From an uncultured Vicinamibacteraceae bacterium (lineage in GTDB: Bacteria; Acidobacteriota; Vicinamibacteria; Vicinamibacterales; UBA8438), in the NCBI GenBank assembly GCA_964569405.1, contig CAZMWA010000108.1, positions 1-56,899 of the forward strand: 56,899 nucleotides of DNA, in the 5' to 3' direction. Made by a program: the position numbers and the translations under genes. This document shows, one piece after another, positions 1 through 56,899 of this stretch (position 1 is its first letter; every line of letters begins with the position of its first letter). The notes below the pieces were generated by a model. It did not search any database. It had not been told where the DNA came from and worked only from the letters and a program-made list of their open reading frames with translations.

Positions 1-78
1 CGGTGTACGCCCGGACCGAACCAGCTCGACCATCTGCTGGCGGAATGCCGCCGGATACGGCGGTCTCGATTTCGGCAT
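1..78 (-). mobile_element. IS3-family transposase OrfA, first 26 codons only (gene continues off the left edge)
   Basis: Minus-strand ATG at 78-76 lies 6 nt after AGGAGGAGGAGGAG (98-85). It reads MPKSRPPYPAAFRQQMVELVRSGRTP, the YP-x-x-FR...V-x-LV-x-x-GR opening typical of IS3/IS911 OrfA HTH proteins. It is not in the ORF track because no stop lies inside the window. Confidence 0.5.
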
Positions 79-681
79 CGTGGACTCCTCCTCCTCCTGC
101 TCGCCAACAGGATAGGTGTCCACGAAATCGGGGCAACTCCAGCCCAGTAGCCACGGCCTCTCGTTGCGTCCAGGTTGGGACGATTTGGCATGAGGTCGTC
201 ACCGAAATGGGCGCAGCGATCGCACAGGTACTCCTCATCCTCACGGTCGATTCAAGTTGGTCGCCGCACCGTTCGCACCTGCGATTGGACGTTTCGTTCT
301 TCGGCTCTTGCTCACAGAGCCGAGACAGCTCCCGCAGCATTTTGGCTCGCCACGCTGGAAGCTCGCGCGGTGGAACGAGACGGGCGGCAAGGACGGCGGC
401 AAGCCCTTCCTCGGGCCGCTTGCGGGCCAGGCGGCCAGTTCGGCACGCGTCGGCGTGGAATGCCGGATGCGGCAGCCAGTCCCCGCAGAAGCCTCGCGTG
501 GCTCTCGCCCGAGTCCTGGCGGACGATGCTCCGAATCGCCGCGTCCTGCAGCGCGACTGGGTGTCGTCAGGATCGGCGTGCTGTGCGGGCGGCGGCCGGC
601 CGTGAACCCAGCGAAGCGCCGCCGCCCGGAAGCCGATCTGTTGTCGAGGGCGCTTCGCTTTGCGCTGCTCGATCTCGCGGA

Positions 682-1893
682 CTAACGCTGCAGCGGGTCG
701 GCCTCGTCACCCGACTCGGCGAAGCCGCCGCCGAAGCCGCCGCAGGCCGTGGTGCCGCCGGCGATGCACAGGCTGGCCGGATCCGGACCGCGCCCCTCCT
801 CGAAGGCCAGCTCCCCGGCGCGCGCACCGGCGAGCAGCCCCGGCAGGCCGTAGTTGCCCTCGTGGCAGCGCGGCTCCTTGTAGATGCGGTTCGCCTGGTT
901 GTCCTGCAGGCTCAGCTCGAGGGTGACCGTCCACGGCCGCACCCACGTGGTCGGGTCCTCCATCGTGGCGACGTACTCGATGGTCTCGGCGTCGATCCGC
1001 CGCCAGCGCTCGACCACGTGCAGGTTCTCGCGGGCGCCGTAGAAGTCGGTCTTGGGACTGAAGTTGGTCACGTCGACGACGAGCGTGTCGCCCTCCCAGC
1101 GGCCGCGCGAGTCGCCCCACCACTGCCGGACGTCGGGCGGCAGGTGCGGGCGGTCGGTCACCGGGATGACGCGCTGCCAGCCCTGGCCCTGGCCGGTGTC
1201 GTAGAAGATCGAGACGGTGCCGGGGGCCTGCACCACCTGCAGGAAGAACCCGGTGGAGCCGCCGAAGTCGGGCAGGCGAGCACCGATGCAGCGCTCCGAC
1301 AGGCTGCGGTCCTCGGGCCCGTAGGCGCGATTCGAGTTGCGGGTCAGGTAGTGCGGCGCCTGCTCCTCCCAGCGCGGCGACCGCGGCCCGTACGCCGGAC
1401 AGCCCGCCCGGCCTTCCCGGCACGCGTCGGTGGACCGCAGGAGGGCCTGGTGGTACTCGTTCATCTCGCCCCGCCGCGCCTGCACCTCCGGCGTGACGGC
1501 CGGCAACTGTCCGTCCGGCGGGTCGATGATGAGCGAGGTCCGCTCGCCGAGGTGCTTGTGGGTCAGGAAGATGGACGCGTCGTAGGCTCCGCCGACGTCC
1601 TGCTCGCTGCCCGGCTCCGAGCGCCGCGTGCCGAGCAGCCGCGCGCGCTCGCTGTCGATGGCGGCGCGTTCCTCCTCCGTGAAGAACTCGCGGTCGGCGT
1701 AGCGCGCCGGCCGCTCGAGCGGCGTGTCGTAATTCGTCGTCCAGATCCCCTGCAGATCGGGGTCGCCCCACGCGGTGCGGAGCCCGGCGCCGGGCGCCTG
1801 CCCCTCGATCGTGGCGGACGCCACCTGCAGCAGCATGATCACGGCCGCAAGAACCGTCAGCACGCCGGTCAGCTCGATGACTCGTCTCCTCAT
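682..1893 (-). CDS. Secreted protein, family A (WGDPDLQG ... ERC ... RQWWGDSRGRWEGDTLVV-x-x-TNF ... CHEGNY), function unknown
   Basis: ORF 682..1914. Preferred start is ATG 1893 (GGAGG at 1904-1900, 6-nt spacer), giving the signal peptide MRRRVIELTGVLTVLAAVIMLLQVASA. Paralogous to 7495..8430 and 44244..45275. Confidence 0.8.
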   Translation of the reverse strand: MRRRVIELTGVLTVLAAVIMLLQVASATIEGQAPGAGLRTAWGDPDLQGIWTTNYDTPLERPARYADREFFTEEERAAIDSERARLLGTRRSEPGSEQDVGGAYDASIFLTHKHLGERTSLIIDPPDGQLPAVTPEVQARRGEMNEYHQALLRSTDACREGRAGCPAYGPRSPRWEEQAPHYLTRNSNRAYGPEDRSLSERCIGARLPDFGGSTGFFLQVVQAPGTVSIFYDTGQGQGWQRVIPVTDRPHLPPDVRQWWGDSRGRWEGDTLVVDVTNFSPKTDFYGARENLHVVERWRRIDAETIEYVATMEDPTTWVRPWTVTLELSLQDNQANRIYKEPRCHEGNYGLPGLLAGARAGELAFEEGRGPDPASLCIAGGTTACGGFGGGFAESGDEADPLQR

Positions 1894-1914
1894 CTCGGAC
1901 CTCCAAAGCTTCAT

Positions 1915-1978
1915 TCAGACGGGGCTGCGCCCCGAACCCCCGGCGTTCGCTTGCGGGGACCCCATAGCCCCGCGCCGC
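1915..1978 (-). repeat. REP-like GC-rich intergenic element, copy 1 (tandem with copy 2)
   Basis: TCAGACGGGGCTGCGCCCCGAACCCCCGGCGTTCGCTTGCGGGGACCCCATAGCCCCGCGCCGC. Nearly identical to copies at 2010, 2987 and 44170. Contains short G/C stems (GGGGC-TGC-GCCCC; GCGGGG-N9-CCCCGC). Confidence 0.75.
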
Positions 1979-2009
1979 TCCCGCCGAGGCGCGCCGTGCG
2001 CGGCATCAT

Positions 2010-2072
2010 TCAGACGGGGCTACGCCCCGAACCCCCGGCGTCCGCTTGCGGGGACCCCATAGCCCCGCGCCG
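2010..2072 (-). repeat. REP-like GC-rich intergenic element, copy 2
   Basis: Same core as copy 1 with 2-3 substitutions. The two copies start 95 bp apart, between the MBL gene stop (2116) and the family A gene start. Confidence 0.75.
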
Positions 2073-2115
2073 TGCAGGCCATCTACGACGAGTTGGGCCA
2101 GTGAGGGCGAAGAGT

Positions 2116-2970
2116 TCAGCGCGGCTGCAGATCCAGGCCGGCGACCGCCTCGTCCACGCTGCGGCCGGCCTCGAAGGCGGCCCGCGCCGCGTCGCGCAGG
2201 TCGCGCGTGAACGCCGCGTACTCCCGGAAGTCGTCCCAGGTCGTCCAGCCGCGCACCGGACTGCCTGTCGGCGGGGGCGCGTGTCCGGGCATCACGCGCT
2301 CCACGTCCGCGATGCCCGCCAGCGCGCTCGCCAGCGTGTCCGGGTACGCCACGCCGCTCCCGCCGTTCGCCCGATCGATGAAGGGAGCGGCCTTGCGCGG
2401 GAACAGGTCGCCGACGTGCGCCGTGGCCAGCGCCGGGAAGACCACGATCGTGTCGCCGTTCGTGTGGGCGGGACCGAAGTGGTACAGGTCGATCCGGTCG
2501 CGGCCCTCGAAGAGCGACAGCGTATCGCGGTATGTCTCGTTGGGCAGGAAGCGGGCGTTGTCGCCGCCGAAGATGTCCGAGGCCGCCATCCCCGCCCGCG
2601 CGTTCTCGTGCGCGGCAATGCGCACCACGTCGGAGAAATGCGGGTTGCTGCCCGTATGGTCGCCGTGCTGGTGCGTGTTGATGATGGTGGTGATCGGCTC
2701 GTCGGTCACCGCGCTCACCGCGTCGAGAATCGCCGGGCCCCAGCCCGGGTTCTTCGTGTCGACGAGCACGACGCCGTGGTCGTCGGTGACGAGCATCGCC
2801 GTATGGCCGCCACCGCCGCTGACCAGGTACAGGTTCTCCGCGACGCCCATCGACTGGACCGTCACCGAGCGCCGCTCCTGCTCCGCCTGGCCGCCGGCGA
2901 CGGCTGCCGCCAGCATGCCGGCCAACAGCAGGCCGGGCGCCACCGCGCGTCTCATGTGCATTCGTCTCAT
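2116..2970 (-). CDS. MBL-fold metallo-hydrolase, secreted
   Basis: HxHxDH zinc motif in INTHQHGDHTGSN. N-terminal signal peptide MRRAVAPGLLLAGMLAAAVAGGQA. Confidence 0.85.
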   Translation of the reverse strand: MRRMHMRRAVAPGLLLAGMLAAAVAGGQAEQERRSVTVQSMGVAENLYLVSGGGGHTAMLVTDDHGVVLVDTKNPGWGPAILDAVSAVTDEPITTIINTHQHGDHTGSNPHFSDVVRIAAHENARAGMAASDIFGGDNARFLPNETYRDTLSLFEGRDRIDLYHFGPAHTNGDTIVVFPALATAHVGDLFPRKAAPFIDRANGGSGVAYPDTLASALAGIADVERVMPGHAPPPTGSPVRGWTTWDDFREYAAFTRDLRDAARAAFEAGRSVDEAVAGLDLQPR

Positions 2971-2986
2971 GCCGCCTCAGATTCCA

Positions 2987-3049
2987 TCAGACGGGGCTGC
3001 GCCCCGAACCCCCGGCGTCCGCTTGCGGGGACCCATAACCCCGCGCCGC
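2987..3049 (-). repeat. REP-like GC-rich intergenic element, copy 3
   Basis: Same core, lying between the NHL gene stop (3063) and the MBL start (2970). Confidence 0.75.
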
Positions 3050-3062
3050 TGCCGCGGACTCC

Positions 3063-4202
3063 CTAGTCTGCCACGGATCCGGACGGGGCTCCCAGGCCGC
3101 GGTAGACGAACTTCTGCACGCGGCTGCCCGGATTCGATTCCGCCACGTAGAGATTCCCGTTCGAGTCTGCCGCCAGGTGGTGGATGCCCCGGAACTGGCC
3201 GGGGCCGTCGCCCTCGCTGCCGAACGCATCGAGGATCCGGAGCGTCCCGCGCTCGACCACCACGACGCGCGAGTTGAAGTCGGCGATGTACATGAAACGC
3301 TGCTCCGCGTCGGGCGAGAACGCCACGCGCGACGCCGACCGCCGGGACGGCGCGGCGCGATTGATGAAGAGCTGCGTCCGGTACGTGCCGTCGAGCGTGA
3401 ACACCTGGATCCGCCGGTTGTCCCGATCGCAGACGTAGACCAGCCCGTCGTTCGCAACCGTGACGCAATGGACCGCCGTGACCTGCAGCGGCGGGTTGGT
3501 GAACTGCGCCGGACCCCGCCCCGTCGCATCCAGCGGCTCGTCCGCCGCCGGGCCGGACGGCGCGTCCGGCCGGTTGCCGAACCCGCCCCACATCCGCTTG
3601 AAGGCGCCGGTGTCGGCGTCGAAGACGATGACGCGCCGGTTGCCGTAGCCGTCGGCCACCAGCAGCTCGTTCGTCGCGCCGTGCACGAACTGGTCGGCCG
3701 GCTGGTGGAGGTTGGCGGTGTCCGCGTTGCCGCCGCTCGCGCCGCGGCGTCCGATCTGCAGCAGCAGCGCGCCGTTGGCGGTGAACTTGAGCAACATGTC
3801 GTCGGCCGGCGGCTCGGCCGACCGGCCCCCGACCCACACGTTGTCCTTGTAGTCGACGAAGATGCCGTGCGCGATCGCCGGCCACTCGTAGCCGTCACCC
3901 GGTCCGCCCCAGCCCTGCAGGTAGCGGCCTTCCGCGTCGAACTCGAGCACCGCCGGGCCGCGCTCGGGCCGGTGCAGGATCCAGACGTGATCCTGGCGGT
4001 CGACCGCCACCGAGGTGACCTCGCCCATGTGCACGGTGTCGGGAATGGCCGGCCACCCGGGATCCACCTCGAACCGCGGCGCCTCGCCGGTGTTCTGGTT
4101 GCGGGCGGCGGCCGCCCGCTCGAGCGCGTCCTGGCCGACGCCGAGCGCGGCCAGAAGAGCCAGCAGCGCGGCGGCAACCAGGAGACGACGGCTGGTCCTC
4201 AT
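3063..4202 (-). CDS. NHL-repeat beta-propeller protein, peptidyl-alpha-hydroxyglycine lyase (PAL)-like, secreted
   Basis: ORF 3063..4487. Internal ATG at 4202 gives the signal peptide MRTSRRLLVAAALLALLAALGVG. Repeated blades of the type HGIFVDYKDNVWV, LLVADGYGNRRVIVFD, LVYVCDRDNRRIQVF, NLYVAESNPGSRVQKF. Confidence 0.75.
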   Translation of the reverse strand: MRTSRRLLVAAALLALLAALGVGQDALERAAAARNQNTGEAPRFEVDPGWPAIPDTVHMGEVTSVAVDRQDHVWILHRPERGPAVLEFDAEGRYLQGWGGPGDGYEWPAIAHGIFVDYKDNVWVGGRSAEPPADDMLLKFTANGALLLQIGRRGASGGNADTANLHQPADQFVHGATNELLVADGYGNRRVIVFDADTGAFKRMWGGFGNRPDAPSGPAADEPLDATGRGPAQFTNPPLQVTAVHCVTVANDGLVYVCDRDNRRIQVFTLDGTYRTQLFINRAAPSRRSASRVAFSPDAEQRFMYIADFNSRVVVVERGTLRILDAFGSEGDGPGQFRGIHHLAADSNGNLYVAESNPGSRVQKFVYRGLGAPSGSVAD

Positions 4203-4361
4203 GCGCTCCCTCCGGGACGACAGCCAGTGTAGCAGGCCGTGGACTCGCGCCCCACGATACTCCACCGTACGGATCGCCCGGCCTGAGAGTACAATGCCTC
4301 CCGTCCGGCAGCTCGGGCAGGCCCGGGCGGCGGGGACTTCCGTGCATCCGGGGAGGCTCCC

Positions 4362-4472
4362 ATGCGGAGAACCACCGGCACGCCGTTCGAGTACGCCTGC
4401 CGCGAGGGCAACTACGGTCTGGTGAATGGGCTGCGCTCGGCGCGCTTCGAAGAACGAGGAGGCGAGAGATGA
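4362..4472 (+). pseudogene. 36-codon ORF that is a C-terminal relic of family A; possibly retained as a coupled upstream ORF of the PQQ dehydrogenase
   Basis: MRRTTGTPFEYACREGNYGLVNGLRSARFEERGGER aligns with the family A C-terminus (FEYACHEGNYAMEGILAGARAEE). GGGGAGG at 4350-4356 lies 5 nt before the ATG. Its TGA (4470-4472) overlaps the PQQ gene ATG (4469-4471). Confidence 0.4.
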
Positions 4473-6487
4473 CCCGGCGCTCCCCATCGCACGGCGGCGC
4501 CCTGCTTCCCTGCCTGGTGCTCGCCGGGGTCGTCTGGGCCGGCTCGTCTCCGGCGCGCGCCCAGGGCGGCTCCGACGACGGCGAGTGGCACTCCTGGGGC
4601 GGCAACGCGCAGTTCACGCGCTACTCGCCGCTGGACCAGATTGCGCCGCACAACGTCGCGGAGCTGGAGGTGGCGTGGCGCTGGGAGACGGCCGACCGCG
4701 AGCTGCAGGACTCGAACCCCCTGTGGCGCGCCGGCCGCAACGAGGACACGCCGCTCATGGCGAACGGCGTGCTGTACACCGTCACCGGGCTGGGCCTGAT
4801 CGCCGCGCTCGATCCGGCGACGGGCGAGACGCGCTGGGTGCACGACCCGCGGAGCTACGAGCAGGGCCGCTGGGGCGCCGTGGGATTCATCCAGCGCGGG
4901 CTGGCCTACTGGACCGACGGCATCGAGGAACGCGTGCTGGTCGGCACCATCGACGCCCATCTCATCTCGCTGGACGCGCGCACCGGGCAACCCGACGCCG
5001 CGTTCGGGGACGGCGGGCGGGTCGACCTGCTCGTCGGCGTGCCGCGCACGAGCCGCGACGCGCGGCACGTGGCCGCCCGGCGGCCGCTGGTGGCCGGCGA
5101 CGTGGTGGTCATCGGCAGCTCCATCTCGGATCGCCCGGCCAACCGCGAGATGCCGCCGGGCTCGGTGCACGCCTACGACGTCCGCAGCGGCCGCCGGCTG
5201 TGGACGTTCTACACGGTGCCGCGCGAGTTCGAGGCGGGCTACGAAACGTGGCTCAACGGCTCGGCCGAGTACTCCGGCAACGCCAACGTGTGGGCCGGCA
5301 TGGCCTACGACCCCGAGCTCGACTACGTCTACCTGCCCACGTCGACGCCGACGAACGACTACTACGGCGGCCAGCGGCCGGGCGACAACCTGTTCGCCGA
5401 GAGCCTCGTCTGCCTCGAGGCGCGGACCGGCCGCCGGGTCTGGCACTTCCAGGCCGTGCACCACGGGCTGTGGGACTACGACTTCGCGTCGACCCCCGTG
5501 CTGGCCGACATCACCGTCGACAGCCGGCCGATCAAGGCCGTCATCCAGGCCAGCAAGCAGGCCTTCGCTTACGTGTTCGACCGCGCGACCGGCGAGCCCG
5601 TGTGGCCCATCGAGGAGCGGCCCGTCCCCGAATCGACGGTACCCGGCGAGTGGACGGCGCCGACGCAGCCCTTCCCCACCCGGCCGCCGCCCTTCGACCT
5701 GCAGGGCGCCACCGAGGAGAACCTCATCGACTTCACGCCCGAGCTCCGGGAGCGGGCGCTGGCGCAGCTCGGGCAGTTCGACCACGGGCCCCTCTTCACG
5801 CCGCCGTCGCTGCGCGGCACGCTGATACTGCCCGGCATCGTCGGGGGCGCCAACTGGCCCGGCGGGGCGTTCGACACCGAGACGGGCCTCTTCTACGTGG
5901 CGTCGCGCATGAACCCGTCGCTCATCTTGGTATCGCCGGTCGATGCCGCGCGCTCCAACCTGCAGTACCGCGGGCAGGCGGGCGGGCCCGGGCAGGGCGG
6001 CGTGGGCGGCATGCCCGACGCGGCGAGCCGGATGACGGTGGACGGCCTGCCGCTGTTCAAGCCGCCGTACTTCCGGGTGACGGCAATCGACATGAATGCG
6101 GGCGAGCAGCGCTGGATGGCGCCGCTCGGCAACGGACCGGTCGACCACCCGCTGCTGCAGGACCTCGACCTCCCGCCGCTCGGAGGCGACTATCACCGGG
6201 GCAGCGTGCTGGTCACGAAGGGCCTGCTCTTCGTCAGCATGTCGGCCATGCACTCGCAGGGCGTCCCGCAACGCGCGGCCTGGTCGGAATGGGCCGATCC
6301 GGACGACGAGCTGAACCTGCTCTACGCGTTCGACAAGCTGTCGGGCGAGCTGCTGCACGCCTTTCGGCTCGACGGGTTCTCGGCCGCGGCGCCGATGACG
6401 TACGAGCACGAGGGCCGGCAGTACGTCGTGGTGGCGACAGGCTCCGGGCCGGACTCGGCGGTCGTCGCTCTCGGCCTGCCCGACTAG
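4469..6487 (+). CDS. PQQ-dependent dehydrogenase (quinoprotein, 8-bladed propeller), secreted
   Basis: 672 aa. Signal peptide, then DGEWHSWGGNAQFTRYSPLDQI...NVAELEVAWRWE, the typical quinoprotein dehydrogenase opening, with repeated W-containing propeller motifs. Confidence 0.85.
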   Translation: MTRRSPSHGGALLPCLVLAGVVWAGSSPARAQGGSDDGEWHSWGGNAQFTRYSPLDQIAPHNVAELEVAWRWETADRELQDSNPLWRAGRNEDTPLMANGVLYTVTGLGLIAALDPATGETRWVHDPRSYEQGRWGAVGFIQRGLAYWTDGIEERVLVGTIDAHLISLDARTGQPDAAFGDGGRVDLLVGVPRTSRDARHVAARRPLVAGDVVVIGSSISDRPANREMPPGSVHAYDVRSGRRLWTFYTVPREFEAGYETWLNGSAEYSGNANVWAGMAYDPELDYVYLPTSTPTNDYYGGQRPGDNLFAESLVCLEARTGRRVWHFQAVHHGLWDYDFASTPVLADITVDSRPIKAVIQASKQAFAYVFDRATGEPVWPIEERPVPESTVPGEWTAPTQPFPTRPPPFDLQGATEENLIDFTPELRERALAQLGQFDHGPLFTPPSLRGTLILPGIVGGANWPGGAFDTETGLFYVASRMNPSLILVSPVDAARSNLQYRGQAGGPGQGGVGGMPDAASRMTVDGLPLFKPPYFRVTAIDMNAGEQRWMAPLGNGPVDHPLLQDLDLPPLGGDYHRGSVLVTKGLLFVSMSAMHSQGVPQRAAWSEWADPDDELNLLYAFDKLSGELLHAFRLDGFSAAAPMTYEHEGRQYVVVATGSGPDSAVVALGLPD

Positions 6488-6504
6488 ATCCTGGGAGGAA
6501 CGAC

Positions 6505-7476
6505 ATGAGAACCGGAGTCGCGTGTCTGACGGCGGTGCTTCTGGCGGGTCTCGCGCTCCATACCGGTCGCGCGCAATCCGGCCGCGAGGTCAGCCGCGCC
6601 GAGTACGACGGCTGGAAGACCGAGCTGTCGAACTGGGGGCGCTGGGGCGCCGACGACGAGATCGGCACGCTGAACCTGATCACGCCGGCCAAGCGCCGCG
6701 AGGCCGCCGCGCTGGTGCGCGACGGCGTGTCCGTGTCGCTGTCGCTCGACCTCGATACCGAGGCGGCGGTCGACAACGGCAGCCCGTTCGTCCAGGACAT
6801 CTACGGCGTCGGCGGCGACGGGTGGCACATCCGCTACCACGGCTACGGCATGACGCACATCGACGCGCTCGCCCACGTCTTCGACGACGGGGCGACCTAC
6901 AACGGCTACGTGCCGGACGAGGCGGAGGTGCTGGCGAACGGCCATCGGCGCAGCTCCATCCACAACCTCAAGCACGGCATCGTCACGCGCGGCGTGCTGA
7001 TGGACATCCCGCGGCTCAAGGGCGTGGACTACCTCGAGCCGGGCACGGCCATCTACCCCGAGGACCTCGAGGCCTGGGAGCGGCAGGCCGGGTTCAGGGT
7101 CTCGGCCGGCGACGCGATGTTCGTGCGCACGGGGCGCTGGGTCCGCCGCGCGCGGATGGGCCCGTGGCCGATCGCCGAGCAGGCGGCCGGACTCCACGTC
7201 TCGTGCCTGCCGTGGCTGCGGGAGCGCGACGTGGCGCTGCTCGGCGGCGAGTCGCCGCAGGACGTCGAACCGATGGTCGGCGGTCCGGGCGTCCGGTACG
7301 CGCTGCACAACTTCCTGATAATCCGCCTGGGGATGCACCTGTTCGACAACGTCGACCTGACCGCGCTGAGCGAGACGGCAGCGGAGCTCGACCGCTGGGA
7401 GTTCATGCTCACCGTCGCGCCGCTGGCGGTGCGCGGCGGGACCGGTTCCGCCGTCAACCCGATCGCGACGTTCTGA
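6505..7476 (+). CDS. Cyclase-family protein (kynurenine formamidase-like fold), secreted
   Basis: ATG 6505 after GGGAGGA (6493-6499), in frame with ORF 4426..7476. Motifs SNWGRWGADDEIGTLN and HGYGMTHIDALAH. Paralog at 14282..15346. Confidence 0.8.
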   Translation: MRTGVACLTAVLLAGLALHTGRAQSGREVSRAEYDGWKTELSNWGRWGADDEIGTLNLITPAKRREAAALVRDGVSVSLSLDLDTEAAVDNGSPFVQDIYGVGGDGWHIRYHGYGMTHIDALAHVFDDGATYNGYVPDEAEVLANGHRRSSIHNLKHGIVTRGVLMDIPRLKGVDYLEPGTAIYPEDLEAWERQAGFRVSAGDAMFVRTGRWVRRARMGPWPIAEQAAGLHVSCLPWLRERDVALLGGESPQDVEPMVGGPGVRYALHNFLIIRLGMHLFDNVDLTALSETAAELDRWEFMLTVAPLAVRGGTGSAVNPIATF

Positions 7477-7494
7477 CGTCCGGAGGAGGACCTC

Positions 7495-8430
7495 TTGCGC
7501 AGAGCCAGCGTCGGGCTGACGTTCATCGGCATGCTCCTGCTGCCGGCGGCGGCGACCGCGCAGCCCGGCGCGGACGCTGCCGGCATCCCGCGCACCCCCT
7601 GGGGCGCGCCGGATCTCATGGGGTACTGGACGTACGACACCACCACGCCCCTGCAGCGCCCCCCCGAGCTGGCGGGCAAGGAGGTGCTGACCCCGGCCGA
7701 GGCGGCCGCGTTCCTCGACGAGCGCTACGTCAGCATCGGCCGCGAGCGGGCCCTGCAGCTCAACGCGGACTGGTGGGTGCCCGGGGATCTGACAGGCGGC
7801 CGCACGGCGCTGATCGTCGATCCGCCGGACGGCCGGATACCCCCGCGGACGGCGGCCGGGCAGGCTCGGCTCGCGGCGCTCGCGCCGGCCCTGAGAACCC
7901 GGAAGGCGGACGGCCCCGAGGACCGCGAGCGCTACGAGCGGTGCATCATGGGCCGCTCGATTCCGATGGAGGCCAGGCCCGCGCCGCGCCTGTTCCAGGT
8001 CTTCCAGACCGCTGACCACGTGGTCCTGCTCAACGAGCAGAACTTCGAGATCCGCCTCGTCCCGCTGACGGGCGCGCCGCGTCTGCCGGCCCCGATCCGC
8101 CAGTGGCGCGGCGAGGGACGCGGGCGCTGGGACGGCGACACCCTGGTCATCGAGACCACGAACTTCAACGGCAAGTGGACGCTGCATGGCGCCGGTCCCG
8201 AGCTGCGGCTGGTCGAGCGGCTCTCGTTCGCCGACCCGGACACGCTGCAGTACGAGTTCACCGTGCACGATCCGGCGTCGTTCGTCCGCCCCTGGACCGT
8301 GCAGTTTCCGATCGCGCGGGCTGCCGGGCCGCTCTACGAATTCGCCTGCCACGAGGGCAACTACAGCCTGCCGCTCATCCTGAGCGGCGCGCGGGCGGAG
8401 GAAGCGGCGGCCGCCAAGAGAGTGCCGTAA
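7495..8430 (+). CDS. Secreted protein, family A
   Basis: TTG start at 7495 after GGAGGAGGA (7482-7490). Motifs TPWGAPDLMGYW, ERCIMG, RQWRGEGRGRWDGDTLVIETTNF, ACHEGNYSLPLILSGARAEE. Confidence 0.8.
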   Translation: MRRASVGLTFIGMLLLPAAATAQPGADAAGIPRTPWGAPDLMGYWTYDTTTPLQRPPELAGKEVLTPAEAAAFLDERYVSIGRERALQLNADWWVPGDLTGGRTALIVDPPDGRIPPRTAAGQARLAALAPALRTRKADGPEDRERYERCIMGRSIPMEARPAPRLFQVFQTADHVVLLNEQNFEIRLVPLTGAPRLPAPIRQWRGEGRGRWDGDTLVIETTNFNGKWTLHGAGPELRLVERLSFADPDTLQYEFTVHDPASFVRPWTVQFPIARAAGPLYEFACHEGNYSLPLILSGARAEEAAAAKRVP

Positions 8431-8466
8431 CGGATCGGAGCGTACGGTGCGCCCGCCCCCCCGCAC

Positions 8467-8898
8467 GTGATGGCCGCAACCATCGTTGCCGCCACCCTGC
8501 TCTCCCTGCTCGCCGTCGGCCTGCACTACGAAGCGCTGGTGCTCGCCTCGGCGGCGGTGCGCGGCCTGCCGCCCGGCTCGGCGCGCTTCGGTGTCGCGCT
8601 GGCAGTCGTCCTGGCGCTGGTGGCGCACATCGTCGAGGTCGTCGTCTTCGGCGTCGGGTGGTACGGGCTGATCCGGGCCGGGGTGGTCGCCCTGTCGGTC
8701 GAGTCGCCGACGATGCTCGACGCCGTCTACTTCTCCGGCGCGGTGTACACGTCGCTCGGCTTCGGCGACATCGTGCCGGTCGCCAACGGCGAGATCCTGG
8801 CGGTGTCCGAGGCGGTCACCGGGCTCGTGCTGATCGGCTGGACCGCATCGTTCACCTTCTTCCAGATGCGGGAGCGCTGGGAGCCGGACCGCGGCTGA
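8467..8898 (+). CDS. Two-TM ion-channel family protein (K+ channel pore-like)
   Basis: 143 aa, hydrophobic, with the pore-like signature YTSLGFGDIVP between two TM helices. Confidence 0.6.
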   Translation: MMAATIVAATLLSLLAVGLHYEALVLASAAVRGLPPGSARFGVALAVVLALVAHIVEVVVFGVGWYGLIRAGVVALSVESPTMLDAVYFSGAVYTSLGFGDIVPVANGEILAVSEAVTGLVLIGWTASFTFFQMRERWEPDRG

Positions 8899-8914
8899 GG
8901 GACCGGCCGGCCGG

Positions 8915-10435
8915 TTACTGGCCGGAGCTGCTCGCCAGCTCGCGCCGTCCGCGCTCGAACAACTGGCGGACGCGGTTGCTGGCCCGGAATTCCGCGAGGA
9001 TGGCGGACCGGAGGCTGGCGGTGAGGCTGTCGAGAATGAAGCCCAGCGTCGTCGCCATCACCGTGCCCTCCTCGGTGCCGGTGTCGGCGAAGCGCCGCCG
9101 GAACGACCGCAGCGTGGCCTCGAACCCGGCCTCGTGCCACTCGTGCACGCTGGCGTCGAGACGGACGAACTCGTCGAGGACGGCCGCATACTCCGGACTT
9201 GGCGGCCGGTGCCAGAACGACACGTCGGGACCGAGCGCTTCGACGTACTCCGGCAGGTAGACGGCGGCCCGCGCCGGCACGCGCCGCACCAGCGCCGGGT
9301 TGTAGCGCTTGGCCTCGTCGCTCGACAGGCCGCTCGCGCGCGCCACGGTCGCCAGCGACGTGTTGCGGGGCACGCGCATGGCGTAGACCCGCGACTGCGG
9401 CATCTCGTCGATCAGCCGCTCGACGGTGTGGACGTTGCCGAAGATCATCTCCGCGTACAGCGCCGAGCGCGGGCCGTAGGTGCGGAAGAGATCCCGGTAG
9501 CGGCGGATGGAGATCTCGCGCAGCGAGCGCGCGAACTCGGAGCCCAGCAGATACTGCTCGCGCGTGTCCCGGCCGCCGAGCCGCTCGCCGTTGATGACCG
9601 TGCGGCCCACGTTCACCCCGCCGGCGTGATGCTCCGAGAGCGCGGGAATGAAGCTGCCGTACATCGTGGCCAGGATGCTGAGGTGGGCCGCGCAGAACGG
9701 CGCCTGCGTGGTCTGGTTGTAGCCCTCGATGACGTACGGCGACAGGCGCTTGAGGAAGTTCCAGTTGCGCGGCAGCCACTGGCACAGGCCGAGCGCGCGC
9801 GCCGAGGAGCGAGCCCGGCCGTTCAGGCCCGACTCGACGACGGCCTGCGCCAGGCCGATTTCGGCCGGCACGCCGAACCGCTCGTAGATGAGGCCCCACT
9901 CGCGCAGGAAGTTTCCGTAGCGCCGGGCGTGCGGCGCCAGGAACCGGCCGCGCGCCGGGTTGTGCACTACCGGCCCGACCCGCGGCGCGAGCAACTCCTC
10001 GAGCCGCTCCCGGCGATCGCTCAGCCGCCGCGGCAGCCGCCGCCCGGCCAGCAGGTCGGCCAGCCCGGGATCGGTCCACTCGCCGTCGCGGGCCCAGTTG
10101 CCCCGCGTCGGAAACGTGGCGAGCAGCCGCCCGTCCGCGCCGCTGCCGAAGACGATGTGCCCGTCCGGAATGGAGAAGATGTGCTGCCAGAACGAGTAGT
10201 GCGGCCTGGTCTCGTCCAGCGCCGCCAGGTCGGCCTCGTAGCGCGCGCGAGAGAAGGCCGCGTAGGCGGGAATCGACGGCGCAGGCGCGGCAGTCGGCTC
10301 AGCGGCCGCGGGAACCAGTTGCTCGGCCGGCGGCGGCTCCTCGTCCGTCTGCGCGCGCAACGGGGCGCCCCCCCACTCCGCACCCGCAACGAGTACGCCG
10401 AGCGCCGCCAGGAACGCCGCCGCCCGCCGGGACAT
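8915..10435 (-). CDS. Lytic murein transglycosylase (SLT domain) with LysM-like C-terminal segment, MltD-like
   Basis: ORF 8915..10531. ATG 10435 gives the signal peptide MSRRAAAFLAALGVLVAGA. SLT motifs AVVESGLN and GLCQWLP. LysM-like segment SLATVARASGLSSDEAKRYNPAL. Confidence 0.75.
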   Translation of the reverse strand: MSRRAAAFLAALGVLVAGAEWGGAPLRAQTDEEPPPAEQLVPAAAEPTAAPAPSIPAYAAFSRARYEADLAALDETRPHYSFWQHIFSIPDGHIVFGSGADGRLLATFPTRGNWARDGEWTDPGLADLLAGRRLPRRLSDRRERLEELLAPRVGPVVHNPARGRFLAPHARRYGNFLREWGLIYERFGVPAEIGLAQAVVESGLNGRARSSARALGLCQWLPRNWNFLKRLSPYVIEGYNQTTQAPFCAAHLSILATMYGSFIPALSEHHAGGVNVGRTVINGERLGGRDTREQYLLGSEFARSLREISIRRYRDLFRTYGPRSALYAEMIFGNVHTVERLIDEMPQSRVYAMRVPRNTSLATVARASGLSSDEAKRYNPALVRRVPARAAVYLPEYVEALGPDVSFWHRPPSPEYAAVLDEFVRLDASVHEWHEAGFEATLRSFRRRFADTGTEEGTVMATTLGFILDSLTASLRSAILAEFRASNRVRQLFERGRRELASSSGQ

Positions 10436-10549
10436 CACCCGACGACCGGTCACCCAATCTCCCAAGGGGCAGGCTGACTCACCGCCATTGGTGGTAATTA
10501 TACGGATTTTTTCCGGATTGCACAGCTTCACACGATTGCACGGAAATTC

Positions 10550-11299
10550 TCACGCCGCGCCGAAGCGTTTCGCGTCGGCCGACGCGTAGCTCGCCATCGC
10601 GCGGTCGAGGCCGACCGTGGCTTCCAGCGTCTCGACCACCTCCGCGAGCCGCTGCCCCGGAATGACGCACGTCATCTCCTCGGACCGCATCCCGGTGCGC
10701 GAGCGGCTGAGCGCGCAGCCCACGCTGGCCGCCACGAGACTCCCCTCCCGCGCCATGGCCACGATGTGGCACTGCGGCTTGCCCTCGATCGGCATGTCCG
10801 GAAAGGCGTCCTTCAACGTCATCAGCCCGAGCCCGTTGATGCGCAGCAGCACGACGTCGGGAGCCGTCCGGCGCTCCGCGAGCGGGCCGTAGACCACCGC
10901 GTCGGGCTTCTCCGCGACGTGCGGCAGGCTCATCACCGCCGCCTGATCGACCCAGCCGGCCTCGAGGACCGCCCCCACGTCGTCCCTGGCGGCCGCCTCC
11001 TCGAGCGTCAGGAAACCGTGCGTGTAGCTCCCGACGCTGCAGTTCGCGTGATCCGCCGCCGCCGTGGCGAACGTGCGCTCAGCGCCGTGCACCCAGAAGA
11101 CGCAGCCCGCGGGCACCTGGCCGGTGCGCCCGTGCTCGTTCGGCTCGGGATAACGAGGTTGCACGCGCGCAGCGGGCACCGGCTCGCCGGGCGCGTGGAA
11201 GGAGATTGCCACGGGCGGCGCGAACGGCTTCAGCGCGGCGACGAGACGATCGTTCAATGCTTGCCAGTCGGCCGTCGGAACGGTGTCTGAGCTTGCCAT
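10550..11299 (-). CDS. DUF169 family protein
   Basis: 249-aa tail of ORF 10550..12781, starting MASSDTVPTADWQAL. Overall pattern (CVFW, NCSVGSYTHGF, CHIVAMA) resembles DUF169. Confidence 0.65.
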   Translation of the reverse strand: MASSDTVPTADWQALNDRLVAALKPFAPPVAISFHAPGEPVPAARVQPRYPEPNEHGRTGQVPAGCVFWVHGAERTFATAAADHANCSVGSYTHGFLTLEEAAARDDVGAVLEAGWVDQAAVMSLPHVAEKPDAVVYGPLAERRTAPDVVLLRINGLGLMTLKDAFPDMPIEGKPQCHIVAMAREGSLVAASVGCALSRSRTGMRSEEMTCVIPGQRLAEVVETLEATVGLDRAMASYASADAKRFGAA

Positions 11300-11305
11300 G
11301 CGATG

Positions 11306-11311
11306 ATTATA
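11306..11311 (-). promoter_or_regulatory. Perfect TATAAT -10 box 6 nt upstream of the DUF169 ATG (leaderless-type geometry)
   Basis: Minus strand reads TATAAT-CATCGC-ATG with no Shine-Dalgarno. The plus strand at the same spot offers GATTAT-7 nt-ATG(11318). Confidence 0.45.
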
Positions 11312-11317
11312 GGGACG

Positions 11318-12061
11318 ATGCCGGACGAGCGACAGGAACGCCTCTGCACCGGGAGCCGCTGGAGCTTCTCCGATCTGTCGGCCCTCTTTCTCAACTGCAC
11401 GCTGAAGCGCAGTCCCGAGCTGTCGCACACCGAAGGACTGATCCGCATCTCGCGGGCCATCATGGAGCGGAACGGCGTCGACGTCGAGCTGCTGCGGCCG
11501 GTCGACTACACCATCGCCGCCGGCGTGTACCCGGACATGCGCGAGCACGGGTGGGAGCGGGACGACTGGCCCGGGATCCTGGAGAAGGTGCTGGCGGCCG
11601 ACATCCTCGTGATCGGCACGAGCATCTGGCTCGGCGAGAAGACCTCGGTCGCCACGCGGGTGGTCGAACGCCTGTACTCCGCGTCGCACCACCTGAACGC
11701 GCACGGGCAGTACGCCTACTACGGCCGCGTGGGGGGCTGCCTCGTCACGGGCAACGAGGACGGCGCCAAGCACTGCGCCATGAACCTGCTCTACTCGCTG
11801 CAGCATCTCGGCTACGTCATCCCCCCGCAGGCCGACGCCGCCTGGGTCGGCGAGGCGGGCCCCGGGCCGTCCTACCTGGACGCGGGCTCGGGCGGTCCCG
11901 AGAACGACTTCACCAACCGCAACACCACCTTCATGACGTGGAACCTGTTGCACATGGCGCGCATGATCAAGGATGCGGGAGGCATTCCGGCGCACGGCAA
12001 CCAGCGCTCCGAGTGGGACGCCGGCTGCCGGTTCGACCACCCGAATCCGCTGTACCGCTAG
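11318..12061 (+). CDS. Flavodoxin-like fold NAD(P)H-dependent FMN reductase family protein
   Basis: ORF 11303..12061. Motifs LFLNCTLKRSP and ADILVIGTSIWLGEKTS. ATG 11318 is preferred because 11303 lies inside the opposing -10 box; the start is uncertain. Confidence 0.7.
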   Translation: MPDERQERLCTGSRWSFSDLSALFLNCTLKRSPELSHTEGLIRISRAIMERNGVDVELLRPVDYTIAAGVYPDMREHGWERDDWPGILEKVLAADILVIGTSIWLGEKTSVATRVVERLYSASHHLNAHGQYAYYGRVGGCLVTGNEDGAKHCAMNLLYSLQHLGYVIPPQADAAWVGEAGPGPSYLDAGSGGPENDFTNRNTTFMTWNLLHMARMIKDAGGIPAHGNQRSEWDAGCRFDHPNPLYR

Positions 12062-12072
12062 CCACCGCCGTA

Positions 12073-12102
12073 GTCCCGCCCGCGACGCGTCGCGGGCGGG
12101 AC
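12073..12102 (+). terminator. 30-nt perfect GC-rich palindrome just after the stop codon
   Basis: GTCCCGCCCGCGACG/CGTCGCGGGCGGGAC begins 11 nt after the TAG at 12059-12061. No T-tract follows. Confidence 0.4.
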
Positions 12103-12148
12103 CGGCGACGCGCCGGAGCGCGGCCGCCGCGGGGCCGAGAGACCCAGC

Positions 12149-12838
12149 GTGACCAACCGGACGAACGCGACGCCGCCCGGCACGGCTACCGCCGTGCACA
12201 CGATCGAGGCGGCCACGCACGGCCGGTACCTGGTCGAGCCGCCCGGCGCGCCGCGGGCGGCACCGCTCCTGGTCGGGTTCCACGGCTACGGCGAGCACGC
12301 CGAGCGGCACCTCGCCGAGCTGCGGCGGATTCCCGGCAGCGAGCGCTGGCTGCGCGTCGCGGTGCAGTCGCTGCACCGCCACTACAGCGCCGACCGCCGG
12401 CACGTCGTCGGCAGTTGGATGACGCGCCAGGATCGCGAGCTCGCCATCGCCGACAACGTCGCCTACGTGCGCGCCGTGGTCGACGCCGTCCGGCAGCACT
12501 ACGCGGCCGCGGCGACGCTCGTCTACTGCGGCTTCTCGCAGGGCGTCGCGATGGCGTACCGCGCGGCCCTGCGCGGGGGGCATGCCTGCCACGGCGTGAT
12601 CGCCCTCGCCGGCGACGTGCCCCCCGAGCTGCGGACCGAGCCGGCCGCGGCGTGGCCCCCCATCCTGATTGGCCGGGGGCGCACCGACGCCTGGTACACG
12701 CAGGACAAGCTGGAGGACGACCTGGCGTCCCTCGAGCGCGCCGGCGCGCCGGCGGAGGCGCTCGTGTTCGACGGCGGCCACGAGTGGACCCCGGCGTTCC
12801 GCGACGCGGCGGGACGCTTCCTGGCAAGGCTGTGCTGA
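12149..12838 (+). CDS. Alpha/beta hydrolase (phospholipase/carboxylesterase-like)
   Basis: GTG start. Nucleophile elbow GFSQG. LLVGFHGYGE oxyanion-region pattern. Confidence 0.75.
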   Translation: MTNRTNATPPGTATAVHTIEAATHGRYLVEPPGAPRAAPLLVGFHGYGEHAERHLAELRRIPGSERWLRVAVQSLHRHYSADRRHVVGSWMTRQDRELAIADNVAYVRAVVDAVRQHYAAAATLVYCGFSQGVAMAYRAALRGGHACHGVIALAGDVPPELRTEPAAAWPPILIGRGRTDAWYTQDKLEDDLASLERAGAPAEALVFDGGHEWTPAFRDAAGRFLARLC

Positions 12839-13554
12839 CGGCCACCCCGTTTGCGGTCGCGCTCGGCGACGGCGATGCGGTCCGCGCGCTCGCCTATCCG
12901 GCCCGAGCGGACGCGCCGGCGGCGCAGACGCTCGTGCTCGCGCACGGCGCCGGCGCGCCGCAGACGCACCCGTTCATGACCGCCTTCGCCCGCGGCCTCG
13001 CCGGCCGCGGGATCGACGTGGTCACCTTCAACTTTCCGTACATGGAACGGAAGCGGCGCGTCCCGGATCGGGCTCCGACACTGGAGGCTTCGTATCGCGC
13101 GGTGCTGCACGCGACGCGCGGGCGCCTGGAGGGCCGCGGGCACCCGCCTCCGCAGCTCATGATCGGCGGCAAGTCCATGGGCGGCCGGATCGCGTCGCAG
13201 ACCGTCGCCGCAGAGGTGCGAGCCGGACGCGACCCCGGTGTGGCGGGCCTGATCTTCCTCGGCTATCCGCTGCACCCGCCGGGACGACCCGACAAGCTGC
13301 GCGCCGCCCACCTGCCGACCATCGCGGCGCCGATGCTCTTCGTCCAGGGCAGCCGGGACGCGTTCGGTCGTCCCGACGAGCTGCGCCCCGTGCTCGCCGA
13401 TTGCGCGGACGCCGAGATCGTCGTCGTCGAGGGCGGCGACCACTCGTTCAGGGTGCGGGGCAGGGAGGCTCCCCCCATCGAGGACGTCTACACGACGGTC
13501 CAGGATGCCTGCGTCGACTGGATGGCCCGGATACGGGGGGACGCCGTCTCCTGA
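12832..13554 (+). CDS. Alpha/beta hydrolase (KANL3/Tex30-like, dienelactone hydrolase-type)
   Basis: GTG 12832 is in frame with ORF 11206..13554 and overlaps the upstream TGA (GTGCTGA). Motifs GGKSMGGR and VQGSRDAFG. Confidence 0.75.
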   Translation: MLTATPFAVALGDGDAVRALAYPARADAPAAQTLVLAHGAGAPQTHPFMTAFARGLAGRGIDVVTFNFPYMERKRRVPDRAPTLEASYRAVLHATRGRLEGRGHPPPQLMIGGKSMGGRIASQTVAAEVRAGRDPGVAGLIFLGYPLHPPGRPDKLRAAHLPTIAAPMLFVQGSRDAFGRPDELRPVLADCADAEIVVVEGGDHSFRVRGREAPPIEDVYTTVQDACVDWMARIRGDAVS

Positions 13555-13622
13555 CACGTTCGATCGGTTCGCGCGCATGGCGCGGAGCGGCTCCGGCAGC
13601 GTCGGCCGCTTGCATTCCTGCG

Positions 13623-14133
13623 CTGACCGAGAGCCTGCCGCTCACGGAGCGCTGCATCACGTTCGGCGTGCCGAACCTGCTGGCCGGCTACAACAGCTAC
13701 TTCCAGATGCTGCAGACCGCGGACCACGTGGTGATCCTCCAGGAGCTCATCCACGACGCGCGCATCATCCCGATCCACGCGCGTGCGCCCCTCGACGCGG
13801 CGATCCGCCAGTGGCACGGCGACTCGCGCGGCCGCTGGGAGGGCAACGCCCTCGTCATCGAGACGACCAACTACTCGGACCGGGCGAGCCTGCGCGGCGC
13901 GTCCCGCAACGCGTACGTGACCGAGCGCCTCGAGCGTGTCGATCCCGAGACGATCCGATTACACCGTCACGTACGACGATCCCGACACGTGGGAGCGGCC
14001 CTGGACGCTGATGATTCCGCTCAGGAGGTCGAGCGCGGAGGACGCTCTCTTCGAGTACGCCTGCCACGAGGGCAACTACGCGATGGAGGGCATCCTGGCC
14101 GGTGCGCGCGCCGAGGAGGCCGGCGCGCGCTGA
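13623..14133 (+). pseudogene. Family A pseudogene: 5'-truncated and frameshifted
   Basis: One frame reads LTERCITFG...RQWHGDSRGRWEGNALVIETTNY...RVDPETI. After an extra C near 13956 the next frame reads DYTVTYDDPDTWERPWTL...FEYACHEGNYAMEGILAGARAEE. The signal peptide and WGDPDLQG region are absent; the upstream gene ends at 13554. Confidence 0.7.
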
Positions 14134-14281
14134 AGGGGCTTTGACGTCGCGGAGCCCCCCGGCCGCGTGCGAGCGCCGACGCGGGTGTCCACCGCGGTGT
14201 ACTGGGCGGTTGTGAGACCCGTGCGGGACTGGTATGTTGTGCGGTGTCGGCTGGCTGGCCCATGTCCCAGGGAGGCACGCG

Positions 14282-15346
14282 ATGAGACTTCGACGTCCGA
14301 CCCACGTCTGGCTGCTGCTCCTTCCGGCGCTCCTCGTCGGCTGCGGGGAATCCGAGATGGCCTCCGAACCGATGGCGGAGGACGCGGCTCCCGAGTACGT
14401 CCCCCCGTCGTTCACGCCCGAGTCGCGCGAGCTCGTCCGGGCCGACATCGAGCGGCTGATGGAGGAGCTGTCCAACTGGGGGCGCTGGGGTCCCGACGAC
14501 CAACTGGGCGCGGCGAACACGATCACGCCGGAGAAGCGCCTCGAGGCGCTGGCGATGGCCAGCGAGGGCATCACCGTGTCGCTCGCGCACCGGGTCCTCA
14601 AGAACGAGGCGGACGACGTGCCGCTGCCGTTCGGGCACAGCATGCTGGGCGTGCCCGACACGTCCGCCGAGCCGGGCTTCTTCGGCGGCGTCAGCGACAA
14701 CTACAACGTCAGCTATCACGGCTACTCCCACAGCCACATCGACTCGCTGTGCCACATCCTGTCGAACGGCAAGATGTACAACGGCTTCTCGCACGACACG
14801 ATCACCGAGGCGGGTTGCGCCAGCGCGTCGATCGACAACCTGCAGGGGGGCATCGTGACGCGCGGCATCCTGTTCGACATCCCGCGCCTCAAGGGCGTGC
14901 CGTATCTCGAGCCTGGCACGCCGATCTACACGGAGGATCTGGACGCCTGGGAGGAGATGGCCGGCCTGACGGTGCGGCCGGGCGACGCGATCTTCATGCG
15001 CACCGGCCGCTGGGCGCGGCGCGCCGAGGTCGGGCCCTGGAACATCTCCCAGAACTCGGCCGGGCTCCACGCCTCGACCATGCCCTGGGTGAAGTCGCGC
15101 GACATCTCGTTCATCGGCAGCGACGCGGCGCTCGACGTCGTCCCGTCGCTGGTGGAGGACGTCAACCTGCCGGTGCACCTGCTGACGATCGTGGCGATGG
15201 GCGTCGACATCTTCGACAACCAGGATCTGGAGGCGCTCGCCGAGACCGCCGCGTCGCTGAACCGGTGGGAGTTCACGTTGATCGCGGCGCCGCTGGCCGT
15301 GGAGGGCGGCACGGGCTCGCCGATCAACGCGCTGGCGATATTCTGA
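14282..15346 (+). CDS. Cyclase-family lipoprotein
   Basis: ATG 14282 after GGGAGG. Lipobox LLVGC in MRLRRPTHVWLLLLPALLVGC. Motifs SNWGRWGPDDQLGAAN and HGYSHSHIDSLCH. Confidence 0.8.
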   Translation: MRLRRPTHVWLLLLPALLVGCGESEMASEPMAEDAAPEYVPPSFTPESRELVRADIERLMEELSNWGRWGPDDQLGAANTITPEKRLEALAMASEGITVSLAHRVLKNEADDVPLPFGHSMLGVPDTSAEPGFFGGVSDNYNVSYHGYSHSHIDSLCHILSNGKMYNGFSHDTITEAGCASASIDNLQGGIVTRGILFDIPRLKGVPYLEPGTPIYTEDLDAWEEMAGLTVRPGDAIFMRTGRWARRAEVGPWNISQNSAGLHASTMPWVKSRDISFIGSDAALDVVPSLVEDVNLPVHLLTIVAMGVDIFDNQDLEALAETAASLNRWEFTLIAAPLAVEGGTGSPINALAIF

Positions 15347-15369
15347 TTCAGGCGGCGAGGAGGACGACG

Positions 15370-16677
15370 ATGAAGGGTACGAACAGCCACCGGCGGCGGT
15401 TTCTGAAGCAGGGCGCGGCGGTGGCGGGGCTGGTGGCGACGCCGCAGGCGCTGGAGCTGGCGGGCGGATCGGCCGCGGCGGCGGCGCAGACGGTCGTCGA
15501 CCACAACGCGCTCGAGAGCGTGCTCTACGGGCGACGCTCGCGCTTCGTCACGACCACGCGTGAGGTCGAGGGGCGCAGCCACAGCGAGCAGACGCTGATC
15601 CGGCCCCACCCGCACCGGCCGAGCGCCAGGACGCCGCTGGCCGAGCTGATCGGCACCATCACGCCGACGCCGCTGCACTTCACGACGCAGCACCACTACG
15701 GCATCCCCGACATCAACCCGGACGAGCACACGCTGCGGATCGAGGGCCTGGTGGAGCGGCCGCTCGTCTTCACGATGGACGAGCTGCGGCGGCTGCCGTT
15801 CGTCTCGCGGGCGTACTTCCTCGAGTGCGTCGGCAACCGGCCGAACCCGCGCGCCGAGACCGTCACGGGCACCCACGGCCGCATGGGCTGCAGCGAGTGG
15901 ACCGGCGTGCCGCTGTCGGTGCTGCTCGACGAGGTCGGGCTGCGCGACGCCGCGTCGTGGATCGTGGCGGAGGCGGCCGACGGCGGGAAGCACACGAAGA
16001 GCATTCCGCTCGGCAAGGCGCTCGACGACGTCCTCGTTGCCTACGGCCAGAACGGCGAGCCGGTGCGGCCCGACCACGGCTACCCGCTGCGGCTGGTGGT
16101 GCCCGGCTTCGAGGGCATCTACAACGTCAAGTGGCTGAAGCGAATCAAGGTGGTCGACCAGCCCTACCTGTCGTTCCAGGAGCATTCGCGCTTCCTGACC
16201 CCGAATCCGAAGACGCAGCGCGACGCCTACGACTTCGGGCCGAACTCGGTCATCACGCAGCCGTCGGGCGGACAGCAGCTCCCGGCGCCCGGCGCCTACG
16301 TCGTCAGCGGCCTCGCCTGGTCGGGCAGCGGCGCGGTGCGGAAGGTGGAGGTGTCGACCGACGGCGGAGCCACCTACCAGGAGGCCGAGCTCGCCGGGCC
16401 GGTGCTGCCGAAGGCGCACACGCGCTTCTACCTGCCCTGGCGCTGGAACGGCGAGGAGGCCGTGCTGCAGTCGCGCTGCCTCGACGAGCGCGACCAGCTC
16501 CAGCCGACCGAGGCGGAGTACGCCCGCTACTGGGAGCTCACGCGGGGCCAGTTGTACGGCACCGTCCAGAGCCAGCTCGGACACTGCAACTGGATTCAGC
16601 CCTGGAAGGTCGGCCGGGACGGCAAGGTCACGAACGGCCTCGAGCCGGTCGACGTCGTCGTCGACGTGCACGCGTAG
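15370..16677 (+). CDS. sorA: Sulfite-oxidase-family molybdopterin oxidoreductase, TAT-exported (SorA-like)
   Basis: TAT motif HRRRFLKQG. Mo-ligand cysteine context YFLECVGNR. YPLRLVVPGFEGIYNVKWLKRI plus a C-terminal dimerisation-type domain. Confidence 0.75.
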   Translation: MKGTNSHRRRFLKQGAAVAGLVATPQALELAGGSAAAAAQTVVDHNALESVLYGRRSRFVTTTREVEGRSHSEQTLIRPHPHRPSARTPLAELIGTITPTPLHFTTQHHYGIPDINPDEHTLRIEGLVERPLVFTMDELRRLPFVSRAYFLECVGNRPNPRAETVTGTHGRMGCSEWTGVPLSVLLDEVGLRDAASWIVAEAADGGKHTKSIPLGKALDDVLVAYGQNGEPVRPDHGYPLRLVVPGFEGIYNVKWLKRIKVVDQPYLSFQEHSRFLTPNPKTQRDAYDFGPNSVITQPSGGQQLPAPGAYVVSGLAWSGSGAVRKVEVSTDGGATYQEAELAGPVLPKAHTRFYLPWRWNGEEAVLQSRCLDERDQLQPTEAEYARYWELTRGQLYGTVQSQLGHCNWIQPWKVGRDGKVTNGLEPVDVVVDVHA

Positions 16678-16681
16678 GACG

Positions 16682-17275
16682 ATGCAGGGCAATACGATGA
16701 GCGAGCGGCACATCGCGCGCTGGGCGGTCGTCGCGCTGCTGGCAGCCGCCCTGCTGTCGGGCGGGGCGCTGCAGGCGCAGGAGACGGCGTCGCCCTCGGG
16801 GCTCGGCCGCCCGCTCACGGAGGCCGAGCAGCACGACCGGATCGTCGGGCCGGAAGGGGCCGATCTGCCCCCCGGCAGCGGCACGGCTGCCGAGGGGGAG
16901 ATGGTGTTCGCGCGGCGGGGCTGCGCCAACTGCCACGGTCCGACCGGCGTGGAGGGACCGTCCATCGTGCTCGTCGACGGCGACGTCACGACGCGCAGCA
17001 ACTACTTCCCCATCCGCTTCTGGCCGTTCGCGCCGAGCATCTGGGACTACATTCGCCGCGTCATGCCGTACGACCGGCCGGGGGTTCTCAGCGACGACGA
17101 GACCTACGCGGTGACGGCCTGGCTCCTCTACCGGAACGGCATCATCCAGCAGGAAGAGGTCATGACCGCCGAGACCCTGCCCGAGGTCAGGATGCCGGGC
17201 CGCGAAGACTATAAGGCGCCCGGCACCTGGACCCCCGACACGCGGCGCGGCTTCCGGATCCTGCCGGAGCCGTGA
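16682..17275 (+). CDS. sorB: Monohaem cytochrome c, likely electron acceptor subunit (SorB-like)
   Basis: Signal peptide and a single CANCH haem motif. Starts 4 nt after the sorA-like stop. Confidence 0.65.
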   Translation: MQGNTMSERHIARWAVVALLAAALLSGGALQAQETASPSGLGRPLTEAEQHDRIVGPEGADLPPGSGTAAEGEMVFARRGCANCHGPTGVEGPSIVLVDGDVTTRSNYFPIRFWPFAPSIWDYIRRVMPYDRPGVLSDDETYAVTAWLLYRNGIIQQEEVMTAETLPEVRMPGREDYKAPGTWTPDTRRGFRILPEP

Positions 17276-17474
17276 TCGACCGGCTGCCCGGACGGACGAT
17301 GCTCGCACGGCACTCGGCGGCCGTCGCGGCAACCGTCCGCGCCGACGGGAGCTCTCGCTCGTCCTTCCCGTGGCGCGCCTCACACCTGTGATCCCGGGGA
17401 GATCTGCGTCCGCCGCAAGTCGGCACCCGCCCGGCTTGCCTCTCAACCCCGAGAGCATCGAAGCAGACACGTTC

Positions 17475-17693
17475 ATGGCGGCCTTCGACGCTCGGCACCC
17501 GAACGAGGAAGAACAGCGCGTCCTGCGATACGCTCGCGCCGACGGCACCGCGCGAGGCGTAATCGCGTGCGATCATGACACGATGAGCGATCCGGACGCG
17601 TTTCTGGCGGCCATCGCGCACGGCTTCGGGGCCGCCAAGGCCTACGGTTGCGGTCTGATGCTCATTCGGCGGGCGTCGCAGGGAATGGCATGA
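17475..17693 (+). CDS. Small hypothetical protein translationally coupled to the PHP-ATPase gene
   Basis: ORF 17370..17693 (GTG 17370, or ATG 17475 reading MAAFDARHPNEEEQRVL...). Its TGA overlaps the downstream ATG (ATGA at 17690-17693). No recognisable domain. Confidence 0.35.
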   Translation: MAAFDARHPNEEEQRVLRYARADGTARGVIACDHDTMSDPDAFLAAIAHGFGAAKAYGCGLMLIRRASQGMA

Positions 17694-20452
17694 TCTTCGA
17701 GCGCAACGCTGCTCCACACTGGCACCTGGACGTTCCCGGGGCGCGCTGGTTCAAGGCGGATCTGCACGTCCACACGATAGACGACCTTGCGGGCGGAAAG
17801 GCGAAACTGCCTGTGGGAATCGACGGGCCGCCCGAGGCGCAAGAAACCATCGCGGCCTACGCACGGCGCTTTCTGCAGTGTGCGATCGAGCGGCAGGTGC
17901 GCGTGATCGGCCTCACACCCCATTCGCCGCGAGTCGCCGCGAACGCCGAATCCAGCGCGGTCTGGAAGATCGTCGAGCAGTGGAACAACGACACGGACGA
18001 CGACGGCAGGCCGTTCCGCGAGAGCATATACGCCGTGTTCCCCGGCTTCGAGCCGTGTCTCAAGGATGGCAAGAGCGGTCTGCACCTGCTGTTCCTGTTC
18101 GATCCGGAAGTCGGACGCGACCTCTACCTCAAGGCGTTCGACCTCGTCATGGGAGCGGAGCAGCCCTGGCGCGGGAATCAATTGGCGCTGTCCGCCAAGA
18201 GCGCCGAGCAGGCGTTCGCCGAGCTCCGCAACCTTCACTGCCGTGAGGCCGGCACGAACGCAGACGCCCCAGCCCGGTGGAACTACCTCACGCTCGCGCC
18301 TCACATCGACAACGAGAAGGGTCTTCTCGGTGCGCAAAAGGCGCAGGTGCTGGAACGATTTCAGCACGGTGAAATCGCCGGTCTCGAGCTCGGGGACAAC
18401 AAGCTGCCTCAAGATGCGGTGCAGCACCGGACGTGGTTGCAGACCGGAATGCGCGAGCACCGGCAGGCGTTCTTCCACGGCAGCGACGCGTACTCGGTGC
18501 ACGAGATCGGCAAGCGCCATACGTGGCTGAAGCTCGCCAGCCCCAGAATCGAGGCCTTGCGCCAAGCCTTCATTGCCACCGATTCCCGGATGCGCATCGG
18601 CTACGAACGGAATGCCACCGGGGATCTCGTGGAGATTGCGGCCCCGGATGTCACGGTGAATGAGCGGCCGTGGCTGAAGACCGTGACGGTCAAGGGCCGT
18701 GCGTCGTTCTTCGGCGGCAAGGACGATAGCGAGGCCAGCCGTTTCGACCTGAGCCCGGATCTGACGTGCATCATCGGCGGCAGCATGACGGGCAAGAGCA
18801 CGTTCCTTGACGGCCTGCGCGTGCATGCTGGCGCGCCCTTGCCACAGGACGATCGAATCAGAAGGCAGGTCGAAGCGCGCGGGCGGGAGATGTTTCTCGG
18901 CGGTTCGCCCGAGATCACGATGGAGTGCCCCGGCAGTGACCCGACTGCGCCGGCGCACAAGCGATGGCCGGCGGTGTTCCACGCGCAGAACGAGTTGCAG
19001 CGACTCGCTCAGGAACCGGAGGCGGTCGAGGACATCCTGGCCCGGCTGGTGGCGTCGGAGACACAGAACATCACGGCACACGAAGAACGGCTGAACGCCT
19101 TGGACCGGGAGCTTGGAGGCGCGGTCAAGCGGTTTGCGAAGCTGGACGAGGACGTTGCCGACGCCGAACAGGCCTTCGAGCGGAGCAAGAGTGCCGCCGC
19201 CGCGCTGGGCACTTTCTCGGACGCCGGTATCGAAGACCTTCATCGGGCATCCCGCAACCTGCGCGATTGGGAGACTGCAGCACAGGCAATCGGCGAGTTG
19301 GCGACCAGCCTGAACCGTGTCCTGCAAGCGGCGGAGTCGCTCGATCCGCCTCGTATCGAGGCGAAGCTGAACGGCTCGCTGCAGACCGCCAATGCGTATG
19401 CGCCGGAAGGCGAGTTCCGTGCACACTGGGAACGACTCCGATCGACGCTGGGGGCCGCCCGGGACGAATTGGCGGGCGCGAAGGCGGCCACCGAGTCGGC
19501 CGTTGGTGTCTTGTCCGAGCACGAGCGGGGCGTGCGTACCGACGTCGAGCGCAAGCTTGCCGCGCGCGGCGTGGATGGTGCGAAGATCAAGGAATTCCAG
19601 GTGCTCAGTCGTCAGGCGGCGCTGCTCGGGAGCTATGTAGCGAATCTCGATCAGGCGCGCGACAAGCTCACTGGCGCCGAGCGCTCGTTCAAGGCGCTGA
19701 TCGCGGAGCGGCGGAACCTGGTTGGCCTGCAGAGAGCCGCTTTTGATCGTGTCATCGATACGATCCGCATCGAATTCGGCGGACGGATTTCGGCCCGCAG
19801 AATCGATGACGGCAGTCGCGCTCCTCTCGAAAGGTTTCTCAAGCGACTGAACCAGCGAGGGATTACTCGTTGGTGGAATGACTTGCCAGACGGAAAGAAG
19901 CCGTCGCCCCAGCAGTTGCTCGACAAGCTGAACGCCCGCAAGCTGGCGGGTGTCGGGATGAGCGGTGCGGTCCAGACAACGTTTCTCGGCTGCCTTGGAC
20001 GGCAAGAGCGGCGCGAGTTGGCAGCCGTTCGCTGCCGTGACCGCTATCTGCTCGAGCTCGAAACGGATGCGGGCAGCCGCAGTCTGAGTGCCCTCTCGGG
20101 GGGGCAGCGCGTCAGCGTGCTGCTCTCGTTGCTGCTGGAAACCAAGGACGACCGTCCCCTGGTGATCGACCAACCGGAGGACGAGCTGGACAACCGGTTC
20201 CTGTTCAACACCGTCTTGCCAGCGCTCAAGCGGCTCAAGGGACGCCGCCAGATCATCGTCGCAACGCACAACGCCAACATCGTGGTGAACGGCGATGCGG
20301 ATCAGGTCATCGAACTGCAAGCAACCGCGAACCGGGGTCGTGTCGAGCGGGCAGGGACCATCGAGCACCCCGTCGTGCGGGACGCAATCGTCCGCACGGT
20401 CGACGGTGGCGACGACGCGTTCCGGTTGCGCCGGCTGAAGTACGGATTCTGA
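17690..20452 (+). CDS. PHP-domain phosphoesterase fused to SMC/Rad50-like ABC ATPase (920 aa)
   Basis: PHP motifs WFKADLHVHTIDD, LTPHS, GSDAYS. Walker A GGSMTGKST. Long A/E/R-rich coiled-coil-like middle section. Signature LSGGQR, Walker B LVIDQPEDELD, H-loop ATHNAN. Confidence 0.85.
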   Translation: MIFERNAAPHWHLDVPGARWFKADLHVHTIDDLAGGKAKLPVGIDGPPEAQETIAAYARRFLQCAIERQVRVIGLTPHSPRVAANAESSAVWKIVEQWNNDTDDDGRPFRESIYAVFPGFEPCLKDGKSGLHLLFLFDPEVGRDLYLKAFDLVMGAEQPWRGNQLALSAKSAEQAFAELRNLHCREAGTNADAPARWNYLTLAPHIDNEKGLLGAQKAQVLERFQHGEIAGLELGDNKLPQDAVQHRTWLQTGMREHRQAFFHGSDAYSVHEIGKRHTWLKLASPRIEALRQAFIATDSRMRIGYERNATGDLVEIAAPDVTVNERPWLKTVTVKGRASFFGGKDDSEASRFDLSPDLTCIIGGSMTGKSTFLDGLRVHAGAPLPQDDRIRRQVEARGREMFLGGSPEITMECPGSDPTAPAHKRWPAVFHAQNELQRLAQEPEAVEDILARLVASETQNITAHEERLNALDRELGGAVKRFAKLDEDVADAEQAFERSKSAAAALGTFSDAGIEDLHRASRNLRDWETAAQAIGELATSLNRVLQAAESLDPPRIEAKLNGSLQTANAYAPEGEFRAHWERLRSTLGAARDELAGAKAATESAVGVLSEHERGVRTDVERKLAARGVDGAKIKEFQVLSRQAALLGSYVANLDQARDKLTGAERSFKALIAERRNLVGLQRAAFDRVIDTIRIEFGGRISARRIDDGSRAPLERFLKRLNQRGITRWWNDLPDGKKPSPQQLLDKLNARKLAGVGMSGAVQTTFLGCLGRQERRELAAVRCRDRYLLELETDAGSRSLSALSGGQRVSVLLSLLLETKDDRPLVIDQPEDELDNRFLFNTVLPALKRLKGRRQIIVATHNANIVVNGDADQVIELQATANRGRVERAGTIEHPVVRDAIVRTVDGGDDAFRLRRLKYGF

Positions 20453-20469
20453 ATCCGGACAAGCCAAAC

Positions 20470-21696
20470 ATGGAGTGGCTGGACATCCTGCGGCGCGTCG
20501 AGGTCGGCGAGAACCAACATACGGAATTCAAGCGGGGGCTCGGTGACTTCTCGAGCATCGGCAGGGCGATCTGTGCCTTCGCCAACACCGAGGGCGGCGT
20601 CATCGTGCTCGGGATCACTGATCGTGGCGAGATCGTCGGGGTCAGGGAGAACGCCGAGAACGTACAGGAGCGCCTCACCGCATTCCTGCACACGGGATGC
20701 AGTGCGCCAGTCTCGGCCCGCACGGGACGCCAACAAGACCCCAACGGATGGGTGCATTGGGTTGAAGTGCCGCGCCAGAGAGGGTTCGAGCCGATGCGGT
20801 ACGACGGCCGCGTCTGGGTTCGCCGCGCGCGCAGCAGCGTCGAACCGTCACCCACGGAACTGCAGGAGCTCTACAACACGTTCGGATACATCCTGACCGA
20901 GGAACGCACGATTCAGGATGCGACCGCCGCGCACATCGACCTCGCGGCATTTCGCTCATATCTGAATCGGCTCGGATTCGATACGCAGCAAGAACCGCAA
21001 CCTGACAACGAGGACGACCTTCGCAACCGCGGCGTGCTGGTTGACATCGGCAACGCGTTGAGGGCAACGCTCTACGGCACCCTGGCGTTCGGCCGGGAGC
21101 CGCAACGCTACCCGCAGACCCGGAATTTCCGCATCGCGTGCGCGGCCTACGCGGGTCACGATCGGGCCTCGGAGGTTCTGCAAGTCGCCGATGCCTGCGG
21201 GCGAATGAACGAACAGGTCGATCGTGCAGTCGGGTGGTTCCTGGGACTCGGCCGATTCGAGTCGTACGGACACTTGATCCGTGACGACCGCCATCTGCTT
21301 CCCCGTGCGGCGATTCGCGAGGCGTTGGTGAACGCCGTCACCCATCGCGACTACGCGCTCATGGGCTCGAAGGCGTTCCTCGAGGTGTTCACCGATCGCG
21401 TGGACGTGACCAGTCCCGGCGCCCTCCCCAATCACATGACGGTCGAGCAGGTCCGCGCCGGCGCCAACCCACGAGCGCGGAACGACTCGATGGGCCACTT
21501 CATGGCTGCAATGGGATTCATGGAAGGTCGCGGCAGAGGCTGGTTGATCATGCGCAGGGAGATGCGCGCATTCAACGGGACGGAACCGGAGCTTGTCAAT
21601 GCCGAACGAGACCGACTCGTCAGGGTGACGTTTCGTCTCGACGAGGAGACGCTTTCCGCGCCGCCCAACCAGGAGGCTGCGGAGCGAGACGCGTGA
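20470..21696 (+). CDS. AlbA_2 (Schlafen-like) + HATPase_c_4 domain protein
   Basis: N-terminus ENQHTEFKRGLGDFSSIGRAICAFANTEGGVIVLGITDRGEIVGV (AlbA_2 pattern). C-terminus REALVNAVTHRDYALMGSKAFLEVFTDRVDVTSPGALP...EGRGRGW (HATPase_c_4 pattern). Starts 17 nt after the upstream stop. Confidence 0.8.
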   Translation: MEWLDILRRVEVGENQHTEFKRGLGDFSSIGRAICAFANTEGGVIVLGITDRGEIVGVRENAENVQERLTAFLHTGCSAPVSARTGRQQDPNGWVHWVEVPRQRGFEPMRYDGRVWVRRARSSVEPSPTELQELYNTFGYILTEERTIQDATAAHIDLAAFRSYLNRLGFDTQQEPQPDNEDDLRNRGVLVDIGNALRATLYGTLAFGREPQRYPQTRNFRIACAAYAGHDRASEVLQVADACGRMNEQVDRAVGWFLGLGRFESYGHLIRDDRHLLPRAAIREALVNAVTHRDYALMGSKAFLEVFTDRVDVTSPGALPNHMTVEQVRAGANPRARNDSMGHFMAAMGFMEGRGRGWLIMRREMRAFNGTEPELVNAERDRLVRVTFRLDEETLSAPPNQEAAERDA

Positions 21697-21733
21697 TGGC
21701 GACACCGCCGGGGTTGCCCGCCCTCCGCGGCTC

Positions 21734-21770
21734 CCGGGAGTCTGCGCCGTAGAACGGCGCAGACTCCCGG
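21734..21770. terminator. Perfect 16-bp stem / 5-nt loop hairpin between convergent genes
   Basis: CCGGGAGTCTGCGCCG-TAGAA-CGGCGCAGACTCCCGG lies between the stops at 21696 (+) and 21819 (-). No T-tract. Confidence 0.5.
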
Positions 21771-21818
21771 TGAGGGCTGGTTGGGCGGCAACCGGAGCCG
21801 GAGGCGACGATTGCCGGG

Positions 21819-22817
21819 CTACCGGTCGCCGGTGACGTTCACCCGAATGCGGTACAGCCCGGTGCGGGCCGTCATGTAGAGCGTGCGTCGGTCCGCATCG
21901 CCCCACGCCACGTTGGCCGGTACGAGGTCCGGCTTGATGGTCCCGAGATGCCGCCCGTCCGGCGCGATGACCCAGACGCCCCCCGGGCCCGTCGCCCACA
22001 GGTTGCCCTGCTCGTCGATCTTCAGACCATCGGGGGCGCCGCTCTCCTCCGAGCCGCTGGCGTCGAGCAGCAGCTCGGCCTCGCCGAGCGTGCCGTCCTC
22101 GTTCACCGGGTACGCCATCCACTGCTGCGTGCGGCTGTCGGCCACGTACAGGACGGACTCGTCCGGCGAGAAGGCGATGCCGTTCGGGCCGGTCTGCTCG
22201 GCCAGGCGGACGAGCTCGCCGCCGGGGCTCAGCCGGTAGATCCCGTTCGCATCCTGCTCCTGCGCCTCGGGGCTCGGCAACCCGTAGGGCGGGTCGGTGA
22301 AATAGAGCGAGCCGTCGGAGTGGTAGTCGAGGTCGTTCGGGCTGTTCAACCGCCCGCCTTCGTAGCTGTCGACGACCACGCTGCGCATCCCGTCGGCCGC
22401 AATCCGCGAGATCCGGCCGTTGAAGTGCTCGGTGAAGACCACGTTCCCGTCCGGGTCGACCGCGATGCCGTTCGAGCCGACGATGCGCCCCGCCTCGTAC
22501 TCGCCCTCGTAGACCGGGTTCAGGAAGTCGCTGACGGCGCCGTCCGGGTCCCACCTGACGATGCGGTTGCCGGGAATGTCGCTGAACAGCAGGAAGCCCC
22601 CCTCGTCGTCGATCCACGCCGGCCCCTCGGTGAAGCCGAACCCGCCGGCCAGCTCCTCGATCACGGCGTCGGCCGGCACGAGCGCGTCGAAGGCCGGGTC
22701 GAGGCGCTCGATCGTGCCCGCGCTCGGCGCCGCCTCCTGCTCGGCCGCCGCCTCCGGCTCGGCACTGCCGCCGCACGCCGCCATCGAGAGCACCCCCACA
22801 AGCACCCACATTCGCAT
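21819..22817 (-). CDS. SMP-30/gluconolactonase/LRE-family lipoprotein
   Basis: ATG 22817 gives MRMWVLVGVLSMAACGGS (lipobox). Motifs GFTEGPAWIDDEGGFLLFSDIPGNRIVRW and PNGIAFSPDESVLYVADS. Confidence 0.8.
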   Translation of the reverse strand: MRMWVLVGVLSMAACGGSAEPEAAAEQEAAPSAGTIERLDPAFDALVPADAVIEELAGGFGFTEGPAWIDDEGGFLLFSDIPGNRIVRWDPDGAVSDFLNPVYEGEYEAGRIVGSNGIAVDPDGNVVFTEHFNGRISRIAADGMRSVVVDSYEGGRLNSPNDLDYHSDGSLYFTDPPYGLPSPEAQEQDANGIYRLSPGGELVRLAEQTGPNGIAFSPDESVLYVADSRTQQWMAYPVNEDGTLGEAELLLDASGSEESGAPDGLKIDEQGNLWATGPGGVWVIAPDGRHLGTIKPDLVPANVAWGDADRRTLYMTARTGLYRIRVNVTGDR

Positions 22818-22899
22818 CACGCATCTCCTCCCGTGTCCGTCTGTTCGAAGCGTCCCAAGCGTAGCACGGCGGGCGCCCCTGAACACGACGAAGCCTTCA

Positions 22900-22908
22900 T
22901 GTCAGAAT
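22900..22908 (+). promoter_or_regulatory. Extended -10-like TGtCAGAAT 6 nt upstream of the Uma2 ATG (leaderless-type geometry)
   Basis: TGTCAGAAT-CCCGAC-ATG(22915), with no Shine-Dalgarno. Confidence 0.35.
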
Positions 22909-22914
22909 CCCGAC

Positions 22915-23502
22915 ATGGCGAACACCAGCACAGCCGCGCACAGGAGCGGTTCGGCCCGGACACGCCGGGCCACCTACCAGGACGTGCTTGACGCGCCGGC
23001 ACATCGGGTCGCGGAGATCGTCGACGGTACGCTCTACACTTGGCCGCGCCCGGCACCGCCGCACGCAGTCGCCAGCTCACGGCTGGGTTCCGACCTCGTA
23101 GGACCTTTCGACAGGGGCCGCGGCGGCCCGGGCGGATGGTGGATCATCGACGAGCCGGAGCTGCACCTCGCCGAGGACATCCTGGTCCCCGACCTCGCGG
23201 GCTGGCGCCGGGAGCGAATGGCGGAGTTGCCGGACACGGCATACTTCACCCTCGCACCGGACTGGGTGTGCGAGGTGCTCTCGGTCTCGACGCGCAGGTT
23301 CGACCTGCATGGCAAGCGTCCGGTCTACGCCCGCGAAGGGGTCGGGCATCTGTGGCTCGTGGAGCCCGCGGACCGCACCCTGGAGGCGTTCGAGCTGCGT
23401 GAAGGACAGTGGGTGCTGATTGCGAGCGCGCAGGACAATGATCCGGTCAGCATCCGCCCTTTCGATGCAGTCACCTTCAGCCTCGGGGATCTCTGGCCTT
23501 GA
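22915..23502 (+). CDS. Uma2-family (DUF820) PD-(D/E)xK endonuclease
   Basis: ATG 22915 is in frame with ORF 22561..23502. ATYQDVLDAP...VAEIVDGTLY, LVPDLAGW and APDWVCEVLS are typical Uma2 motifs. Confidence 0.8.
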   Translation: MANTSTAAHRSGSARTRRATYQDVLDAPAHRVAEIVDGTLYTWPRPAPPHAVASSRLGSDLVGPFDRGRGGPGGWWIIDEPELHLAEDILVPDLAGWRRERMAELPDTAYFTLAPDWVCEVLSVSTRRFDLHGKRPVYAREGVGHLWLVEPADRTLEAFELREGQWVLIASAQDNDPVSIRPFDAVTFSLGDLWP

Positions 23503-23592
23503 GCGCCCCGATGGTGAGCACATCACGGAAGGTGGGAACACGGTCAGCTCCCGCGGCCGGGTCAGCATCCCGCTGACGCATTCCCCCACGGC

Positions 23593-24384
23593 TCACGTGA
23601 CGGGGTCTGAGCCGGCTCTCCGTGAAGTATCCAACCTCACGGAGAGCCGCTCGCCGGTCCCGTTGACGCTGAGACGGAACACCCTGTTCGGCCACTCCGA
23701 GAGGGCCCCGGATTCGGCCAGCACTCTGCCGAGGGCCTTGGCATGGGCAGCCATATCGCCCTTGCCGGCGAGGACCTCGCAATCCCTCACTCGCACGGAG
23801 CCGTTCCACGACTTCTTCCCGCTCAGTCGTGTAATCGCCGTCACATCAAGGTCGACATCCTGGCCGTGGACTGCCCTCTCCAACGCTGACAGCAACTCTT
23901 CGATCCGAGACTCCCAGAAAGGCCCGTACATGCTGCGGTGCCGTCCTTCGGCCGGGTGCTTCGGTCCGCCAACCCTCTTGCGTTGTTGTAGTGTGCTCCT
24001 GATCCGTTCGATCTCGGCCGCGCCGACGCCCGTCGGCGAAACGACTGTCAACAGGCGAGCGATGAGGTCGAGCGCAGCACTAGCATCGTCGTCCGTCAAT
24101 GGATCCTGATGTGCCCATTTGTTCCGGTAATAGAGCAGACGGACGATACAGCTCTTGGGAAAATTCAATTGGCGGAAGAGGGGGCCCCACGTCCTCTGCA
24201 TCAGTTTGAGCAACCCATCGACGCCCCACTCGGTCACCGGCTTGCCGCGATACCACGGGTATTCGTCGACGAACCGCCGGCAAACGGAGTCGTCCAGGAG
24301 TTGCACCCTCTCCTGCACGAACGGTTCCATCTCCGCCTTCAATAGGTACAGCGCATCAGCAAGAAGGGCTTGGTTCGTTGCCAT
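23593..24384 (-). CDS. Swt1-like HEPN domain protein with uncharacterised C-terminal domain
   Basis: HEPN R-x4-H motif in LLYYRNKWAHQD. Helical N-terminal half. The C-terminal ~130 aa is unrecognised. Local GC is visibly lower. Confidence 0.65.
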   Translation of the reverse strand: MATNQALLADALYLLKAEMEPFVQERVQLLDDSVCRRFVDEYPWYRGKPVTEWGVDGLLKLMQRTWGPLFRQLNFPKSCIVRLLYYRNKWAHQDPLTDDDASAALDLIARLLTVVSPTGVGAAEIERIRSTLQQRKRVGGPKHPAEGRHRSMYGPFWESRIEELLSALERAVHGQDVDLDVTAITRLSGKKSWNGSVRVRDCEVLAGKGDMAAHAKALGRVLAESGALSEWPNRVFRLSVNGTGERLSVRLDTSRRAGSDPVT

Positions 24385-24615
24385 TTCGTCCGTCGGCCGC
24401 TGGAACCGCCAGTCTCACCGGCCGCTTATGGTTTCGCGAGCGATTTCGATGCAGGGTGCTCCGAGGCGGCATCATCCGGCCATTGGGTCGGCGAATGGCG
24501 GTCAGGCCGGTCGCAGGCACCTCAACGCGAAGTTTGTTGTCTCCACGAACGCTCCTCCGGTGCCACGCGCTGGAGGCAGACGACCGAGACAGGCGCCGCA
24601 GCCGTGGGAGCCCCG

Positions 24616-25311
24616 CTACATCCAGACCTGCTCGTCGTCCGCGTCAACGTCGGGCGCCGGCGCGGCGGCAATGCGCAGGGCGACGTCGCCGGTCACGGCG
24701 ACGCTGCCGGTGTGCGGCGCGTAGCCGGCCTTGCGCACGTACAGGTCGTAGTCGCCCGCCGGCACGTCGACCCGCGTGCGCCCTTCGGCATCCGTCGCCG
24801 CGCGGTACGGACCCAAGTGCACCTCGGCCGCGGCGAGCGGCTGCCCCGTCTCCTGGTCGTGGACCGTGACCGTCACGCGGTGCTCGGGCGGCGCGGCCGC
24901 GCGGAAGCTGAACGCGGCCTGCGCCTCCGCGTGCGGCGCCTCCGCGGATCCGCTGTCCGCGGCCGGCGGCGCGCCGGACCCGGCCGCCGGGAACGTGACC
25001 GTCCAGGCGTGCACGCCGGCCTCCGCCGGGGCGGCCAGCGCCACGCTCGCCGCGTACAGGGCGCGGGTGCCGGCCGCCGGCTGCGGGCCGAGCCGTCCCC
25101 GGCCGACCTCGGCGCCGGCGGCGTCGCGGACCACGACGGGCCGCCCCGCGAGCGAGCACGCGGCGGGGCACTTGACGCCTATCGTCGCGGCGAAGCGGCT
25201 GCCCACGACGATCGGCGACGGCACGCCCCACACGGCGATGCTCGTCGCGTGCGGCGGCGCGGCCGCGTCCGACCGCTCAGGGGCGGCCGCGTCCGGCGGC
25301 GCCTCGTCCAC
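24616..25311 (-). CDS. Hypothetical protein with C-terminal carboxypeptidase-regulatory-like (Ig-like) domain
   Basis: VTVTVHDQETGQPLAAAEVHLGPYRAATDAEGRTRVDVPAGDYDLYVRKAGY. Starts 3 nt after the stop of the FAD oxidoreductase gene. No signal peptide. Confidence 0.6.
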   Translation of the reverse strand: MDEAPPDAAAPERSDAAAPPHATSIAVWGVPSPIVVGSRFAATIGVKCPAACSLAGRPVVVRDAAGAEVGRGRLGPQPAAGTRALYAASVALAAPAEAGVHAWTVTFPAAGSGAPPAADSGSAEAPHAEAQAAFSFRAAAPPEHRVTVTVHDQETGQPLAAAEVHLGPYRAATDAEGRTRVDVPAGDYDLYVRKAGYAPHTGSVAVTGDVALRIAAAPAPDVDADDEQVWM

Positions 25312-25314
25312 GGC

Positions 25315-26973
25315 TCACGCCACCCCGCCGTTGAGCGCGGCGTCCCGGCCGGCGATGCGGCCGAACACCAGGCAGCGCCCCAGGCCGTGCTGCGCGAAGC
25401 CGCCCTGCGACTCGCCGGCGCAGTACAACCCCGGAATGACCTGGCCGCGCGTGTCGATGACCTGCGCGCTCGCGTTCGTGCGCAACCCGGTGAGCGAGTC
25501 GTGCAGGATGGGCGTCGACCAGGCCGCGTAGAAGGGCGGGCGCTGGATCTTGTAGCGCGGCGCCGGCTTGTCGAAGTCCTCGTCCACGCCCGTGTCGACG
25601 AACGTGTTGTAGCGGGCGACGGTCTCCTCCAGCGCCGCCGCCGGCAGCGGCTTGGCCTGATACGGGTTGCGAATCGCCGCCGCCAGCTCGGCGAGCGTGT
25701 CGGCCGCGAAGAAGTAGCCGTCGAGGTCGACGTTGGGCGGCCGCGGGTCCCACTCCTCCCGCTCCACGGCGTCCTGGTCGAAGATGGCCCAGATCGGCCC
25801 GCCCCCGTTCAGCTTGTTCTCGTCACCGCTCCAGGCCATGGCGGCCGCGAAGAAGTCGTAGCGCGAGTCCAGCTCGTTCCAGAAGCGCCGGCCGGTCTGG
25901 TTGACGAGGATCAGGTCGTGCCAGTCGACGACGCTCAGGCCCGACGCGCGCGCGAGGTCGAAGATGCGGGCGTCCGGCTGCCAGATCAGGCTCGAGTAGC
26001 CCCACTGGCACCCGATGTGGCGCGTCTTCGAGATCGCGATGCCCTCCTCGACGGTCTGGTTGGCCGTGCCCCACAGCGACGCCCCGACGGCCATCGCGGC
26101 GAGCTCGCCGTCGCCGCTCTGCCGCGACCACGGCTCGCCCGCCACCTGGTACTCCTCGGTCAGCCGCGGGTCGAACGTGCGCCGCAGCGTCACGTTGCTC
26201 GTGCTGCCGCCGGTGGCGACCAGCACGCCCTTGTGCGCCCGGATGTGCACCGTGCGGCCGTCGTGGGTGGCGGTGATGCCCAGCACGCGCCCGGCTGACG
26301 GGCTCTCGCGGACGATGCTCGTCATCTTGTGGCGCAGCAGCACCTCCACGCCCTTCGCCCGCGCGCTCTTCTCGAGCGCCCGGACGAGGCCGGAGCCGAC
26401 CCGGGTCGGGTGATGCGTCACCCGCTCGCTGGCCACCGGCCACTGGATGGTGCGCTGCTGGCGGCGCACGCGCGACGCCTGGGTCGGACCGGTGAGGTGG
26501 TCCTGGAACTTCACGCCGTTCTCGATCAGGAACTCGAACGTCGGCGCGTTCTCGTCCGCGAACGCGCGCACGAGGTCGCGGTCGCTGTAGCGGCTCTGCA
26601 TGTGGTCGTGGCGTATCCAGTCCACGAAGACCTGGTCGGCGGTGTCCTCGACGCCGTGCTTGCGCTGGTTGCTCGTGCCGCCCCCGAGGTGGACCTGCCC
26701 CCCGGAGCACATGCCGTGGCCGCCGATGTCCACGTTCTCCTCGACCATGATCACGGACGCGCCGTGGTCGAGCGCGGCGACCGCCGCGGCCAGCCCCGCG
26801 GTGCCGGCGCCGATCGTGACGAAGTCCGCCGCCACGTCCCAGAAGTCCTGCGCTTCCGCCGCGTTCGGCGCGCCGAGTCCGGCCAGCGCCGTGGCGCCGA
26901 CACCGGCCGTGGCGCCCCGCTTCAGAAAGGACCGCCGACTGACGCTCGCATCCTGCCGTGTCGACTTGGGCAT
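25315..26973 (-). CDS. FAD-dependent oxidoreductase (FAD_binding_2, KstD/fumarate-reductase flavoprotein-like), TAT-exported
   Basis: TAT motif SRRSFLKRGATAGVGA. Dinucleotide fold FVTIGAGTAGLAAAVAA. C-terminal GLYCAGE. Confidence 0.85.
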   Translation of the reverse strand: MPKSTRQDASVSRRSFLKRGATAGVGATALAGLGAPNAAEAQDFWDVAADFVTIGAGTAGLAAAVAALDHGASVIMVEENVDIGGHGMCSGGQVHLGGGTSNQRKHGVEDTADQVFVDWIRHDHMQSRYSDRDLVRAFADENAPTFEFLIENGVKFQDHLTGPTQASRVRRQQRTIQWPVASERVTHHPTRVGSGLVRALEKSARAKGVEVLLRHKMTSIVRESPSAGRVLGITATHDGRTVHIRAHKGVLVATGGSTSNVTLRRTFDPRLTEEYQVAGEPWSRQSGDGELAAMAVGASLWGTANQTVEEGIAISKTRHIGCQWGYSSLIWQPDARIFDLARASGLSVVDWHDLILVNQTGRRFWNELDSRYDFFAAAMAWSGDENKLNGGGPIWAIFDQDAVEREEWDPRPPNVDLDGYFFAADTLAELAAAIRNPYQAKPLPAAALEETVARYNTFVDTGVDEDFDKPAPRYKIQRPPFYAAWSTPILHDSLTGLRTNASAQVIDTRGQVIPGLYCAGESQGGFAQHGLGRCLVFGRIAGRDAALNGGVA

Positions 26974-27116
26974 GGCCTTCTCCTCCCCCGTACGAACCGC
27001 ACTCTACCGGCACCGCCGGAGTCGCGCAAGACGTTTCGGGCCCCCACGGCGCACGATTCGGAACGCGCGACGGGGCGATGTGACACACTGTCGCGAGGTC
27101 GGCGCGGAGGGAGATC

Positions 27117-28760
27117 ATGACGAAGCCGCGGTCCGTCGATCGGCGGAGGTTCCTGGCCGGGAGCGCCGGCGCCGCGGGCGCCGCGGTCCTCGGCCGGCTG
27201 CCGCTGGAGCTGCTGGCCGGGCAGGCCGCGACCCCGCCCGCGCAGGGCTGGGACGCCGGGCGCGTGCGGCACCTGCTGCCGGCGGTCAGCGACTCGCGCC
27301 TGCTGCTGAAGGCGTCCTTCGCGGCGCCTCTGGCGGCGGCGCCCACACTCCGCGTCGGCGGCGCCGCGGTCACGGGCCGCATGAACGACACGGCCGGCGA
27401 GCACTGGCAGTTCCACGCCACGGGCCTCGAGCCGGCGCGCCGCTACACGCTGTCGCTCGTGGGCGCCGGGGGACGCGCGCTGTGCGAGCCGTGGCCGCTG
27501 TCGACGTTCCCGGCGCCCGACGCCCTGCCGCAGCGGTTCCGCCTGCTCTTCTTCACCTGCGCCGGCGGTCCCGGCGGGACGTACGCGGGCATCGGCGAGC
27601 GCAGCGGCTTTCTGCCGACGGCGGTCCGCAACCGCCTGCTGCGCCGCGCGCTCGCGTTCGCGCCCGACGCGGCGGTCGCCAACGGCGACCACATCTACTG
27701 GGACCTGCACGTCTGGCAGGGCGAGGGCGCGGGCGGGCTGAGCGCCGCCGGGCGCCGCTCGAACTTCGACTTCTCCGCGTCCGTGTTCGCCGCCAGCAAC
27801 GAGGCCGCGCTCAAGGCCGCGGCCGGGCCGCAGATCGTGCCCGTCTACGGCACGGACTTCCGGTCGACGCCGGTGTTCTTCCTGCAGGACGATCACGACC
27901 ACTGGGAGAACGACGCGGTCACCGACGCCATCGCCAACTTCCCGATCCCGTGGTTCCAGCTCCAGCTCGCGCGGGCCACGCAGCAGCTCTACTACCCCGA
28001 GTTCCTGCCCGACGCGCGGCGCCCGGCGGGGTTGCCGTGGTCGGCGGCCGGCGACCGCGGCGACCTGTCCGAGAGCTTCGGCACGCTGCGCTACGGCGCC
28101 CTGGCGGAGGTCCTGCTGTACGACGTGCGGCGGACGGTCAGCCTGGCCGGGCCGAACGCGGTCTTCGTCGACCGCCAGGTGGAGCGCTGGCTCGTCGAGC
28201 GGACGCGCGCCACGGAGGTGCGGCACCTGGTCCACGCGCCGTCCAACCCGTTCGGCTGGAGCGCCGGCAAGTGGGGCGAGTGGTACCCGGACGTGCTCGA
28301 TCGCGACACGGGCGAGCTGACCACCGCCGTCGCGAAGGCCTACTGGCAGTCGGGCTGGCTCCGTCAGCACGACCGGCTGGTGGCGGCGATAGCGTCCCAG
28401 CCCGGGCGGGTGCCGCTGGTGGTGAGCGGCGACCTGCACGCCATCGGCATGGGCCGCATGCACCGCGCCGGCAGCCTGGACCTGGGCGCCCGTCCCGTCA
28501 CGACGGTGCTGAGCGGCCCGATCGGCACGTCCGTGCGGGGCTTCCCCTCGGTGGTGCGCGGCGTCGGCGCGACGCCGCCGGCCCACCTCGATCTGGAGGA
28601 GTCGGTGGCCCCCATCGAGGACCACGGGTTCACCCTGGCCGACTTCCTGCCCGATCGGATCGTGCTGCGCCAGTTCCGCTGGGACGTCGACCGCCAGCCG
28701 CTCGACGCCATCGACACACTCGAGCCGTTCCACACGGCGGAGCTGCCCGTGCCGGGCTAG
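27117..28760 (+). CDS. PhoD-like metallophosphatase, TAT-exported
   Basis: TAT motif DRRRFLAGSAGAAG. Metallophosphoesterase-type motifs NGDHIYWD, QDDHDHWEND, VVSGDLHA. Confidence 0.6.
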   Translation: MTKPRSVDRRRFLAGSAGAAGAAVLGRLPLELLAGQAATPPAQGWDAGRVRHLLPAVSDSRLLLKASFAAPLAAAPTLRVGGAAVTGRMNDTAGEHWQFHATGLEPARRYTLSLVGAGGRALCEPWPLSTFPAPDALPQRFRLLFFTCAGGPGGTYAGIGERSGFLPTAVRNRLLRRALAFAPDAAVANGDHIYWDLHVWQGEGAGGLSAAGRRSNFDFSASVFAASNEAALKAAAGPQIVPVYGTDFRSTPVFFLQDDHDHWENDAVTDAIANFPIPWFQLQLARATQQLYYPEFLPDARRPAGLPWSAAGDRGDLSESFGTLRYGALAEVLLYDVRRTVSLAGPNAVFVDRQVERWLVERTRATEVRHLVHAPSNPFGWSAGKWGEWYPDVLDRDTGELTTAVAKAYWQSGWLRQHDRLVAAIASQPGRVPLVVSGDLHAIGMGRMHRAGSLDLGARPVTTVLSGPIGTSVRGFPSVVRGVGATPPAHLDLEESVAPIEDHGFTLADFLPDRIVLRQFRWDVDRQPLDAIDTLEPFHTAELPVPG

Positions 28761-28786
28761 CTAGCGCCGCTCGACGGCGCAGACTC

Positions 28787-29527
28787 CTACAGGCGCCTGG
28801 CCCGCAGGATGAGCGCCTCGCCGAACAGGACCTCGCGGCTGAACATCTGCTTCGCGATCTCGCGGTTGCGCCGGCGCTGGGCCGGGTCCTTCTCCTCCCG
28901 GTGGAAGACCCACCTCGTCAGCATCCACGCCGCGGGCGCCAGGGGCGCATAGACCCAACTGATTGCCTTGATCCGGTTCGTCGTCACGTCCGTGATGCGG
29001 AACCCCGAGCGGTGGAGCAGGTAGCGCAACTGGGGGAACGAGAGCAGCGCCACGTGCTGCCAGGGCGTGGGACGGGTCTCGTCGAGAGGCACCTTGCCCT
29101 TGTTGTGGAAGCCGGTCAGCAGGTAGCGCCAGCGGGAGCGCAGCGCCGAGATGTTCGGCGTCGAGAGGATGAGGTAGCCGCCCGGGCGCAGCACCCGGCG
29201 GCACTCGCGGACGAAATCGAACTGCCGTTCGATGTGCTCGATGCCGTCGATGTTCACGACGGCGTCGAACGCGCCGTCGTCCCACGGCAGCCGCTCGACC
29301 ATGTCGGCCCGGGCGGACGTGCTGCCCGCGACTGGCGGGACGGCCTGCACGTCGGCGGCCGTGACGTCGTAGTCGCCGACCAGCCGCCGGGTGAAGGCGC
29401 CCTCGCCGGCCGGCATGTCGAGCACCTTCCGCACGCCGTCGCAGCGCCGCAGGAGCCGCTCCGCGACGGCGTGCGTGTTCTTCGATGCGTGCTCGCGGCA
29501 GGCGCCGGCATCCGGCGGCGCCGTCAC
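28787..29527 (-). CDS. Class I SAM-dependent methyltransferase
   Basis: Motif I VLDMPAGEGAF, post-I D at GDYDVTAADV, FDAVVNIDGIEHI, LRPGGYLILSTP. Confidence 0.8.
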   Translation of the reverse strand: MTAPPDAGACREHASKNTHAVAERLLRRCDGVRKVLDMPAGEGAFTRRLVGDYDVTAADVQAVPPVAGSTSARADMVERLPWDDGAFDAVVNIDGIEHIERQFDFVRECRRVLRPGGYLILSTPNISALRSRWRYLLTGFHNKGKVPLDETRPTPWQHVALLSFPQLRYLLHRSGFRITDVTTNRIKAISWVYAPLAPAAWMLTRWVFHREEKDPAQRRRNREIAKQMFSREVLFGEALILRARRL

Positions 29528-29576
29528 CGCCGCCGGGCCCCCGCGGCCTCCCGCCGGCGGGCCGCCGCTCCCGGCC

Positions 29577-30164
29577 TCAGCGGTTGCGCGGGCGGTCGTC
29601 CGGGTCGCACAGCTCGCCGAGCCTCCCGGAGCCGCCGCAGTAGCTGACGTCCTGAATCTGCACCCGCAGCCCGTCCGGATCGGCGAACGTCAGCTCCTCG
29701 GCCGGCGGGTCGGTATCCGCGCGCATCCGGATCCGCGCCTCGACGCCGTGGGCGGCCAGCCGCTGCTGGACGTCCGCGGCGTCGAATCCCTCCATGCCGA
29801 AGCAGTAGTGGTTGATGTGCGGGCGGTCGCCGCGCGACAGCGCGACGAACTGCGGGCCGCCCCCGATGCCGAGCACCGGGACCGTCGGTGCGTCCCAGTC
29901 GCGCTCCGTGCCCTGGGTGGTGACCAGCGGCAGGCCGAGCACCCGCTGGTAGAAGTCGGCCGACCGCTGCACGTCCGCCACGGTGAGCGTGACGTGGTTC
30001 AGCGTCGTGACCGGAATGGGCGCCGCGGCCGGCTGCGCGGCGGGCGCCGCGCCGCCGGCCGCGGGCCGCGCCATCATCAAGGCGGAGAGCGCCACCACCA
30101 GCTCCCGCCGCGTCATCTGCCCGCCCTCGTAGCAGCGCACCAACCGATCGACCATCTCGCTCAT
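29577..30164 (-). CDS. VOC/glyoxalase-family protein, possibly exported
   Basis: LNHVTLTVADVQRSADFYQRVLGL and INHYCFG. Alternative start ATG 30116 gives the TAT-like MTRRELVVALSAL. Confidence 0.75.
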   Translation of the reverse strand: MSEMVDRLVRCYEGGQMTRRELVVALSALMMARPAAGGAAPAAQPAAAPIPVTTLNHVTLTVADVQRSADFYQRVLGLPLVTTQGTERDWDAPTVPVLGIGGGPQFVALSRGDRPHINHYCFGMEGFDAADVQQRLAAHGVEARIRMRADTDPPAEELTFADPDGLRVQIQDVSYCGGSGRLGELCDPDDRPRNR

Positions 30165-30213
30165 GACTTACCTCCTGGTGGAAATCCCGCGTCGCGGCGA
30201 CGCCCGGCGGGCG

Positions 30214-31053
30214 TCAGCACGCGCGGACGTCCACGTCGACCTCCAGCCCCGCGGCTGCGTCGCCGCGGAAGCTCCCGGTCACGGGCGCGGCGTCGGGCGG
30301 CCGGGCGGCCGCGGCCACCGCCACGTGCCGATCGGCCACCGCCAACCCCAGGCTCGGATCGTAGCCGCGCCAACCGCCGCCGCTCAGGTACACCTCGCCC
30401 CACGCGTGGAGCTCGTCGCCCGCGCCCCCGGCGCGGGCGGCGTAGCCGCTGGCGAATCGCGCCGCGAGCCCCACGGCGCGGCAGCCCGCGACGAACAGCA
30501 CGGCGAGGTCGCGGCAGGCGCCGCGCCCCGTCGCCAGCGTCGTCTCGGGCGGCTGCGGCGGTCCCTCCGGCCGCGGCTGCACGGAGAGCTCGCGGTGCAG
30601 GCGGCGGGCCAGCTCGAGCGGGAAGCGCATCTGGTCGCGCCCGGCCTCCCGCACGGCCGCGAGCGCCAGCGCGCGCACCTCGGGGTGCGCGGCGTCGGGA
30701 GCCGACCGGTACGGCTGCAGCCCGGCCGCACGATCCGGCGCGCAGGTGTACGGCAGCGACCGCTCCGACTCGGCCGGCAGGAAGCGGAACGGGTCCGCGC
30801 GCAGCGTCTCGACCCGGGCGCGCGTACGCAATCGCAGCGCCGTCGTCAGCCCCTCGAACCACGCGTGGGTGACCACGTTGCCGTCGAGGTCCAGATTGTC
30901 GGCGCGCACCGCCGGCGGCGGCTCGATCTCCAGCGCGAAGTCGAGCAGGCGCACCGCCCCGTCCGACCGGGGCCGCAGCCGCACCAAGTGCGGTTCGAGG
31001 AAGACAGGCGCCGCGAACGTGTACGTCGTGCGGTGCCGGATGGTGATCGTCAC
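30214..31053 (-). CDS. Transglutaminase-family protein (Bact_transglu_N + transglutaminase core) of the Anbu operon
   Basis: GTG 31053 overlaps the upstream TGA (GTGA). Catalytic-type motifs GACRDLAVLF, HAWGEVY, GYDPS. Confidence 0.8.
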   Translation of the reverse strand: MTITIRHRTTYTFAAPVFLEPHLVRLRPRSDGAVRLLDFALEIEPPPAVRADNLDLDGNVVTHAWFEGLTTALRLRTRARVETLRADPFRFLPAESERSLPYTCAPDRAAGLQPYRSAPDAAHPEVRALALAAVREAGRDQMRFPLELARRLHRELSVQPRPEGPPQPPETTLATGRGACRDLAVLFVAGCRAVGLAARFASGYAARAGGAGDELHAWGEVYLSGGGWRGYDPSLGLAVADRHVAVAAAARPPDAAPVTGSFRGDAAAGLEVDVDVRAC

Positions 31054-31814
31054 GGGGATGCCGGCACCGGGGGGTCCGGCGACGACGCCGCGTCCAGCTC
31101 GTCGTAGGCGCGATCGAACCACTCCCCCGGCGTCTCCTCGATCGCCCGCCGGACGCGCGCATCCCACCACTGCGAGAGCCGCTCGAAGTCCTGCTTCTCG
31201 AAGCGGCGCTCGACGATGCGGAACGAGTTGCGCCGGTACAGCACCACGTCGATGGGAAAGTCGACGTCGGCCGCGCTGATGCGCGTCGAGTCGAACGACA
31301 GGCACGCGACCTTGAAGGCGTGGCGCAGCGAGTCCTCGGCCGTGAGCGCCCGGTCGAGGATCGGCTTGCCGTAGCCTGTCGATCCGATCACGTGATACGG
31401 CGTCAGGCTCTCCGTGTCCACCCAGTTGCCCTCCGGGTAGAGCAGATAGAGCTTGGCCGCGGCGTCGCGCTCCATCTGCCCGCCGACGAGCGTGTGGATG
31501 TTGAACGACATGCCGCTCTCGACCAGGGCCCGGCGATCCTCCCGGGCCACCCGGCGCACCTGCTCCGCGAGCAGGTTGACCGCCTGGTACAGGCGCTCGA
31601 ACGGCTGGTCGCGCTCGCCGAGCGCCTCCTCGAGATAGGTGAGCGTCTTGTCCCGCAGCGAGCGCAGGCCGGACGTCATGACGAAGAACGTCCCGTGCGG
31701 CGGCGAGTAGACGCTGACCTTCTGCAGGGTCGCCTTCTCGAGACCGGACATGATGAGGGTGTCGGACAGCCCGACGATACCCTCTTCCACGTTCATCGCG
31801 ACGCAGTAGGTCAT
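31050..31814 (-). CDS. Anbu (ancestral beta-subunit) proteasome-type peptidase
   Basis: Begins MTYCVAM (Thr directly after Met, Ntn-hydrolase style). Proteasome beta-like fold pattern. Located in the canonical ATP-grasp/alpha-E/transglutaminase neighbourhood. Confidence 0.8.
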   Translation of the reverse strand: MTYCVAMNVEEGIVGLSDTLIMSGLEKATLQKVSVYSPPHGTFFVMTSGLRSLRDKTLTYLEEALGERDQPFERLYQAVNLLAEQVRRVAREDRRALVESGMSFNIHTLVGGQMERDAAAKLYLLYPEGNWVDTESLTPYHVIGSTGYGKPILDRALTAEDSLRHAFKVACLSFDSTRISAADVDFPIDVVLYRRNSFRIVERRFEKQDFERLSQWWDARVRRAIEETPGEWFDRAYDELDAASSPDPPVPASP

Positions 31815-32782
31815 GGCGTGCGCGCGGCGGCTGGCGCGCTGGACGGCGCGAAGAAGGTGCGCGTTATCTCGTTGCCGACGTGGTTGAGCTTCTCCTGGAG
31901 CGTGTCGACGAAATCGTGCAGCCCGGTGCTCACCACGTCGCCGATATCAGTATAGTCGAGGTCCGCGACGAGCCGGCCCAGCTCCCGCTCCGCCGCGTTG
32001 GCGAACCGCCGCGCCGGCGTGCCGGTCACGGCGTGGAGCGATGCCTGCGCGCGGCCGGCGCAGTGCTGCACCGAGCGCGGGAACTCGCGGTTGAGGAGCA
32101 GGAAGCTCGCCACGGTCAGGGCGGCGACGCGCCCGTGCATGCGCCGGTACGCCTCGAGGCCGCTGGCCGACCGGAGCAAGGCGCCCCACTGCAGGTCGTC
32201 GATCGGCTTGCCCACGTCGGCCGCCGACGGCAGCAGCAGGAAGTACTTCAGGTCGAGGATGCGCGTCGTCTGGTCGGCCCGCTCGATGTGCCGGCCCATC
32301 TGACTGAAGTGCCAGGCCTCGCCGTGCTCCATGGTCTCGTTCTTCGTGCCCTCGATCATGTGCGACGAGCGGCGCACCTCGCGGAAGAACGCGTGCGCGT
32401 CCCACAGCGCCCGCTCGCGGGCGCCCGGCTGCCGCAGGAAGAGATAGAAGCGGTTGATCTCCTCCCACATCTCCGACGAGAGGATCTCGCGCACCGAGCG
32501 CGCGTTCTCGCGGGCCGTGGTCACGCACGAGACGATCGAGTTCGGGTTGAGGGCGTCGAACGTGAGGAAGTCGATGACGTTGGCCCGCGCCGGGCCCCCG
32601 TAGCGCGCGCGGAAGTCCGCCTCGTCGCCCGTCACCTTCACCATCGGATCCCACTGCTCGGCATCCTGTCCGGGCAGGTCGAGAACGAGCTGATTGTTCA
32701 CGCCGACGACGCGCGCCACGTTCTCGGCCCGCTCGATGTAGCGGCTCAGCCAGTAGATGGAGGCGGCGACGCGGCTCAGCAT
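31811..32782 (-). CDS. Alpha-E domain protein (COG2307/DUF403)
   Basis: MLSRVAASIYWLSRYIERAENVARV is the typical alpha-E opening. ATG 32782 overlaps the upstream stop (ATGCTGA). Its TGA overlaps the Anbu ATG (ATGA). Confidence 0.8.
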   Translation of the reverse strand: MLSRVAASIYWLSRYIERAENVARVVGVNNQLVLDLPGQDAEQWDPMVKVTGDEADFRARYGGPARANVIDFLTFDALNPNSIVSCVTTARENARSVREILSSEMWEEINRFYLFLRQPGARERALWDAHAFFREVRRSSHMIEGTKNETMEHGEAWHFSQMGRHIERADQTTRILDLKYFLLLPSAADVGKPIDDLQWGALLRSASGLEAYRRMHGRVAALTVASFLLLNREFPRSVQHCAGRAQASLHAVTGTPARRFANAAERELGRLVADLDYTDIGDVVSTGLHDFVDTLQEKLNHVGNEITRTFFAPSSAPAAARTP

Positions 32783-34209
32783 GCCAGCACCCAGGTGTCC
32801 TTGCTCCCGCCCCCCTGCGAGGAGTTGACCACGAGCGACCCCTTGCGCAGCGCCACCCGCGTCAGGCCGCCGGGCACCACGTAGATCTCCCGCCCGTACA
32901 GGATGTACGGGCGCAGGTCGACGTGCCGGCCTTCGAACCGCCCGGCGATGCGGGTCGGCACGCGCGACAGGGCCAGCGTGGGCTGGGCGATGTAGTTGCG
33001 CGGCGCCGCCTCGATGCGCGCGGCGAACTCGCGCTGCTCGCCCGGGGTGGACGCGGGGCCGACCAGCATCCCGTACCCGCCCGCCTCGTTGGCGGCCTTG
33101 ACCACCAGCTTCGGCAGGTGGTCGAGGACGTAGCGCCGGTCGTCGTCCCGCCAGCAGAGCCAGGTCGGCACGTTGGGCAGGATCGCCTCCTGATCGAGGT
33201 AGTAGCGGATCATGTCCGGGACGTAGGCGTAGACGACCTTGTCGTCGGCCACCCCGGTGCCGGGCGCGTTGACGAGCGTGACGCGCCCGCGCTGATACAG
33301 CGCCATCAGGCCCGGCACGCCGAGCAGCGAGTCCGGCCGGAAGCAGGTCGGGTCCAGGAAGTCGTCGTCGATGCGCCGGTAGAGGACGTCCACCGGCTCG
33401 AAGCCGCGGGTCGTGCGCATCTGCAGCCGGTCGTCCACCACGGCCAGATCGCGCCCCTCGACCAGCTCGATCCCCATCTGCTGCGCCAGGAACGAGTGCT
33501 CGAAGTAGGCCGCGTTGTAGACGCCGGGCGTGAGCACGGCGACGCTCGGCCGGCTCTGCGAGGGCGGCGCCACGTCCTCGAGCATCTGCAGCAGGCGGCT
33601 CGGGTAGTCGTTGACCGGCCGCACGCCCAGCCCCTCGAAGACGGCCGGGAACGTCTCCTGCATCACGGCCCGGTTCTCGAGCAGATACGACACGCCCGAC
33701 GGGCAGCGCAGGTTGTCCTCGAGCACGTAGATCGTCCCGTCCCGGTCGCGCACGAGGTCGGTGCCCGTGATGTGGCACCACACCCCGCCGGGCGGATCCA
33801 GGCCGGCGCACTGCGGTCGGAAGCCCTGCGACGACTCGACGACGGCCGCGGGAATCACGGCGTCGCGCACGATCTTCCGCTCGTGGTAGACGTCGTCGAT
33901 GAACAGGTTCAGCGCCTCGATGCGCTGCTTCAGGCCGCGCTCGATCGGCTCCCAGGCTTCGCCGGGCACGATCCGCGGCACGACGTCGAAGGGGAGGATG
34001 CGCTCGGTACCCTGCTCGTCGCCGTAGACGGTGAAGGTGATCCCGGTGTTGAGCAGCGCCCGCTCCGCCGCCTGGTGGCGCCGGATCAGCTCGCCCGCGG
34101 GCAGCGACTCGATGCGCTCGACGAGCAGGCGCGCCTCGGGCCGCGGCGAGCCGTCCGCCTGGAACATCTCGTCGTGGAAGCCTTCGGTGTCATAGCCGTC
34201 GAACGTCAT
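32776..34209 (-). CDS. Circularly permuted type-2 ATP-grasp protein (COG2308)
   Basis: 477 aa. Pattern ITFTVYGDEQGTERILPFDVVPRI, CHITGTDLVRD, LVVKAANEAGGYGM. Confidence 0.85.
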   Translation of the reverse strand: MTFDGYDTEGFHDEMFQADGSPRPEARLLVERIESLPAGELIRRHQAAERALLNTGITFTVYGDEQGTERILPFDVVPRIVPGEAWEPIERGLKQRIEALNLFIDDVYHERKIVRDAVIPAAVVESSQGFRPQCAGLDPPGGVWCHITGTDLVRDRDGTIYVLEDNLRCPSGVSYLLENRAVMQETFPAVFEGLGVRPVNDYPSRLLQMLEDVAPPSQSRPSVAVLTPGVYNAAYFEHSFLAQQMGIELVEGRDLAVVDDRLQMRTTRGFEPVDVLYRRIDDDFLDPTCFRPDSLLGVPGLMALYQRGRVTLVNAPGTGVADDKVVYAYVPDMIRYYLDQEAILPNVPTWLCWRDDDRRYVLDHLPKLVVKAANEAGGYGMLVGPASTPGEQREFAARIEAAPRNYIAQPTLALSRVPTRIAGRFEGRHVDLRPYILYGREIYVVPGGLTRVALRKGSLVVNSSQGGGSKDTWVLAC

Positions 34210-34269
34210 GAATTCTGCATCGATCCTGCGCGGCGCCGCAGCGGGTCGCCGCCGCGGCGCCCGCCCGCC

Positions 34270-35202
34270 TCACCGCGTGCGTTCCAGGAATCTGAGCAGC
34301 TCGCTGTCCGTTCCCAGAATGAAATACGTCTCGGGATCCATCGTCTGCTCGTACGTCTCCAGTGACTTCGTGAACGCGTAGAAGTCCGCATCCCGGTTGT
34401 ACGCCTCGGCGTAGATGTTCGTCGCCTCCGCGTCGGCCTCTCCGCGCAGCTCCTCGGCCTGGCGGTACGCCTCCGACTGGATCTGCGCCAGCTCGCGTTC
34501 CCGCTCGCCATGAATCCGCGCCGACTCGCCCTGCCCCTCGGACCGGAACTGCTCGGCGATGCGCTGCCGCTCGGCGATCATCCGCGCGAAGACGTCCTTC
34601 TGGACCTCCTCGACGTAGTTGATCCGCTTCAGCCGCAGGTCGAGCAGCTCGATGCCCAGATCGGCCGTCCGCTCCGCGGCCGTGGCCAGGATGTCCCGCG
34701 TGATCTCGCGCCGCCCGCGCTCGATGGCCTCGAGGATGACCGCCTCCTCCTCGGACTCGATCGGCACGTCGTCGGGGTCGCGGTTGGAGCTCCGTACCAG
34801 CTCGATCAGGTCGTGGCGGGCCACGGCGTTCCGCGTCTCGCCGTCGAGGATGTCGTCGAGCCGCGACTGCGCCCCGCGCTCGTCGCGCAGCCGCTGGAAG
34901 AACAGCAGCGGATCCGTGATGCGCCAGCGCGCGTAGGTGTCGACCCAGATGAAGCGCTTGTCGCGCGTCGGCACCTGGTTGGGGCTGCCGTCCCACTCGA
35001 GGAACCGCTTCTCGAAGTAGTTGGGCCGCTGGATGAACGGCAGCTTGAAGTGCAGCCCGGGCGCGACCACGGGGTCGCCGACCGGCTCGCCGAACTGCGT
35101 GATGATGACCTGCTCGGTCTCGTTGACGGTGTAGAGCGACTGGGCCAGGACGAGCAGCAGGGCGGCGACGACGGCGATCCGCGTCGGGGTCAGGCGCATC
35201 AT
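34270..35202 (-). CDS. hflC: FtsH protease modulator HflC (SPFH/band-7)
   Basis: MMRLTPTRIAVVAALLLVL TM anchor, then an SPFH domain (YTVNETEQVIITQFGEP...). ATG overlaps the hflK stop. Confidence 0.85.
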   Translation of the reverse strand: MMRLTPTRIAVVAALLLVLAQSLYTVNETEQVIITQFGEPVGDPVVAPGLHFKLPFIQRPNYFEKRFLEWDGSPNQVPTRDKRFIWVDTYARWRITDPLLFFQRLRDERGAQSRLDDILDGETRNAVARHDLIELVRSSNRDPDDVPIESEEEAVILEAIERGRREITRDILATAAERTADLGIELLDLRLKRINYVEEVQKDVFARMIAERQRIAEQFRSEGQGESARIHGERERELAQIQSEAYRQAEELRGEADAEATNIYAEAYNRDADFYAFTKSLETYEQTMDPETYFILGTDSELLRFLERTR

Positions 35203-36227
35203 TGGCCACCTCCCGTGGCGCGCGTGGTTGCGGGCAGCGGCCGCGTCCCGTTCCCGTCGAGCGACAGGAGCGGGAGCACGCCGGTCGCGTCCTCGTCGAC
35301 GTAGAGCTTGCGGCCCACCTGCGGCAGGATGCGCTGCATCGTCTCCAGGTAGAGGCGGCGGCGCGTGACCTCCGGCGCATCCTCGTACTCCTCGACGATG
35401 GCCGTGAAGCGCACGGCGTCGCCGCGCGAGCGGTTGACGCGGTCGAGCGCGTAGCCCTCGGCCTGCAGCACCGTCTGCTGCGCCTCCCCGCGCGCGCGGG
35501 GGATGACGCGGTTGTACTCCGCCCGCGCCTCGTTGATCATCCGGTCGCGCTGCTGCTGGGCCTGGTTCACCTCGTCCCACGACGGCTTGACCGGGTCCGG
35601 CGGATTGACGTCCTGCAGCACCACCTGGTCGATCGTGATCCCCATCTCGTACTGGTTGGCGAGCTCCTGCAGCCGCTCCTCCACGCGCGACTCGATCTCC
35701 TGGCGGCCGACGGTCAGGACCTCGGTGACGGTTCGGTCGCCGACGACCTCGCGCATCACGGCCTCGTTCATCGCACGGAACGTCTCGCCCAGGTTGCGCA
35801 CCTTGAAGAGGAACAGGTAGGGATCGGCCACGCGGTACTGCACGATCCACTCGACGACGGCCACGTTCAGGTCGCCGGTCAGCATGACCGCCTCGTCCGC
35901 GAACTGGCGGTCCGGCGCGTACAGCGTGCGGATGCCCGCGTCCACGGTGCGGAACCCGAACTCCTGCTTGAGCTGCCGCTGAACCGGCACCTTCAGCACC
36001 TGCTCGGCCAACGGCAGCTTGGCGCGCAACCCCGGCTCGGTGGTCCGCACGTACTCGCCGAAGCGCAGCACGATGCCCACCTCCTCGGGTTGCACCTGGT
36101 AGAGCGAGCCGAAGCCCGCCGCTACCGCGAGCAGCAGCACGACCACCGCGGCGGCCGTCCGGCGCGGAATGCGCGGGAGGCCCCCGGTGACGTTCAGCCG
36201 CCTGAACTCGATGGGTACATCAGCCAT
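35199..36227 (-). CDS. hflK: FtsH protease modulator HflK (SPFH/band-7)
   Basis: TM anchor followed by YQVQPEEVGIVLRFGEY, an SPFH domain and a coiled-coil C-terminus. Confidence 0.85.
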   Translation of the reverse strand: MADVPIEFRRLNVTGGLPRIPRRTAAAVVVLLLAVAAGFGSLYQVQPEEVGIVLRFGEYVRTTEPGLRAKLPLAEQVLKVPVQRQLKQEFGFRTVDAGIRTLYAPDRQFADEAVMLTGDLNVAVVEWIVQYRVADPYLFLFKVRNLGETFRAMNEAVMREVVGDRTVTEVLTVGRQEIESRVEERLQELANQYEMGITIDQVVLQDVNPPDPVKPSWDEVNQAQQQRDRMINEARAEYNRVIPRARGEAQQTVLQAEGYALDRVNRSRGDAVRFTAIVEEYEDAPEVTRRRLYLETMQRILPQVGRKLYVDEDATGVLPLLSLDGNGTRPLPATTRATGGGQ

Positions 36228-36264
36228 GCGTAAATCCTCCCGGACCGGCCCGCATGCGGGGCGC

Positions 36265-36293
36265 TTGTAGGCGGATCCACCTCGTACTATACA
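36265..36293 (+). promoter_or_regulatory. Sigma-70-like promoter candidate for the amidohydrolase gene
   Basis: TTGTAG-17 nt-TATACA, about 35 nt upstream of ATG 36329, in the divergent hflK/amidohydrolase spacer. Confidence 0.3.
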
Positions 36294-36328
36294 ATGCCGC
36301 CGACGCGCCGGACCGTTCCAGGTACCAC

Positions 36329-37441
36329 ATGCGCAACAAGTTAATCGCGCTGATCGCCGCTTTGTGCGTCGCCGGCCTGTCCGGCTGCGGCGCGGAGCCC
36401 GCGACGACCGCCGAGTCGCCCGCCGCGCTGTCGCTCGATACCTTCCGCATGGCCGACGCGCCGTGCTACGACCGGTCGGTGCAGCCGCAGACGTCGGTGG
36501 TCGACACCCATGTGCACTTCCGGCCGTTCGGCGGACCCGCCATTCCGTTCGAGGAGGTGCTGCAGTACTTCGAGGAGACCGGCGTGCTGTTCGCCAACGT
36601 CTACGGCATCGGGCAGACGCTGCCGGCCGGCTCCTCGTGCAGCTACTACCTGGACTGCCCCGGCACGCCGGTCACGCCGTCGCTGAAGAACGACATCGTC
36701 AACGCCTCCAACTACCTGACGAAGGCGCCGGCAAACGTCCACCTCACGCTGTCGATGACCTTCCCGGACCTGGCCGCCCCGGCGTCGATCCTGCCCGGCA
36801 TCGAGCTCCTCGACGCGGAGTACCCCGGGCTGTTCCGCTGGATGGGCGAGGTCAACCTGGTGAAGCAGGCGCTGTTCGACAACGGGCACGCGCCGGCCTC
36901 CCCGGCCGCCATCGGCGAGTGGGCCCCCTTCATGGAGGTGCTCCGCGAGCGCGGCATCCCGCTCGCCGTGCACTCGGATCTGGGGGATGACGACGATCCC
37001 ACCCGCTACCTGCCGCTGATGGAGGAGGCGCTGCGGCTGTATCCGGACAACGCGCTGGTCTGGGTCCACATGGGCCTGTCGCGGGAGCTCACCCGCATGG
37101 AGCCGGCCCGGCACGTCGAGCTGATGACGGCCATGCTGGAGAGCCACCCGAACCTCATGCTCGACATCGCCTGGCGCGTGCTCGAGGACGCGTACTTCTC
37201 GACGCCGGACGGGCAGGCGGCGTACGTCCCGTTCCTCAACGCGCACGCCGACAGGATTCTCCCGGGGACCGACTTCCTGGCGTCGCGCGACAAGGGCATC
37301 GACGTCTACCGGACCGAGCTGGAGGTCACGAGCCGCATCAACCGCTACCTCGACGACGACGCCTTCCGCAACATCGCGCTCGGTCAGAACTACTTCCGGC
37401 TGCTGGGCCTCGGCTACCAGGCGCCGCCCGTCTGCCCGTGA
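36329..37441 (+). CDS. Amidohydrolase-family (TIM-barrel metallo-hydrolase) lipoprotein
   Basis: Lipobox in MRNKLIALIAALCVAGLSGC. Metal-binding-type VVDTHVHF, AVHSD, VWVHMG. Confidence 0.7.
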   Translation: MRNKLIALIAALCVAGLSGCGAEPATTAESPAALSLDTFRMADAPCYDRSVQPQTSVVDTHVHFRPFGGPAIPFEEVLQYFEETGVLFANVYGIGQTLPAGSSCSYYLDCPGTPVTPSLKNDIVNASNYLTKAPANVHLTLSMTFPDLAAPASILPGIELLDAEYPGLFRWMGEVNLVKQALFDNGHAPASPAAIGEWAPFMEVLRERGIPLAVHSDLGDDDDPTRYLPLMEEALRLYPDNALVWVHMGLSRELTRMEPARHVELMTAMLESHPNLMLDIAWRVLEDAYFSTPDGQAAYVPFLNAHADRILPGTDFLASRDKGIDVYRTELEVTSRINRYLDDDAFRNIALGQNYFRLLGLGYQAPPVCP

Positions 37442-37469
37442 GGACGAAAGGACGCCAGCAGGGACCGCC

Positions 37470-37904
37470 ATGAAGAAACCGCCCGACGGCTGGCCGCAGA
37501 TCTCGCCCTCGGTCTTCTACGACGACGCGCGGGCCGCCATCGACTGGCTGTGCCGCGCGTTCGGGTTCGAGGTGCAGGTGAAGGTCGAGACCGGGCAGGG
37601 GCAGATCGCGCACTCGCAGCTCGTCCTCGGCGCCGGCCTAGTCATGGTCGGCCAGGCCGGCCTGACGCCGGATCGGCCCTACCTGCGCTCGCCGCGGGCG
37701 GTCGACGGCGCGAACACCCAGTCGCTGTTCGTCTACGTGGACGACGCGGACGCCCACTGCGAGCGGGCGCGCGCGGCCGGGGCCGTCATCACGGCCGAGC
37801 CCGCCACCCAGGACTACGGCGAGGGCTACTGGGCGGACAGGAGCTACCAGGCCCGCGACCCCGAGGGGCACCACTGGTGGTTCGCGCACCGCGTGCGCGG
37901 GTAG
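37470..37904 (+). CDS. VOC/glyoxalase-family protein (PhnB-like)
   Basis: 144 aa. AIDWLCRAFGFE, HSQLVLG, VYVDDADAHCERARAAGA, RDPEGHHWWF. Confidence 0.75.
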   Translation: MKKPPDGWPQISPSVFYDDARAAIDWLCRAFGFEVQVKVETGQGQIAHSQLVLGAGLVMVGQAGLTPDRPYLRSPRAVDGANTQSLFVYVDDADAHCERARAAGAVITAEPATQDYGEGYWADRSYQARDPEGHHWWFAHRVRG

Positions 37905-37926
37905 CTTGCGGCCATACCCGCCACCC

Positions 37927-38334
37927 ATGCCGCAGCAGCCTGTCGCGCGGCAACTGGAGCGGTTCTTCGCCGGGCGCGAGACCGACGAGCCGGCGGCCGT
38001 ATACCTGTTCGGCAGCGTTGCGCGCGGCGACGACCGCCCCGGCAGCGACGTCGACGTGGGCGTCCTGTTCCGGCGCGACCCGCCGCCGACGCTGGAGGGC
38101 CTGCCGTTGCGCCTGGAAGGGGAGCTCGAGCAGTTACTGCGCCGGGCCGTTCAGGTCGTGACGCTCAACACCGCCCCCGCCGATCTCCGCGCCCGCGTGC
38201 TGCGCGACGGCGTGCTGATCCTCGACCGCGACCCCTCCCTCCGCATCCGTTTCGAGGTGCGAACGCGCAACGAGTGGTTCGACCTCCAGCCGATCCTGCG
38301 GGAGTACCGGCGGGTCGCCACGCCGGCTGAATGA
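37927..38334 (+). CDS. mntA: MntA-type nucleotidyltransferase antitoxin
   Basis: GS-x10-DVD motif LFGSVARGDDRPGSDVDVGVL. ATG 37927 (the track's TTG 37906 is also possible). Stop overlaps the hepT ATG. Confidence 0.8.
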   Translation: MPQQPVARQLERFFAGRETDEPAAVYLFGSVARGDDRPGSDVDVGVLFRRDPPPTLEGLPLRLEGELEQLLRRAVQVVTLNTAPADLRARVLRDGVLILDRDPSLRIRFEVRTRNEWFDLQPILREYRRVATPAE

Positions 38335-38750
38335 CCGATCCCGACCTGCTCGCCAAGCGGCTCGCCACGATCGACACCTGCGTCCGGGAGCTCCGGGAGC
38401 TGGCCCGAACGGACGCCATCCGCACCGACGTGCGCGAGCAGCGCTTCGTCGAGCACACCCTCCAGCTCGCGATCCAAGCCGCCCTGGATGCCGCGTCGCA
38501 CATCGTGTCGGACGAGCGCCTCGGCGAGCCCCGCACGAACCGCGAGCTGTTCACCCTGCTGGCCCGCGCCGGCTGGATCGACGGAACGCTCGCCGCGAAG
38601 CTCGGCAACATGGCCGGCTTCCGGAACATCCTCGTGCACGGCTACGACACGGTGGACCTGACGGTCGTCGAGGACGTCGTGGCGCACCACCTGGACGACC
38701 TGCTCCGGTTCGCGGCGGTGGTGCGGGAGCGAGTTGGCGGAGCGCGATAG
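38331..38750 (+). CDS. hepT: HepT-type HEPN toxin (DUF86)
   Basis: R-x4-H motif in FRNILVHGY. ATGA overlap with the mntA gene. Confidence 0.85.
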   Translation: MTDPDLLAKRLATIDTCVRELRELARTDAIRTDVREQRFVEHTLQLAIQAALDAASHIVSDERLGEPRTNRELFTLLARAGWIDGTLAAKLGNMAGFRNILVHGYDTVDLTVVEDVVAHHLDDLLRFAAVVRERVGGAR

Positions 38751-38779
38751 CACCCGCACGGCTTCATCACGAGCGCCGC

Positions 38780-39394
38780 TCACGCGGTCGCCTCGGCAAT
38801 GACCGCGCGGAGCTTCTCGAAGCTGCGGGAGCGACTGCGATCCGGGTCGAAGTGGGCCGCAACCGCCCGCGCGGCTTCCACCTTGCGCAGGCCTGTCGCG
38901 AAATAGCCGTGTCGCTTCAACACCCGTTCGAAGGCCTCCCACGTGCCACCCAGAATGGCATCGGGATCCCGAAACCGCGCCTCTTGAGCCACCGTCCGAC
39001 TCACCCGCGGATAGGCGGCACAGACCGCGTCCCAATCGCCAAAGTACCAGGCTTCGAGCTCTTCGACAACGACGCGGTTGGCCACCTGCCACGCCTCTTC
39101 CGCGGCTGCCGTGCGCGACAGCAGGCCTGCGCCGCCTGCCGCCTGTTCGAGCTCCGCCTTCAGCTCCCGGCAGTCGTCATCGTCCCGGTCGACAAGCACG
39201 ATCAGCCGCCAGTCGGAAGGGAGCCAGTAGCGATAGCCGAGCAAGCGACTCGGGAGGTTGCCGAGAATATCCTGCTTGCACCGGAACGGATGGACCTCGA
39301 AAGTGCAGCCCGGCGGCAGAAGGCGTGGAAGAAGGCCTTCCAGGAACGCCTCCATCGACGGTTCTTCGACCAGAAGAACCAGGTGTTCCGCCAT
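38780..39394 (-). CDS. DUF4276 family protein (putative small TOPRIM-like nuclease partner)
   Basis: 204 aa. LVLLVEEPSMEAFLEGLLP and the acidic cluster VLVDRDDDDC. The ATG directly abuts the ATPase stop (no gap). Confidence 0.6.
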   Translation of the reverse strand: MAEHLVLLVEEPSMEAFLEGLLPRLLPPGCTFEVHPFRCKQDILGNLPSRLLGYRYWLPSDWRLIVLVDRDDDDCRELKAELEQAAGGAGLLSRTAAAEEAWQVANRVVVEELEAWYFGDWDAVCAAYPRVSRTVAQEARFRDPDAILGGTWEAFERVLKRHGYFATGLRKVEAARAVAAHFDPDRSRSRSFEKLRAVIAEATA

Positions 39395-40648
39395 CTATCC
39401 GTCGCTCGAGGCGGCGGGCCGAGTGGGCGATCCCTGGTCCACCAGCGGATCGCCGACGCCGAAGTGTCCCTCCAGCCAGAGGGAACCGAGATCCGCGCCG
39501 GCGCGCACGAATTCGGGCACGCCGAGCAAGTCGGCGACGCGCTGCGCCTGTGTGAAACCGGACTCGTCGCGCCACAGAACGCGCACCTCGTCGGCGCGCA
39601 GCGTGTGCAGAAAGAACGGGGAGTGAGTGGTGACGAGCAACTGCGTCCGCTCGCACGCCGCACGGCATTCCTCGGCCAGCTCTGGCAGCAGGCGCGGATG
39701 CAGATAGTTCTCCGGTTCCTCGATGCCGATGAACGGCGGCGGCGCCGGATCGTAGATCAGCACCAGATAGGCGAGCATCTTCAGCGTCCCGTCGGAGGCG
39801 AAGCGTGCAAGCACCGGGCTCCTGAACGGGGCGTCCTTGATTTGCAGCAGCAACCGGCCGTCCCGCATCGTGTCGGCCAGTACACGCTCGATGCGCGGCA
39901 CACGTCTGCGCAGCGTCTCGAATATGCGAGTGAGCCTCTCCGGATGACGTTCGTCGAGATACTGAATGACGTTCGCGAGGTTGTCTCCGGACCTAGTCAG
40001 CCGCTCATGCGGCCCCGCCTCCGGTTGGCCACGCGCGCTGTCGGCAGAGAGGTAGGACAGGTGCCAACCCATGATGAAGTTCCGCAAGGCGCCTACGCGC
40101 GGATGGTCCTGGAATTGTCCAAGCGCATTCACCGCAAGAAGATCGGGTGAGCTCAACGGAATCTGGACGCGCTTGTCTTGCGCGTCGGGGAGCTCCCCGC
40201 TGACGGCCTGACCGGCACCGCGCTGGTAGTCGAGGAACCGAAACGGCGCGCCGTAACTGCGCCGCTTCCAGCTCAGCCACTCGTGCACCACCACCGGCAG
40301 GCCCAGGTCCTCGTCTACAGCGAGGTGGTACGTGATGAGCGGCGTTTTCGGCCGCTCCCGGTACTTGATCTCGATCACGAGCGGCCCGTCCGTCTGGGGC
40401 CCGTCCGTCGCACGGGTCTTGAGCTCTTTCGCTCTGCCGCGCTTGTCCCACGCCCGCCGCAAGCCGGACTCGAAGCACTCCGCCAGAAACGCGAACACGT
40501 CGAATATCGTCGACTTGCCGCTGCCGTTCGGTCCGAGCAGCACGGTCAGCGGCGTGAGATTCTTGAGCTCGATGTTGCGCAGGGCGCGGAAGTTCCGGAC
40601 CCGCAGGTATTCGATGCGCGCAGGGCTGGGCGCGGCGGCTGCCGGCAT
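39395..40648 (-). CDS. ABC/SMC-head-type AAA ATPase (AAA_21/AAA_23-like)
   Basis: [17 protein letters not shown], Walker [12 protein letters not shown], Walker [25 protein letters not shown] 40648 (the track's TTG 40654 is possible). Confidence 0.85.
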
Positions 40649-40654
40649 GGTCAA

Positions 40655-40672
40655 GGAGAATCACTCCGGCAG
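40655..40672. repeat. 18-bp perfect direct repeat, copy A
   Basis: GGAGAATCACTCCGGCAG overlaps the stop codon of 40661..40906. An identical copy lies at 42209-42226. Confidence 0.85.
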
Positions 40673-40906
40673 GCCCAGTATGGCCAGCACGCCCCCAAGG
40701 ATGGCGAGCGTCTGTGCGAGCATCGTACCCGCGAAGCGCAACGTCTGGCGAACCTCAAGGCTGGCGAGCTCGGCGTGCAACGCCTCCGGTGTCACGTGGT
40801 CGCCGTGCTCGGCGGCCTCACGAACGGCGTCTGCGATCGTGTCTGCCCGCTCGGTCGAGAGGCCTGTGCCCGTCAACCTGCGAGCGATGGCATACGTATC
40901 GAGCAC
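40661..40906 (-). CDS. Small C-terminally membrane-anchored protein, DUF1640-like
   Basis: GTG start. LDTYAIARRLTGTGLSTERADTIADAVREA followed by a C-terminal TM helix. TGtTAGCAT lies 6 nt upstream of the start. Confidence 0.5.
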   Translation of the reverse strand: MLDTYAIARRLTGTGLSTERADTIADAVREAAEHGDHVTPEALHAELASLEVRQTLRFAGTMLAQTLAILGGVLAILGLPE

Positions 40907-40957
40907 GAAATCATGCTAACACGGGCACGCAGGCCGCCCTCCGCACCAACCTCGTCT

Positions 40958-41470
40958 TCATGAACCGCTGAGCAGCCGCCGCGCGCGGGCGGCACGGGCC
41001 GCGTTGGGATCCGCCGCGGCCGGGACCCGCGCCAGCCGCTCGACGTAGCGTGGCGGCAGGGCATGCTCGATCGCACCCGCGACGACAAGATCGCGATACC
41101 AGTCGAAGGGCACGCAAGATGCATCGAGATGCTGCTCGCCGGCCACGTAGGTCATCGCGTTGACCATGTGCGCAGCCGACAGTCGAAGTCTCACGGTATG
41201 CCGGACGTAGCCTCCGACGTGTACTCCCTCCGCGCGGTCGAGACTCTCGGCGTCGGTTTCCGCCACCTCGTACAGCACACCGAATGCAGCCGCCGCCTCG
41301 TCGGCGGTTGTAACGAGGGTGCACTTGCCCGACCCGTCCGCCCCTACCTTGTGAAACCGCACCACGAACCCGGGCGCCTTTGCGATACCGTACGCAACGG
41401 CCGACGGCGCGCGCGACGAATCGGTCAGGCGCCGAGTCAGCATGTTCGAGCCGTACGCGAAGTACTTCAC
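40958..41470 (-). CDS. Gamma-glutamylcyclotransferase-family (AIG2/GGACT-like) protein
   Basis: MKYFAYGSNM opening and LDRAEG catalytic-Glu context. The GTG start overlaps the upstream TGA (GTGA). Confidence 0.85.
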   Translation of the reverse strand: MKYFAYGSNMLTRRLTDSSRAPSAVAYGIAKAPGFVVRFHKVGADGSGKCTLVTTADEAAAAFGVLYEVAETDAESLDRAEGVHVGGYVRHTVRLRLSAAHMVNAMTYVAGEQHLDASCVPFDWYRDLVVAGAIEHALPPRYVERLARVPAAADPNAARAARARRLLSGS

Positions 41471-42153
41471 GGTCGTGTCTGCTTACTCATTCGGAACGCG
41501 ACGACGACGCGAATAAGGAAGTTCGTCTTCGTCACCAGATGCTGGCGCATGAGCAGTAGCCCCAGCGCAATCGCGACCAGCCCGACGATCGCCGCCATCC
41601 CGTCGCAGCGAAAGCCGCAGAGCGCGAGTGCGACGATACCGGCGGACAATAGCGCCGCCGCCATCCCAAGGCGCAGATGCCAGAGCGTGTTGTATCGCTC
41701 GATGAAGACGGCGTGAAGCTTGGGTTGCGCGCGCAGTACCGACATCTCCAAGCCCATATGGACATCGCTGTCCGACTTGACGGCCAGGTGTCGGAAACCC
41801 GACTTCCTCCCGGTGGCCCCCCGCACCCTCTGTCTGGCTGCCTCGTACCTCGCCACGTGCTGGGAGCAGCGAAAGGCGGCGACCCACCACTTCTGCAGGC
41901 AGAAACCAATGGCAAGAAGCACATGTCCCATGCCGAACAGCACGATCACCGCAACGAACAGGAGGGCGATCTGAACGCGAACGTCTTCAAGGATCGGCGC
42001 GATGACATTTGCTCGACACTCGTTGAGCTTCGACCACCACGGCACGCTGGAAACGACCGCGAACATCGTGCCGGTGACAATGTAGTGGAACAAATCGCGG
42101 CCGAACGACGCGGTTCGCTCGTAGAGGGAGTCGACGATATTGGACGGCGCCAT
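41467..42153 (-). CDS. Four-TM membrane protein, unknown family
   Basis: 228 aa with four hydrophobic helices and a ~75-aa basic loop. Sense-like composition in the lowest-GC part of the window. Confidence 0.65.
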   Translation of the reverse strand: MAPSNIVDSLYERTASFGRDLFHYIVTGTMFAVVSSVPWWSKLNECRANVIAPILEDVRVQIALLFVAVIVLFGMGHVLLAIGFCLQKWWVAAFRCSQHVARYEAARQRVRGATGRKSGFRHLAVKSDSDVHMGLEMSVLRAQPKLHAVFIERYNTLWHLRLGMAAALLSAGIVALALCGFRCDGMAAIVGLVAIALGLLLMRQHLVTKTNFLIRVVVAFRMSKQTRP

Positions 42154-42208
42154 GACCGGCTACTCTACCAGTCGTCGAGAGCGACCAATCAACCACCACC
42201 CGGCGACG

Positions 42209-42226
42209 GGAGAATCACTCCGGCAG
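42209..42226. repeat. 18-bp perfect direct repeat, copy B
   Basis: GGAGAATCACTCCGGCAG lies between the membrane-protein start (42153) and the amidase stop (42235). Confidence 0.85.
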
Positions 42227-42234
42227 AGTTCGCC

Positions 42235-44145
42235 CTACTGCGCGCTGGCCGTCGGCCAGTCGATCTGCGCGCGGGCGGCGCCGTTGCGGTGCTCCCGCGT
42301 ATGCACGTTGAAGTAGAGCGCGCCCGACTCGAGATCGTCGCGCTCGGCGGCGCTGAGCGTCAGGGTGCCGGAGGCGCGGGTGGCGCCGGGGCCGGACAGC
42401 GGCAGCACCACCGGACCGATCTGGCCGGGGGCGCCGCGGTGCAGGTGCGTGGAGAGGACGTCGCCGGCGGGCGCGCCGTAGACGGTGACGGCGTAGCGCA
42501 ACTGCCGGGTCGCGGGGGTCCACGTGAGGCGGACGCCGGCCGTGACGCCGCTCTTGACCGCCGGCGCCGCTGCGGCGCCGGCCGCCGTCCACGCCGCCGT
42601 GCGCGAGGGGGCGGCGAGCAGGCTGGGCGTGGACGCCGGGGGCCGCCGATGGTGCGTCAACTGCTCGTACGAGTAGGCCAGGCGGATGAGGTCGCCCTCG
42701 GCCCACGTCCGCCCGAGCAGCTCGAGGCCGACCGGCAGGCCGTCGGCCGCGTACCCGGCCGGGACGACGATGGCCGGCAGGCCGGAGACGGCGCTCAACG
42801 CGCAGTTGTTGCCGCGCTGCGGCCAGCCGATCGGCGCGGCGGTGCGCCGCAGCGTCGGGTAGGCGAGCGCGTCGAGCCGCGCATCGTCCATGAATCTCGT
42901 CACCGCCTCCCGCAAGGGCCGGCGGCGGGCGAGCGCCTCGAGGTACTCGGGATCGTCGAGGCCGCGCACGCTGTCCGACCGCCGGTAGCGCTCCTCGACC
43001 GCCGCGTGATACAGCCCCGAGTCGAGAATCTCCCGCAGCGACTGCACCGGCGTGCCCGGCGCACGCAGGTAGTCGGCAAGCTGGAACTTGAACTCCACCG
43101 GGATGATCGACGCGCCGTCGAGCAGGTCCGGGACGCCCGGCAGATCCACGTCGAGCACCTCGGCCCCGGCCGCGGCCATCGTCTCCAGCGCGGCGCGGAT
43201 CACGGCCGCCACCGGCCCGTCCTCCGGCGCGCCGCCCACCAGCCAGGTGACGACGCCGATGCGTGCGCCCTCGAGCGCATCCTCCGCGAGGAAGGCCGTG
43301 TAGCTGTCCGGCACGCGGCCGCGGCCGCGCGCGGTCACCTCGTCGGCCGGATCGACGCCCACCGTGGCGTCGAGCACGATGGCCAGGTCGGTGACGGTCT
43401 TCGTCAGCGGCCCGCCCATGTCCTGCGTGAGCGCCAGCGGGACGATGCCGTCGCGGCTCGAGAGCCCGCGCGTGCCGCGCAGGCCGGCCAGGGCGTGGTG
43501 GGCCGACGGGACGCGGATCGACCCGCACGTGTCGGTCCCCATCCCGGCCGCGGCGAAGCCGGCCGCCACCGCGGCGCCCGTGCCGCCGCTCGAGCCGCCC
43601 GGGTTGCGGGTCGGGTCGTACGGGTTGCGGGTCTGCCCGCCCGCGGAGCTGACGGTCGTCAGCCCGTACGCCAGCTCGTGCATGTTGGCCTTGCCGATGA
43701 TGACGGCGCCGGCCTCCTTCAGCCTCGCCACCTGGAACGCATCGTCCGGCGGATGCCAGCCGGCCAGCGCGCTCGAGCCGGCGGTGGTCGGCAGGCCGGC
43801 CACGTCGTAGTTGTCCTTGACCACGACCGGGATGCCGTGGAGCGGGCCGCGGGGGCCGGTCGCGGCCCGCTCGCGGTCGAGCGCGGCCGCCTCGTCGAGC
43901 GCCCCGCCGTTGATGCTGATCATGGCTCTCAGCGCGGGGCCGCGGCGGTCGTATGCCTCGATGCGCGCAAGATACTGGGTCACCAGTTCGCGGGAGGTGA
44001 CGCGGCCGGCCTCCATCGCCGCCTGCAGCTCGGGGATGGTCCGCTCCACGACGTCGAACGGCGGCGGCGACGGCTGGCTGGAAGGTTCGCCGCAGGCGGC
44101 GGCGCAGAGTGCTGCAGAGAGAACGACCTGCCGTAGAAGCCTCAT
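42235..44145 (-). CDS. Amidase-signature enzyme fused to a C-terminal CHRD domain, lipoprotein
   Basis: GGSSGG amidase signature. C-terminal STHLHRGAPGQIGPVVLPL...YFNVHTREHRNGAARAQI (CHRD pattern). ATG 44145 gives MRLLRQVVLSAALCAAACG. Confidence 0.85.
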   Translation of the reverse strand: MRLLRQVVLSAALCAAACGEPSSQPSPPPFDVVERTIPELQAAMEAGRVTSRELVTQYLARIEAYDRRGPALRAMISINGGALDEAAALDRERAATGPRGPLHGIPVVVKDNYDVAGLPTTAGSSALAGWHPPDDAFQVARLKEAGAVIIGKANMHELAYGLTTVSSAGGQTRNPYDPTRNPGGSSGGTGAAVAAGFAAAGMGTDTCGSIRVPSAHHALAGLRGTRGLSSRDGIVPLALTQDMGGPLTKTVTDLAIVLDATVGVDPADEVTARGRGRVPDSYTAFLAEDALEGARIGVVTWLVGGAPEDGPVAAVIRAALETMAAAGAEVLDVDLPGVPDLLDGASIIPVEFKFQLADYLRAPGTPVQSLREILDSGLYHAAVEERYRRSDSVRGLDDPEYLEALARRRPLREAVTRFMDDARLDALAYPTLRRTAAPIGWPQRGNNCALSAVSGLPAIVVPAGYAADGLPVGLELLGRTWAEGDLIRLAYSYEQLTHHRRPPASTPSLLAAPSRTAAWTAAGAAAAPAVKSGVTAGVRLTWTPATRQLRYAVTVYGAPAGDVLSTHLHRGAPGQIGPVVLPLSGPGATRASGTLTLSAAERDDLESGALYFNVHTREHRNGAARAQIDWPTASAQ

Positions 44146-44169
44146 CCGGTCCGTCCTGCGGGGCTGCAA

Positions 44170-44232
44170 TCAGACGGGGCTGCGCCTGAACCCCCGGCGT
44201 CGGCTTGCGGGGACCCCACTGCCGCGCGCCGC
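44170..44232 (-). repeat. REP-like GC-rich intergenic element, copy 4
   Basis: TCAGACGGGGCTGCGCCTGAACCCCCGGCGTCGGCTTGCGGGGACCCCACTGCCGCGCGCCGC. Same context as the other copies: a short spacer between co-directional minus-strand genes. Confidence 0.7.
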
Positions 44233-44243
44233 TGCCCTGCCCT

Positions 44244-45275
44244 CTACGGCGCGGACTCCCGGTGCGACGCGCCGGCCTCGGCGTCCTCCACGCGGGCGCC
44301 GGCGAGGGTGTTCGGCATGGCGTAGTTCCCCTCGTGGCAGGCGTACTCGATCAGCGGCCAGTCGGTGGCCGCCATCGGCTGCTCCACCGTGAACGGCCGG
44401 ACGAAGGTCACCGGATCGTCCACGGTGTAGCGGTACATGAGCGTCGCGGCGTCCACGCGGGTGAAGCGCTCGACCAGCCGCAGGTTCTCGCCCGACCCCA
44501 CGGCGCTGGTGATCTCCGGGCTGAAGCTCGACGTCTTGTCCGTGAAGTTCGTCGTCTCGACCACCAGCGTGGCGCCGTCCCAGCGCGCCCGCGAGTCGCC
44601 CATCCACTGCCGCAGCCCCGGCGGCAGGTGCGCCCGCCCGTCGAGCGGGACGATCCGCGCATCGTGGACCATCTCGTTGAGGACGACCACGTGGTCGGGC
44701 GTCTGCAGCAACTGCATCGAGTTGTTGTAGAAGCTCGGAATCATCGGCGGACCGGAGTTGAACCCCAGGATGCAACGCTCGGCGATGCCGAGGTCCTCCG
44801 GGCCGTCCGCTATCCGGTTCGGCATGTAGCCGGCCACGCGCTCGCGGATGGGCCGCTCCCACGTCACCGCGCGCCGCGTCATCCGCCGCTGCTCGGCCGC
44901 CGTCAGGGGCGGCAGCCGGCCGTCCGGCGGGTCGATGATGAGCGAGGTACGCCGCGTCGGCACGACCTCCTCGCCCTGATCCAGCCAGAAGCGGTTGTAG
45001 AAGCCGGTGTCGCCCGCCTCCGGGACGCGGTCCACCCGCTCGGCCGCCGTGAGCGCCTCCTGGACGGCCGCCTCCTCGGCGCTGAGCACGACCGTCCCGG
45101 CCAGCTCGCCGGGACGTTCCAGCGGCGTGATGGTGCGGAAGTCCCAGATGCCCTGGAGGTCCGGGTCGCCCCACGGCGTGCGGGCACCGGCCGCGCCGTC
45201 CGCCGCCGGCTGCGCGCCGCAGACGGCAGGCACGAGAACGGCGAGACCGACGGCCACCAGCAGCTTCACGGCCAT
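44244..45275 (-). CDS. Secreted protein, family A
   Basis: ATG 45275 (GGGAG upstream). MAVKLLVAVGLAVLVPAVCGA, TPWGDPDLQGIW, ERCILGF, RQWMGDSRARWDGATLVVETTNF, ACHEGNYAMPNTLAGARVED. Confidence 0.85.
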   Translation of the reverse strand: MAVKLLVAVGLAVLVPAVCGAQPAADGAAGARTPWGDPDLQGIWDFRTITPLERPGELAGTVVLSAEEAAVQEALTAAERVDRVPEAGDTGFYNRFWLDQGEEVVPTRRTSLIIDPPDGRLPPLTAAEQRRMTRRAVTWERPIRERVAGYMPNRIADGPEDLGIAERCILGFNSGPPMIPSFYNNSMQLLQTPDHVVVLNEMVHDARIVPLDGRAHLPPGLRQWMGDSRARWDGATLVVETTNFTDKTSSFSPEITSAVGSGENLRLVERFTRVDAATLMYRYTVDDPVTFVRPFTVEQPMAATDWPLIEYACHEGNYAMPNTLAGARVEDAEAGASHRESAP

Positions 45276-45298
45276 GGGCGGCTCCCTGCCCGCCGCGA

Positions 45299-46219
45299 TC
45301 AGCGGGTCACCGTGATCATGAGATTCTCGCTGGTCGTCAGCGCACTGTCGCCCGCCAGGGCGCGCAGCACGTATGTCCCGGGCTCGTCGAAGGTCACGGC
45401 CACCTCCCACCTGCCGTCCTCGGGAACGGGCGGAATCAGATAGGGGAACGACCAGGGCGAGTTCGCGTACACGCGCGTGTCCTGCCACATCTTCAACTGC
45501 TCGGGGTAGAACGTGACCTTGGACGCGTCGCCGCGGTACACGATCCACGCGAACCGCAGGCCGGGCGGGTTGCCGGGCACGATCTGCCGGGGCGGCATGT
45601 AGGCCGGGTGCGGCTTGCCGGACTCCACCATGGGCGGCTCGTACGTGCCCGTCGGGATGCCGTCGTCGGACGCGAAGGCCACCAGCCGCAACGGCTCGCC
45701 GACCCGCACGCGGCGCGGCTGGTCCACGGCGAGGTCGAGGGTCGGGAACTCGTTGTCGCGCCACTCGTCGATGACGCCCCCGAAGTTCGCGCCCATCTCG
45801 GTGCCGATGGTCTGCGGATCGAGCAGGTAGTCCGTGCGCAGCGAGCCGTAGGCCCGCTCCGTCCGTCCGTTGGTCGTGAGCGTCCAGACGACCTCCTGAT
45901 CCCCGAAGTCCGCCGGCACCTCGACCGTGAACAGGAACAGGTTGCGGCGCGGGTAGAAGTGCGTCGGCTGCCCCCGGTCGGGCCCGCCGGGCTCGATGTT
46001 GTTGTCGGGACCGATCGGTACGTCCAATTCCTCCACCCAGTTCGAGTTCATGTAGCCGAAGAACAGCGAGTAGGTGCCGTCCTCGTTCTGCCACCAGCCC
46101 TCGAACGCGGGCGACACGCTCTGCCCCCGCGAGTACGTGAACCGGGTCTGCGCATTCAACCCCAGGCCCGCCACGAGCAGGGCCAGCACCACAAGCAGCC
46201 AGCATGTTCTCTTCTTCAT
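45299..46219 (-). CDS. Secreted protein, family B (unknown; partner of the cytochrome c/PHM-like gene)
   Basis: 306 aa with a signal peptide. Paralog of 53047..53937; shared blocks include PAFEGW, FGY-x-N-x-NW, GPDN-x-EPGGPD-x-GQPT, VWTLT-x-NG-x-T-x-RAYGSL. Confidence 0.75.
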   Translation of the reverse strand: MKKRTCWLLVVLALLVAGLGLNAQTRFTYSRGQSVSPAFEGWWQNEDGTYSLFFGYMNSNWVEELDVPIGPDNNIEPGGPDRGQPTHFYPRRNLFLFTVEVPADFGDQEVVWTLTTNGRTERAYGSLRTDYLLDPQTIGTEMGANFGGVIDEWRDNEFPTLDLAVDQPRRVRVGEPLRLVAFASDDGIPTGTYEPPMVESGKPHPAYMPPRQIVPGNPPGLRFAWIVYRGDASKVTFYPEQLKMWQDTRVYANSPWSFPYLIPPVPEDGRWEVAVTFDEPGTYVLRALAGDSALTTSENLMITVTR

Positions 46220-46247
46220 TGCCCTTGTCCGGATCGTCCCGGCCTCG

Positions 46248-47672
46248 CTACTGCTGATCGTCCTGCTGGTCGTTCGCCGCCGCGGCCTGCGACGGGAACT
46301 CCACCTGGCACAACGGACACCCGATGACGTGATCGTTCCTGGTGAGCTGCAGCCGCGCCCGGCGCTCGGCCATCTCGCGCTCGAACTGCTCGTCGGTCAG
46401 CTCGTAGGCCAGCCCCAGGTCGATGAACATGTTGGACACCGAGCGGCGGCCGCCGCCCGACCAGTTCCGCGGGTCGGCCACGTTGCGGTTGGCCGCCGTC
46501 GTGTCCAGCCAGCCGATGATGTGCAGGATGGTCCCCTTCGGCAGCAGCGGCGCGTGGTCGTCCTCGAAGATGTACTGCTTCACCCAGTTGTGGTCGTAGC
46601 CCACGCACGACAGCGTCTCGATGTTGTGGCCCCAGATGGCCTCGAGGCACATGCGCGTCCCGGGGGCGTGCTGGTGCGGCTCGAACGACAGCAGCTTGGT
46701 GTGCGCGTCGAGCACGCGGTACGCATGCAGCTCCTGGCCGGCCTGGTTCGGCTTGATGTCGATGTCGACGCCGTTGCCCACGAAGGTCCGCGCGTACCTC
46801 ACCGCCGGCTCGTAGCCCCGGGGGTGCAGCTTGAACGCGAACTTCAGGTGCGCCCGCGTCTCGCGGCCGTTCGAGTGCAGGTGAGCGTTGTGCAGGTCGA
46901 GCACCGACCCCGCCTCGAGCAGCCGCCCCGCCTCCGGCGGGAACACGTCCGCGTTGCGCCCCACCTCGTGGACCGGCCAGCCGTCCGGACGCTGGCCCGC
47001 ATCCGCGTCGGGCCCCAGCGACCCGTAGTTCATGTGGTGGAACACGTAGCGCCCGCCGACCGTGCCGGAGGCCTGCGTCCGCGGCACGTCGTTGAACTCC
47101 CTGACCTCGACGGCCGCGACGTAGCGGTCTTCCGTCAACCCGGTCTCGAGCCTGCCGAGCGACGTCCAACTGTCCGGCGCCGAGGCCGGCACGACGACCC
47201 CGGGGGACTCGAGAATCAGATCGGGCTCGCCGATCGTCCACTCGTCCTCGCCGGCGAACTGGAGCGGCGGCGGCAGGTCGGCCGGGTTGCCCAGCGGCGC
47301 GCCGTTGTCCGCCCAGATCGCGATGGCCTCGATCTCGTCCTCGCTCAGCGAGGGATCGTTCTTGAAATGCTGGATCCCGATGTCCTTCTCGACGAACCAC
47401 GGCGGCATGGCGCCGCGCCGGTGCCGCAAGGCGGTCCGCGCCTTGATGGCCCGCGCCCAGGGCCGCGTCTCCTCGTACGTCAGGAGCGACATCGGCGCCA
47501 CCGAGTCCGGCCGATGGCACTGCTGGCAGCTCCGCTGGAGGATGGGCGCGATATCCTTCGCGAATGTCACCTCGGGCTGGCCGGAAGCGCCCGATCCGCC
47601 CGGCTGGGCGCCCGCGGCGACCGGCACCAGCACGGCGGCCATCAGAAGCGCGGAACGATACGTGCCTGTCAT
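46248..47672 (-). CDS. Secreted fusion, family C: PSCyt1-type cytochrome c motif + PHM/DBH-like putative copper monooxygenase domain
   Basis: Signal peptide. FAKDIAPILQRSCQQCHRP (CxxCH). His clusters FHHM, HNAHLHS, FEPHQHAPGTRMC and a distal NMF. AAGGAGAG RBS upstream. Confidence 0.75.
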   Translation of the reverse strand: MTGTYRSALLMAAVLVPVAAGAQPGGSGASGQPEVTFAKDIAPILQRSCQQCHRPDSVAPMSLLTYEETRPWARAIKARTALRHRRGAMPPWFVEKDIGIQHFKNDPSLSEDEIEAIAIWADNGAPLGNPADLPPPLQFAGEDEWTIGEPDLILESPGVVVPASAPDSWTSLGRLETGLTEDRYVAAVEVREFNDVPRTQASGTVGGRYVFHHMNYGSLGPDADAGQRPDGWPVHEVGRNADVFPPEAGRLLEAGSVLDLHNAHLHSNGRETRAHLKFAFKLHPRGYEPAVRYARTFVGNGVDIDIKPNQAGQELHAYRVLDAHTKLLSFEPHQHAPGTRMCLEAIWGHNIETLSCVGYDHNWVKQYIFEDDHAPLLPKGTILHIIGWLDTTAANRNVADPRNWSGGGRRSVSNMFIDLGLAYELTDEQFEREMAERRARLQLTRNDHVIGCPLCQVEFPSQAAAANDQQDDQQ

Positions 47673-48011
47673 GTACAGAACTCTCCTTCGAAATCAGCCG
47701 ACAATCGCGATCAGTATCCCTCCAAACCCCCCGGGACGCAACCGTATCCACGCGGCGGGGCGGCCGTATAATCGCTCTGTGGCGGGACACAACGGAGGGA
47801 AACGTGACAGGTGGAACACGCCGGAGGCCGCTCCCGGGTCATACGCCCGCGGACACGGCCGGGCGCGCCCACCCGTCGCTGCCCGCCCGGGCAATCTCCA
47901 GAATGTGGCCGTCGCCCGGGCGGACAAGACCGTATCCAGACTAGCGGGGCAGCGTAACGCCTTGTCGACGGCGCCGTTGCGGGCGCGTTAAATCCAGGAG
48001 GTAGCACACCA

Positions 48012-48752
48012 ATGAGACGGACCGCGAGATGGACCGCGCTGCGCGCAACCGGCGGTGGACTGCTCGTCGGCCTGACGCTGCTGCTGGGCGCCTCCCCGGC
48101 GGCGGCCCAGTTCCGGGCGCCGAGCCCGGACGGGCTGGCGTCGACCGAGACCGGCGGCCGGTACGCCGGCGGACGGACCCCGTACTACATCGAGGGCAGG
48201 TGGATCGAGATCAGCTACGGCCGCCCCATCAAGCGCGGCCGGGATCTCTGGGGCACCGAGCAGACCTACGGCATGTGGCTCAACCGCAGCGCCCCGGTCT
48301 GGCGCGCCGGCGCCGACGTGTCCACCTACCTGATGACCGAGGCGCCGCTCGTCATCGGCGGCACGCGCATCGAGCCGGGCGGGTACACGATGTTCATCGA
48401 CCTCGAGCCCGACGACTGGACGCTCATCATCTCCAACTGGCAGCCGCAGAGCCGCTACGACCCGAACGACCGCACCCGGCTGTGGGGCTCCTACGGCTAC
48501 ACCCCCGACAAGGACGTCGTGCGCGTGCCGATGGAGCTGTCGGAGCTGCCGTGGTCGGTCGACCAGCTCACCTGGCTGTTCCTCGACGTGAGCGACACGG
48601 CCGGCCGGTTCGCCCTCATGTGGGACACCGTGATGGCCGCGGTCGCGTTCGACATCCCGCCCGAGCCGGCCGACGTGGAGGGCCAGGGACCGACCATCGA
48701 TCCGCGCAGCGCGCCGATCCTCCGCAACGGCCCCGGGGGCGCCGGCCGGTGA
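48012..48752 (+). CDS. DUF2911 family protein, secreted
   Basis: Signal peptide. SYGRPIKRGRDLWG, VWRAGADVSTYL, GGTRIEPGGYTMFIDLEPDDWTLIISN. Confidence 0.65.
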   Translation: MRRTARWTALRATGGGLLVGLTLLLGASPAAAQFRAPSPDGLASTETGGRYAGGRTPYYIEGRWIEISYGRPIKRGRDLWGTEQTYGMWLNRSAPVWRAGADVSTYLMTEAPLVIGGTRIEPGGYTMFIDLEPDDWTLIISNWQPQSRYDPNDRTRLWGSYGYTPDKDVVRVPMELSELPWSVDQLTWLFLDVSDTAGRFALMWDTVMAAVAFDIPPEPADVEGQGPTIDPRSAPILRNGPGGAGR

Positions 48753-49678
48753 CGGCGCGTCCCGCGCTCGCGACCGCGCTGCTGCTCGTCGGGGGCGGCT
48801 GGCTCGCGCCCGCCGGCGCACCCGGCGCGGCGCAGGCACAGGACGCCGCGGCAGTGGCCCAGGTGGGCATCGTGGTGCGGGATGCCGCGGCCTCCGCGGC
48901 GGCCTACGCCGCGCTGGCGGGCGTTGCCGCGCCCGCGGTGGAGACGGTGCGCGGGGACGAGCCCGCGCGCGTGGCCCGGGTGCGGCTGGCCAACGTCGCC
49001 GTCGACCTGATCGAGCCGACCGGCCCGCCGGGCGGCGCCTGGCGCGACTTCCTGGACACCCGCGGCCAGGGAGTGCACCACCTGGCGGTTCGCACCGGCG
49101 GCGGGGGGGCGCGCATCGACCTCACCACGCAGCTCGGGTTGCTGGTGGAGGTGGTCCCGCCAGCGGCGGGCGAGCGGCTGCCGGACGCCGCTGCCGAGTC
49201 GACCGGCGGGCGCCCCGCCGCGGACCTCGACCGCCCGGCCTGCATCACGCACCTGGGCATCGCCGTCCGCGACATCCGGGCCGCACGGCAGGCGCTCCTG
49301 GATGCGGTCGGCGTCGAGCCGACGCCCATCCGGGAGTTCGAGGCGGCGCGCGGCCGGGGCGAGTTCACCGCGTTCAACCTGCAGAACGTCAGCATCGAGC
49401 TGTTGCAGCAGGTGGGCGACGGCACCGGCACGTATGCCGACTTCCTGGACCTGCACGGCCAGCGCGTGCACCACATCGGCATGCACTTCCGGAACGCCGG
49501 CGAGAGCCTCGACATGCCCGCGCAGGTCGAGCGGCTGGAGCGGCACGGCGGCCGGCTGGCTGCGGACGGCGGCAGCCACGCCTACTTCGACCTCCGGCCG
49601 CGGCTCGGCCTGCTGGTCGAAACTCTGGCCCCGGCGTCGAGCGACGCCATCTATCCGCACCCGCACGATGCCCCGTAG
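48749..49678 (+). CDS. Tandem VOC/glyoxalase-domain protein, secreted
   Basis: GTG 48749 overlaps the upstream TGA (GTGA). Two repeats of the type VAQVGIVVRD...GVHHLAV and ITHLGIAVRD...RVHHIGM. Confidence 0.7.
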   Translation: MTARPALATALLLVGGGWLAPAGAPGAAQAQDAAAVAQVGIVVRDAAASAAAYAALAGVAAPAVETVRGDEPARVARVRLANVAVDLIEPTGPPGGAWRDFLDTRGQGVHHLAVRTGGGGARIDLTTQLGLLVEVVPPAAGERLPDAAAESTGGRPAADLDRPACITHLGIAVRDIRAARQALLDAVGVEPTPIREFEAARGRGEFTAFNLQNVSIELLQQVGDGTGTYADFLDLHGQRVHHIGMHFRNAGESLDMPAQVERLERHGGRLAADGGSHAYFDLRPRLGLLVETLAPASSDAIYPHPHDAP

Positions 49679-49688
49679 GAGAGCACGC

Positions 49689-50756
49689 ATGCACGCCAGG
49701 GACGCCGGCGCGCGGCGGCTCGCTGCGCTGCTGCTGAGCTGCGCGGCAGCCTGGGCGTTCGGCCCGCAGGCCCGGTTGCACGGGCAGGCGCTGGAGCCGG
49801 TTGGGGTCATCCCCGGACCGGCCGGGGTCGTGAGCGTCCATGGCGACCGCGCGTACGTCGGCGACGGGCGCACGTTGCGCGTAGTCGACATCGCGGATCC
49901 GGCCGCGCCGGACGTGACGGGCTCGGTGACGCTTCCGGAGAACATCTACGGCATCGACGTCGCCGGAACGGTGGCGTACGCGGCGATCGACTTCGGCGGA
50001 CTGGCCACGGTGGACGTGTCCGACCCCGCCGCGCCGCGGCTCCTCGCCGCGCTCCGGACGCCGGGTCAGGCGCTGAGCGTCGCGGTGGCCGGGACCACGG
50101 CGGCCGTGACGAACCGGCTGTCCGGCCTGGAGCTGATCGACGTCTCGGACCCGGCGGCGCCGGCCGCGAGCGCGTCCTACTTCGCCGAGGGGTATGCCAT
50201 CGACGTGGCCGTCGCCGGCTCGCGCGCCTACGTGATAGACACCCCCGGCGGGCTGTCCATCGTCGACCTCGCCGGCATGGCGGAGGAGCGCCCGGCGCGG
50301 GGCACGCTGGCCACGCGGGAGATGACGGCGGCCGTGGCGGTCGGCACGCTGCGGCTGAACGGCGCCGAGACGACGCTGGCGGGGCTGATGAGCTCGGAGT
50401 CGACCCTGGAGCTGGTCGACGTCTCGGACCCCGAGGCACCGGCGCCGCTGGGCGCCTACCGGGACGCCGGACGGCCCGGCACAGGCGGCTACATCGCCGC
50501 CGCCGCCACGGGCGGCCTGGTCCACGTGGAGCTGCAGGGCTCGCTCGCCTTCCTGGCCGACGCCTATCCCCCGTTCCTGCTGCAGGTCGTGGACGTGTCC
50601 GACCCCGCCGCGCCCACCCTGGTCACCGAGTACGAGCCCGCCGGCCCGCCCCGCGACCTGGCGGTCGCGGGCCCGCTGGTGCTCCTGGCCGTGGGGGGGC
50701 CCGAGATGGGCGGAACCGGCGAGCCGGGCGTCGTCATTCTGCGCCTGGAGCCGTAG
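49689..50756 (+). CDS. LVIVD-repeat beta-propeller protein, secreted
   Basis: Repeated xVDxSDPAAP units (VVDIADPAAP, TVDVSDPAAP, LIDVSDPAAP, LVDVSDPEAP, VVDVSDPAAP). Confidence 0.7.
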   Translation: MHARDAGARRLAALLLSCAAAWAFGPQARLHGQALEPVGVIPGPAGVVSVHGDRAYVGDGRTLRVVDIADPAAPDVTGSVTLPENIYGIDVAGTVAYAAIDFGGLATVDVSDPAAPRLLAALRTPGQALSVAVAGTTAAVTNRLSGLELIDVSDPAAPAASASYFAEGYAIDVAVAGSRAYVIDTPGGLSIVDLAGMAEERPARGTLATREMTAAVAVGTLRLNGAETTLAGLMSSESTLELVDVSDPEAPAPLGAYRDAGRPGTGGYIAAAATGGLVHVELQGSLAFLADAYPPFLLQVVDVSDPAAPTLVTEYEPAGPPRDLAVAGPLVLLAVGGPEMGGTGEPGVVILRLEP

Positions 50757-50785
50757 GAGCCTCGGTCGGGCGCCAGGTGGAGCCC

Positions 50786-51235
50786 TCAGGCGATGCCCTG
50801 CGGGCCGGGTTCCGGCGACTCGCTCGGCGCCGCGCGCCACGCCTCGAGCCGCAGGCCGGTAATGCGGCGCATGTGATCGGCGTCATCGCTGACCAGCACG
50901 GCGTCCCTTGCGAGCGCGTGAGCGGCGATCGCGACGTCGAAGTCCTCGATGCGAACGCCGCGGCGTTCCAGATCCGCTTTCGTCGTGCCGAACGCGCGGC
51001 TCACCTCGTCGGTCCACTCCGCGCGCGGCATCTCGTCCAGAAACGCCCGGAAGCGCGCAGCCAGCCGCGTCCGGCGCTTCGACCTGCGCATCCGCGCCAG
51101 GCCGTACTCGACCTCGGCAACGACCGGCTGGGGCAGCAGCACGTCGGTCCGGGCGAGCGACAGCAGCCGTTCGCAGACCTGCGGCTCGCCCCCCATCGCA
51201 TACGACAGCGTGTTGGTGTCCAGCACGTACTTCAC
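50786..51235 (-). CDS. vapC: PIN-domain toxin VapC
   Basis: GTG 51235, reading VKYVLDTNTLSY. Acidic residues at LVSDDADH. GTGA overlap with the vapB stop. Confidence 0.8.
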   Translation of the reverse strand: MKYVLDTNTLSYAMGGEPQVCERLLSLARTDVLLPQPVVAEVEYGLARMRRSKRRTRLAARFRAFLDEMPRAEWTDEVSRAFGTTKADLERRGVRIEDFDVAIAAHALARDAVLVSDDADHMRRITGLRLEAWRAAPSESPEPGPQGIA

Positions 51236-51486
51236 AACGTCGGCGGTTCCTTTCGCGTTCGGCCGGCCGCCACCGCCGCGCGCAGGTCCGCGAGCGCGGC
51301 GCGGCCCTCGGAGTCGGCGCGCGCCGCCTCGAGCTCGGCGACGAACGCGGCGCTCCAGCGTGTTTCCGTCGTCACGACGCTCTCCAGGGCGCGCACGATG
51401 TAGCGGTTGCGGCTCACGCCGAGATCCAGCGCCCGCCGGTCGACCATCGCGAGGAGCTGCGGAGGCAGGTGAACGGTCGTGCTCAT
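51232..51486 (-). CDS. vapB: Ribbon-helix-helix (CopG-type) antitoxin VapB
   Basis: 84 aa. VHLPPQLLAMVDRRALDLGVSRNRYIVRALE is a typical RHH. Confidence 0.75.
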   Translation of the reverse strand: MSTTVHLPPQLLAMVDRRALDLGVSRNRYIVRALESVVTTETRWSAAFVAELEAARADSEGRAALADLRAAVAAGRTRKEPPTL

Positions 51487-51611
51487 GATGAATAGAATAG
51501 GAGGCTATTCGTCCATGGTCAATGCCGGGGCAAGCACGCCACGGAGCAACCCGGGAGCCGGCCGGCCGCACCTGGGCTAGAATGAGCACTCGCACGGAGG
51601 AGGTCCAAGCG

Positions 51612-53024
51612 ATGCAGACCATCTCGAACCGCCGGCTCCCGCTGCCGGCCGTTGTCCTCGCCGGGCTCGCGCTGCTCGCGAGCGCGCCGCCGTGGGCGCC
51701 CGACGCGGCCGCCCAGACCGGCTCGCAGCCGTCGGTGACGTTCACGCGGGACGTCGCGCCGATACTCCAGCGCTCGTGCCAGGCGTGCCATCGTCCGGGC
51801 TCCATCGCCCCGATGTCGCTGGTCACGTACGAAGAGGTGCGGCCGTGGGCGCGGGCCATCAGGGACAAGACCTCCCGGCCCGACAACGACCCGGACCGGA
51901 TGCCGCCGTGGTTCATCGAGAAGAACATCGGCATCCAGCGCTTCAAGGAAGACATCTCCCTGAGCCCGGCAGAAATCGAGACGATTGCGGCCTGGGCGGA
52001 CGGCGGGGCGCCCCGCGGCAACCCGGCCGACCTGCCGCCGGCCATCGAGTGGCCCGCGGGCAAGGACTGGTCGTTCGGCGAGCCGGACCTGGTCGTCTCG
52101 TCGCCCGGACACACGCTCGAGGCGGTGGCGGCCGACTGGTACGGCCTGCTCGACCCGTCGCCCACCGGGCTGACCGAGGACCGCTGGGTCAAGGCCGTCG
52201 AGGTGCGCGAGGTGCTGCTGGACGAGGCCACGGTCGAGCGCAAGTCGGGCGACCTCAACCTGTTCGTCGTGCACCACGCCGTCATCTCCGCCCGCGAGCG
52301 GTCGGAGGAAATCCAGACCCAGTCGCGGCCGGGCAGCGCGCGCGGTCCGACCGACCTGTTCATGGTCGTCCACGAGGTGGGCCAGAACGCCACCCACTAT
52401 CCCGAGGTGCTCGGCGTGCGCCTGCCGGCCGGCTCGTCGCTCAACTGGGACCTGCACCTGCACTCCATCGGCGTCGAGGTGCCGTTCCGCATCGACGTCG
52501 CGTTCAAGTTCCACCCCCGGGGCTGGGAGCCGAAGTACAGCGGCCGCGGCGGCATCATCAGCTACCTGACCTTCGACATCGACATCCCGCCCGAGGAGCC
52601 GAACGCGAAGATGGAGGGGATGCAGCTCGTGACGCAGCCGGGCATCCTGATGACGTTCGAGCCGCACCTGCACTCGAGCGGCAAGCGGATGTGCATCGAG
52701 GCCATGTACCCCAGCGGCCTGAGCGAGATGCTCAACTGCGCCGGCTACAACCACAACTGGGTGAAGGTGTACGTCTACGACGAGGACCACGCGCCGCTGC
52801 TGCCCGCCAACACGCTGCTGCGGGTCACCGCGTGGTACGACAACACGCTGAACAACCCGCGCGTGGTGGATCCGCGCAACTGGAAGGGCTACGGCAACCG
52901 CTCGACCGACGACATGTTCCTGAACCTCTCCCGGTTCGTGCCGATCACCGAGGCGCAGTACCAGGAGGAGCTCGAGCGGCGCCAGGCGCTGGAGCGGGCG
53001 CGGTTGACGCAGGACAACGACTGA
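51612..53024 (+). CDS. Secreted fusion, family C paralog: cytochrome c motif + PHM/DBH-like domain
   Basis: ATG 51612 after GGAGGAGG. FTRDVAPILQRSCQACHRP. VVHHA, WDLHLHS, FEPHLHSSGKRMC, DDMF. Collinear with 46248..47672. Confidence 0.8.
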   Translation: MQTISNRRLPLPAVVLAGLALLASAPPWAPDAAAQTGSQPSVTFTRDVAPILQRSCQACHRPGSIAPMSLVTYEEVRPWARAIRDKTSRPDNDPDRMPPWFIEKNIGIQRFKEDISLSPAEIETIAAWADGGAPRGNPADLPPAIEWPAGKDWSFGEPDLVVSSPGHTLEAVAADWYGLLDPSPTGLTEDRWVKAVEVREVLLDEATVERKSGDLNLFVVHHAVISARERSEEIQTQSRPGSARGPTDLFMVVHEVGQNATHYPEVLGVRLPAGSSLNWDLHLHSIGVEVPFRIDVAFKFHPRGWEPKYSGRGGIISYLTFDIDIPPEEPNAKMEGMQLVTQPGILMTFEPHLHSSGKRMCIEAMYPSGLSEMLNCAGYNHNWVKVYVYDEDHAPLLPANTLLRVTAWYDNTLNNPRVVDPRNWKGYGNRSTDDMFLNLSRFVPITEAQYQEELERRQALERARLTQDND

Positions 53025-53046
53025 CCCGCGGCCGCGGTTCGCAACG

Positions 53047-53937
53047 ATGAGAGCGCACAGCCGATTCCCGTGGACGCCCGCGACGGTCGCCGCCGCGGCA
53101 GCGGCCCTGCTGCTGGCGGGCGCGCCCGGCGACGGCGGCGGGCAGGTCGTCTACCGCACCGGCCAGGACATCGCCCCCGCCTTCGACGGCTGGGAGGAGC
53201 GCCCCGACGGGACGTTCGACCTGGCCTTCGGCTACTTCAACCGCAACTGGGACGAGAAGCCGTTCGTGCCGGTCGGCCCGGACAACCACCTCGAGCCGGG
53301 CGGGCCGGACCAGGGACAGCCGACGCTGTTCCAGCCGCGCCGCAACCGGTTCGTCTTCCGCATCAACGTGCCCGCCGACTTCGGCGACCGCGAGATCGTG
53401 TGGACGCTGACGGCCAACGGCAAGACCAGCCGGGCGTACGGCTCGCTGCTGCCCGGCTACATCACCGACTCGGAGCTGCAGCAGTTCGACATCGGCGACT
53501 TCGGCCACAACAACGAGGAGATGCGGGCCAACCTGGCGCCGACCGTGCGCGTGGAGGGCAGCCTCGAGCGGACCGTGGCCGTGGGCCAGCCGCTGGCGCT
53601 CGCGGCCGTGGCGGCGGACGACGGCATCCCGCCGGTGCACGCGGCGCCGCTGCGGCTGGTCGGCCGCCACGGCGCCTGGGGGCTGCGCGTGGCGTGGATC
53701 GTCTACCGCGGCCCCGAGCGCCACGTGAGGTTCGACCCGTACCAGTTCAAGACGTATCCCGACTACCGCAGCAACTCGCCGTGGACGCCGGGCTGGGAGC
53801 CGCCGCCGCTCCCGGCGGACGGCCGCTTCCCGGTAACCGCGACGTTCAGCCAGCCGGGCGAGTACGTCATCCGCGCGCAGGCGCACGACGGCGGCCTGAA
53901 GGACACCGAGGACGTGACGGTGATCGTCACGCCCTGA
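53047..53937 (+). CDS. Secreted protein, family B paralog
   Basis: 296 aa. Collinear similarity with 45299..46219. Confidence 0.75.
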   Translation: MRAHSRFPWTPATVAAAAAALLLAGAPGDGGGQVVYRTGQDIAPAFDGWEERPDGTFDLAFGYFNRNWDEKPFVPVGPDNHLEPGGPDQGQPTLFQPRRNRFVFRINVPADFGDREIVWTLTANGKTSRAYGSLLPGYITDSELQQFDIGDFGHNNEEMRANLAPTVRVEGSLERTVAVGQPLALAAVAADDGIPPVHAAPLRLVGRHGAWGLRVAWIVYRGPERHVRFDPYQFKTYPDYRSNSPWTPGWEPPPLPADGRFPVTATFSQPGEYVIRAQAHDGGLKDTEDVTVIVTP

Positions 53938-53954
53938 TCGAACGGAGGCGAGCC

Positions 53955-54569
53955 ATGCAGGTCGAGCCGCACGAGTCCGGACTTGCGTTCACGCGGGAGC
54001 ACCGTGGGGCAGGCGGGGTGCGCCTCGCCCTGCTGGCGGCAGCGCTGCTGGCGGCCGTGTCGTTCGGCGCCGCCTGCGCCGCCCGGCCGGACGCGGCCGC
54101 CGGCAACCAGGGCGGGGAGGCGGCGCTGAGCGACGTCGAGCGCCTCCTCGCCATCGAGGAGATCGGGCGCCTCAAGGCGAGCTATTTCCGCTGCCTGGAC
54201 ACCAAGGACTGGGCCTGCATCGCGACGCTGTTCACGCCCGACGCGACCGCGGTCTACAACGTCGAGGGCTCGGGCGACCCGGCCACGCCCGACAACCCGG
54301 TGACCGGCAACGAGGCCATCGCCGCCTTCATCCAGCGCGCCGTCGAGCACCTGGTCACGATCCACCACGGGCACATGCCGGAGATCGAGATCACCTCCCC
54401 CACCACCGCGACCGGCATCTGGGCGATGCTGGACATCCTCCAGGAGCCCGGCGGGGAGAACCTGGTCCACGGCTGGGGCCACTACCACGAGACCTACGAG
54501 CGCATCGACGGCCGCTGGCACATCAAGACGCTGCGGCTGACGCGGCTGCGCGTCGACCGCGCCGAGTAA
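53955..54569 (+). CDS. SnoaL-like/NTF2-fold protein, secreted or anchored
   Basis: ATG 53955 in frame with ORF 53070..54569. IEEIGRLKASYFRCLDTKDW, WHIKTLRLTR. Confidence 0.7.
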   Translation: MQVEPHESGLAFTREHRGAGGVRLALLAAALLAAVSFGAACAARPDAAAGNQGGEAALSDVERLLAIEEIGRLKASYFRCLDTKDWACIATLFTPDATAVYNVEGSGDPATPDNPVTGNEAIAAFIQRAVEHLVTIHHGHMPEIEITSPTTATGIWAMLDILQEPGGENLVHGWGHYHETYERIDGRWHIKTLRLTRLRVDRAE

Positions 54570-54593
54570 GGAAGCTGCGCGCGGAGTGACCGG

Positions 54594-54974
54594 CTACGGC
54601 TGAATCGGGCTGCCGTCCGGCCGCGTCAGCTCGGCGCAGCACATGCCGTACGTGCCCGGCGCCCGGGACGGGCTGCCCACCGCGCGGATCTCGTCGCCCG
54701 CGCTGATCGTGTCCGGCGTCCATCCGCGGCGGCTCATCGAGACCGCCGGCCCCATCTCGATCTCCCAGGCGATCGCGGCCCCGTCGTCCCCCGTACCCTC
54801 GAGGTACAGGAAGGAGTGCGGGTTCTTGAACTCGAACCTCGTCACGACCCCCAGCGCCTCCACGCTGCGGCTGCCGTCGTAGAACGGCGTGCTGGCATGG
54901 TGCGCCACCGCGGGCACCACCGCCAGGCACCCGGCCGCCAGACACGCCAACGCGATCCATCGCCGGACTGTCAC
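54594..54974 (-). CDS. DUF6152-like small secreted protein
   Basis: Signal peptide ending AVAHHAS. GVVTRFEFKNPHSFLYL pattern. Confidence 0.5.
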   Translation of the reverse strand: MTVRRWIALACLAAGCLAVVPAVAHHASTPFYDGSRSVEALGVVTRFEFKNPHSFLYLEGTGDDGAAIAWEIEMGPAVSMSRRGWTPDTISAGDEIRAVGSPSRAPGTYGMCCAELTRPDGSPIQP

Positions 54975-54992
54975 CTCGCTACCCTCCTTGGA

Positions 54993-55760
54993 CTAGCGGT
55001 ACTTCGGGATCATGAACCGCACCGGACGCCGCGCCTCCTCCGGGTCGCACTCGTACGCCTGCAGGCGGTAGCCGTCGGGCGCCGGCAGCCACTGGGTGGT
55101 GTACGAGGCCGGCTCCCTGAGGAAGAGCGGATCCTCGACGGTGACGGTCACCCTCAGGGCCTCCCCCTCGCGCCAGTAGCGCTCGGTCACGCGCTTGAGC
55201 TGCGAGGACGGGATGCCGTTGTAGTCGTCGAAGCCGGTGATGTCGAACACGAAGTGGGTAGTCTCGACGAGCAGCGCGCCGTCCTGGTAGCGGCCCACCG
55301 AGAAGCCCTGGATGCCGTAGTCGCCGACGGTGGGCTGGCGCCCGTCGAGCCAGACCGTGCGCACCTGATCGTCCTTCTCGTAGCGGAACAGCACCCGCTC
55401 GGGCCACTGCACGACCTCCATCATGTAGGGGTCGTACTGCAGGGCGGGCGGCGTGGCCGGCACGCAGTCGTACTTCTGCGCTATCGCCTCGTCGAACACC
55501 TGCTGAAAGGCGAGCGCGCGCTCGTTCAGCACGGGGAAGTTGTCGGGCGTCCACGGCATGTCCGGGCCGTTGACCGGGCGCGCGCGGGGGCTTCCGTCCC
55601 ACACGCCCGCCAGGCGGGGTGCCTCGCCCGCGGCCTCCTGTGCCGCCGCGCCCGCCCCGGGCCCGGCGCCGGCCGCTATCACCACCACGAGTGCGAGCGG
55701 CGCCGCGAGCTGCACGGACCACCGCGAAACGAACCGGTTGCGCATCTTCCGCATGGGCAT
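54993..55760 (-). CDS. Secreted protein, divergent member of family A
   Basis: ATG 55760 (255 aa). YDCVPATPP...MMEVVQWPERVLFRYE...WLDGRQP...GFSVGRYQDGALLVETTHF aligns with the ERC...VQ-P...RQW-GDSRGRWEGDTLVV-TTNF core. Confidence 0.7.
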   Translation of the reverse strand: MPMRKMRNRFVSRWSVQLAAPLALVVVIAAGAGPGAGAAAQEAAGEAPRLAGVWDGSPRARPVNGPDMPWTPDNFPVLNERALAFQQVFDEAIAQKYDCVPATPPALQYDPYMMEVVQWPERVLFRYEKDDQVRTVWLDGRQPTVGDYGIQGFSVGRYQDGALLVETTHFVFDITGFDDYNGIPSSQLKRVTERYWREGEALRVTVTVEDPLFLREPASYTTQWLPAPDGYRLQAYECDPEEARRPVRFMIPKYR

Positions 55761-55784
55761 CTCTCCGCCCTGCGAGTCTACACC

Positions 55785-55790
55785 TATAAT
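55785..55790 (+). promoter_or_regulatory. TATAAT -10 box candidate for the downstream propeller gene
   Basis: TATAAT lies 38 nt upstream of ATG 55828. The predicted 5'UTR contains GGGGAGG (55814-55820). No convincing -35. Confidence 0.3.
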
Positions 55791-55827
55791 GGCTCGCGCG
55801 CGATGCGGCGCGCGGGGAGGACTGCTC

Positions 55828-56856
55828 ATGCTCATGCAGCTCACGAGGCTCTCGCTGGCGGTCGGCGCGCTGGTCGCCGGCATCCTGGTCGCGGCGGCGG
55901 CCGGACAGGGCACGGCGGCGTGCGAACCGGACGGCGACGTGCAGTTCCTGTGCGGACCGCCGAGCCCGGAGGACCTGCTCGCGGTACCCCGGACTCCCCT
56001 GGTGCTCGGGTCGAGCATGGAGACGGAGGGCCACCTCTTCCTGGCCGACACCCGCGACCACACCACGGCGGTGCTGTTCCCCGCCGCCGGCGCGCGCACG
56101 CGGCACGATACGGCGCTGTACGGGGCGTGCCCCGGCCCGCCCACGGCCCGCCTCCAGCCGCACGGCCTGGGCCTGCGCCGGGGCGACGGCGACATCCACA
56201 CGCTGTACGTCGTGGGCCACGGCGACCGGGAGTCGGTGGAGGTGTTCTGGCTCGACATGGGCGGCGCGCAGCCGCTCATCACCTGGATCGGCTGCGTCGT
56301 GGCGCCGGAAGGCGTCGGCCTCAACTCCGTCACGTCGCTGCCCGGCGGCGGCTTCGCCGCCACCAACTTCTCGCGGCCCGTGGGCGAGGTGTGGGAGTGG
56401 CGGCCCGGCCTCGGCTGGTCGGAGGTGCCCGGCAGCACGATGTCCGGCCCGAACGGTCTGGTGGTGTCGGAGGACGGCCGCTGGTACTACATCGGCGGCT
56501 GGGGCACGCAGTCGGTGGTGCGCCTGTCGCGCGGCCGGACGCCCGTCGACAAGTCCGAGGTGGACCTCGGGTTCCACGTGGACAACCTGCGCTGGGCGCC
56601 CGACGGCTCGCTGCTGGCGGCCGGCCAGGGCGCGGCCAGCCCCGACGCGGTCTTCGCCTGCGTCGGCAGCGGCGCCTGCGACGGGCTCACGGCGCGGGTC
56701 GCGCGCGTGGACCCGGAATCGCTCGCCGCCGAGGAGATCGTCAACTACCCGTCCACCGCGGGCCTGATCATCGGCACGGGCGCCATCCAGGTGGGCGACG
56801 AGATCTGGGTCGGCGGCGCCGGCGGCGGCGACCGCATCGGCCGCTTCCCGCAGTAG
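55828..56856 (+). CDS. Secreted beta-propeller protein (SMP-30/arylesterase/strictosidine-synthase-like)
   Basis: ATG 55828 in frame with ORF 55540..56856. Signal peptide MLMQLTRLSLAVGALVAGILVAAAAG. GPNGLVVSEDGRWYYIGGWG, FHVDNLRWAPDGSLL. Confidence 0.6.
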   Translation: MLMQLTRLSLAVGALVAGILVAAAAGQGTAACEPDGDVQFLCGPPSPEDLLAVPRTPLVLGSSMETEGHLFLADTRDHTTAVLFPAAGARTRHDTALYGACPGPPTARLQPHGLGLRRGDGDIHTLYVVGHGDRESVEVFWLDMGGAQPLITWIGCVVAPEGVGLNSVTSLPGGGFAATNFSRPVGEVWEWRPGLGWSEVPGSTMSGPNGLVVSEDGRWYYIGGWGTQSVVRLSRGRTPVDKSEVDLGFHVDNLRWAPDGSLLAAGQGAASPDAVFACVGSGACDGLTARVARVDPESLAAEEIVNYPSTAGLIIGTGAIQVGDEIWVGGAGGGDRIGRFPQ

Positions 56857-56886
56857 GAGTCGGCGCCGCGCAACGGCGTCGACTCC
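56856..56886 (+). terminator. 13-bp stem hairpin overlapping the last base of the stop codon
   Basis: GGAGTCGGCGCCG-CGCAA-CGGCGTCGACTCC (one G-T pair), starting on the last base of the TAG at 56854-56856. No T-tract. Confidence 0.4.
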
Positions 56887-56899
56887 ACAAGGCGCGCAC

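Follow-up and report, generated by a model that had tools for sequence, protein, structure and literature searches.

A divergent trlF–trlG pair, the very probable survivor of an eroded type I-E CRISPR-Cas locus in an uncultured Vicinamibacteraceae bacterium

The window, i.e. the whole stretch of DNA that was analysed (56,899 nucleotides of contig CAZMWA010000108.1), contains three consecutive ORFs on the forward strand, which are found at the positions given in a preliminary description made from the letters alone (Table 1). The small ORF and trlF share the tetranucleotide ATGA (17690–17693), while trlF and the trlG-like gene are separated by a spacer of 17 nt (20453–20469), both as described before. 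The residual island is delimited by the homology of its chromosomal flanks, which stops at 17330 (comparison with L003 and L002) and restarts at 21699 (comparison with L091). A lower GC content had also been claimed for this unit, at about 60% against 70–80% around it; a dip is present, but it is modest (0.64–0.68 versus ~0.69–0.72 in the flanks) and those figures do not hold. The perfect hairpin that was said to end the unit with 16 bp exists, with a stem of 17 bp, but it belongs to flank DNA common to relatives, where it sits between trlG and a convergent SGL gene, and is also kept in L091 downstream of the CRISPR array. The hairpin region (21715–21790) has a predicted RNA fold of −60.5 kcal/mol (z = −7), with no T tract at the hairpin. 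Neither a sigma-70-like promoter nor a canonical terminator for the trlFG unit was found in the sequence as it stands after the cas operon loss described below, and no tRNA genes, Rfam families or CRISPR arrays were detected in the window.

Table 1. Features of the trlF–trlG locus, in window coordinates
Feature	Position	Strand	Description and evidence
Residual island	17331–21698		everything between two chromosomal flanks common to relatives
Small ORF	17370–17693	+	107 codons from GTG, 72 from ATG
cas5e fragment	17408–17582	+	blastn against L001/L003 positions 7001–7174, 87% identity
cas6e (casE) 3' end	17585–17693	+	last 36 codons and stop; PF08798
trlF	17690–20452	+	920-aa protein; NF045780 match, homology to pYR3 TrlF
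trlG-like gene	20470–21696	+	408 aa; Pfam AlbA_2 and HATPase_c_4, homology to pYR3 TrlG
Hairpin	21734–21770		perfect 17-bp stem, 3-nt loop

TrlF is matched by the NCBIfam model NF045780 ("TrlF family AAA-like ATPase") over profile positions 2–944 of 944 with 355.4 bits (1e-105), narrowly passing the equivalog cut-off of 350 bits, and aligns over its full length with TrlF of plasmid pYR3 at 21% identity (BLASTP, E 3e-28). The protein comprises a predicted PHP-fold phosphoesterase (approximately residues 17–300), followed by the two halves of an ABC head, which are split by a coiled coil of ~260 aa; this corresponds to the coiled-coil-like insert noted earlier, as residues ~435–695 are predicted to form long helices. 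All motifs quoted in the preliminary description are present and are invariant in 30 homologues. Among them are the ATPase motifs Walker A (G363–T371), signature (S803–Q806), Walker B (D827–D831) and H860, while the PHP-type residues H26/H28 (DLHVHT), H78 (TPHS), E121, H132, H205 and D266 are invariant or nearly so. The ABC assignment has HMM support, with AAA_21 above its cut-off (1e-8) and SMC_N below its own. Walker A, Q-loop, signature, Walker B and H-loop all occur, with the coiled coil between the head halves, as in ATPases of the SMC/Rad50 type, and the Walker B motif is invariably DQPED, not DE. PADLOC gives only partial ABC-type matches (Ppl, MAD3, LmuB, AriA, PtuA and GajA). The AlphaFold (AF2) model of full-length TrlF is poor (pLDDT 64), and its best Foldseek matches (Smc head, JetC, MukB, Rad50 and LmuB) are uninformative on the PHP part.

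HMM support for the PHP domain was also anticipated, but Pfam finds no PHP in the window protein, where neither PF02811 nor PF13263 matches the N-terminus even at E<=10. When 35 TrlF N-termini were compared with Pfam, only sub-threshold PHP matches were obtained from distant TrlFs (E 0.004–0.018), together with PHP_C at 9e-4 in L079. A PDB profile search with the N-terminal alignment returned nothing relevant, and one with full-length TrlF returned only ABC matches. The domain-only AF2 model reaches pLDDT 77 and pTM 0.78, and its only six Foldseek matches below E 1e-3 (probability 1.00, E 1e-4 to 9e-4) are PHP enzymes without exception, including RNase AM, the PHP domain of PolC, BAD_1165 and Cv1693, with modest TM-scores of 0.34–0.48; the seventh match has E 0.19. 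The model supports a predicted PHP (beta/alpha)7-barrel at the N-terminus of TrlF, where the HxH motif and further histidine, aspartate and glutamate residues would be the metal ligands. The fusion of a PHP-type nuclease or phosphoesterase with an SMC-like ABC ATPase, as originally proposed, is backed by the ABC HMMs, the invariant motifs and the modelled PHP fold.

The trlG-like gene encodes, in agreement with the preliminary description, an AlbA_2/Schlafen-like protein with a HATPase_c_4 domain, both domains being found by Pfam (SLFN_AlbA_2, 2e-20; C-terminal HATPase_c_4, 4e-17). It shares 27% identity with pYR3 TrlG over 372 aligned residues (E 1e-36). Residues 5–60 show weak matches to SLFN5/12/14 structures (E 0.005–0.03), and PADLOC returns only Schlafen-containing pAgo-associated models. 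The similarity to eukaryotic SLFN5/11/12/13/14 lies in the AlbA_2/Schlafen-core region (weak by structure, strong by the Pfam model), whereas the C-terminus of TrlG is HATPase_c_4 where the eukaryotic Schlafens have the SLFN helicase domain.

The arrangement had been thought undescribed, but trlR–trlF–trlG is published as the "temperature restriction locus" (TRL) of Photorhabdus laumondii (Hapeshi et al. 2020, PMC7554251), and TrlF has its own NCBIfam model. The TRL operon is induced on temperature upshift, point mutations in trlG relieve the arrest of growth seen at 36 °C, and the temperature-tolerant clones that were recovered included no trlF mutants (PMC7554251). The positions of the Photorhabdus TrlG loss-of-function substitutions do not fit the numbering of pYR3 or Klebsiella TrlG. 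Plasmid copies of TRL occur in Yersinia ruckeri (pYR3), Klebsiella and Pseudomonas syringae, and the two large proteins are encoded in the same order in the window, where TrlF aligns end to end and passes the equivalog cut-off, TrlG shares the AlbA_2 plus HATPase_c_4 architecture, and the two genes are likewise tightly juxtaposed. On the other hand, identity is merely 21–27%, the PHP domain of the window TrlF has ~45 extra residues, TrlR (79 aa), encoded upstream in TRL, has no counterpart gene in the window, and the TRL genes overlap whereas those of the window type lie 5–22 nt apart. The hosts of TRL are Gammaproteobacteria, while those of the window type are Acidobacteriota and other sponge-type MAGs, and in the window's lineage, unlike TRL, a type I-E cas operon surrounds the two genes. 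Judged by homology, the window pair is a divergent copy of the published trlF–trlG and a relative of Ppl, i.e. a member of a kind already known.

Ppl was described by Gao et al. in 2020 as a single-gene anti-phage system consisting of PHP and ATPase. The suspected relatedness of the window protein to Ppl is confirmed by collinear full-length homology (24.5% identity), and both proteins contain the GxRWxKxDxHxHT motif, Walker A, the SxGQ signature, the DQPED Walker B and the H-loop, with the same domain logic. However, TrlF fails the Ppl model NF042955 (143.7 bits versus a cut-off of 1000), and its PADLOC match to Ppl is partial (1e-32), with the C-terminal ~120 residues as the best-scoring stretch. 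Ppl acts alone and lacks such a neighbour on E. coli plasmids, while TrlF is accompanied by TrlG in 70/77 loci. Ppl has been reported as an NTP-inhibited ssDNA 3'-5' exonuclease needing 3'-OH ends (review PMC12904381). PADLOC-DB 2.0 holds no catalogued system whose models match both TrlF and TrlG, and the 'Ophion' PHP system is unrelated to trlFG. The combination of ABC head, long coiled coil and nuclease is shared with Lamassu LmuB–LmuA, Wadjet JetC and SbcCD/Rad50–Mre11, but the HMM matches of such SMC-like defence proteins (LmuB, 1e-11 in PADLOC) cover only the signature and Walker B region of TrlF. Moreover, the nuclease of TrlF is a putative fused PHP domain, whereas the SMC-like systems use a separate Cap4, Toprim or Mre11 subunit, and trlFG lacks the kleisin or LmuC-like partner of SMC-like defence complexes.

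The small ORF, in which no domain had been recognised, contains a Cas5e fragment and a Cas6e C-terminus. Nucleotides 17427–17579 encode Cas5e residues 153–203 in the frame of the small ORF (tblastn, 82% identity), and these are joined in frame to Cas6e residues ~202 to 237, where PF08798 CRISPR_assoc matches small-ORF residues 71–101 (3e-10) and the PADLOC Cas6/Cas6e models match too. The cas6e remnant, which includes a Shine-Dalgarno-like AGGGAA and the TGA overlapping the trlF ATG, aligns collinearly with the 3' end of the complete cas6e (237 aa) of L001–L003. The chimera is confined to the window's lineage, and 80 other loci carry nothing homologous to it upstream of trlF. On these sequence matches, the small ORF is identified as a remnant of cas deletion and does not belong to the conserved parts of the system. 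It is a lesson for annotation that a short ORF 'coupled' to a defence gene may be what is left of a deleted neighbour. In other loci many upstream ORFs end at the trlF start but are mutually unrelated, and the 'ATGA' seen repeatedly reflects the sequence context of the trlF start. When 739 neighbouring ORFs were clustered, no universal partner emerged that could be a conserved third gene, the largest cluster reflecting generic ABC-transporter similarity, and neither the window nor any sponge-clade locus gave a tblastn match to pYR3 TrlR or to the Klebsiella HTH protein.

A three-gene system, with the coupled small protein serving the PHP-ATPase and the Schlafen-like protein as a working subunit or as a regulator, is consistent with the genuine ATGA overlap, with the frame kept over the cas5/cas6e junction and with the small gene trlR upstream in the published operon. 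This proposal of the preliminary description is nevertheless largely refuted and very improbable, as the ORF is composed of the two Cas fragments, is not conserved upstream of trlF, is unrelated to TrlR and has inherited its overlap from the cas6e–trlF junction of L001–L003. The remnant could instead be non-functional as a protein and kept in cis, its 3' end providing the ribosome-binding site and translational coupling of trlF, or a promoter. The final 36 codons of cas6e were spared by the deletions together with the AGGGAA motif and the ATGA overlap, the reading frame runs through the fusion, and both trlF and trlG have stayed intact under purifying selection, but in-frame retention has a 1-in-3 chance of arising by accident, L006 and L091 have a spacer and not an overlap between cas6e and trlF, and no promoter-like site was found; such a role in cis is accordingly rated as possible but rather unlikely.

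The origin of the remnant is indicated by the close relatives L091 and L006, which contain cas3-cse1-cse2-cas7-cas5-cas6e-trlF-trlG-cas1-cas2 and an array of 29-nt type I-E repeats, and whose flanks are the same as those of the window, placing them at the same chromosomal site. No type I-E CRISPR-Cas locus (Cascade genes, cas3, cas1–cas2 and array) was found in the window, where the only cas remains are the cas5e fragment of 175 nt and the cas6e fragment of 109 nt, and a search tolerating up to 3 mismatches detected no CRISPR repeat. The deletion junctions were mapped by alignment to relatives, and the losses would comprise a block from cas3 through mid-cas5, another from late cas5 through most of cas6e, and a third with cas1, cas2 and the CRISPR array, which would have left upstream an in-frame cas5e::cas6e stump with its stop codon still overlapping the trlF start. 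Identity and history taken jointly, the window very probably carries a trlF–trlG cassette that is the sole survivor of a type I-E locus with the pair between cas6e and cas1.

The two large genes form a tight unit, as the adjacency check suggested in the preliminary description bears out: trlG lies directly downstream of trlF in 70 of the 77 assessable species-level loci, with gaps of 5–22 nt. Both are under purifying selection (dN/dS of 0.19–0.22 for TrlF and 0.10–0.13 for TrlG). TrlF is patchily distributed and horizontally transferred, occurring in at least 10 phyla at 50–80% identity, mostly in sponge-type MAGs, and trlFG is also located on enterobacterial and Pseudomonas plasmids, conjugative and mobilisable. 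In the genome collection, 288 stretches encode a TrlF relative. The expected defence neighbours were likewise encountered, since trlFG repeatedly lies within or beside restriction-modification and CRISPR loci. In Klebsiella plasmids it is inserted into type I restriction-modification operons between hsdR and hsdS with 4-nt overlaps (gene order hsdR-trlF-trlG-hsdS-hsdM), in 8 loci it directly follows type III res-mod genes, and in L081 and L084 it overlaps (ATGA) the gene of an Eco57I/MmeI-like enzyme (IIG), relatives of which adjoin the pair in L036 and L075. A type II restriction-modification system adjoins it in L005, type I-E cas genes are near it in the unrelated Paracoccaceae genome L063, and further neighbours include PIN, UvrD and AAA_21. 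The embedding in type I, III and IIG restriction-modification operons fits the predicted defence role. However, cas genes adjoin trlFG in only ~6/91 loci, many loci lie amid housekeeping genes, and most genomes, like the Pseudomonas plasmids, carry the pair by itself.

The best overall explanation, which is considered reasonably probable, is that the window contains a TRL-type trlFG that has survived a CRISPR locus and constitutes a Ppl-like defence module, while a defence role of trlFG, taken by itself, is marginally favoured. TrlF would be a Ppl-like enzyme, in which a PHP-fold exonuclease and a nucleotide-binding ABC head of the SMC/Rad50 type, with its coiled coil, are fused in one chain, and where the invariant D-Q-P-E-D of Walker B points to a switch gated by nucleotides and not to a fast motor. 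It may respond to free DNA ends and/or falling NTP levels, as reported for Ppl. TrlG would be a Schlafen-like nucleic-acid-binding protein, probably acting on RNA, and as it is genetically required for the Photorhabdus growth arrest, it most likely delivers or licenses that arrest. Together they may form a mobile abortive-type anti-phage/anti-plasmid module, often riding inside primary DNA-targeting immune operons. The lack of trlF mutants among temperature-tolerant clones suggests that TrlF is dispensable for the arrest or restrains TrlG, and poorly fits a simple model with TrlF as the effector; the specific division of labour between TrlF and TrlG is tentative and, in this form, rather less likely than not. 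No anti-phage or anti-plasmid phenotype of TRL has been reported, and no follow-up to the 2020 paper was found in the literature. For this widespread two-gene cassette, with temperature-triggered growth arrest as its only known phenotype, testable routes to function are offered by its being a two-component sister of the Ppl nuclease, by its repeated nesting in restriction-modification and CRISPR operons, and by its retention under purifying selection while the surrounding CRISPR-Cas erodes. TRL may also provide a bacterial setting for Schlafen-type domains in immunity.

An immune function is disputed by the view, first proposed for Photorhabdus, that TRL serves in physiological stress or growth control, or is an addiction cassette resembling toxin-antitoxin systems, and that its spread reflects selfish mobility. 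The sole recorded phenotype, an arrest induced by temperature and relieved by trlG mutations, agrees with it, as do the many loci in housekeeping neighbourhoods and the lack of trlF mutants, which is what a TrlF restraining a toxic TrlG would give. It is still considered unlikely, as the homology of TrlF to Ppl, a validated anti-phage protein, extends over the full length, trlFG is repeatedly embedded in restriction-modification and CRISPR operons and found on conjugative and mobilisable plasmids, and abortive-infection systems typically show conditional toxicity themselves. A housekeeping enzyme of DNA repair, comparable to SbcCD or Rad50–Mre11, which the SMC/Rad50-like head with its coiled coil and fused phosphoesterase might call to mind, is extremely improbable given the patchy, horizontally transferred distribution, the location of trlFG in a variable island, Rad50 and SbcC models far below their cut-offs, and the obligatory Schlafen-like partner.

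The insertion of the pair into other systems might alternatively mean that trlFG is an accessory of type I-E CRISPR-Cas or restriction-modification, serving in DNA-end processing, spacer acquisition or guarding against inhibition, and that the window copy is an orphan. In line with this, the pair lies between cas6e and cas1 in L006 and L091, trlF overlaps cas6e in L001–L003, the hsdR–trlFG–hsdS genes overlap by 4 nt, L063 represents an independent type I-E cas association, and Ppl requires 3'-OH DNA ends. The rarity of cas neighbours, the intact pair where cas genes are lost (the window and L001–L003), its solitary occurrence in most genomes and on Pseudomonas plasmids, and partner systems of unrelated types, which fit defence-island clustering, make the accessory role quite improbable. 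A further option, speculative and only slightly less improbable, keeps the defence module but makes it a dedicated 'embedded' second line of immunity, independently inserted into type I-E CRISPR-Cas and type I, III and IIG restriction-modification operons and outliving decayed hosts, as in the window. It might use the DNA 3' ends made by the primary systems to finish off invader DNA, or else might fire like PrrC when these systems are inhibited. PrrC/EcoprrI (and RloC) is an anticodon nuclease of the ABC type that sits within a type Ic restriction-modification operon. It has no sequence relationship to trlFG beyond the ABC fold, and the likeness, offered as an analogy, is that of a latent ABC-ATPase module inside a primary DNA-targeting operon, as where trlFG separates hsdR from hsdS or cas6e from cas1.

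The three plus-strand ORFs claimed in the preliminary description are all recovered by ORF scan (see table), and the ATGA overlap of the small ORF with trlF and the 17-nt spacer between trlF and trlG are both genuine. The arrangement had been taken as possibly undescribed; however, trlR-trlF-trlG is already published as the three-gene 'temperature restriction locus' (TRL) of Photorhabdus laumondii (Hapeshi et al. 2020, PMC7554251), in which trlR encodes a 79-aa putative regulator, trlF is annotated as histidinol phosphatase, and trlG, encoding AlbA_2 and HATPase_c_4 domains, is mis-annotated as recG. The window pair is a divergent, trlR-less member of this family, not an undescribed three-gene system. 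The 920-aa protein is covered whole by NCBIfam model NF045780, 'TrlF family AAA-like ATPase' (355.4 bits, cut-off 350, profile 2–944). Homologous operons are known from further genera, for example on Yersinia ruckeri plasmid pYR3 (PMC7554251); the TrlF encoded there aligns with the window TrlF over its full length (21% identity, E 3e-28), and its TrlG can be matched to the window TrlG along 372 residues (27% identity, E 1e-36). TrlF also shares full-length kinship and common motifs with Ppl, a single-gene PHP + ATPase anti-phage protein (end-to-end tblastn alignment with a plasmid-borne Ppl, 24.5% identity), but misses the Ppl cut-off: the NCBIfam Spaf_1101 and Ppl models score far under their cut-offs, and the best-scoring stretch of the PADLOC Ppl match (1e-32) is the C-terminal ~120 residues only.

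Coordinates of the features discussed
Feature	Window	Strand	Other locus	Remark
Small ORF	17370-17693	+		ORF scan
trlF (920 aa)	17690-20452	+		ORF scan
trlG (408 aa)	20470-21696	+		ORF scan
Walker B D-Q-P-E-D	20168-20182			TrlF residues 827-831; invariant in window clade, gammaproteobacterial TrlF and Ppl
Upstream flank	...17330		L003 ...2270	blastn
Middle of cas5e	17408-17582		L003 7001-7174	blastn
End of cas6e + trlF + trlG	17585-21712		L003 7896-12022	blastn
Uma2-family endonuclease	22900-23502	+		PADLOC candidate PDC-S03, 1e-15; just past TRL pair
Swt1-like HEPN + DUF7664 protein	23593-24384	-		just past TRL pair
AAA_21/AAA_15 (OLD/Gabija/PARIS-type) ATPase	39395-40654	-		in low-GC patch
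trlFG in type I operon			L093 4377-8164	Klebsiella plasmid
trlFG in type I operon			L095 3118-14133	Klebsiella plasmid

Pfam detects only the ABC part of TrlF (AAA_21 above cut-off, SMC_N and AAA_23 below). Across six aligned sequences drawn from the window clade, gammaproteobacterial TrlF and Ppl, the N-terminal motif GxRWxKxDxHxHT, Walker A, the Q-loop glutamine, the SxGQ signature, the DQPED Walker B and the H-loop are invariant, and the residue after the Walker B aspartate is in all members glutamine instead of the usual catalytic glutamate, which may point to a switch operated by nucleotide binding and not to rapid hydrolysis. The Rad50/SMC-like reading is consistent with the best Foldseek matches of a low-confidence full-length AF2 model (pLDDT 64), namely Smc head with coiled coil, JetC, MukB, Rad50 and LmuB. 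The PHP assignment finds no confirmation in sequence profiles, as the N-terminus of the window TrlF has no Pfam PHP match at any E up to 10 (distant family members have sub-threshold PHP or PHP_C matches) and a PDB profile search with this region finds nothing. However, a domain-only AF2 model of residues 1–335, built from 36 sequences (pLDDT 77, pTM 0.78), has as its only Foldseek matches at E < 1e-3 six PHP-superfamily structures (V. cholerae RNase AM, two of the PolC PHP domain, two of BAD_1165, and Cv1693), each with probability 1.00 and with modest TM-scores (0.34–0.48), the seventh-best match having E = 0.19. As these matches are to PHP structures only and the His/Asp/Glu set is invariant, a predicted PHP fold is accepted. 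The AlbA_2 (Schlafen)-HATPase assignment of the 408-aa protein is borne out by Pfam (SLFN_AlbA_2, 2e-20; HATPase_c_4, 4e-17), and TrlG residues 1–60 weakly match solved Schlafen structures.

The small ORF, previously read as a component without recognisable domain, instead contains cas remnants, its last ~30 residues matching the Cas6e C-terminus (Pfam, PADLOC). In the closest relatives (L001–L003, TrlF 87% identical), the same ATGA overlap joins trlF to a full 237-aa cas6e, upstream of which lie cas5, cas7, cse2, cse1 and cas3. As Cas5e residues 153–203 and the Cas6e tail share one reading frame in the small ORF (tblastn), it is a cas stump, a cas5e::cas6e deletion chimera. The window and L003 have in common the upstream cyclase, Mo-oxidoreductase and cytochrome c genes, while the upstream overlap of L002 is limited to the cytochrome c gene; blastn of L002 gives no match to the stretch equivalent to window 20603–24591. 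The 77 nt between flank homology and cas5e fragment (17331–17407) have no match in the relatives examined and form filler DNA at the deletion junction. The operon is complete in loci L091 and L006 (TrlF 81% identical), running cas3-cse1-cse2-cas7-cas5-cas6e-trlF-trlG-cas1-cas2 and then into a CRISPR array whose 29-nt repeats are canonical for type I-E; window homology to L091 resumes at 21699, right after the trlG stop, with L091 DNA past the array, and no CRISPR repeats are left in the window. This order, the window junctions and the lack of repeats place trlFG originally between cas6e and cas1; the CRISPR-Cas system around the pair was lost through three deletions. L001–L003, which carry IS elements, represent this decay at other points. 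Among the type I-E loci of these closely related genomes at differing erosion stages (L001–L003, 12–18 kb; L091, 325–2726), cas3 is truncated or split, an ISAZ013-type transposase stands in place of cse1 and cas3, and where cas1, cas2 and the array would be there are IS110, IS21 and IS66 elements and a reverse transcriptase gene. The hairpin taken to end the unit is a genuine perfect stem (21734–21770; 17 bp, 3-nt loop; stability far above shuffled sequence, z = -7; no T tract), but it belongs to the flank, as it also occurs in L091 beyond the array, with a convergent SGL gene and Uma2.

A genome-collection scan identifies 80 species-level loci (TrlF identity 50–81%), nearly all from MAGs, many with sponge-symbiont-type names, in phyla including Acidobacteriota, Chloroflexota, Actinomycetota, Pseudomonadota, Gemmatimonadota, Verrucomicrobiota, Latescibacterota, Poribacteria and others. 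The adjacency of the two genes holds, a full-length TrlG homologue (380-residue coverage cut-off) lying directly 3' of trlF in 70 of the 77 assessable loci (gap 5–22 nt, median 9). No intact trlG accompanies trlF in five loci, of which L064 keeps a frameshifted remnant; trlG is truncated in L082 and probably intact in L037 (379 residues aligned, from residue 13, one under the cut-off). The three-gene arrangement is not retained, as no conserved ORF is found upstream of trlF across the family loci; nor is a TrlR homologue found in them, in contrast to Photorhabdus. Both trlF and trlG are under purifying selection (dN/dS 0.19–0.22 and 0.10–0.13, similar to cas and flanking genes). Synonymous divergence between the window and L091 is 0.6–0.7 in trlF/trlG (17690–21696) and only 0.08–0.10 in the neighbouring genes SGL and Uma2 (21819–23502), while against L001/L003 it is 0.34–0.40 in the pair and ~0.2 in the upstream flank; such inequality indicates that recombination has exchanged the window island separately from its flanks.

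The expected defence neighbours are partly seen: restriction-modification and CRISPR operons recur, but many further neighbours are housekeeping genes, and in Pseudomonas plasmids the pair stands alone. Cas genes adjoin trlFG only in the window's own clade; in one Paracoccaceae genome they are found at a distance of ~3 kb. Type III res-mod genes are directly 5' of the pair in eight loci from four phyla (L010, L012, L013, L019, L020, L022, L027 and L045; about 3.5–16 kb of each), five of which have a UvrD-like helicase 3' of the pair. The type III mod gene contributes, with its 3' end, the 450 nt directly 5' of trlF in these loci; translated, this stretch is 80–94% identical across MAGs that carry the labels Latescibacterota, Terriglobia, Opitutales and Dehalococcoidia; as the res-mod-trlF-trlG(-UvrD helicase) island also recurs in subsets of the eight, recent cross-phylum transfer is suggested, apparently within sponge-type microbiomes. 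An Eco57I/MmeI-like fused enzyme precedes trlF in four loci (ATGA overlap in L081 and L084), and L005 has a type II methyltransferase, MjaI and an AlbA_2-AAA_21 gene downstream. Klebsiella plasmids have the pair embedded in a type I restriction-modification operon (HTH-hsdR-trlF-trlG-hsdS-AAA ATPase-hsdM), where all hsdR-to-hsdM junctions overlap (4 nt; trlF/trlG 19 nt), a nesting reminiscent of prrC inside EcoprrI. Pfam counts of nearest genes over ~70 loci give N6_N4_Mtase 8, PIN 5 and Eco57I 3 for the two upstream, and UvrD 6, ResIII 3, Cas1 2 and AAA_21 3 for the one or two downstream. In one sub-clade, a 372-aa ORF without Pfam match overlaps the trlG stop by 4 nt (L086/L087, 10970–12088; L088/L089, 6372–7031) and is a candidate for a lineage-specific third gene; HicAB and an AAA_21/AAA_15 ATPase follow farther downstream, and an NYN-domain gene is located upstream.

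The Photorhabdus TRL halts growth at 36 °C; temperature upshift induces the operon and its deletion confers tolerance. In clones that became tolerant spontaneously, trlG is hit by substitutions, stop codons or IS insertions, and none of these clones has a mutated trlF (PMC7554251). Given this lack of trlF mutants, TrlF is unlikely to be the only effector, and it may hold TrlG in check. Our literature search found no TRL paper later than Hapeshi et al. 2020 and no test of a defence function. Ppl is reported to be an NTP-inhibited ssDNA 3'-5' exonuclease requiring 3'-OH ends (review PMC12904381), and a phage counter-defence gene acting against it is described in the literature. TrlF could be a PHP exonuclease that is carried on an SMC-like scaffold, senses ends and is gated by nucleotides, and TrlG a Schlafen-like nucleic-acid binder executing or licensing growth arrest, the two together providing abortive-type immunity. 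Domain make-up, tight gene linkage, purifying selection and defence-operon contexts are established here; the Ppl kinship, the recurrent nesting in restriction-modification/CRISPR operons and the outliving of CRISPR-Cas by the pair make this worth following.

The claimed GC drop is genuine (0.64–0.68 at 17–21 kb vs ~0.69–0.72 in adjoining kilobases) but smaller than first estimated. Pfam gives no match for ORFs 38852–40150, 40178–40963 and 41063–41716, which neighbour the AAA_21/AAA_15 ATPase gene in a second low-GC patch (39000–42000, GC 0.64–0.67) that may be another small defence islet.

Follow-up and report, generated by a model that had tools for sequence, protein, structure and literature searches.

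A predicted fusion of haem c with a PHM/DBH-like copper monooxygenase core, and its linked partner gene, in an uncultured acidobacterium

Does an uncultured acidobacterium encode, within a single secreted protein, both a haem c domain and a copper monooxygenase core of the type found in peptidylglycine alpha-hydroxylating monooxygenase (PHM) and dopamine beta-monooxygenase (DBH)? The question arises from a sequence-only reading of one open reading frame (ORF), which noted a cytochrome c motif ahead of a beta-rich domain with a suggestive set of His and Met residues. PHM, DBH and tyramine beta-monooxygenase (TBM) are the textbook "noncoupled binuclear copper" monooxygenases, treated as eukaryotic and ascorbate-dependent; they carry two coppers and hydroxylate C–H bonds by means of O2 and two external electrons, which ascorbate supplies in the known members. 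In the PHM family the two mononuclear copper sites lie ~11 Å apart across a solvent cleft, and in PHM, DBH and TBM the CuH site (three His) is the point of electron entry and the CuM site (two His and a Met) that of O2 activation. To our knowledge, ascorbate is generally absent from bacteria.

The ORF, here called enzyme gene A (Table 1), lies in a window of 56,899 nucleotides, the whole stretch of DNA analyzed, on contig CAZMWA010000108.1 of assembly GCA_964569405.1; the encoding organism is a sponge- or coral-associated acidobacterium. Both the ORF and the motifs quoted from it were found where the sequence-only reading had placed them, and its GC3 of 0.95 is usual for real genes in a window of 70% GC. 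In the product, a Sec-type signal peptide precedes a monohaem class-I-like cytochrome c domain and two beta-sandwich domains. The putative signal peptide (M1 to A22, with cleavage between AGA and Q) was assigned by eye, and residues 1–29 are modeled with a pLDDT below 50 by AF2. At the other end of the protein, the CPLC motif is present in 67 of 129 close homologs and absent in the B-type paralog. Conservation was assessed in two sets: A1, with these 129 non-redundant close homologs (Neff 2.5), and A2, with 43 far more diverse representatives reaching down to 28% identity.

Table 1. Coordinates of the two enzyme loci and their mapped features, counted from the first nucleotide of the window.
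Feature	Position	Strand	Remark
Third gene of likely operon, 343-aa secreted protein	44244..45275	(-)	23 bp downstream of partner A
Partner gene A, 306-aa secreted, tandem Ig-like beta-sandwich fold	45299..46219	(-)	28 bp downstream of enzyme gene A
Enzyme gene A, predicted secreted cytochrome c-PHM/DBH-like fusion	46248..47672	(-)	ORF, 474 aa and stop codon
C-terminal CPLC motif, residues 452-455	46308..46319	(-)	specific to A-type subfamily
C-terminal beta-sandwich, CuM-type domain, residues ~288-426	46395..46811	(-)	alignment to PHM and DBH
M415	46428..46430	(-)	aligns to PHM M314
H333-Q-H335	46668..46676	(-)	align to PHM H242/H244, DBH 'HTH'
N-terminal beta-sandwich, CuH-type domain, residues ~150-287	46812..47225	(-)	alignment to PHM and DBH
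H264	46881..46883	(-)	aligns to PHM H172, DBH 'VHYH'
H212/H213	47034..47039	(-)	align to PHM H107/H108, DBH 'LVHHM'
Monohaem c-type cytochrome domain, residues 34-128	47289..47573	(-)	near-threshold Cytochrome_CBB3 match, invariant C49/C52/H53/M89
M89 (MPPW), candidate distal ligand	47406..47408	(-)	invariant Met
CQQCH, residues 49-53	47514..47528	(-)	CxxCH motif
Sec-type signal peptide, residues 1-22, MTGTYRSALLMAAVLVPVAAGA, cleaved before Q	47607..47672	(-)	by eye from sequence
Enzyme gene B, paralog, 470 aa	51612..53024	(+)	45% identical to enzyme A
Enzyme B CQACH	51777..51791	(+)	haem motif
Enzyme B HH	52272..52277	(+)	CuH-type motif
Enzyme B H282	52455..52457	(+)	third His, HLHS motif
Enzyme B H352/H354	52665..52673	(+)	HxH, PHLH motif
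Enzyme B M435	52914..52916	(+)	DDMF motif
Partner gene B, 296 aa	53047..53937	(+)	22 bp downstream of enzyme B
SnoaL_4 (NTF2-like) gene	53955..54569	(+)	Pfam SnoaL_4 E 2.7e-29; 17 bp downstream of partner B

The stretch FAKDIAPILQRSCQQCHRP of enzyme A holds the CxxCH motif, and this CQQCH is invariant in both homolog sets, as are C49, C52, H53 and M89. The last of these stands at the end of a match to the Pfam model Cytochrome_CBB3, which scores 26.2 bits (E 9.9e-6) against the isolated haem domain—marginally missing the gathering cutoff of 27—and is matched by 37 of the 43 diverse relatives; M61, the other candidate for the distal iron ligand, is kept in 41/43. Helices are modeled at residues 37–50, 66–81 and 111–122 of this domain. 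The layout resembles that of class I monohaem cytochromes c, with an N-terminal helix ahead of CxxCH and, 36 residues beyond the motif, an invariant Met ("MPPW"); a KDI.PI...C..CH motif is common to enzyme A and PccH (PDB 4RLR). Unlike class I cytochromes c, however, the domain is not free-standing, and it falls below the Pfam gathering score. The motif had initially been described as PSCyt1-type, a label we have dropped: the PSCyt1 model (PF07635) gave no match at E<=10 to the isolated domains of either paralog or at E<=1 to the full proteins, and the domain is better described as class-I/cbb3-like. The cytochrome fusion is found in every full-length family member examined.

For the remainder of the protein, homology became visible by structure and by a diverse profile. 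The AF2 model of enzyme A (pLDDT 78.9, pTM 0.77) was compared with the PDB by Foldseek, and the best 31 matches are exclusively human DBH or rat PHM, with E-values of 1.1e-9 to 1.7e-5, a probability of 1.00 and TM scores of 0.5–0.58 on target length. The PHM/DBH-like fold that the sequence-only reading had anticipated is thus recovered by structure prediction. At the sequence level, early searches against PDB sequences, with a single sequence or with the A1 profile (Neff 2.5), returned the CxxCH region alone, and hhalign of the shallow A1 profile with PHM gave a probability of 0.2. Homology to PHM/DBH is significant solely with the custom 43-member profile A2, which finds DBH (chain 4zel_A, E 9.6e-9) and PHM chains (E ~4e-5); hhalign of A2 with PHM gave E 2.6e-5 over 231 columns, at a probability of just 75% because the PHM side is a single sequence. 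When the two paralogs were scanned with Pfam and NCBIfam, no copper-monooxygenase model matched, and in the case of Pfam none matched enzyme A even at E<=1; this includes Cu2_monooxygen and Cu2_monoox_C, the two models proposed as a check on the original reading. Among the 43 relatives, sub-threshold matches (E<0.1) were obtained with Cu2_monoox_C in 15 (best 7.3e-6) and with Cu2_monooxygen in seven (best 9.2e-5), with 23.1 bits as the best score, below the cutoff of 30. We take the missing matches as a limit of model sensitivity and not as evidence of absence.

For each of the six PHM copper ligands the alignment, with the PHM sequence and its numbering checked against the PDB chains, gives a family residue of at least 93% conservation. 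The HH pair of the CuH-type domain is H212/H213 in an FHHM motif (VVHH in the paralog), which aligns to PHM H107/H108, and the third His, which in the PHM/DBH family lies ~50–65 residues after the pair, is H264 and aligns to PHM H172. It belongs to a cluster, HNAHLHS, that had been singled out as a whole; H264 alone is universal, while H261 is variable and H266 is kept in 32/43. On the CuM side, FEPHQHAPGTRMC holds H333 and H335 and NMF (DDMF in the paralog) holds M415, the equivalents of PHM H242, H244 and M314; the PHM/DBH family places this Met ~70–80 residues after HxH. Invariant across A1 are C49, C52, H53, M89, H212, H213, H264, H266, H333, H335 and M415; in the broader A2, C49, C52, H53, M89, H212, H264 and H333 are kept in 43/43, H213 and H335 in 42/43 and M415 in 40/43. 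Judged from these alignments, the haem and copper-ligand residues are conserved far above chance. M341, C342, C356 and H361, by comparison, are conserved in the close subfamily only. The proposed correspondence to CuH and CuM accordingly survives ligand by ligand, and we infer that the six residues of enzyme A cluster into two predicted copper sites. Homology, fold and ligand conservation, all established in silico, support the reading of enzyme A as a PHM/DBH-like copper monooxygenase.

The paralog carries the same set of residues, as had been claimed (CQACH, VVHH, HLHS, PHLH and DDMF). Enzymes A and B share 45% identity across 440 residues (E 1e-126), and the start codon of enzyme gene B at 51612 is backed by 471-aa orthologs with 100% coverage. 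Each enzyme gene is directly followed by a gene for a secreted partner, the two partners being 48% identical (E 2e-77), so the enzyme–partner pair occurs twice in this window. This linked gene was absent from the sequence-only reading. Of 80 loci gathered with profile A1, a set that is biased towards A-type relatives and includes a Luteitalea MAG and a Gemmatimonas MAG, 73 have the gene for a ~300-aa secreted partner directly after the enzyme gene and in the same orientation; in silico, the gene pair is conserved, and tandem arrays occur in loci L085 and L086. Partner A has more than 6,000 homologs and no Pfam domain, and Pfam and NCBIfam scans of the partner returned nothing. Its AF2 model is of low confidence (pLDDT 66.8), and Foldseek retrieves generic tandem Ig-like matches only (TM ~0.2–0.3), so no function can be derived for it from these data. 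Most likely the partner would cooperate with the enzyme, either as a subunit that binds or presents the substrate or as the enzyme's target.

Other neighbors are less constant. The third gene of the likely operon is without a Pfam match; its family has five copies or fragments in the window, and a homolog occurs within 5 kb of an enzyme gene in just 16 of the 80 loci, with no fixed place or orientation. The SnoaL_4 gene is possibly co-transcribed with partner B and also adjoins B-type homologs in L001, L085 and L086. The adjacent amidase-CHRD, DUF2911, glyoxalase and LVIVD genes were considered as a specific pathway link and dismissed, as each is found in at most five of the 80 loci. Because the neighbors besides the partner vary, gene context names no pathway.

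Taken together, we consider it reasonably probable (roughly 0.6) that gene A encodes a periplasmic haem c–PHM/DBH-type copper monooxygenase in which electrons pass from haem to CuH to CuM, working with its partner protein. The enzyme would be exported by the Sec route to the periplasm as a monohaem c-type cytochrome joined to a two-domain core homologous to PHM and DBH. Haem c would be bound at C49/C52, with H53 and, probably, M89 as axial ligands, and would take up electrons one at a time from the respiratory pool of the periplasm and pass them to a CuH-type site formed by H212, H213 and H264. These electrons would then move to a CuM-type site (H333, H335 and M415), where O2 would be activated and a C–H bond of the bound substrate hydroxylated. 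If the haem does feed CuH with single electrons, the tethered cytochrome would therefore fill the role that ascorbate plays in the animal enzymes. From the homology and gene context described above we infer that the protein is loaded with metal and haem, that electrons flow in this direction, that the chemistry is that of a monooxygenase and that the partner has the role suggested. As to the substrate, three PHM residues that contact it are replaced (R240 by E331, N316 by I417 and Y318 by L419); E331 is invariant in the 129 close homologs, and the wider family has mostly Q or E at this position, where Arg is not one of its commonest residues. Because the carboxylate-binding residues of PHM are replaced, the substrate is predicted not to be peptidylglycine or another peptide with a C-terminal glycine.

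Other functions could be built on the same parts. The protein may bind haem and copper and yet act as an oxidase or electron sink that reduces O2 or reactive oxygen species (ROS), for instance in oxygen or ROS protection, with no substrate hydroxylated. A two-copper site with a fused cytochrome would suit simple cytochrome c:O2 oxidoreduction, substrate-binding residues could not be identified, and among the relatives there are fusions (P0280) to AhpC/TSA peroxiredoxin and thioredoxin-like domains, which have a redox-defense character. We nevertheless regard this as unlikely: in PHM-type sites, O2 reduction is established to be tightly coupled to hydroxylation of the substrate, and the diverged paralogs, tandem arrays and dedicated partner suggest diversification of substrates rather than one housekeeping reaction. 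Less likely again is that electrons run the other way or that CuH is not fed by the haem, so that the cytochrome is an exit route to the respiratory chain, a sensor or a docking module and the coppers have another reductant. In favor of this, periplasmic PQQ dehydrogenases, which are donors to cytochromes c, are encoded nearby in the window and beside one homolog. However, the conserved His2Met site of CuM activates O2 in every characterized member, at a cost of two electrons per turnover, and a cytochrome fusion that is invariant across the family is what would be expected of an obligate donor.

A role in inorganic nitrogen metabolism, acting on nitrite, NO or hydroxylamine, appears improbable. 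It would follow the logic of the cytochrome c-fused copper nitrite reductases, since a three-His copper site is here likewise joined to a cytochrome c, and the surroundings of the haem motif show a weak resemblance to the hydrazine synthase alpha haem domain (E 7.6e-4); that resemblance, however, extends over just ~26 residues around CxxCH. The fold, moreover, is that of PHM/DBH and not a cupredoxin, denitrification genes are absent from the vicinity, and several paralogs and arrays per genome would be atypical of N-oxide reductases. Hardly credible, finally, is the suggestion that the beta-sandwiches bind no metal and serve as a structural or carbohydrate-binding module of the PHM/PNGase F superfamily, with the conserved His and Met residues playing a structural part. 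PNGase entries do occur among the weaker Foldseek matches (E ~2e-3), and the Pfam copper-monooxygenase models stay below threshold; but the DBH and PHM matches are better by 4–6 orders of magnitude, and the six copper ligands, which align to those of PHM/DBH, are essentially the sole conserved His and Met residues of the core and are kept across relatives of 28–50% identity.

The reading that we prefer, a haem-fed copper monooxygenase, can be set against several known systems. With PHM (the catalytic core of PAM; PDB 1PHM, 1SDW and 4E4Z) enzyme A shares the core of two beta-sandwiches (Foldseek E 1e-7 to 1e-5), the aligned ligands and a secreted or lumenal location. PHM, in contrast, lacks a cytochrome domain and uses ascorbate as donor, the sequences are only ~10–14% identical, and the bacterial protein is periplasmic, by prediction, with a dedicated partner gene. 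Within the group of DBH, TBM and MOXD1 (PDB 4ZEL), DBH is the best match both in structure (E 1.1e-9) and in sequence (E 9.6e-9); DBH and the bacterial family have the third CuH ligand in the same "HYH" context, and both proteins place an extra N-terminal domain before the catalytic core. In DBH, however, this is a DOMON domain and the donor is ascorbate, whereas the bacterial domain is a c-type cytochrome with CxxCH, and the dimerization domain of DBH is missing in the bacterial enzyme. Outside the family, cytochrome c-tethered copper nitrite reductases are known, for example from Ralstonia pickettii and Pseudoalteromonas haloplanktis, and in some copper nitrite reductases the tethered domain reduces the copper center; likewise, the cytochrome domain of cellobiose dehydrogenase (CDH) reduces the copper of LPMO. 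The design would be the same, a fused or dedicated haem domain passing single electrons to mononuclear copper outside the cytoplasm, but the copper-domain folds are unrelated (cupredoxin or LPMO versus PHM-type) and the chemistry and substrates are different.

Enzyme A has more than 7,000 homologs, and the family amounts to 15,748 clusters at 50% identity, chiefly from Acidobacteriota and Gemmatimonadota. Public databases name these homologs "cytochrome c", "hypothetical" or "thiol-disulfide isomerase"; standard annotation, in other words, fails to recognize the family. Near-identical sequences are found in metatranscriptomes: contigs of 95–99% likeness span the gene body in four further studies, with at least 90% in a fifth, and coverage of the upstream intergenic bins is zero, although such contigs can include DNA and sequences of close paralogs. 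The sequence-only reading knew of no characterized bacterial enzyme with this architecture, and we likewise found no description of a bacterial cytochrome c–PHM fusion in the full-text literature searched, a scope outside which most subscription journals lie. A review of metalloproteomes lists PHM and DBM as cuproproteins of eukaryotes only (PMC7435645).

We give even odds to a broader proposition, namely that a very large unrecognized clade of PHM/DBH-type two-copper monooxygenases, with an obligately fused haem c and an Ig-like partner, exists in bacteria, above all in Acidobacteriota and Gemmatimonadota, and that these enzymes hydroxylate extracytoplasmic substrates. If so, the animal enzymes responsible for noradrenaline and for amidated neuropeptides would have their prokaryotic counterpart in this clade and may even have evolved from it, and the evolutionary origin of animal PHM/DBH enzymes would become testable. 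Long-range electron transfer from CuH to CuM and O2 activation in PHM are still debated, and the bacterial proteins would offer a tractable, self-contained system for both, as well as a new class of ascorbate-independent biocatalysts for C–H hydroxylation. For the bacteria themselves, the finding would point to periplasmic C–H hydroxylation chemistry in lineages that are abundant in soil, in the sea and in association with sponges or corals.

Enzyme A, one of the window's two paralogous secreted cytochrome fusions, is predicted from sequence profiles and a structural model to be homologous to, and to work like, the copper monooxygenases PHM and DBH; we put the combined statement on homology, fold and ligands at about 90%. 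The AlphaFold2 model of enzyme A (mean pLDDT 78.9, pTM 0.77), built from 129 close homologs of <88% mutual identity (alignment A1), starts with a helical N-terminal domain, after which come two beta-rich ones. Its 31 best Foldseek matches in the PDB, 29 of them PHM entries ranked behind human dopamine beta-hydroxylase (4ZEL, E 1.1e-9), have E values up to 1.7e-5, probability 1.00 and PHM-normalised TM scores of 0.46-0.58, in agreement with the PHM/DBH-like core proposed in the sequence-only reading; unrelated double-jelly-roll capsid proteins and PNGases surface only from E>=1e-3. The shallow A1 profile did not reach PHM, either in a PDB sequence search or by hhalign against PHM. The profile of 43 diverse full-length representatives (A2; 28-56% identity to the query) recovered DBH (E 9.6e-9) and PHM chains (about 4e-5) among all PDB sequences, and hhalign aligned it with the PHM catalytic core over 231 columns (E 2.6e-5, probability 75%), the PHM side being a single sequence verified against PDB chain 4E4Z_A. 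Scanned against Pfam and NCBIfam, the window proteins gave no copper-monooxygenase match and only sub-threshold cytochrome matches. The proposed check with Cu2_monooxygen and Cu2_monoox_C thus came out negative for enzyme A, which falls short of the curated Pfam thresholds for the PHM/DBH family, and sub-threshold in its relatives: Cu2_monoox_C in 15/43 A2 members (best E 7.3e-6) and Cu2_monooxygen in 7/43 (best 9.2e-5). Cytochrome_CBB3 was matched by 37/43.

Genes of the window and motif residues of enzyme A, with PHM counterparts and DBH sequence contexts
Feature	Position	Strand	Remarks
Enzyme A	46248..47672	-	474 aa plus stop codon
Partner A	45299..46219	-	306 aa, secreted; 28 bp downstream of enzyme A
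Third gene of cassette A	44244-45275	-	343-aa secreted protein, family without Pfam match; 23 bp on
Amidase with C-terminal CHRD domain	42235-44169	-	Pfam E 4e-100 and 2e-16; 77 bp downstream of cassette A
Enzyme B	51612..53024	+	paralog of enzyme A
Partner B	53047..53937	+	48% identical to partner A; follows enzyme B
SnoaL_4 protein gene, cassette B			17 bp after partner B
VapBC-like pair	50786-51486	-	between LVIVD gene and enzyme B
RHH antitoxin	51232-51486	-	
PIN toxin	about 50786-51250	-	
PQQ-dependent dehydrogenase	4469-6487	+	Pfam PQQ E 5e-187
Further copies/fragments, ~340-aa family	817-1860, 4353-4502, 7516-8388, 13629-14097		
255-aa protein	54996-55760		adjoins DUF6152 gene
CQQCH	residues 49-53		haem motif
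FHHM	H212, H213		PHM H107/H108; DBH 'LVHHM'
HNAHLHS	H261, H264, H266		H264: PHM H172; DBH 'VHYH', mirrored by the family's H-x-H266
FEPHQHAPGTRMC	H333, H335		PHM H242/H244; DBH 'HTH'
NMF	M415		PHM M314, common context 'G..S.(D/N)(E/N)M'; outside aligned region in DBH
CPLC	residues 452-455 (46308-46319)	-	C-terminal

The earlier CuH (HH+H) and CuM (HxH+M) pattern translated directly into the PHM alignment, where PDB chain position i is PAM residue i+44 and ligand identities were confirmed on PAM numbering: six residues align with PHM ligands, so that all six predicted copper ligands of a noncoupled binuclear site are conserved and in the same order. C49, C52, H53, M89, H212, H264 and H333 are invariant in A1 and present in 43/43 A2 sequences; H213 and H335 (42/43) and M415 (40/43) are likewise invariant in A1, as are M341, C342, C356 and H361, which are subfamily-specific in A2. 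The His cluster described earlier as conserved holds for H264, but H261 varies in both alignments and H266, invariant in A1, is found in just 32/43 A2 sequences. The residues that anchor substrate in PHM are not conserved: R240 is replaced by E331 (invariant in the 129 close homologs; mostly Q or E in the wider family, with Arg not among the commonest residues), N316 by I417 and Y318 by L419. Enzyme A therefore lacks the substrate-binding residues specific to PHM; these replacements rule it out as a peptidylglycine hydroxylase, and that name is unsuitable.

The enzyme A ORF is genuine, with a third-position GC of 0.95, typical for true genes of this ~70% GC window. All motifs quoted earlier lie in it where they had been placed, and each recurs, as had been claimed for those of the beta-rich domain, in enzyme B (45% identity over 440 residues, E 1e-126), for which 471-aa orthologs with 100% coverage favour a start at 51612 over one at 51522. 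By eye, the enzyme A N-terminus, MTGTYRSALLMAAVLVPVAAGA followed by QP, looks like a Sec signal peptide. The CPLC motif, a candidate for Cu(I) handling or for a redox CxxC role, is kept across the whole A-type subfamily (relatives of enzyme A; 67/129 A1 sequences) and absent from the B-type enzyme B.

The haem domain had been labelled PSCyt1-type, but PSCyt1 does not match it even at E<=10; residues 34-128 instead approach the Cytochrome_CBB3 cutoff (26.2 bits against 27, E 9.9e-6), with weaker matches to Haem_bd and PccH. This domain has the pattern '(T/K)F.KD(I/V).PI....C..CH' in common with PccH and the hydrazine synthase alpha haem domain, over ~25 residues only. M89, in an invariant 'MPPW' 36 residues past H53 and ahead of the domain's last helix, stands where class I cytochromes c usually have their distal Met and is by position a candidate distal ligand, M61 being an alternative. 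CxxCH was found in every full-length family member examined, which makes the cytochrome-PHM fusion obligate.

The family is large. A 90%-clustered database yields >7,000 homologs for each enzyme (E<=1e-3), which carry no assigned Pfam domain and go by the names 'cytochrome c', 'mono/diheme cytochrome c family protein' or 'hypothetical protein'; an exhaustive profile search over 1.84 billion 50%-identity representatives, the source of A2, returned 15,748 proteins at E<=1e-3, of which 2,408 also pass E<=1e-30. Among distant relatives, P0280 (1251 aa) combines AhpC-TSA, cytochrome c, Thioredoxin_8 and a cytochrome c-PHM-like unit, and P0288 (1064 aa) two such units with EF-hands; P0348 is named 'thiol-disulfide isomerase' by NCBI and has only cytochrome c and Cu2-monooxygenase Pfam matches.

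At least 571 related loci turned up in a scan across GTDB. Among the best 80, a set skewed towards A-type relatives, 73 have the partner, which the sequence-only reading passes over, directly downstream of the enzyme gene and on the same strand, and every other neighbour is limited to 16 loci or fewer; the conserved unit is the enzyme-partner gene pair. Tandem arrays occur in other Acidobacteriota genomes: one locus (L085, 1-9400) carries at least four copies of the enzyme gene and three of the partner gene within 17 kb, another (L086, 1000-9400) three and two. The partner family has >6,000 members and no Pfam domain; its modelled fold (pLDDT 66.8), a pair of beta-sandwich domains, resembles nothing more specific than generic tandem Ig-like proteins. 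With no invariant Cys or Met and H87 as the sole nearly invariant His, it gives no hint of a metal site.

Elsewhere in the window, the ~340-aa secreted family without Pfam match has five copies or fragments, including the third cassette A gene; tblastn cross-matches at two loci (27-29% identity) suggest a distant relationship to the 255-aa protein. The amidase-CHRD gene keeps its position in the closest relatives only, and no gene is called at the position of the VapBC-like pair in a close relative (L001).

Among genome loci, the nearest (97% identity) belongs to a Vicinamibacteraceae MAG, and most relatives fall within Vicinamibacterales, Bryobacteraceae, other Terriglobia and Gemmatimonadota. 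Window DNA is present in sponge and coral-reef metagenomes. Metatranscriptome contigs of 95-99% likeness from four further studies tile the enzyme A gene body, and those of a fifth, from sponge, span the whole three-gene cassette A at >=90%; in all five, the first intergenic bin upstream (47666-47806) has no coverage. Coming from assembled contigs, with possible DNA carry-over and segments common to paralogs, this is consistent with transcription in situ of enzyme A or near-identical orthologs. Bin 44282-44422 stands well above nearly all others in all five (contig depth 261 to about 4,400), many contigs diverging into unlike sequence at 44349/44350; the depth likely reflects a C-terminal motif, ..EYACHEGNY.., common to many expressed paralogs.

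In a metalloproteome review, PHM and DBM appear as cuproproteins of eukaryotes only (PMC7435645). Current annotations of the family proteins miss the copper domain, and the searched literature gave no description of a signal peptide, cytochrome c and PHM-type core with an Ig-like partner gene, nor, as had been supposed, of any characterised bacterial enzyme of this architecture. In PHM, DBH and TBM, electrons enter at CuH (three His), while CuM (two His and Met) binds O2 and abstracts the substrate hydrogen; by analogy the two sites would do the same here. Where a bacterial periplasm lacks ascorbate, the obvious one-electron donor to CuH would be the tethered, invariant cytochrome c, itself re-reduced by periplasmic carriers. 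Tethered cytochromes serve as donors in some copper nitrite reductases, and in fungi a cytochrome domain reduces LPMO copper. We consider the full mechanism, a haem-fed copper monooxygenase, somewhat more probable than not, and clearly less secure than the homology.

A PQQ-dependent dehydrogenase lies in the window, and on three other contigs one (L082-L084:5949-7820) divergently adjoins a 67%-identical enzyme homolog; both hint that the setting is oxidative, periplasmic and linked to cytochromes. Some neighbourhoods are periplasmic and catabolic in character, with PQQ dehydrogenase, SGL lactonase, cyclase, amidohydrolase and SnoaL genes. Together with the diverged paralogs and tandem arrays, these catabolic neighbourhoods tentatively suggest that the substrates may be organic and diversified, belonging to oxidative metabolism of the periplasm, and not a single inorganic compound.
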